A stretch of DNA of 20,557 bases from Gemmatimonadota bacterium (GTDB taxonomy: Bacteria; Gemmatimonadota; Gemmatimonadetes; Gemmatimonadales; GWC2-71-9): contig JBDHKN010000115.1 of assembly GCA_039586365.1 (NCBI GenBank), positions 1 to 20,557 of the forward strand, read 5' to 3'. Positions within the stretch are counted from its first letter, which is position 1, and each line of letters begins with the position of its first letter. Under the pieces are notes generated by a model. That model was not told where the DNA came from. It was given only the letters and a program-made list of their open reading frames with translations, and searched no databases. Of the stretch, positions 1 through 20,557 are shown one piece after another. The translations under genes were made by a program, and so were the position numbers.

Positions 1-552
1 AGAGCACCACTCGCCACGTAGGGCCAGCGGACCGGTGAGACAGCGCGGCTGCTCGAGAGTCTCGCAGTACCATTCCCATTCCGCACACTGTTTGAGCCGA
101 GCCCGCCACTCGTTGTCGCACGCTCGCATGCACGCCTCACAGTAGCGCTCGAGGCAATCCTTGTGCACATCATAGGCCCGACCATCGCACGCTAGTGCCG
201 TCGCACGACATGCCTCGCCGAGATCACGTAGGCAGTCGACCGTCGCATTGATGTCACGTACCGTCACTACAGGACCGTCCGCGTAGCAGGTGGCGACGTT
301 GTCAACGTGGCAGACGTGCCACATCCCCTGACAGCCGGCCAGATCGCGCTTGAGATCCGCCTTGCATCGCTCCCAGCCGGCCAGATCGCGCTTGAGATCC
401 GCCTTGCATCGCTCCTCGCAGGCTCCGCAGTACTCTGCCCGGCAGCGTTCCCAGATCGTGGAGACGCCCTCGAAGCAGTCCAAATACTGATCAAAGCACG
501 GTCCGGGCGGACATGCCGTCAGACTCAACAGAATGGCAACAAGCATAATCAT
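1..552 (-). CDS. Cys-rich putative lipoprotein, 3' end runs off the window (not in ORF track)
   Basis: Hand translation from ATG 552 is open to base 1 (184 codons): MIMLVAILLSLTACPPGPCFDQYLDC...; hydrophobic leader plus LTAC lipobox; about 22 Cys; ATGA overlap with the upstream 549..728 ORF. Confidence 0.7.
   Translation of the reverse strand, partial: MIMLVAILLSLTACPPGPCFDQYLDCFEGVSTIWERCRAEYCGACEERCKADLKRDLAGWERCKADLKRDLAGCQGMWHVCHVDNVATCYADGPVVTVRDINATVDCLRDLGEACRATALACDGRAYDVHKDCLERYCEACMRACDNEWRARLKQCAEWEWYCETLEQPRCLTGPLALRGEWCS
332..415. repeat. Perfect 42-bp tandem duplication (2 copies)
   Basis: cagccggccagatcgcgcttgagatccgccttgcatcgctcc at 332-373 and 374-415; in frame in the lipoprotein (ERCKADLKRDLAG twice). 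Confidence 0.95.
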
Positions 553-728
553 GTCCGATCCTGAATCCGCGCACCGACCCATCGCCAGACCCACGGATCG
601 TTGGGCGCATCCAGAAACGCCACTCGGCACCACCACGGCGGACCAGTGCTGCCAACGAGCGAAACGATTGCCTGGCGGCCGTCTAGAAGGACAGTCTCAA
701 GCCATTTGGGCTGCTTATTCATTTCCAT
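549..728 (-). CDS. Small Trp-rich hypothetical protein (59 aa, not in ORF track)
   Basis: GGGAG RBS before ATG 728; MEMNKQPKWLETVLLDGRQ...WVWRWVGARIQDRT; stop overlaps next start (ATGA). Confidence 0.6.
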   Translation of the reverse strand: MEMNKQPKWLETVLLDGRQAIVSLVGSTGPPWWCRVAFLDAPNDPWVWRWVGARIQDRT

Positions 729-758
729 GACACTCTCCCTACAATCATTCTACTCCTT

Positions 759-1463
759 CTATGTCAATACTCTCAGCCGTCTCACACGCACCTTCGCATC
801 CATCGTTGGAAGACCTGCAAATAACACATCCTCCGACCGTACCTCCACGTCGAGCGGAATCAGATTATGATCCGCGTCACAGAGTCCGACCCATTCGGGA
901 CGATATGGTTTTCTCAGAACATGCAGCCCTGCTGCGCACTGCTGATCGTTTTTCTCCCCCTCAGCTTCGACTATCGCCCCACATCGATATTCAAGCGTCG
1001 TACCCCCATCGAAATTATGCAGTTCGTCGCTCGTCACGCCGTCGCCGAGCTTCACCCTGTCACCGAGCGTCACCCTGTCGCCGAGCTTTACCTCGTTGCC
1101 GAGCATCACCCAATCGCCGAGCTTCACCCTGTCACCGAGCGTCACCCTGTCGCCGAGCTTTACCTCGTTGCCGAGCATCACCCAATCGCCGAGCGTCACC
1201 CTGTCGCCGAGCGTCACCCCGTCGCCGAGCATCACCCTGTCGCCGAGCGTCACCCCGTCGCCGAGCGTCACCCAATCGCCGAGCGTCACCTCGTTGCCGA
1301 GCGTCGCCCCGTCGCCGAGCGTCACCTCGTCACCGAGCGTCACCCAATCGCCGAGCGTCACCCCGTCGCCGAGCTTGATGCGTCGCCCGGTATTTGAGTC
1401 TTCATGCCAACCATTGCGGATCGCCCATGTACGTATTTGATCAATCAAAGCAACCTCGCTCAT
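759..1463 (-). CDS. Hexapeptide-repeat (left-handed beta-helix-like) phage protein
   Basis: 19 LG[DN]x[VA]x repeats; C-terminal YxxG...C-AAGLH...KVRV domain of a type seen on phage repeat proteins; likely start ATG 1463 behind a GGAG-containing repeat. Confidence 0.8.
   Translation of the reverse strand: MSEVALIDQIRTWAIRNGWHEDSNTGRRIKLGDGVTLGDWVTLGDEVTLGDGATLGNEVTLGDWVTLGDGVTLGDRVMLGDGVTLGDRVTLGDWVMLGNEVKLGDRVTLGDRVKLGDWVMLGNEVKLGDRVTLGDRVKLGDGVTSDELHNFDGGTTLEYRCGAIVEAEGEKNDQQCAAGLHVLRKPYRPEWVGLCDADHNLIPLDVEVRSEDVLFAGLPTMDAKVRVRRLRVLT
1032..1373. repeat. 19 x 18-bp coding tandem repeat
   Basis: Minus-strand unit CTCGGC(G/A)ACnnGG(T/C)nAnG; units 11-14 are repeated as 15-18 (72-bp higher-order duplication). 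Confidence 0.95.
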
Positions 1464-1491
1464 ATCCGCCTTCTCCGCGTTCCGGGGTCCC
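1456..1491 (-). repeat. Start-associated ~35-bp repeat, copy 1 of 3
   Basis: Minus strand GGGACCCCGGAACGCGGAGAAGGCGGATATGAGCGA; near-identical copies at 4174-4207 and 4418-4453. Confidence 0.9.
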
Positions 1492-1567
1492 CACTGATAC
1501 GTCCGGTCGCACAGCCGTGCTTTTTCGTTCGTCGCATCAGAGGTCGTCAATCTTCTGTGGTCTTAGC

Positions 1568-1969
1568 TCATGCATCACGTTTCAACAAACCCCCGCGTCC
1601 CCCGTGAGACCGTCCCACGGGGAAACGCGAGAGCGAAGCTGTACACCGTATCTCGCGTTTCCCACACGCCGCTCCCGCAATAATATGCGGCCATTTAAGC
1701 CAGTTTCCGCTTTCAGCAGTCGCGGAACCTGCATCCCACGGAGCGACTAGGCACCTTCTATCGAAGGCCGGCCGCGTATCGCCATTTCCATACAGTCCGC
1801 TGCCGGATTCCCCAATACCGACCCCAAGCATCATGGCTGACCAGTCGGCCTGTGCTCTACCACCCATGCGGACCGCCGCGCCGGCTCTACGTCTGCCGTC
1901 CGTGAGCCACTGCTGCCCGATCGTCGTAGCAATCAGCAGCCCAAACAACCAAGGCAGAAATCCAGCCAT
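1568..1969 (-). CDS. Hypothetical protein with hydrophobic N-terminus
   Basis: AAAGGAAA RBS before ATG 1969; the 3' half overlaps strong RNA hairpins, so its full extent is doubtful. Confidence 0.4.
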   Translation of the reverse strand: MAGFLPWLFGLLIATTIGQQWLTDGRRRAGAAVRMGGRAQADWSAMMLGVGIGESGSGLYGNGDTRPAFDRRCLVAPWDAGSATAESGNWLKWPHIIAGAACGKREIRCTASLSRFPVGRSHGGRGGLLKRDA

Positions 1970-2007
1970 TGTCGTTTCCTTTCAAAAGTCCGGGCAATGC
2001 CCGTTAA

Positions 2008-2175
2008 TCACACTCCATGCGCCGCTTTGCCGTTCGTCATCCACAACACTGCGACACTGATTATGATCGCACCCACGAAATAGAGCGCCCTCGGCCAGTT
2101 ACGCTCGAACAGCGCTGCTACGGTAATGAAGCCGTAAATGGCGATCAGCAAAATCATCATTCCGGTTGAGAGCAT
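2008..2175 (-). CDS. Small two-TM membrane protein (55 aa)
   Basis: MLSTGMMILLIAIYGFITVAALFERNWPRALYFVGAIIISVAVLW...; GGGGAAG upstream of ATG 2175. Confidence 0.7.
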   Translation of the reverse strand: MLSTGMMILLIAIYGFITVAALFERNWPRALYFVGAIIISVAVLWMTNGKAAHGV

Positions 2176-2221
2176 GTCTTCCCCGCAAAGTCGAACACGC
2201 CTTGACGCAGGCGGTTTGCGG

Positions 2222-3646
2222 CTATCTGACGAATACCAACGCATACTCGTGCGTCCGTATCAATCGCCGGTCACCCTTATCGAAAGTATGCACCCGCTTC
2301 CCGGCCCCGCTGTTGCGGCGGTTCAGCACAATCTCTTCCTTGACGCGGAATCCGGCCGCCCGATGAAGGCTGGTCACGTCGTGGTGTAGCTGGATCAATT
2401 CACCGTCCTTTTGCCGATGAAGGCCCACCACCCAGCATGACACCGCGCCCGGCTTGAGGATGCGATGTGTTTCCAGCACGACGCGGTTCAGACCCTTCAG
2501 GAAGTCGCCGTATCCTTTACACATTGACAGGTCTGCAGGTCCGCCGCGGTATTGTTCTAGGTTCCAATACGGCGGGCAGGTCAACAGGAAATCGGCGGAG
2601 GCGTCGCTTGCTATCTGCGAGCAGTCGCGGACGTCACCGCAACGAAGGAACACTTCACCCCCCGATGCGTTCGGTCGTGGCGCCATCGGTGCGCCGTCCT
2701 TTTTCATAGCGTCTAGCTTGCGGAGATTGTCGTAGGATTCGCGGGGCATCGCGGCGTCCACGTCCCGTGTGCCGTCGCGGTGCAGTGCGTCGCAGACACG
2801 CCCGGCTTCAGCCACGCCGAAAATCAGATCTAGGCTTGCCCGGAACGCCATATAGGCAGGCTGTGTGCCGTAGTCCTTAAAGCAGGGGAGGTGAACGTAA
2901 CGGTGCCGCACTATCAGCGTGTCATGGTCGTTGACCGTGAACGGGCTCGCGATGCACCCGAACGGTTTAGGGCCGCCGTGCAACCTGCATAAATGTTCAC
3001 CCGTCTTGAATGGGCACTTGCCGGTCGAGGCTGCCTGGATCTTGCCTTGCTCAATAGTGGCGCCGCGCTCCTGTAATGCCGTGCGCTCGCCCGGAAGCGT
3101 GCAAATTACTAGCTTGCCGTCGCCGCCTTCACAGCAACGCCCGTAGCACACATCGCGGATATATTCGGCGTCGCAGCCGTGCCAGTTGGTCGTTGCCCAC
3201 GTCGCGGACACCTTGATGGGGATATGCTCGGGCAGATCTACATAGCAGCATACGCCGTTTGCTTCGCACCGTTGCTTGACAGCCTCGCACTCGGCCCGCC
3301 GTAGCTCTACCCCCAAATACGCCAGCCCGTGCTTAGCGGCCATGATCGCCCGCGTACCGCCGCCCGCGAACGGATCGAAACATAGACCGGTCTGCGGCGC
3401 GTAGCAGTTCAGAAGCCATACGGCAACCGCCGGATTGAAAACACTGCCGCCCGCTTGAAAGTTGTATGCCGTAACTATCTCATGGCGCCCACCGCCATTG
3501 GCGCCCACATCGCCGATAGATCGCCGGAGCGTGCGTATACTTGACGCCTCGTCAACATCCCATACGGTAAACGGCCACAAACCATACCGTTCCTTTGCTG
3601 TTGCGGCTTCGTCAATCTCCTGCCCAAACAGGCCAACGTCAGGCAT
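2222..3646 (-). CDS. Amino-DNA methyltransferase (motif I before motif IV) with an inserted Cys-cluster domain
   Basis: DPFAGGGT (aa 91-98), GVE, GDVR and TCPPY (aa 356-360); GAGGAGG RBS; ~195-aa insert with YkgJ-like Cys pattern. Confidence 0.85.
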   Translation of the reverse strand: MPDVGLFGQEIDEAATAKERYGLWPFTVWDVDEASSIRTLRRSIGDVGANGGGRHEIVTAYNFQAGGSVFNPAVAVWLLNCYAPQTGLCFDPFAGGGTRAIMAAKHGLAYLGVELRRAECEAVKQRCEANGVCCYVDLPEHIPIKVSATWATTNWHGCDAEYIRDVCYGRCCEGGDGKLVICTLPGERTALQERGATIEQGKIQAASTGKCPFKTGEHLCRLHGGPKPFGCIASPFTVNDHDTLIVRHRYVHLPCFKDYGTQPAYMAFRASLDLIFGVAEAGRVCDALHRDGTRDVDAAMPRESYDNLRKLDAMKKDGAPMAPRPNASGGEVFLRCGDVRDCSQIASDASADFLLTCPPYWNLEQYRGGPADLSMCKGYGDFLKGLNRVVLETHRILKPGAVSCWVVGLHRQKDGELIQLHHDVTSLHRAAGFRVKEEIVLNRRNSGAGKRVHTFDKGDRRLIRTHEYALVFVR

Positions 3647-3718
3647 GGCACGCCTCCTCGTCGTGGTAGTACGGCTCGACGCCTTTGATCAGCTCGGGTT
3701 GTGTCGCCGTGTCGTTCA

Positions 3719-4120
3719 TCATTGCCACTCGGACACGGGAATAGTAACCGCTGCCACATCAAGCAGGCTACGAAACTCTCGCGCCAATGAACGCCGGCCG
3801 GCTTCATAAGCTCTGTCTGCCAACTCCGAGAGAGCCGGTCCGCAAAATCTGCGTTTGCATTTCCCGCACGCAATGTCCCATCTGCGAGCTGCGTTCCGGA
3901 CGAATGCGATACCGGGCTGCTCTAGCGTCGTCATTGGATAGACGGTGGCGAGTATTTGTTTGGCGTCGTCGTCACTTTCGTCTTCGCTGTCGAGCTTCTC
4001 CAGGACCACGCGGCAATATGGACACAACAAAGCATCACGCTTGCCGGCTGCGTGCTTGGACCGTGTGGACTTCGCCCTGGACTTCTTCACACTCTTCTGT
4101 TTGCTTGCCCGCTTTGCCAT
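3719..4120 (-). CDS. Hypothetical zinc-binding protein with a basic N-terminus
   Basis: GAGGAG RBS before ATG 4120; Lys/Arg-rich start; CPYC and CGKC pairs. Confidence 0.7.
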   Translation of the reverse strand: MAKRASKQKSVKKSRAKSTRSKHAAGKRDALLCPYCRVVLEKLDSEDESDDDAKQILATVYPMTTLEQPGIAFVRNAARRWDIACGKCKRRFCGPALSELADRAYEAGRRSLAREFRSLLDVAAVTIPVSEWQ

Positions 4121-4173
4121 GCTACTCGTGTCTCCTCTCAATCGCTTCAATCGCACGTGGCTCGTCAAACACA

Positions 4174-4207
4174 TCGCTCATACCCGCCTTCTCCGCGTTT
4201 CGGGGTC
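4174..4207 (-). repeat. Start-associated repeat, copy 2
   Basis: GACCCCGAAACGCGGAGAAGGCGGGTATGAGCGA; its ATG (4181) opens only a 19-aa ORF, MSDVFDEPRAIEAIERRHE. Confidence 0.9.
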
Positions 4208-4218
4208 TCAGATCTCAT

Positions 4219-4425
4219 TCACCGGCCCGGGAATGCTTCTTCCGCACAACTAGGACACAATGGAGCGGAGTATGGGTTTTCGCTCACGGTCACAATGTCC
4301 ATCGCATCACACGCAGCCTCACAACCCGCGCAACGCACTCGGCCATCTGGCAGCACGTAGGCTTCTGCGCGTCGTTCACCGCACTCGTGAATGTCTGGCA
4401 AGTGCACCCAATCGTTTTCGCTCAT
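4219..4425 (-). CDS. Small Cys-rich (zinc ribbon-like) protein, 68 aa
   Basis: Start inside repeat copy 3; CAGCEAAC and CPSC motifs. Confidence 0.65.
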   Translation of the reverse strand: MSENDWVHLPDIHECGERRAEAYVLPDGRVRCAGCEAACDAMDIVTVSENPYSAPLCPSCAEEAFPGR

Positions 4426-4453
4426 ATCCGCCGTCTCCGCGTTTCGGGGTCCC
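4418..4453 (-). repeat. Start-associated repeat, copy 3
   Basis: GGGACCCCGAAACGCGGAGACGGCGGATATGAGCGA. Confidence 0.9.
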
Positions 4454-4594
4454 GTTGCCCAGCCGCCGCCGTAGAGTCCCGCAGGCGCTGCGAGAACGCG
4501 TCTGACAGCATTCTGTGGCGTCGCGACCATTCGGGCGCTACGCCGATCGCAACCCACCTGGCGATGCCGTAAACGGCACACCTTCGGGCGCTAC

Positions 4595-4610
4595 TGTTTC
4601 ACGTGAAACA
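4595..4610. promoter_or_regulatory. parS: parS centromere-like site (ParB/Spo0J binding consensus)
   Basis: Exact TGTTTCACGTGAAACA; the palindrome extends to 18 bp (4594-4611); intergenic. Confidence 0.85.
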
Positions 4611-4656
4611 GCCCCTAACCTAGTTTACCACAAGGGTTTACGTTCGGATGGGCCTG

Positions 4657-4702
4657 TTGACTGGGGGTCAAGAGGTCGCTGGTTCGAATCCAGTCGCCCC
4701 GA
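4657..4702 (+). tRNA. 3' fragment of tRNA-Pro(GGG); att core, not a complete tRNA gene
   Basis: Anticodon arm ttga-CTGGGGG-tcaa, variable loop aggtc, T arm gctgg-TTCGAAT-ccagt, acceptor 3' strand cgccccg plus A; no D arm or acceptor 5' strand upstream. Confidence 0.9.
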
Positions 4703-4789
4703 TCGTAAACCCTTGAAAATACGATAGTTACACCTCCTCACGCTTGTCCTAGTCTGGCACATTCGGGCGCTACACGGGCTTTTCGGGCG

Positions 4790-5801
4790 CTACGCCATCT
4801 GCTTAGTCGCTCGCAGAGACTCATTGCAACAGAGCTCCTTGCACGCCGGTAGCGCCGGCAGCGACGTCAGAGCCGAGCAGTCGTAGCAATTGAGCGTCTC
4901 GCACGCCGGCAGATCCGGCAGCGCCGTCAGAGCCGAGCAGCCGTAGCAACAGAGCCTCTCGCACGCCGGCAGGTCCGGCAGCGACGTCAGAGCCGAACAG
5001 TTGGAGCAATCAAGCCTCTCGCACGCCGGTAGATCCGGCAGTGCCGTCAGAGCCGAGCAGCCGTAGCAATAGAGCGCCTCGCACGCCGGCAGATCCGGCA
5101 ACGCCGTCAAAGCCGGGCAGTCGCGGCAATAGAGCCTCTCGCACGCCGGTAGATCCGGCAGCGCCGTCAGAGCCGAGCAGTCGCGGCAATAGAGCCTCTC
5201 GCACGCCGGCAGATCCCGCAGTGCCGTCAGAGCCCAGCGCCGTCAGAGCCGGACAGTTGGAGCAATCGAGCATCTCGCACGCCGGTAGATCCGGCAGCGC
5301 CGTCAGAGCCGAGCAGCGGTGGCAATAGAGCATCTCGCACGCCGGTAGATCCGGCAGCGCCGTCAACGTCGAGCAGCCGTAGCAACAGAGCCTCTCGCAC
5401 GCCGGTAGATCCGGCAGCGCCGTCAGAACCGAGCAGCAGTAGCAATCGAGCCTCTCGCACGCCGGCAGATCCGGCAACGCCGTCAAAGCCGGGCAGCAGG
5501 AGCAATCGAGCACGTGTGTGCGTACCACAGCCTGGCGGCAGCAGTCATTGATTGCATCCTGCCACGTCGGATAGCGCGCCAGCAATACGGCTCGATACCA
5601 GTTGGTATCGTGCGGGTCATCGGTCATCAGCCGGATGGTCAACGCATCCTCCCCAGGGCCGGTCCACTCCCATTCGCGCCACGGCTCGAGGTCGGCAGCA
5701 TGCCACCCCATGTGCTGCTGTGTCGCCTCATGCGATTTCGCGCCGGCACAGACAATCTCCTCGGTTTCGATGTTTAACCACGCTGACAGAAATTCGCACA
5801 C
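4790..5801 (-). pseudogene. LRR protein copy A (11 repeats), frameshifted
   Basis: A 16-bp imperfect duplication (5219-5234/5235-5250) shifts the frame; removing it gives a 331-aa ORF ending SLRATKQMA, like copy B. Confidence 0.85.
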
Positions 5802-5865
5802 GTTGGCACCTCCTCACGCTTGTCCTAGTCTGACACATTCGGGCGCTACACGGGCTTTTCGGGCG

Positions 5866-6561
5866 CTACGCCATCTGCTTAGTCGCTCGCAGAGACTTAT
5901 TGCAATAGAGCTTCTCGCACGCCGGTAGATGCGGCAGCGATGTCAACGCCGAGCAGTCGTAGCAATCGAGCCTCTCGCACGCCGGCAGGTCCGGCAGCGC
6001 CGTCAGAGCCGAGCAGCGGTGGCAATACAGCGTCTCGCACGCCGGTAGATCCGGCAACGCCGTCAGAACCGAGCAGCAGTAGCAATCGAGCCTCTCGCAC
6101 GCCGGTAGATCCGGCAGCGCCGTCAGAGCCGGACAGTTGGAGCAATCGAGCTTCTCGCACGCCGGTAGGTCTGGCAGCGCCGTCAGAGCCGAGCAGCCGT
6201 AGCAATCGAGCCTCTCGCACGCCGGTAGATCCGGCAGCGCCGTCAGAGCCGGACAGTTGGAGCAATCGAGCACGTGTGTGCGTTCCACAGCCTGGCGACA
6301 GCAGTCATTGATTGCATCCTGCCACGTCGGATAGCGAGCCAGTACCAGGGCTCGATACCAGTTGGTATCGTGCGGGTCATCGTGCATCAGGCGGATGGTC
6401 AACGCATCGTCCCCAGGGCCGGTCCACTCCCATTCGCGCCACGGCTCGAGGTCGGCAGCACGCCACCCCATGTGCTCCTGTGTCGCCTCGTGCGATTGGG
6501 CGTCGGCACAGACAATCTCCTCGGTTTCGATGTTTAACCACGCTGACAGAAATTCGCACAC
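5866..6561 (-). CDS. LRR protein copy B (6 x 20-aa Cys-containing LRR, MCEFLS N-terminal domain)
   Basis: ExLxCxxCxxLTALPDLPAC repeats; GAGGAGG RBS; GTG start. Confidence 0.9.
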   Translation of the reverse strand: MCEFLSAWLNIETEEIVCADAQSHEATQEHMGWRAADLEPWREWEWTGPGDDALTIRLMHDDPHDTNWYRALVLARYPTWQDAINDCCRQAVERTHVLDCSNCPALTALPDLPACERLDCYGCSALTALPDLPACEKLDCSNCPALTALPDLPACERLDCYCCSVLTALPDLPACETLYCHRCSALTALPDLPACERLDCYDCSALTSLPHLPACEKLYCNKSLRATKQMA

Positions 6562-6728
6562 GTCGGCACCTCCTCAATCCGCTCGCCGTACAGCGTGGGA
6601 TTTGTCCCCGGCTGCACGCCAGCCTGCTGTTTGAACCAAAACGCCACGCCTGCCATCCGACCTCCGTGCCGACTGTCCCGTATCCGGTCGCGTCGCACGG
6701 TTTGTCGTACATTTATTTTGTTTTTCCC

Positions 6729-6756
6729 TTGACACGCCGCCTAAATGTAGTACAAT
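6729..6756 (+). promoter_or_regulatory. Sigma70-type promoter of the rightward mini-operon
   Basis: TTGACA-16bp-TACAAT with an upstream T-rich tract; imperfect inverted repeat 6702-6715/6742-6755 overlaps the -10. Confidence 0.75.
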
Positions 6757-6807
6757 TAAGGTAGAGCGATGAGAGAAACACGGGACAACCACGAGAAAGG
6801 GCAAACG

Positions 6808-7035
6808 ATGAAAAACACTATGACACACGCCGATGAGCGAAAGAGCGAAATGCTCTTCTGTGCTGGGACCGGACGCTACAACATTGAGGTCGAGACTACG
6901 ATGATGACCGAACTCAAGAGCGAGACCCTCGCCGAAGCTCTTCAGACCCTGGTACATGCTGATGATGAGATCACTATGCGAGTATGGCACGCAATCGAAA
7001 GATTCAACCCGATACGTTTGGCGTGCTACGCCTGA
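6808..7035 (+). CDS. Hypothetical protein (75 aa)
   Basis: GAAAGGG RBS in a 36-bp leader shared with the next gene. Confidence 0.7.
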   Translation: MKNTMTHADERKSEMLFCAGTGRYNIEVETTMMTELKSETLAEALQTLVHADDEITMRVWHAIERFNPIRLACYA

Positions 7036-7071
7036 GCCGAAACCCGAGACAACCAAGAGAAAGGGACGACG

Positions 7072-7320
7072 ATGACTGTAACCGAACTCCCAAGACAAAT
7101 CAGGCGGGACCCGGAAACTGGAGGCGATCGGTTCTGTCGGCGCTATCAGGTACAGCGGCCAGGGCGGCCTGCGCATCTGGTAATCGTAGAGGTCTCGCCA
7201 CTGTCGGATACGCCGCAGGCCGAGACGTGCACCTGTCGCGGCTATAAATACCGGCGCGACTGCGCGCATATCGCCGCCGTAATGGAGACGAGAATGATGA
7301 AAAAGAAACGGAATGCCTAA
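7072..7320 (+). CDS. SWIM zinc-finger protein
   Basis: CTC-x8-CAH (CxC...CxH) motif; good RBS. Confidence 0.8.
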   Translation: MTVTELPRQIRRDPETGGDRFCRRYQVQRPGRPAHLVIVEVSPLSDTPQAETCTCRGYKYRRDCAHIAAVMETRMMKKKRNA

Positions 7321-7375
7321 CCCGAAACGGCCTCCGGGCCGTCTGTCCCGTGTGGCGACGGGGCACTGACGAGGG
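7321..7375 (+). ncRNA. Hammerhead ribozyme, type II
   Basis: ccc-GAAA-cggcc(tccg)ggccg-UC-tgtcccgt(gtggcg)acggggca-CUGACGA-ggg: complete conserved core, three stems, GUC cleavage triplet ending at 7343. Confidence 0.92.
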
Positions 7376-7395
7376 AGCCGAGGGAGAATAGAACG

Positions 7396-7605
7396 ATGGC
7401 AACTGATACTTGTCCACAGTGCGGCGCCCAGATAGAGGGTGACGAATGCAATAGCCCGACGTGCCGTCTTATACGTGAAGGCATCGGTATCGCCAACGAC
7501 TTGGAACGGTTCGAACGGGATGGCATCGATGGCCTGTTGGACGATATCGATAGCCTGTTGGACGATGGCAGTTTCGGAGATCAATATGCCCCGACCAACT
7601 CTTGA
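7396..7605 (+). CDS. Small acidic zinc-binding protein (69 aa)
   Basis: CPQC and CNSPTC; GAGGGAG RBS; 21-bp internal tandem repeat at 7525-7566 (IDGLLDD/IDSLLDD). Confidence 0.7.
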   Translation: MATDTCPQCGAQIEGDECNSPTCRLIREGIGIANDLERFERDGIDGLLDDIDSLLDDGSFGDQYAPTNS

Positions 7606-7759
7606 TGACCGACAACGACGGAGCAAACGCCTGCAAGTACGACTGTCGCCCGCTGAAGCTGAGGCGCTCGACCAAGTACGCGGCAAACGAACCGCCTCTG
7701 AGTTCGTGCGCGAAACGCTGCTTGTTTTGCTGCGTCCGTGGATGAGACGACGGCCATGA
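7586..7759 (+). CDS. Ribbon-helix-helix (MobC/CopG-like) DNA-binding protein
   Basis: RLQVRLSPAEAEALDQ...TASEFVRE pattern; GGAG RBS before ATG 7586. Confidence 0.8.
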   Translation: MPRPTLDDRQRRSKRLQVRLSPAEAEALDQVRGKRTASEFVRETLLVLLRPWMRRRP

Positions 7760-7848
7760 GTCAGAACGCTCGAGCCTGGCTCGTTTCCAGCCTGCTGTTC
7801 ATCGTGGCCTGCATGCTTGCATGGTCCCTGGTTCTCACCAGACGGTGA
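7756..7848 (+). CDS. 30-aa single-TM peptide (not in ORF track)
   Basis: MSQNARAWLVSSLLFIVACMLAWSLVLTRR; ATGA-coupled to the RHH gene; ends 3 nt before the integrase start. Confidence 0.55.
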   Translation: MSQNARAWLVSSLLFIVACMLAWSLVLTRR

Positions 7849-7851
7849 CGC

Positions 7852-8949
7852 ATGCCTCGCCGCTCGAAACCTTGCTACGACGCTTCCCGTAACCAGTGGA
7901 TTCTGCGCTACCAGAACACACGCCACTATCTGTGCTCGGGCGCCACGCCGGAGGCTGAACGGCTCGCCTGGACCAAGGCTCGGCAGATCATGGACGAGCC
8001 GACCGTCGGCCGGCCGCCGCGAACGGTTGCCGCTGCCGTCGCCGCTTGGTTGGAGGCTAACGGTACAAGTTGGCATCGAGCGATGCTGGCGCCTTTCTCT
8101 GATTGGGCTGAGGGTGTTACGCTGACCGAGATACATCCCGAATTTCTGGGCGAGTTCCTGAAGTTTCTTCAGCAGACCATCTATAGCTTCTCCACCATGC
8201 GACGACAGCTCCGCTGTGCACACGCCGTGCTGCAATGGTCGCATGTCCGCGGCTACCTGCCGAATCCGGTCCCGCCATTGCCGAAACTCCCGGCGCTCCC
8301 GCATTACTCCCGCGCGGTTGAACCAACCGTGATGCGCCGCGTTTTCGCTGAACTTCGATATCCATCGAAGCACATCTTGACATTCATGGCGGCGACGTGG
8401 TGTCGTCCCGGTGAAGTGTGCGGCTTGAAGTTCACGGAGATTCGCGAGAATCGCTGTATTCTCCGACGTGGCAAAACTTGGAAAGCGACTCAACGCGAAC
8501 GTTGCTTTTTTTTGAATGCCGAAGCTCGACAAGTAATCGCCGCTCAACCGTGGCGCAAGGGTTACGTGTTCCGAAGTCGCCTCGGCAAACCGTATACTGT
8601 GAGCGGACTCGGCGATATCTTCGGCCGCGCCGCTCAACGAGCCGGTGTGCAAATGACGCAATACCAAATCCGGCATACCGGCGCGCAAGATGCGATCAAC
8701 CGTGGCGTTCCCGTCGATGTCGTCGCAATCCAGCTCGGGCATGCGCCGGCTTCGGCCGCGACGCGCGACTACGTCAGTTTTTCGCAAGCACGTACGCATG
8801 ATTTACTCGAATCCCATGTCTCGCCATTAGTTCCCGGTCTTCACGAATCAGCGTTTCCCGCGAAGGACGCTTCGGACTCGCCTTCCCGCAAAACCGCTCG
8901 ACGCTCTCGGCGTAAAAGCGCCAAGGACCGGTCCCGCCGAGCCGGATAG
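7852..8949 (+). CDS. int: Tyrosine recombinase / phage integrase
   Basis: CRPGE, GKT, YQIRH (HxxR variant), LGH and RDY catalytic motifs; N-terminal arm-binding-like segment WILRY. Confidence 0.93.
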   Translation: MPRRSKPCYDASRNQWILRYQNTRHYLCSGATPEAERLAWTKARQIMDEPTVGRPPRTVAAAVAAWLEANGTSWHRAMLAPFSDWAEGVTLTEIHPEFLGEFLKFLQQTIYSFSTMRRQLRCAHAVLQWSHVRGYLPNPVPPLPKLPALPHYSRAVEPTVMRRVFAELRYPSKHILTFMAATWCRPGEVCGLKFTEIRENRCILRRGKTWKATQRERCFFLNAEARQVIAAQPWRKGYVFRSRLGKPYTVSGLGDIFGRAAQRAGVQMTQYQIRHTGAQDAINRGVPVDVVAIQLGHAPASAATRDYVSFSQARTHDLLESHVSPLVPGLHESAFPAKDASDSPSRKTARRSRRKSAKDRSRRAG

Positions 8950-9003
8950 CGTGAAGCTGTCCTTAGCTGTCAGAAGCGGCAGTGACAACTTAGCGCAGAT
9001 CAT

Positions 9004-9705
9004 TTATGTGCCCGTATGGTCCTCGTCGATTTCTACTGCCTCAATACCAGGAGGCGGAGGAGGCGGCGCCAGTACTTTTTCTATCTTGCTTAGGCATTCC
9101 TCAACCGTTCGACCCTTGTGATGCCCGACAACGGCGTGGTACATCGTCAGACGTATTTGACATTCAGAGCCGGGATGTGAGTTCACGTCAATGGAGAAGT
9201 TGGTATGCACATCCGGCCAATGCTCCTTCAGAAGCGCGCCTACCTTTTTCAGATTTATGCATGTTCCTTCGCGGACCCCCTCTTCTCGCGTCTTTTTCAC
9301 CATCGCCCATTCGCGCGGCGTCAAACGGCAAAGACACTCTATGCGGCCGCGGTCATTCACCCTCGCGCCATCGATATCGGCGCGACACCAAGTCACACCA
9401 GTGAAGTTCGCACGGCTGAGGTTCGCATCGCTGAGATTCGCAGAATGAAGGTCTGCATCGTTGAGGGCCGCACCGATGAGGTCGGCACCGCGGAGGTCGG
9501 CGCTCGTAAGATCGGCACCAGCGAGGTCGGCGCCAGCGAAGTCGGCGCCGGTGAGGTCGGCGCTGCTGAAGTTGGCGCAGACAAGCTCAGCATCAACGAA
9601 GTTCGCATAGCGGAGGTTGGCGCCGGCGAGATCGGCGCCGTTGAGCGTTGCGGCATCAATCTGCAGGAGCACTGCACCAGTATGTCGATGTTTGATCTCA
9701 ATCAT
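9004..9705 (-). CDS. Pentapeptide repeat protein with an extra C-terminal domain (start could be 9726)
   Basis: A[DN][LF]xx repeats after MIEIKHR; convergent with int. Confidence 0.88.
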   Translation of the reverse strand: MIEIKHRHTGAVLLQIDAATLNGADLAGANLRYANFVDAELVCANFSSADLTGADFAGADLAGADLTSADLRGADLIGAALNDADLHSANLSDANLSRANFTGVTWCRADIDGARVNDRGRIECLCRLTPREWAMVKKTREEGVREGTCINLKKVGALLKEHWPDVHTNFSIDVNSHPGSECQIRLTMYHAVVGHHKGRTVEECLSKIEKVLAPPPPPPGIEAVEIDEDHTGT

Positions 9706-9707
9706 AT

Positions 9708-10085
9708 TCAGGGCTTCTTGAGCCATTCGGTTTTCCAACCCTCCGCTTCACGCTTGCGAATCGCCAAGGGACACGGGCCGTATTTCTTCCAGAGACGACG
9801 AACAGTCCTGAATGCCGGCGTCTCAAAGCCCTTGATTTCTTCGCAGTGGTGTTCGCCGTGGCCGATCACTAGAAAGTCCACTCGTGTTGCAAAGTCCGGT
9901 CCGAGTCTGATTCCGACCTGCCGTACCCACATTTGTATGCCGTAGCCATAGCCTTGGACGCCCCGACGAAGCAGTAGATCCAATTCTTCCGCGCGCGTGG
10001 CCTCGGCTTTCGAGTCGTACCGTACCCCGTCGTACTCGGTGGCCTGCGCGTGGTATTTGTGTTCACGTCTGCCGAGGCGCATCAT
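9708..10085 (-). CDS. DUF1064-like phage PD-(D/E)XK endonuclease
   Basis: KYHA-x4-DGVRYDSKAEA, VDF and EEIKG motifs; ATGA coupling. Confidence 0.85.
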   Translation of the reverse strand: MMRLGRREHKYHAQATEYDGVRYDSKAEATRAEELDLLLRRGVQGYGYGIQMWVRQVGIRLGPDFATRVDFLVIGHGEHHCEEIKGFETPAFRTVRRLWKKYGPCPLAIRKREAEGWKTEWLKKP

Positions 10086-10387
10086 GCTCTGTCTTCTCCA
10101 TCGTTTCGCGGGCGAGACGGTCCAACTGCTGATAATGCACACACTGACCGCAGAGGCAAAAGGCCGAATTGCCCTTTCTCCTTTCTATGCCGCTTGCGCC
10201 GATAGCGCACGCAGCATTTCTGCACTATCGCCAGCAGCGTCGGCACGTCTTGCTGGCTTGTGTTTAACCGACTATATAGCTCAACTGGAACCATATAACC
10301 CATGACTGGTTCGGCAATAGCTTCAGCTTTCTTCAATTCGTGGAGCCGCTCTTCCACAGCCACCAGGTAGTCGTTAAGTACGCTCAC
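10082..10387 (-). CDS. Hypothetical phage protein
   Basis: 4-bp start/stop overlaps at both ends; GGAGG RBS. Confidence 0.7.
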   Translation of the reverse strand: MSVLNDYLVAVEERLHELKKAEAIAEPVMGYMVPVELYSRLNTSQQDVPTLLAIVQKCCVRYRRKRHRKEKGQFGLLPLRSVCALSAVGPSRPRNDGEDRA

Positions 10388-10620
10388 GGCAGACCTCCAT
10401 AAAACCTTGCCTTCATTCGGTCATCAGCAGCCGTGCGTCCGATCCTCTTCAGCACAACCTCAACCCATGCATTGAGGTCACGGAAGCTGGCTTCGCTGAT
10501 TCCCTTTGGCCAACTAAGCCTCGCTTCGCCCTCGTCAAGTGGGAAGGATGCAACCTGCGTGATAGCAGCCGCTGTCAATCTCGCGTTGTTTGGAAGTGGG
10601 TTGTCGGGAAGTACGCTCAC
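10384..10620 (-). CDS. Hypothetical protein flanked by 18-bp direct repeats
   Basis: GTGA overlaps; aagtacgctcacggcaga at 10376-10393 and 10609-10626. Confidence 0.7.
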   Translation of the reverse strand: MSVLPDNPLPNNARLTAAAITQVASFPLDEGEARLSWPKGISEASFRDLNAWVEVVLKRIGRTAADDRMKARFYGGLP

Positions 10621-11213
10621 GGCAGAATCTCCGTAAAGTCAGGACAGCCGGCTGCGCCCAATACTCGTTGATCGCCCTCGACGTAGACAAGCGTGCCTGC
10701 ACTCAGCCGCGACGCGACCCTGTCATCGTATGACCTGCCGAACTCCTCAAGCGAGAGGTTCGAGGTATACACCGTCGGCATGCCTTCGCGTCGATCCAGT
10801 GCGCCGATCAGAGCCTCGTAGGCATGGTCGCTGATCTCCCTACGCGCGCCGATGTCATCAAGCACGGCAAACTGCGCTCGCCGCCATTCGTCCCAGACTT
10901 CAACCTCGCTGAGCCTGAATCCTGATAACGACTGCAACTCGCCGCGTTTCGCCCAACGCAGCCGATCGCACCAATCGCGATAGCGGGAAAAAAACACGAG
11001 CGTCTTTGCAAACTTGGCGAGCAGCAAGGCTGCGCACGTCTTGCCAGCACCGGCCTCGCCCAACAACACCAACGGCCACCGGCCACTACGCCAAACGGCA
11101 TTGGCTGCATCACGAATCGGTTGCGGCACTCGCTCGCGCACTGGCGACAATCGCGCGAGGAGCGGCCGCCAAGACCACGGGGAATCTAGCCGTGACTCGT
11201 CAACGTCCGGCAT
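10617..11213 (-). CDS. DnaC/IstB-like helicase loader ATPase
   Basis: Walker A GEAGAGKT, Walker B VLDDIG, TSN and DRVASRL; directly follows the initiator; likely start ATG 11213. Confidence 0.9.
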   Translation of the reverse strand: MPDVDESRLDSPWSWRPLLARLSPVRERVPQPIRDAANAVWRSGRWPLVLLGEAGAGKTCAALLLAKFAKTLVFFSRYRDWCDRLRWAKRGELQSLSGFRLSEVEVWDEWRRAQFAVLDDIGARREISDHAYEALIGALDRREGMPTVYTSNLSLEEFGRSYDDRVASRLSAGTLVYVEGDQRVLGAAGCPDFTEILP

Positions 11214-11919
11214 ATTTGCCAGGACGAGCTGGGACCCGTCCGGCTGGCTGCGTTGGTTTCTCGAGCTCATCTTCCCAGCGTCCTTGATTGAACCACGTCG
11301 AGGGATGCGGCACGAACTTCCACTCGGGGGTCCCGCGCTTGTGTGCGACCGAGTCTGCATAGGCCCGTGTTCGTTCTAGCAACAGGTCAAATTCGACTTT
11401 CTTCAGCGCCTTCGCGATCGCATCAAACGCCTTCTGCTTGCCGACATGTTTCGGATAGGCGTCATAGATCGCCTGCACTTTGGGGGGGACTATAGGGGGG
11501 GATATCTTATATATACTCTTACTCTTCTCTGGTAACGCGCTTTGCGTTACGGTCTTCGCGCGGCATTTCCTGGCCCGGTTTAAAGCCAATGCCCGTTTTT
11601 TGGCTGTTACGCCGGTATGCTCGTTAAAATGGGGAAGTTTGATACCGGCGTCAGATATCACAAGCCACGGTGTCGGCACGGTTTTTTCCATTTTTTTTGC
11701 GAAACCATTTAGGCCAGCGCACTCATCTATCGTTTTGATGCTAACGCCTTTTGCGTTACCGTTTACGGTGTGGTCATCGAACCACCTCCAAACCTTGAAA
11801 CACCTTCCGAAAGCCTCTTCCGTGGTGATTCCGAGCGCCTCGGCAATCTGCGCAATGTGCGGCTTGTCCGGCGTTCGCTTCTCGATTTTGAGCCAGGAAA
11901 AGGCCACATCAAATCTCAC
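11200..11919 (-). CDS. Phage replication initiator / replisome organiser
   Basis: N-terminal WLK...KP...VWRWFD; C-terminal YPKHVGK...HPSTWFNQGRWEDE; upstream of the DnaC-like gene. Confidence 0.85.
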   Translation of the reverse strand: MRFDVAFSWLKIEKRTPDKPHIAQIAEALGITTEEAFGRCFKVWRWFDDHTVNGNAKGVSIKTIDECAGLNGFAKKMEKTVPTPWLVISDAGIKLPHFNEHTGVTAKKRALALNRARKCRAKTVTQSALPEKSKSIYKISPPIVPPKVQAIYDAYPKHVGKQKAFDAIAKALKKVEFDLLLERTRAYADSVAHKRGTPEWKFVPHPSTWFNQGRWEDELEKPTQPAGRVPARPGKYAGR

Positions 11920-12161
11920 CTATCGTCTAACACTAACTTGCCGGCTTCCATCACCGCAGCTTGAATCGCTTCATCATGCCGGTCGATGGCTGCACGAGTC
12001 CTCTCGCTGCTCTCGGCGCGCCAACATCGATGCACGGCCATGTACATCCGGTGTATGCGCTCCTTCGATTCTGGCGAAACGCGCTCCCAGTGCTTCAGGC
12101 ACATTCGCGAGCCCTCGAGTCGCAGTTTGCGGCAACCGGGTACTAGGCAGGGTTGGGTCAT
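11916..12161 (-). CDS. Small phage protein with C-x4-C...C-x2-H motif
   Basis: CLVPGC...MCLKHW; AAAGGA RBS; coupled at both ends. Confidence 0.75.
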   Translation of the reverse strand: MTQPCLVPGCRKLRLEGSRMCLKHWERVSPESKERIHRMYMAVHRCWRAESSERTRAAIDRHDEAIQAAVMEAGKLVLDDR

Positions 12162-12964
12162 GGTTGTCCTTTCGCTTCTAAGGATCTATCGCCTCGCGCC
12201 GAATTGTGCGCGCCGCACACCACCTCCATGAACTCCGTCGTCGCCTGGACACGCAGCCTCGACAGTTCGACGAACGTCTCTTGTGTTTCGATACCAATGT
12301 AGTTGCGTCCTAACTCGATAGCCGCCACGCCCGTCGTCGCGCTGCCGGAGAACGGGTCAACGACCAAATCGCCGGGGTCTGATGCGCAGCCCACAATCGG
12401 CCGGAGAAGCGCCAATGGGAGTTGCGTCGGAAATCCCTCTACTCGCTCTTTGGCGTTGCCGACGAGTCGCGGGATCTGCCAGACGTTGTCCCAAATCTTG
12501 CCGGTGGGAATAGCACGCTTGTCGTTGTACTTCGTCTGTCGGTCAGACGGCCTATTCACGGCATCGCCATTGAACACGAAATGCTTCGTATCCTTAACGC
12601 AGTAGAAAATGTGGCGTGAACATCGGTTGAAGTTGTTCTGGCAGTTCACGCCAAACGTCTCATACCATTTGATCCAGTTGCGTCGATGGAACCCGATACG
12701 TCGGAGTATGATGCCGAAGTGGTCAGCCCATTCGTCGCAGATCATCACCCAGAGGCTGCCGTCAGCGGTCAATGCAGTATGGCACGCTTCTACCCAGTCT
12801 CTACACCACGCGAGATAGTCGTCATCATCGCGTCGGTCCGCCTTCTTCCCGTCGCCGTAGTCGATGCCGATATTGTAGGGCGGATCGGCGAAGATCAGGC
12901 GCGGCGCTTTCTGAAGGTTCATCAGTTCGTCGATACAATCACCGTAGATGATTTGCGCCGTCAT
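12158..12964 (-). CDS. N6/N4 DNA methyltransferase (beta class)
   Basis: IIYGDC, DPPY, and later DPFSGSATTG. Confidence 0.95.
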   Translation of the reverse strand: MTAQIIYGDCIDELMNLQKAPRLIFADPPYNIGIDYGDGKKADRRDDDDYLAWCRDWVEACHTALTADGSLWVMICDEWADHFGIILRRIGFHRRNWIKWYETFGVNCQNNFNRCSRHIFYCVKDTKHFVFNGDAVNRPSDRQTKYNDKRAIPTGKIWDNVWQIPRLVGNAKERVEGFPTQLPLALLRPIVGCASDPGDLVVDPFSGSATTGVAAIELGRNYIGIETQETFVELSRLRVQATTEFMEVVCGAHNSARGDRSLEAKGQP

Positions 12965-13041
12965 ACGTTGGCCCATTCCAAGAACTCTGTGCGTTCGTCT
13001 TCAGTCGCCTTTCCCCATGCCCGCCGTCGCCTAGTCATACG

Positions 13042-13566
13042 TCATGCTTCCATTGCCCATGCCATATTCATCTGATGGTCTGTACGCACCACCCCTTCCT
13101 CGAATACTCCAAGGCAAGGTGTACTGACAGCGATAATCTTACACGGCACCAGAAGATTCATTGTTTCATATCCGTCATTCGGGGAGGGTCGGATAGGATA
13201 TTTCAGCAGCCAAGCCGGAACCCACATCCTAAGCAGAGTAACAGATAACAAGTAGTACTTCTTGTGCTCTGGAAGCACGACGGAAATCACGTCCGCTCCA
13301 CATAGAATCGCCCACCCTGCCTTGCCAGATGTTGTTACAGAGACCACCTCAATTGCCAGATTCCCGCTGCTCTGTGCTCTTCGGTCCAGTTTATACTGAA
13401 CATTCCATTCATAAGGACAGTGACGCGCACGGAAGCGACGGTCAATGCCCTTTTTGTCGGTCGGCAAATCAACGGGATCAATATGAAACCATTTCCGGTA
13501 AAAGGCATCTTGCTGTTCTTCGCCTTTGTCGCCCTCGCGCTTGCTGTCTGCGAACTTATGGACCAT
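13042..13566 (-). CDS. PD-(D/E)XK restriction-endonuclease-like protein
   Basis: GEE...GID...VQYKLD...GNLAIE...GW pattern. Confidence 0.7.
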   Translation of the reverse strand: MVHKFADSKREGDKGEEQQDAFYRKWFHIDPVDLPTDKKGIDRRFRARHCPYEWNVQYKLDRRAQSSGNLAIEVVSVTTSGKAGWAILCGADVISVVLPEHKKYYLLSVTLLRMWVPAWLLKYPIRPSPNDGYETMNLLVPCKIIAVSTPCLGVFEEGVVRTDHQMNMAWAMEA

Positions 13567-14587
13567 CTGGCACATCCAATGTCAACAAGTCTCTCCTCAC
13601 ATCATTCCCCCATACCGTCCATCCTTTGACGGCTTCACGACCGAACAATTCAAGGCGTGGTTGCAGGCTGACTTTCTCGATGATCTTGCGTATGGCATCT
13701 GGCTTGCGACTGTGCTTGCCTCGCTTGAACTTGCCCCAGCTCATTTGCCCATGTTCTTCAAACGTCAACTTGCCACGCACGCCGAGCAAGAGAAACTCAT
13801 GAGAGACTCGCCAGTAGTTGCCTATACCCATTTGCGGCTTCACCCACACGAAGCACGATTTGTATTCAAACCCCCAGGCATCGATGATGCGCTTCGCATC
13901 GAAGAGGAACGCATTCGTGGTCCATAGGTGCAAGTGTGCATTGTCCATGCCCAGGGCTTCAATCGGCATGTTCTCTGGCTCGCAAAGCCAATCGACAGTA
14001 ACCGTCTCGTAATGATTGCCTGTGGCTGCACGGGTTCCCTGATTGTCGTAGGCCCACGGCGGGTCCGCGTAGACTGTCGCGTATCGCTTGCCCGCTGCAA
14101 CAAGCGCATGCAAGTCTTCGACGGTACAAGTCTCGCCCTTGTTGGTGCGCTTACGCTTCTTAGCTTTTGCCAATGGTCTCGCCAAGCGCAACACGCCGGC
14201 GGAGGTCAGTTCTCCGGTGGGCGATTCCTTGACTTCGATGATATGGGCCTCGAAGTCCTCATCGGGCAGCAGCAGCGCGATTTGCCAACGGGAAGACTGT
14301 TTCTTGCCGATGCCGAGCTCGGCCAACGTGGTGACATCGTGGCACCGCGTTCGCTTTTGCGCCGCTCCCTTGCTTTTGTCCATCCCCTGCAGCAGTTCCC
14401 CCGCCCGGCGCTCGGCACGCAGCTTTACCTCTGCCACATCGTTTTGTACCTCTCGCGTTTCGCCGGCCTTCTTGCAGTAAAGGCGTAATGCCTCAGCCCT
14501 GTCATGCAGGGATTTCACGTCCGGCAAACTCGTCACTTGTGCGAGCTCCGCCTGTAGACGGTTCTTGATAGCAAGAGCGTTGTTCAT
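13556..14587 (-). CDS. MT-A70 family adenine methyltransferase with a phage N-terminal helical domain
   Basis: YADPPW, HLWTTN, WGFEY, HSRKP and LELFGR. Confidence 0.95.
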   Translation of the reverse strand: MNNALAIKNRLQAELAQVTSLPDVKSLHDRAEALRLYCKKAGETREVQNDVAEVKLRAERRAGELLQGMDKSKGAAQKRTRCHDVTTLAELGIGKKQSSRWQIALLLPDEDFEAHIIEVKESPTGELTSAGVLRLARPLAKAKKRKRTNKGETCTVEDLHALVAAGKRYATVYADPPWAYDNQGTRAATGNHYETVTVDWLCEPENMPIEALGMDNAHLHLWTTNAFLFDAKRIIDAWGFEYKSCFVWVKPQMGIGNYWRVSHEFLLLGVRGKLTFEEHGQMSWGKFKRGKHSRKPDAIRKIIEKVSLQPRLELFGREAVKGWTVWGNDVRRDLLTLDVPDGP

Positions 14588-14597
14588 CCTGTTTTGC

Positions 14598-15626
14598 TCA
14601 CTGCATCCCCCACTTCAACGCCGCCACCCGCACCATCGCCCGGGCCTTCGCAGCCTGCTCATCCTGCTTCCAGTTCGCATCTTCACCCAGCACCGGATTC
14701 TCGTTTGCCCATTTGTCGATAGCCTGGTTTGCTGCCGTCAATCCGCCATCCACGAACGCCTCGAGTCCACGGTGCATGGCAGAGCCGACCCATAGCGGCT
14801 CGGAATCAGACTCCTGCCCGCGGCGCAGCCTCAGCTCGTGCCGCCAGTAGTAGTACATCTCGCAGCGAGCGAGGTCTTCAAGGGACGAATGAGTAAGTAC
14901 GTCGTCGCCATCATCTTTACCGTCCAGCTCGGGATGCGATGATTCAAGAGCCCGATACCGATCCTCAATGACCCATTGCCAATCGGCGCCGTTCTGAGCA
15001 GCTTCACAGAGTGACATGTAGGGGCATTGCCGCTCGTAAGCGAAGCACGCCCCGACGTTTGGCAGCCACCGCTTGCAGCGACGGTTCTCCAGCAGTCGCT
15101 TGGAACTCTCCCATAGATACCAGCGAGCCTGGTCAGTCTTACTGGGTGTCAGATGATAAGAATATAAGACCACGCGCTTCGGCTCCTCTATCAGCCAATC
15201 AAGGCAGCGCTTCTCGTAGACCCCGAGGCTCACGTCGCCAGTCGCTTTGGTGACCACGCTGCATCCCTGAGCCTCGGCGAGTTTCTGAGCCTCCTCGAGT
15301 TCGTCAAAGATCCGAACCGCCGTCTTGCGACCCGCACGCATGACAGCATACCTGTAGCGTGGGTGCGAGTATTGCAGACGTGGACGGGTGATCAGACGGT
15401 ACTCGATCTCCTCGATCACGTGGCCGACAGCGATAGCATACAGTTCACCCTGGAACCCGATCTGCCGCTGTTTGATGAAACGAGCGGGATCACTGACACC
15501 CTTCCAGTCGATGAGCTTGCGTCCCTCGATTCGGTCAACAACACCCATGAACCGGAACGAACGTGACGAGCGTCCCGTCTCCGGGTTGCGGATCGGCATA
15601 CTGACGATGGTTTCGGTTGCTTGCAT
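14598..15626 (-). CDS. Cas4/RecB-like PD-(D/E)XK exonuclease, apparently circularly permuted
   Basis: GVVD, IDWK, QGELY and C-x6-CPY-x3-C, followed by LTHSS...C-x2-YYW...GSAMH; start ATG 15626, 2 nt after the SSB stop. Confidence 0.85.
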   Translation of the reverse strand: MQATETIVSMPIRNPETGRSSRSFRFMGVVDRIEGRKLIDWKGVSDPARFIKQRQIGFQGELYAIAVGHVIEEIEYRLITRPRLQYSHPRYRYAVMRAGRKTAVRIFDELEEAQKLAEAQGCSVVTKATGDVSLGVYEKRCLDWLIEEPKRVVLYSYHLTPSKTDQARWYLWESSKRLLENRRCKRWLPNVGACFAYERQCPYMSLCEAAQNGADWQWVIEDRYRALESSHPELDGKDDGDDVLTHSSLEDLARCEMYYYWRHELRLRRGQESDSEPLWVGSAMHRGLEAFVDGGLTAANQAIDKWANENPVLGEDANWKQDEQAAKARAMVRVAALKWGMQ

Positions 15627-15628
15627 AA

Positions 15629-16054
15629 CTAAAACGGGATATCGTCTCCACTGGGTATACTGTCGGGGGAGGGCTCCCGTTGAGTCTCCGGTAACGCAGG
15701 CGGCGCTTCGCCGAGTGGAGCCCAATCATCGATCTTATGGTACTTGCCATCCGGTACAACAAGCACTTGGAGTCGCCTGTCAACAAGTGCTTTGTGGCTA
15801 TTGGGGCGGGCAGGCTCATACGCTTTGGCCGCTTCCCGTTCGAGGCCACAGGCTTGAGCAAAGGCAGCGAGACGCCAAAGAGCTTGATCTACAAGCACAA
15901 ATGACACCTTCGATTTCTGTCCGCGGTCATCTGCGACCTCAAACTCAACGCCATCACTGCCAGTGTTGTATTGGAACATCCGAAAGTTTTTCACACATAC
16001 AACATGCCAACCGTTTCGCAACCAGCCGCCATCGTAGTGATCGGAAAGTGGCAC
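15629..16054 (-). CDS. Phage single-stranded DNA-binding protein (DUF669-like)
   Basis: Acidic DDIPF C-terminal tail; position after the Sak4-like ATPase. Confidence 0.8.
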   Translation of the reverse strand: MPLSDHYDGGWLRNGWHVVCVKNFRMFQYNTGSDGVEFEVADDRGQKSKVSFVLVDQALWRLAAFAQACGLEREAAKAYEPARPNSHKALVDRRLQVLVVPDGKYHKIDDWAPLGEAPPALPETQREPSPDSIPSGDDIPF

Positions 16055-16833
16055 TACCCGTTCTCCTTTTTCTTGCCGAGGATCTTCTCAAACACCGCCA
16101 TCCAGTTGGGAGGCACAAGAGCCTCAAGAACCCCACTGGCATCTTTGGCCAGCACGTCGCCATTATTCGCGGTACGCCAGACGCGCGTCTCGTTGCCGTT
16201 GCCACTCTTGGTAGATTCCATGTGGAACACAAGATCGAAGTAGGCGCCGCACTCGCGTGCCGCCTTGCCGCTAAGATTCGGCGACCGAATCGTCTCGCCA
16301 CCTTGCTTGTCCTTTGACCAACCGGCCAGGCAGGTGAAGATGATATGAATCGGCAGGTGGCAGAACGCCGAAATCATATTGAGTATGCGGGTGCGATACA
16401 GTCCCCAGTCTTCTTGCCCCATCTGCTCTTCATAGATATTTTCCGGCTTGTCGGTGCGATTGCCAGTTCGTTCCTGTACGAGCTTCTTGCGATCTACGGT
16501 TACAATCTGTCGCATGCACAGCTCGGAGATTTCCGATAGACCGTCAAAGGCAAGGATCTTCGTGTTCTCGACCGTTGCTTTCGTCTTTGCGTCGTCGATC
16601 TTGCCGGGTGTCCTGAAGTAACCGAGAATAATCCGTAGGTCTTCCCACTGTTCGATCTGAAAGACTGGATATGCCTCGCTTCGTAGGGGGACTGCGCCCC
16701 GCTCGCCGATACAGATCGTCGTTTTATCTGCTGGCAACGTCCGAAGCGATGTAGTCTTGCCGATTCCCGTATCGCCGTAGACAAGAGCGCGTAGTTTGTT
16801 CAGTTCTGTAGCCTGCGTGTTAGTCAACTTCAC
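16054..16833 (-). CDS. AAA_24 / Sak4-like recombination ATPase
   Basis: LVYGDTGIGKT, AFDGLSE, DWG and AKD motifs. Confidence 0.9.
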   Translation of the reverse strand: MKLTNTQATELNKLRALVYGDTGIGKTTSLRTLPADKTTICIGERGAVPLRSEAYPVFQIEQWEDLRIILGYFRTPGKIDDAKTKATVENTKILAFDGLSEISELCMRQIVTVDRKKLVQERTGNRTDKPENIYEEQMGQEDWGLYRTRILNMISAFCHLPIHIIFTCLAGWSKDKQGGETIRSPNLSGKAARECGAYFDLVFHMESTKSGNGNETRVWRTANNGDVLAKDASGVLEALVPPNWMAVFEKILGKKKENG

Positions 16834-17089
16834 CTGTTTTCTCCGGTTTCAACTCCTGATCCAACTCGATCCGTACCACATCGCCAACATCGAATTCGTC
16901 GGGGTCCCACTTGTGGCCACGACATAGACCATTGTCAATCATTCTCCGCGAGACGTTGTCGAGGTCTGTTTCATCCCGGCATTCGGCTAACCGAGATATG
17001 TAAACACTGAATGTCGCAGACCGGACGACCGTGCCCGTGATTATTTTCTCTGGTTTCGGTTCTCGCTTGCTGGCCATTGGGTTATCCAC
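16820..17089 (-). CDS. Hypothetical protein
   Basis: Fits operon spacing and overlaps the next start. Confidence 0.6.
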   Translation of the reverse strand: MDNPMASKREPKPEKIITGTVVRSATFSVYISRLAECRDETDLDNVSRRMIDNGLCRGHKWDPDEFDVGDVVRIELDQELKPEKTGEVD

Positions 17090-17097
17090 GCCATTGA

Positions 17098-17382
17098 TTA
17101 TTCAAAAGTGCGCGCGGCCGCTACAGCACCGTGGACGGCCGCGCGCGGGGGGTTGGCGGGCGCATCGTCGCCCGCCGGAGTGGGCAAAAGAAACGAGCCC
17201 CGCAGAGCAGATGCCCCACGGGACTCGCCCTCGGAGGGGACAGAAACCGCAATCAGCGTGAATGATGCCCAACTCACAAACAGCACCATCCACAGTCCCC
17301 ATTCAATCCGCGCAGCGTCTAACAGAAGGTCGCCCCCGCGTCTCTGTGCGCTGCGCCAGTCGTATCCGTGTATACCGTTCAC
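17098..17382 (-). CDS. Hypothetical single-TM protein
   Basis: GTGA coupling; hydrophobic WGLWMVLFVSWASFTLIAV; 3' part overlaps a GC hairpin. Confidence 0.5.
   Translation of the reverse strand: MNGIHGYDWRSAQRRGGDLLLDAARIEWGLWMVLFVSWASFTLIAVSVPSEGESRGASALRGSFLLPTPAGDDAPANPPRAAVHGAVAAARTFE
17104..17146 (-). terminator. Possible intrinsic terminator
   Basis: Perfect 11-bp stem gcgcgcggccg/cggccgcgcgc followed by ACUUUU on the minus strand (short U tract). Confidence 0.45.
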
Positions 17383-17516
17383 AGTTTCGTCATTTCGTCC
17401 AGGATCTTATCGGCTGACGCCACGAGCGTTTTGCCAATGATGCCGCATATCAGAAACGGCAGAGCCAACAGGTATACGGGTATTAGAACTCCTGCATCTT
17501 GCGCTACACGGTGCAT
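17379..17516 (-). CDS. 45-aa membrane peptide (not in ORF track)
   Basis: GGGAGG RBS; MHRVAQDAGVLIPVYLLALPFLICGIIGKTLVASADKILDEMTKL. Confidence 0.6.
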   Translation of the reverse strand: MHRVAQDAGVLIPVYLLALPFLICGIIGKTLVASADKILDEMTKL

Positions 17517-17722
17517 TCCGTCGCCCTCCCTGGCGATGTAAGCGGGTCATCCGTGACGACCGCGCCATTTATGAGTCGCACAGTACGCACAGTGAACTTC
17601 TTGTTCAGCGGAACCTTGTTGCGTACAGCTTCGCAAAGCTCAGAAAGGCCTTCAATAATATCCCGACCTACGCTCTTGTCGTCGTCATCAGACACTGATC
17701 CGTTAGCCGTATCGTCAGTCAT
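17504..17722 (-). CDS. Small hypothetical protein (72 aa)
   Basis: GGAGGAGG RBS; ATGA coupling. Confidence 0.7.
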   Translation of the reverse strand: MTDDTANGSVSDDDDKSVGRDIIEGLSELCEAVRNKVPLNKKFTVRTVRLINGAVVTDDPLTSPGRATECTV

Positions 17723-18045
17723 GGTGCCTCCTCCGCCTTGGCGATGGCGGCTTGTATCTTCGGTACAGGACACAATTCGTCGTGCTCTGGCGCGTCAAGC
17801 AAAGCGCACATTCCGCATTGTGTGCGGCCATTCCCATCCGGCACGATGAATATCGCGTCTCGTATTACTGCCCTGCACGCCTCCAGCAGGTCGTCAAAGC
17901 AGTTCACGCACCGGACGATATGCTCGGCGTTTGAATGCCTGAAGACCGTGCCGACGACGCACCTACGATTTGCGTCCCGAATAAGCTCCCGTCCGTCCGA
18001 ACTAAAACCGTGGAGAATCCACGGTGTCGGCGCATGCTTACTCAT
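17719..18045 (-). CDS. Conserved phage early protein (HTPGPW...NA-x2-I...DLLEA-like)
   Basis: MSKHAPTPW...NAEHIVRCVN...DLLEAC...AAIAKA; GGAG RBS. Confidence 0.8.
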   Translation of the reverse strand: MSKHAPTPWILHGFSSDGRELIRDANRRCVVGTVFRHSNAEHIVRCVNCFDDLLEACRAVIRDAIFIVPDGNGRTQCGMCALLDAPEHDELCPVPKIQAAIAKAEEAP

Positions 18046-18055
18046 GCTGCGCTCC

Positions 18056-18095
18056 AAAAAAGATGGCGACCCGGCAACGCACCGGATCGCCATCT
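18056..18095 (-). terminator. Intrinsic terminator early in the leftward operon
   Basis: 13-14 bp stem gatggcgatccgg/ccgggtcgccatc (one G-U) followed by U6. Confidence 0.8.
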
Positions 18096-18124
18096 GAACG
18101 TGAACCGCGCAACCGACCAGCGTA

Positions 18125-18481
18125 CTACGCTTGCGCGGCTTTTCGTCTTAAAACTGTGCCGTTGCCCCGCCCCGTCAGCATGGCGTACCGCACGTTGATC
18201 TCGTCGTCGGACATGGGATGCAGCCGGCGCCGGTTCTCGTCCCACGCTCGGAGGCGCTCCATCGCCGCTGCCACCTCTTCGACTGGAATGTCCTTCAGGG
18301 CTTGTGCGTGGTCCTGCGCCGTCGCCACTGCGTCGAGCATCGTGAGTAGCGCGAACCGCCGACAGACCGGGCGCCAAGCGTTGCTGAACGACTGTGACCG
18401 CGGTGAGCCGTCGGTGTTGAGGTAGCCGAGGGCGACGGCGCCCCGCTCGCAGCTCCACCCCGCTCGTCGTTGGCTGGCCAT
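18125..18481 (-). CDS. Hypothetical protein
   Basis: 118-aa ORF in the operon direction, ending just before the terminator. Confidence 0.55.
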   Translation of the reverse strand: MASQRRAGWSCERGAVALGYLNTDGSPRSQSFSNAWRPVCRRFALLTMLDAVATAQDHAQALKDIPVEEVAAAMERLRAWDENRRRLHPMSDDEINVRYAMLTGRGNGTVLRRKAAQA

Positions 18482-18646
18482 CTCGCGAATTAGCGACCCT
18501 GGCGGCGATTTTTTTTATCGTCCGTGAGTTATCCACCCTGGTTTCGCTCCGCGATGTAGGGTTTAGCAGCGAGTCCTATCGGAGACGCTGACTGTGGACG
18601 TACAAAGACTGCTTGCGGCTGATGCCGCGGAGAAAAGAAGCGACGC

Positions 18647-18829
18647 TCAGCCTTGCCTGGACGTCGCTGGCTCGCTCTCTGGTTGCGATTGCCGGGGCTG
18701 CAACAGCTCGAACAGCCGCCCCAGCCCCCAACGGACGCGTTTCCTCGCATTCTTCTCGCCCTTGAGCCAGTCAGGCACTACCTGCTCAAGCTGACTGTCC
18801 TCTTCAGGCGTGATCTCAACGATCGGCAT
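18647..18829 (-). CDS. Small Cro-position regulator, RHH-like (60 aa)
   Basis: First gene after the leftward promoter; GAGGAG RBS; beta strand (PIVEI) then two predicted helices. Confidence 0.6.
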   Translation of the reverse strand: MPIVEITPEEDSQLEQVVPDWLKGEKNARKRVRWGLGRLFELLQPRQSQPESEPATSRQG

Positions 18830-18849
18830 ATCGGACTCCTCACACCGAA

Positions 18850-18877
18850 AGTATACACGATTGGCAACGTGTGTCAA
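18850..18877 (-). promoter_or_regulatory. Strong leftward early promoter
   Basis: TTGACA-16bp-TATACT on the minus strand; palindromes at 18855-18872 and 18874-18890. Confidence 0.8.
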
Positions 18878-18913
18878 ACGTAATGTTTGAGTTACGGCGG
18901 CGTCATGTTGCCG

Positions 18914-18942
18914 TTGCGTCGCCTAAACCCTTGCGCGATAGT
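18914..18942 (+). promoter_or_regulatory. Weak rightward promoter for the repressor-position gene
   Basis: TTGCGT-17bp-GATAGT, ending 7 nt before GTG 18950. Confidence 0.5.
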
Positions 18943-18949
18943 AGGTTAC

Positions 18950-19342
18950 GTGGCCCCAAAAAAGCGTGAAGTATTTCAAGTTCGATGTTCCGACGAGCTT
19001 CAAGATGTGTTTCTGGCCGCCGCCGCAGATTACCTCGGCGTGCCAATAGAGGCACTAGAACCCACTGGCAAGCGGAAGCCTGAAGCTGAGTCGCTGACAC
19101 GGGTTCTACGCGCATCCATGCTCATGTTTGTCGATTTCGCCGATGATCGCCAATACTATGGGGCCTATGCCCAGATGTTTCCAACCCGCCCAGAGGCCGT
19201 CAAACGCCGCCCTGAGCCAAGCGAAGGCGAACCCGAGATGGGGCTTGAGGCTGGTGAGGACGAAGGCCGTACAGCCAAAGACGACGCTCCAAGTGGTACG
19301 CCAGCGAGAAAAGATACGCGTCGGAAAAAGAAGAGAGCATGA
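18950..19342 (+). CDS. Repressor-position regulator, RHH/Arc-like N-terminus
   Basis: KKREVFQVRCSDELQDVF...LTRVLRASM; divergent from the early operon; start uncertain (GTG 18950 or ATG 18905). Confidence 0.6.
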   Translation: MAPKKREVFQVRCSDELQDVFLAAAADYLGVPIEALEPTGKRKPEAESLTRVLRASMLMFVDFADDRQYYGAYAQMFPTRPEAVKRRPEPSEGEPEMGLEAGEDEGRTAKDDAPSGTPARKDTRRKKKRA

Positions 19343-19587
19343 CAACGATACGGCCGATGGCCGCCTCCCTATCGGACGGTGACGCGCACATGAATTGCCC
19401 TCCAAAGTGCACAGGCCCCGCACCCGCCAGCGAGGAGCCCGCGCATCGGCTAGGCACGAAGCGTGAATTTAACATGGGCGATATGATGAGTGTACGATAT
19501 CCGATGTCAAGCGAGCAAGACTTGATGCGTGGGTGCGATAACTTGTGCCGGCTGGACTCCGAAACGCCCAGGTGGATACTGCGCTGA
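19339..19587 (+). CDS. Hypothetical protein
   Basis: ATGA coupling to the upstream gene. Confidence 0.45.
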   Translation: MTTIRPMAASLSDGDAHMNCPPKCTGPAPASEEPAHRLGTKREFNMGDMMSVRYPMSSEQDLMRGCDNLCRLDSETPRWILR

Positions 19588-19607
19588 AGTACGAGAGGAG
19601 TCACCCG

Positions 19608-20261
19608 ATGAGCAAACTTCTGGCCGCAATCCTATCCGCACTGATTGTCGGTCCGCTCACTGCGCTGACGGTTTACGTCTTGATCGAGCCAGCGTCGCAG
19701 GATGCCTTGCACGCTTGCCGCCAGGAACTTGCTTCTGCTCGCGACGGGCTGCGCGATATCGTCCTCGAGAATCAGGTCTTGCGGAAAGCGACCCGTGATC
19801 CGGCAGCGGAATCCGAACTCTATGAGTCACCGATCAAGCCAGAACCCGAAGCGCCGTTTGATACGTTCTTGGTGGATTTGACGTCATTCGTGGACTTGCT
19901 CACGGAAATCGTGAAGGAAATGTCTGAAGAACCCAAGCCACTCAGATCGCCGGAATACGTCACAGCCCAACAGTTGGCGGACGGCTACACGGCGAACGAA
20001 ATCGCCGCGGATCAACGATGGAAAGGAAAGCCTGTATGCGTGGAGGGCATCGTCGAAGAAGTCGGCACGGCGCTCTTCGGATACCCCTACGTTGTCCTGG
20101 GCGGCGGAAGCCGCAAGGTCCAGTGCGTGTTTGATGAAACGTCTCTTGCGGCACTGGCAACGCTCAATAAGGGAACTACGATCGCCGTTTATGGCAAGTG
20201 TGGTGGCCTCACCTTGGGGCTGGTCGTGGTCACGGAGGCGCAGCTAGCGCTGGGGCCATGA
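19608..20261 (+). CDS. Membrane-anchored protein with a tRNA_anti-like OB-fold domain
   Basis: GAGGAG RBS; N-terminal TM helix, coiled coil, then VTAQQL-x3-Y-x2-NEIAAD-x2-WKGK-x3-VEGIV. Confidence 0.8.
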   Translation: MSKLLAAILSALIVGPLTALTVYVLIEPASQDALHACRQELASARDGLRDIVLENQVLRKATRDPAAESELYESPIKPEPEAPFDTFLVDLTSFVDLLTEIVKEMSEEPKPLRSPEYVTAQQLADGYTANEIAADQRWKGKPVCVEGIVEEVGTALFGYPYVVLGGGSRKVQCVFDETSLAALATLNKGTTIAVYGKCGGLTLGLVVVTEAQLALGP

Positions 20262-20267
20262 GCCGCG

Positions 20268-20465
20268 TTAATCCGCCGCGCTCTCTGCAACCGTCCGATC
20301 GTCCCTTTTTGAGTTGTTCGCCGTCGCAGCTTGAACGATCCGCTGCCAGGCGTTTTCGATGGTTACGCGTTCCTGCCGATTCAGCGCAGGCGACTTCACG
20401 GCTGCAATCAGCCTGTCTACGTTCTCGACATCGATAGCTAGTTGACGTTGCTCCGCGTCGCTCAT
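20268..20465 (-). CDS. Hypothetical protein (65 aa)
   Basis: Helical-looking ORF, convergent with the OB-fold gene. Confidence 0.5.
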   Translation of the reverse strand: MSDAEQRQLAIDVENVDRLIAAVKSPALNRQERVTIENAWQRIVQAATANNSKRDDRTVAESAAD

Positions 20466-20557
20466 GGCGTCATCCGATCTCCTTCCTGACCGCGAAGCTC
20501 TCCAATCTTCCGATTGTAAGGCAACGCCAGGTTCTTCCAGATCGCCGCGACGATTGC

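Follow-up and report, generated by a model that had tools for sequence, protein, structure and literature searches.

A chromosomal-type parS site in the attP of a temperate phage and at the attachment sites of phages with unrelated integrases

The DNA analysed here, referred to as the window, is the whole 20.6-kb contig C76 (20,557 nucleotides) of a metagenome bin. We found that the window carries a phage attachment site in which a perfect parS 16-mer is located between an arm-type repeat and the tRNA-derived core. Judged by its sequence and surroundings, this 16-mer is a genuine parS of the host type, and it forms part of the P arm of a lambda-like attP. parS was also found at the attachment sites of other phages, and the arrangement is real, recurrent and apparently undescribed, joining two known principles.

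Results

The window carries a lambda-like attP

The genes of the window are phage early genes: a tyrosine integrase, a replication initiator, a DnaC-like loader, a Sak4-like protein, an exonuclease, a resolvase and three DNA methyltransferases. No structural gene was matched among the window ORFs, and the phage genome is therefore partial. An initial sequence-only reading had called a phage attP with an arm-type repeat in this DNA. This was supported by sequence features, which identify a lambda-like attP of a temperate phage with a tRNA-targeting tyrosine integrase: a tRNA half with phage genes on both sides, arm repeats, a 7-bp overlap and an integrase in cis. The elements follow the order P1, P2, parS, a weak IHF-like site, core-type repeats around 4661-4667, the rest of the tRNA half, a second IHF-like site, P'1 and P'2. 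The P and H labels follow those of lambda, and IHF-like sites were scored against the E. coli IHF consensus. The features are as follows.

4530-4541, plus strand: arm-type repeat P1, 12 bp
4583-4594, plus strand: arm-type repeat P2, 12 bp, joined to parS without a gap
4595-4610, no strand assigned: perfect chromosomal-type parS, a 16-bp palindrome (consensus match)
4628-4640, plus strand: putative weak IHF-like site in the H2 position (3 mismatches to the consensus)
4652-4676, plus strand: core-type inverted repeats 4652-4660 and 4668-4676 (7 of 9 bases pair as an inverted repeat)
4657-4702, plus strand: att common core, the 3' half of tRNA-Pro(GGG) without the 5' half (match to host tRNA genes)
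4706-4718, minus strand: IHF-like site in the H' position (1 mismatch to the consensus; one of five such sites in the window)
4762-4773, plus strand: arm-type repeat P'1
4782-4793, plus strand: arm-type repeat P'2
5838-5869, plus strand: second copy of the P' arm pair, which came along with the tandem duplication of an LRR-like gene
7852-8949, plus strand: tyrosine integrase of 365 aa, at a distance of 3.1 kb from the core (PF00589, phrog_1)

Identity with the host tRNA genes begins at 4657 and no whole tRNA was found in the window. The 7-bp anticodon loop (4661-4667) between the core-type repeats is the probable crossover region. An inverted repeat (4631-4647 and 4699-4715) was also detected, the left arm of which coincides with the weak IHF-like site. 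By eye, the paired repeats that a related element carries at its attR have the same 53-bp spacing as P1 and P2. For an integrase that is 40% identical to that of the window and located at the same tRNA, a separate pair of repeats lies at about +60 and +80, counted from the end of the core. The att sites of relatives have the same repeat count and near-identical spacing with other repeat sequences, which supports the reading of the window repeats as arm sites. The extra repeat copies at 5838 and 5858 are explained by gene duplication, with 5807-5896 being 99% identical to 4731-4820. Two other readings of the region were rejected. Gene-cassette or leader repeats were ruled out as the cores of relatives show this layout with other sequences, and an attL or attR junction with host DNA was ruled out by the phage genes and arm repeats on both sides.

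Other features of the window were recorded as well. The LRR-like gene is tandemly duplicated (4731-6561) together with the P' arm repeats; the two copies are about 88% identical and the copy beside attP is broken across two reading frames (5010-5801 and 4790-5110). A Type II hammerhead ribozyme (RF02276, 64 bits against a gathering score of 37) was detected at 7320-7383 on the plus strand; it lies upstream of the integrase and is flanked by two small genes. A further repeat, roughly 34 bp long, occurs three times (about 1455-1490, 4174-4207 and 4418-4451); read on the minus strand it ends in ATG, and it is possibly a shared gene leader.

A perfect parS abuts an arm repeat

The 16-mer at 4595-4610 has no mismatch to the parS consensus, and no other stretch of the window matches even when 3 mismatches are allowed (expectation 0.04). 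It lies within an 18-bp perfect palindrome (4594-4611). The placement described in the sequence-only reading, abutting an arm repeat and 46 bp from the tRNA-Pro core, proved exact: parS begins one base past P2 (4583-4594) and the tRNA half at 4657 begins 46 bp after parS. At the composition of the window, the expected number of perfect parS copies is 2e-6 for the window as a whole and about 5e-9 for the arm-to-core slot. The 16-mer is identical to the parS consensus quoted in PMC10197239 and to the site in the ParB assays of 10.1101/816959. The same reading had noted that parA and parB are missing from the window, and this held when the 35 window ORFs were compared to Pfam, where none matched ParA or ParB families in this 20.6-kb part of the phage. 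The layout of a phage-encoded parABS system, with parA and parB beside parS, was accordingly not seen in the window. Within the bin, ParB_N was matched on contig C125 alone.

The probable host class uses this parS

The host was traced from the 46-nt tRNA match, as had been suggested at the outset. The core matches exactly at 93 GTDB loci, 92 of which are whole tRNA genes. By eye, 62 of 80 named records at these loci are Planctomycetota and 46 of these are Phycisphaerae. Relatives of the integrase were found in 5 of 401 genomes from this class, mostly adjoining tRNA genes, and the 40%-identical one belongs to an element that occupies this very tRNA, its attL and attR being separated by 44.8 kb. 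As both the core matches and the integrase relatives point there, we infer that the phage host is probably a member of the Phycisphaerae. The element at tRNA-Pro(GGG) at G003:C3:403105-447956 (L253-L255; 44.8 kb) has a frameshifted integrase relative. Its end repeats differ and a further arm-like stretch lies beyond them, suggesting stacked insertions.

The lineage of the bin itself was unsupported as the host, as the bin is without a tRNA-Pro(GGG) gene and C76 is a composition outlier in it (tetranucleotide rank 6 of 114). A matching tRNA 3' half was found in 0 of 30 relatives of the bin, with one loose 2-mismatch match to a degenerate pattern. C76 looks mis-binned and probably is. Because the bin is probably wrong, the ParB and parS on C125 are uninformative about the window phage. 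The same bin holds a second phage contig (L367, G000:C78:7430-7670) with an attP of the same layout at a tRNA-Val half; it has a 32%-identical integrase and no parS, and also looks mis-binned.

The use of this parS consensus by the host, which the sequence-only reading had asked to see confirmed, was borne out for the probable host class. Four of five genomes with the exact core have a parS (0-1 mismatch) just upstream of parB, and 11 of 20 further Phycisphaerae regions checked have parB beside parS. The exact parS 14-mer occurs in 51 of 201 Phycisphaerae genomes, compared to 2 for a reversed control. Seven Phycisphaerae ParB motifs keep the R and G residues, both of which the search pattern itself required; the equivalents of R173 and G201 define the parS specificity of ParB according to excerpts of PMC7383237. 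We conclude that the probable host class, as a class and not as the exact host, appears to use this parS next to parB. Its use by the actual host is likely, with about three quarters of Phycisphaerae genomes being without the exact word. Isolated exact parS 14-mers were also seen in Phycisphaerae (L475-L482, L488); the surrounding DNA, out to about 3 kb, contains neither parB nor an integrase nor a tRNA motif.

parS recurs at the att sites of unrelated phages

IMG/VR was scanned for the parS 14-mer near a tRNA T-arm motif, and tRNA halves were separated from whole tRNAs and chance matches using ARAGORN and inspection by eye. The scan covered 25-54, 55-85 (looser motif) and 225-285 bp upstream and 25-85 bp downstream. 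This revealed 14 further contigs in which parS and a tRNA-half att core are no more than about 60 bp apart: 7 of 27 loci at 25-54 bp upstream, including a complete 45-kb phage, 5 of 104 at 55-85 bp upstream and 2 of 9 at 25-85 bp downstream. In the 225-285 bp control bin, which is probably coding DNA, 0 of 1 loci was an att core. The targets are tRNAs for Pro, Cys, Arg, Thr, Ser, Glu, Met and Leu. A tyrosine integrase is adjacent in 12 of the 14 contigs and the other two contigs end close to the site. With the window integrase included, no pair of these integrases is more than 34% identical, and the same word next to unrelated integrases points to a host protein. Each contig has a single parS at up to 2 mismatches. 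ParB_N was not detected in 13 of the 14 contigs, nor in 6 of 7 near-complete genomes, the exception being a weak match 20 kb away.

A single IMG/VR contig shares the tRNA core of the window. It is a complete phage of 45 kb whose integrase is 34% identical; it has no ParB_N, and its parS (1 mismatch) ends 9 bp before the anticodon loop. A metagenome scan for parS with the Pro(GGG) core returned one locus, on a 45,491-bp contig that is apparently the same phage as L262. Integrase similarity, and not a parS match, led to one further attP in a set of 30 fetched loci; by eye, it has parS directly behind an arm repeat and a non-tRNA core. Single-protein searches returned no close relatives in viral contigs or isolated phages, and otherwise only two proteins without context.

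Within the integrase family of the window, parS is present in two of eight att sites and absent from the other six (L255, L257, L367, L410, L411 and L412), and is therefore optional. It is also absent from two other att halves (L193 and L430). The complete 55-kb relative L410 has a single parS located 8.7 kb from its attP. The expectation that parS would recur in attP was thus upheld in the 14 IMG/VR contigs and the one case found by integrase, but its conservation among relatives was not.

Two further arrangements were seen in these searches. In L386 and L425 parS is encoded within the last codons of the integrase gene, inside attP. Small low-GC phages (IMG/VR contigs of about 15 kb: L268, L279, L305, L368, L381 and similar) carry parS directly before a whole tRNA-Gln-like gene, with the anticodon TTA, a possible ochre suppressor, in several.

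parS lies on the P side and often touches an integrase site

parS is upstream of the core in 12 sites and downstream in 2 (binomial p 0.013). The anticodon loop was located in 12 upstream sites, counting the window. In 6 of these the gap between parS and the loop is just 5-9 bp, which is room for one core-type site, and five of the six are within 2 bp of each other (p ~0.0014). In four more of the 15 sites (window, L355, L365 and L401) parS abuts or overlaps an arm repeat, being just outside the inner arm repeat in L355, and by eye this is also the case in L382. parS touches an integrase site in 10 of the 15; for at least nine touching sites the p value is about 0.001, at a rough 21% chance per site. 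As in the placement of an accessory site, parS is in the arm that goes to attR in 12 of the 14 IMG/VR cases and in the window. The gap from parS to the loop ranges from 5 to 61 bp across phages, and a preference for one helical face was seen with the pile-up counted in full (Rayleigh p 0.02) and not with it collapsed (p 0.23). A fixed position or helical phase, as for IHF, Fis or Xis sites, was therefore not found.

parS is also common on phages away from att sites

To put these counts in context, at least 139 phage loci carry the perfect 16-mer, with no integrase in the fetched flank among the matches listed. In an unselected sample of the matches listed, 118 viral records with a perfect parS, four encode a tyrosine integrase, 5.7-113 kb from parS, and none has parS at a tRNA att core. 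Under rough assumptions, 0.4-1.1 att-side cases would be expected from uniform placement and 4-11 from intergenic placement, compared to 14 seen, an enrichment of about 13- to 33-fold and about 1.3- to 3-fold, respectively. Given the intergenic expectation, the counts alone leave room for a spare-DNA reading. An integrated copy with parS at attR was found in 0 of 401 Planctomycetota genomes (one distance bin) and 0 of 20 regions. Genes of the Xis-type HTH_17 family are present in 10 of 16 of these phages, which rules out parS as an Xis replacement.

The attB was also suggested to be origin-proximal. This was not supported, as tRNA-Pro(GGG) lies 55, 55, 169, 438 and 686 kb and 1.0 Mb from the host parS in six Phycisphaerae genomes, those of 30 with both on one contig, some of which may be close kin.

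Discussion

Proposed role of ParB at attP

parS lies between P2 and the core and on integration would pass to attR. As the phage has no ParB in view, the chromosomal ParB of the host would, with high probability, be the protein that loads at the attP parS. ParB works as a CTP-gated clamp and slides away from parS (excerpts of 10.1101/816959), and in Caulobacter it spreads about 2 kb from one site (excerpts of PMC5815017); with sliding and spreading of this extent the whole attP would be covered. Because parS touches an integrase-binding site, loading of ParB may compete with or modulate intasome assembly on attP and attR. That ParB loading gates or modulates recombination in this way is a tentative proposal, and we consider it close to a balanced call. 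ParB would then be a host-state input like Fis in lambda, most likely acting by occlusion and not by a phased bend. Before integration, the same ParB complex may also tie the circle to the partition machinery, which would make segregation of the circle and integration linked alternatives.

Alternative explanations were weighed against this proposal. Host ParB might do no more than let the circle, whether unintegrated or excised, travel with the nucleoid as in phi29, with attP being merely the largest non-coding stretch available. Such a role in segregation alone is possible, if on balance doubtful. It agrees with the at least 139 perfect 16-mer loci away from att that have no flanking integrase among the matches listed, with the distant parS of the relative L410, with the weak enrichment over intergenic placement and with the phi29 precedent (excerpts of PMC2731898). 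However, if any spare DNA were suitable, a 12:2 split in favour of the P side would be unexpected, as would the pile-up beside the core site, and attP is dense with binding sites. The placement data slightly favour an effect on intasome assembly over segregation alone.

ParB bridging could also draw attP into the ParB complex at the origin and make it easier to meet an origin-proximal attB. We think this improbable. tRNA-Pro(GGG) is 55-686 kb from the host parS in five of the six measurable Phycisphaerae genomes, but the two are 1.0 Mb apart in a chromosome of 3.8 Mb that carries an exact match to the core in its tRNA, and the comparison, from 6 of 30 genomes with kinship possible, covers the probable host class of the window phage and not the hosts of the other 13 phages. 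Similarly low is the probability that the 16-mer is no ParB site at all and is instead a chance palindrome, host DNA acquired by imprecise excision or the site of another protein. The exact 14-mer is found in only about a quarter of the Phycisphaerae genomes (51 of 201), the probable host is known to class level and the bin of the contig is probably wrong, all of which would suit such an origin; yet a chance match in the arm-to-core slot has a probability of only about 5e-9, phage arm repeats flank parS on both sides where the host has its tRNA 5' half, 0 of 93 host loci with this tRNA have parS in the fetched flanks, and four of the five exact-core genomes have parS beside parB.

The proposal that ParB acts on recombination can be taken a step further. 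Unrelated temperate phages of several bacterial groups may repeatedly have put a host centromere on att, with ParB-CTP loading as a switch. With ParB loaded, the integrase sites would be occluded and the circle would persist as an episome carried by the host partition system. A shortage of free ParB would let the intasome form and the phage integrate, after which ParB at attR would damp excision. This full form we consider unlikely on present data.

Relation to known systems

To our knowledge, the host factors known for phage integration are DNA-bending proteins. According to excerpts of PMC4880445, the P2-H2 stretch of lambda holds Xis and Fis sites; Xis at X1 aids integrase binding at P2 and Fis is a non-essential host enhancer. 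The window resembles lambda attP as described there, with arm sites flanking a 7-bp overlap, IHF-like sites flanking the core and a host-protein site between P2 and H2. It differs in that the lambda proteins IHF and Fis bend DNA whereas the factor of the window would be a CTP-dependent sliding clamp (excerpts of 10.1101/816959), and in that the distance from parS to the crossover varies from phage to phage without a fixed phase. By analogy, the window parS works like a borrowed centromere in an accessory-factor slot.

Mycobacteriophages with parABS reportedly stay extrachromosomal and have their own ParA and ParB. They share with the present phages a partition site on a temperate phage (excerpts of PMC7157519), but the present phages keep their integrase and 13 of the 14 contigs encode no ParB. 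The closest likeness in the use of a chromosomal parS by a phage that relies on host ParB is to phi29 and Nf; phi29 has five parS sites read by the host Spo0J, is lytic and protein-primed, and uses its sites for spore entrapment (excerpts of PMC2731898). The window phage, in contrast, has one site inside the attP of a tyrosine-integrase phage with a probable planctomycete host, and the phi29 pattern of several sites on a non-integrating genome was not seen. A parS within an attachment site was not found in the portions of the literature searched (full text, with most subscription journals outside the search), nor is it described in the excerpts of PMC12416852 and PMC6945700.

A centromere in attP next to unrelated integrases points to a link between chromosome segregation and the decision to integrate. 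It bears on how single-copy phage circles survive division before integrating, and on what an extra centromere costs a lysogen; in Caulobacter ectopic copies of parS lower fitness in a position-dependent manner (excerpts of PMC5815017). If the switch is true, a segregation clamp would be a new class of host factor for site-specific recombination, and the choice between carrier state and lysogeny would be tied to the host cell cycle.

Follow-up and report, generated by a model that had tools for sequence, protein, structure and literature searches.

The stretch of DNA analysed here (the window) is the whole of contig C76, which comprises 20,557 bases of a 5.44-Mb assembly with 132 contigs. Comparison of its two ends reveals neither a terminal overlap nor any 18-mers in common. 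The genes surrounding the locus of interest mark a temperate phage. The minus strand encodes a DnaC-like loader, a replication initiator, a Sak4-like annealing protein, a PD-(D/E)XK nuclease, a DUF1064/resolvase-like protein and several DNA methyltransferases, all of them convergent with the integrase gene (int). Three DNA methyltransferase genes are found on this one 20-kb phage contig, at 2222-3646, 12158-12976 and 13556-14587, all on the minus strand; two are of the N6_N4_Mtase type and one is of the MT-A70 type. No DNA match to the locus was found in the phage collection. The plus-strand block that ends in int contains the following features:

6729-6756 (+): promoter-like TTGACA-16-TACAAT, 11/12 matches, candidate operon start
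6769-7035 (+): 88-aa ORF (orf88), no Pfam or PHROG match
7072-7320 (+): 82-aa SWIM zinc-finger gene, PF04434, E 1.9e-5, 24.5 bits (cut-off 19.6)
7320-7383 (+): type II hammerhead ribozyme, Hammerhead_II RF02276, model positions 1-66 of 66
7380-7386 (+): Shine-Dalgarno sequence GAGGGAG of the 69-aa gene; G7380 is common to it and the pseudoknot strand
7396-7605 (+): 69-aa gene, zinc-ribbon-like, ATG at 7396, CxxC...C...C, acidic tail
7586-7759 (+): 57-aa probable ribbon-helix-helix (RHH) protein, NikA-like, E 0.0043, 17.6 bits, below the cut-off of 27
7756-7848 (+): 30-aa hydrophobic ORF, 36 aa if read from GTG 7738
7852-8949 (+): tyrosine integrase, 365 aa, PF00589, 53 bits (cut-off 27.1), E 4.6e-14

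The SWIM stop codon, TAA at 7318-7320, adjoins the ribozyme, which fills the 75-nt gap between this stop and the next start codon. A preliminary description of this DNA stated that the downstream genes overlap or abut as far as int, with no separate promoter seen. The gene junctions are as described there. The zinc-ribbon-like gene (7396-7605) and the RHH gene (7586-7759) overlap by 20 nt, the latter and the 30-aa ORF have the ATGA at 7756-7759 in common, and the int ATG at 7852 lies 3 nt past the stop codon of the 30-aa ORF (7846-7848), with all genes on the same strand. A scan of 6400-9200 that recognises sigma-70-type consensus hexamers only gave a single promoter-like site on the plus strand, at 6729-6756, which precedes all genes of the block; the interval from the ribozyme to int contains no such site. 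Shuffled sequence is expected to give 0.9 sites over this interval, so the consensus match alone is weak evidence for a promoter.

The integrase is a phrog_1 match (E 2.6e-33). Its only two relatives are 40-41% identical and are encoded on contigs of ~2 kb, and no relative was found in viral_contigs. A word-indexed protein search returned no relatives of the SWIM protein or of the 69-aa protein. The latter also has no Pfam or PHROG match and no PDB relative below E = 1, and the leads towards a zinc ribbon are weak. For the 57-aa ORF, the nearest language-model clusters are of the RHH, CopG and DUF3950 types at 0.90-0.92, values that serve as leads only, and a sequence search of the PDB gave no match. 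A relative of the operon as a whole was not found in searches with the DNA, the integrase, the zinc-ribbon-like protein or the SWIM protein.

The region upstream of the block contains features of its own. At 4649-4694 (+), between minus-strand genes and ~2 kb from the int operon, lies a tRNA-like fragment with an anticodon arm and a T arm, carrying GGTTCGAATCC. It is not called by ARAGORN, its Rfam tRNA match is weak (13.2 bits, E 7.5), and a 44-nt stretch of contig C78 of the same assembly is 83% identical to it. The fragment may be a phage attachment core derived from the 3' half of a tRNA. Between 4739 and 6354, fourteen in-register copies with a 60-nt period encode a 20-residue leucine-rich-type repeat, CSALTALPDLPACE..., which spans three paralogous minus-strand ORFs (4790-5110, 5010-5801 and 5866-6561). 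The N-terminal sequences of the two full-length repeat ORFs, 5010-5801 and 5866-6561, are nearly identical. The repeat ORFs have weak LRR_4 and phrog_21719 matches and look like duplicated moron or host-interaction genes beside the lysogeny module.

Anatomy and identity of the ribozyme motif

The window was scanned against all 4,227 families of Rfam 15 using cmscan. The only match at gathering level is to Hammerhead_II (RF02276), which is aligned over the full model at 64.1 bits (gathering score 37, E 1.8e-11) with no non-canonical pairs flagged. Extending the scan to E<=1 adds one sub-threshold match, to the ctRNA_p42d antisense RNA family at 17184-17231 (-), with 23 bits against a cut-off of 50 and an E of 0.56; it is probably due to chance. 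The parts of the motif, labelled according to the hammerhead core numbering convention, are:

7321-7323 (+): stem II 3' strand CCC, pairing with GGG 7373-7375; this open helix defines type II
7324-7326 (+): core G12 A13 A14 (GAA)
7327-7332 with 7337-7342 (+): stem III hairpin, 6 pairs including A15.1-U16.1 (A7327-U7342), loop UCCG
7343/7344 (+): predicted cleavage site, C17 being C7343 in the Rfam alignment
7344-7350 with 7359-7365 (+): stem I hairpin, 7 pairs, possibly also U7351-A7358; its loop has UGGC 7353-7356
7366-7372 (+): core C3 U4 G5 A6 C7 G8 A9 (CUGACGA)
7373-7375 (+): stem II 5' strand GGG, with G10.1-C11.1 being G7373-C7323
7377-7380 (+): pseudoknot 3'-tail strand GCCG, pairing with loop I UGGC 7353-7356

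Direct reading and the alignment agree that the conserved core is complete, namely: CUGACGA, GAA, the A15.1-U16.1 pair, C17 (an H17, not G) and the G10.1-C11.1 pair. All pairs in the stems are standard (7 in stem I, 6 in stem III and 3 in stem II). Loops cap stems I and III while stem II is open, which is the type II permutation. The ribozyme tail sequence is AGCCGAGG. In these respects the preliminary description, made without database searches, was accurate: it had recognised a full type II hammerhead, which the Infernal/Rfam check returned at full length; it had placed the motif between the SWIM stop codon (7318-7320) and the next ribosome-binding site (Shine-Dalgarno at 7380-7386); and its cleavage site, after C7343, is the site predicted from C17 in the Rfam alignment. 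The span of 7321-7375 given there is the core, from stem II strand to stem II strand, and the Rfam match extends it by A7320 and by a 3' tail to 7383 that bears the pseudoknot strand.

The assembly from which the window comes contains exactly one Hammerhead_II copy. There were no matches in 14 control genomes, and a search of 100 related genomes gave nothing at threshold and two sub-threshold matches of 29.7 and 30.3 bits. Among 26 hammerhead matches scored, the 64.1 bits of the window copy rank second, the top score being 68.5 bits. Given this score, the single copy in the assembly, the empty control genomes and relatives with sub-threshold matches only, the motif is real, far above chance and sporadic. 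Sporadic occurrence is as expected for the cargo of a mobile element.

The canonical fold lies 0.5-0.9 kcal/mol above the minimum when the pseudoknot is not counted: -28.2 vs. -29.1 kcal/mol for the 64 nt alone, -31.8 vs. -32.3 kcal/mol for 7300-7400 and -69.0 vs. -69.7 kcal/mol for 7250-7450. The plain minimum-energy structure of 7300-7400 is an alternative fold that disrupts stem III, with a z-score of -0.46; this result is uninformative for a ribozyme that relies on tertiary contacts. When the seven closest hammerheads were aligned with MAFFT, the gaps in both stem I and stem III fell out of register. Thermodynamic folding was also used to examine the ribosome-binding site. The calculated probability that the Shine-Dalgarno sequence (7380-7386) is unpaired does not rise from the uncut RNA to the 3' product. 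Translation gated by cleavage was considered and rejected, as folding shows no consistent opening of the ribosome-binding site after the cut, and for this reason we do not claim a translational switch.

Taken together, positions 7320-7383 are, on the evidence of primary sequence and covariance-model alignment, a genuine type II hammerhead of very canonical form, located in a phage operon whose last gene is int. The arrangement has been described for phages since 2011 (Perreault 2011), and the present one is a new example and an ordinary case of it.

The tertiary partner of loop I

Loop I has two four-pair options in the window. UGGC 7353-7356 can pair with GCCG 7377-7380 in the 3' tail, and GGCG 7354-7357 can pair with UGCC 7314-7317 upstream of the ribozyme, the latter being the contact originally suggested for this loop (gtggcg with tgcc). 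The 3'-tail pseudoknot is composed of three G-C pairs and one G-U pair, and its 3' strand begins 4 nt after CUGANGA, where 3-5 nt is usual for the family. According to passages of Perreault 2011 (PMC3088659), loop I of the type II consensus pairs with the 3' tail right after stem II, the majority of members have at least four such pairs, and mutational evidence indicates that the pairing is required for fast cleavage. Those passages also describe one construct in which cutting the pseudoknot from 6 to 4 pairs made cleavage ~20-fold slower (PMC3088659). Since the pseudoknot of the window copy has only 4 pairs, one of them G-U, this ribozyme may be slow.

In order to compare the two options across the family, look-alike hammerheads were gathered by a core-and-stem pattern, which gave at least 125 stretches in viral_contigs, and loop I complementarity was scored on 122 distinct instances among the matches listed, the window included. 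Pattern instances are not all of Rfam grade, the gathering score being reached at the site in 8 of the 14 viral pattern sites that were rescanned. For these 122 instances among the matches listed, pairing of loop I with the 16 nt after CUGANGA has a mean helix score of 11.36, compared with a mean of 8.83 for permuted tails and 9.66 for the highest of 50 permutations. Pairing with the 16 nt ending at C11.1 has a mean score of 8.36, against 8.33 for permuted flanks. Instance by instance, the 3' side wins over the 5' side in 93 cases, ties in 6 and loses in 23 (again 122 among the matches listed). Because pairing to the 5' flank is at chance level while pairing to the 3' tail exceeds its permuted control, the canonical 3'-tail pseudoknot is supported. 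The proposed contact with 7314-7317 is abandoned: it offers four pairs in the window, as many as the 3' tail does, and family-wide such pairing does not rise above chance.

Gene context of look-alike hammerheads

The pattern instances also show how these ribozymes are placed between genes. The nearest upstream ORF, with at least 40 codons open, ends a median of 2 nt before C11.1 in the 122 instances among the matches listed, and its stop codon lies 0-4 nt before C11.1 in 82 of the 115 instances among the matches listed. The next start codon that opens an ORF follows CUGANGA by a median of 26 nt (quartiles 20 and 36; 122 among the matches listed), and a Shine-Dalgarno-like motif, counted within 16 nt of the start codon, is present in 97 of 120 instances among the matches listed. 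The complete succession occurs in 85/122 among the matches listed vs. 9/122 on the opposite strand. With 2 nt from stop to C11.1 and 23 nt from CUGANGA to start, the window lies at the mode. The general feature is therefore the layout itself: stop codon, ribozyme, ribosome-binding site, start codon.

Six metagenomic hammerheads have the stem II and tail of the window, and all six exceed the Rfam cut-off (52.5-61.5 bits). An ORF ends 0-4 nt before stem II in each of them, and a Shine-Dalgarno sequence and start codon follow soon past the tail in five, the sixth being interrupted by the end of its contig. These contigs, of 1.1-2.1 kb, are too short to reveal a following integrase. One of these six closest relatives, L256, encodes at 398-643 (L256:398-643, in RNA-sense orientation) an 81-aa SWIM-like protein with C-x-C ... 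C-x-H, ~500 nt upstream of its hammerhead, which resembles the SWIM-before-ribozyme arrangement of the window.

To see which genes accompany the look-alikes, two samples were examined using Pfam. The viral_contigs sample covers ±3 kb around 74 loci among the matches listed, with 300 of 305 ORFs of at least 150 aa scanned; the five left out all belong to L083. In these 300 ORFs from 74 loci among the matches listed, PF00589 is absent at E <= 1e-5; four loci among the matches listed have serine recombinases and two have Mu-type transposases. The genome_contigs sample covers ±3.5 kb around 62 loci among the matches listed, with 150 of 205 ORFs of at least 230 aa scanned (34 over 550 aa and 21 others were left out). 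Here PF00589 occurs at one of the 62 loci among the matches listed (L132), on the opposite strand and ~1.9 kb upstream. The genes near look-alikes are diverse and include, among the matches listed, ArdA, ArdC, DUF932, GP88, methylases, antirepressors and replication genes, as well as the Mu-like phage genes GemA, DUF3164 and DUF7168.

These observations show that such ribozymes do not as a rule lie in integrase operons and have no fixed association with int. The suggestion in the preliminary description that the ribozyme may tune integrase expression is not supported, with PF00589 at 0/74 viral and 1/62 genome loci among the matches listed. Passages of Perreault 2011 (PMC3088659) place many bacterial hammerheads near integrase genes. 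Our samples do not contradict this, since they cover one sequence sub-pattern, matches listed only and a reach of ~3 kb. In the window, the link to the integrase looks incidental to a generic intercistronic processing element.

Several of the look-alike loci have features of their own. L017 has five hammerhead sites a few hundred bases apart (four at gathering score plus the pattern site), L014 has three (3 at gathering score) and L004 also has three (2 at gathering score), all being type II clusters. An ArdA gene starts 21 nt past the L017 pattern site, which fits the ardA association in Perreault 2011. On a phage contig, a fragment of an RtcB-type RNA ligase (L077:3-527, minus strand) lies ~2.5 kb from a type II hammerhead pattern site. 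Ligases of the RtcB class join 2',3'-cyclic phosphate and 5'-OH ends, i.e. the ends of hammerhead products; the L077 case is a single one and may be coincidence.

Predicted processing of the operon transcript

The motif is predicted to cut between C7343 and U7344, and we consider it likely that it splits the polycistronic message into two separately stable, translatable mRNAs. In this scheme the operon transcript would cleave itself between these two bases. The upstream fragment, with orf88 and the SWIM gene, would retain its stop codon, followed by 23 nt that close with the stem III hairpin and a terminal 2',3'-cyclic phosphate. On the downstream fragment, which carries the zinc-ribbon-like gene, the RHH gene, the 30-aa ORF and int, U7344 would be the terminal base, bearing a 5'-OH and opening the stem I hairpin, and the Shine-Dalgarno sequence and start codon would be preserved. 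We infer both ends from hammerhead chemistry combined with the sequence. From general knowledge of bacterial mRNA decay, a 5'-OH enclosed in a terminal hairpin is expected to withstand 5'-end-dependent decay. On this basis, and by comparison with engineered ribozyme insulators, ends of this kind should protect both fragments, and the int-containing half would be insulated from the fate of the upstream half. The ribozyme is best understood as general punctuation between the cistrons of phage operons, which here stands at the head of the half that contains int; it does not look like an integrase-specific regulator.

Other readings of the locus place the ribozyme differently with respect to int. 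The ribozyme could be active but irrelevant to the integrase, with int expressed mainly from its own promoter within 7384-7851 and the ribozyme serving the adjoining small genes. Temperate phages often have a separate int promoter, e.g. lambda pI, and the promoter scan recognises sigma-70-type hexamers only; yet no promoter-like site was found in the interval, and the four genes overlap or abut (20 nt, ATGA, 3-nt gap) in a manner typical of co-transcription and translational coupling, so that we regard a dominant int promoter in this interval as unlikely. A dedicated regulator of integrase and lysogeny, in which the abundance or lifetime of the RHH-int message, and with it the balance between integration and excision, would depend on cleavage, seems to us quite improbable. 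It would accord with the position of int on the predicted 3' fragment, 508 nt past the cut and behind overlapping genes with no promoter-like site between, and with the many bacterial hammerheads that passages of Perreault 2011 place near integrase genes. However, tyrosine integrases are rare around look-alikes (0/74 viral and 1/62 genome loci among the matches listed), the genes directly downstream are very diverse (ArdA, DUF932, GemA and methylases among the matches listed), and no related operon was found to show ribozyme and int travelling together. Literature searches listed no report of a hammerhead role in lysogeny.

Translation might also gate the cleavage itself. The stop codon adjoins stem II in the window, and lies 0-4 nt away in 82/115 instances among the matches listed, so a ribosome that has reached the end of the SWIM gene would sit over stem II, the GAAA strand and one half of stem III. 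It would thereby unfold the ribozyme, and cutting would occur only without upstream translation. We hold this switch to be very unlikely; if true, the fate of the int half would be set by upstream translation, an undescribed way to time integrase supply. We find it hardly credible that the motif is a relic without activity, or that it never appears in a transcript in the sense orientation. The single copy, the short pseudoknot and the lack of conserved relatives of the locus in our searches would agree with a relic, but all core nucleotides and helices are intact, the score of 64.1 bits is the second of 26 scored, and the motif lies on the coding strand exactly between a stop codon and a ribosome-binding site, the position taken by most family members. 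Processing of the polycistronic message into two mRNAs is the reading we prefer.

The locus resembles known systems to different degrees. With the type II hammerheads of bacteria and prophages (RF02276), as characterised in passages of Perreault 2011 (PMC3088659), it has in common the open stem II, the hairpin stems I and III, the canonical core, the loop I/3'-tail pseudoknot, the phage context and an intergenic site just before a gene. There is no structural difference from them, although the pseudoknot of the window copy, with 4 pairs including one G-U, is among the shorter ones and stem II has 3 pairs. The same passages report assays of tandem prophage hammerheads from three bacteria during in vitro transcription, and cleavage in vivo as well for the Agrobacterium set upon its expression in E. 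coli (PMC3088659). Clustered prophage hammerheads that flank single genes, in the ardA region of Agrobacterium tumefaciens, in Clostridium scindens and in Azorhizobium caulinodans, have the same proposed job, the processing of long phage transcripts into gene- or operon-length mRNAs, and the Agrobacterium region also has an integrase gene according to the legend of Figure S2 (PMC3088659). In contrast to such clusters, the window has a single ribozyme in 20.5 kb and hence no gene excised on both sides.

Functional parallels exist outside natural type II hammerheads as well. RiboJ, engineered from the hammerhead of a plant satellite RNA, is placed before a ribosome-binding site, where it removes upstream RNA, leaves a 5'-OH and a hairpin and renders downstream expression context-independent. 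Its effect has been measured. The window hammerhead likewise lies just ahead of a ribosome-binding site; unlike RiboJ, it is a natural phage element. In the case of lambda sib, a site downstream of int, cutting by host RNase III leads to decay of the int message. The likeness is a functional analogy only, in that the fate of the int message would be decided by RNA processing and not by transcription, whereas in the window the cut would lie upstream of int, would be self-catalysed and is expected to protect the message.

Processing of polycistronic phage transcripts is a role proposed in passages of both Perreault 2011 (PMC3088659) and a 2019 review (PMC6765202). In the wording of that review, polycistronic transcripts would be converted into RNAs that differ in stability or translation efficiency; its text on bacterial and phage hammerheads also holds their biological role to be still unproven and in need of more work (PMC6765202). 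Our analysis leaves the current understanding of hammerheads unchanged. It adds a clean, single-copy type II hammerhead, on the same strand as a tyrosine integrase gene and 469 nt upstream of it, from a little-studied bacterial lineage, and an operon with one ribozyme and one candidate promoter would be a simpler test bed than multi-ribozyme arrays. The regular layout is a by-product of wider reach than this single locus: the ribozymes fit cistron boundaries so closely that hardly a base is left over, and both cistrons would survive the cut intact.
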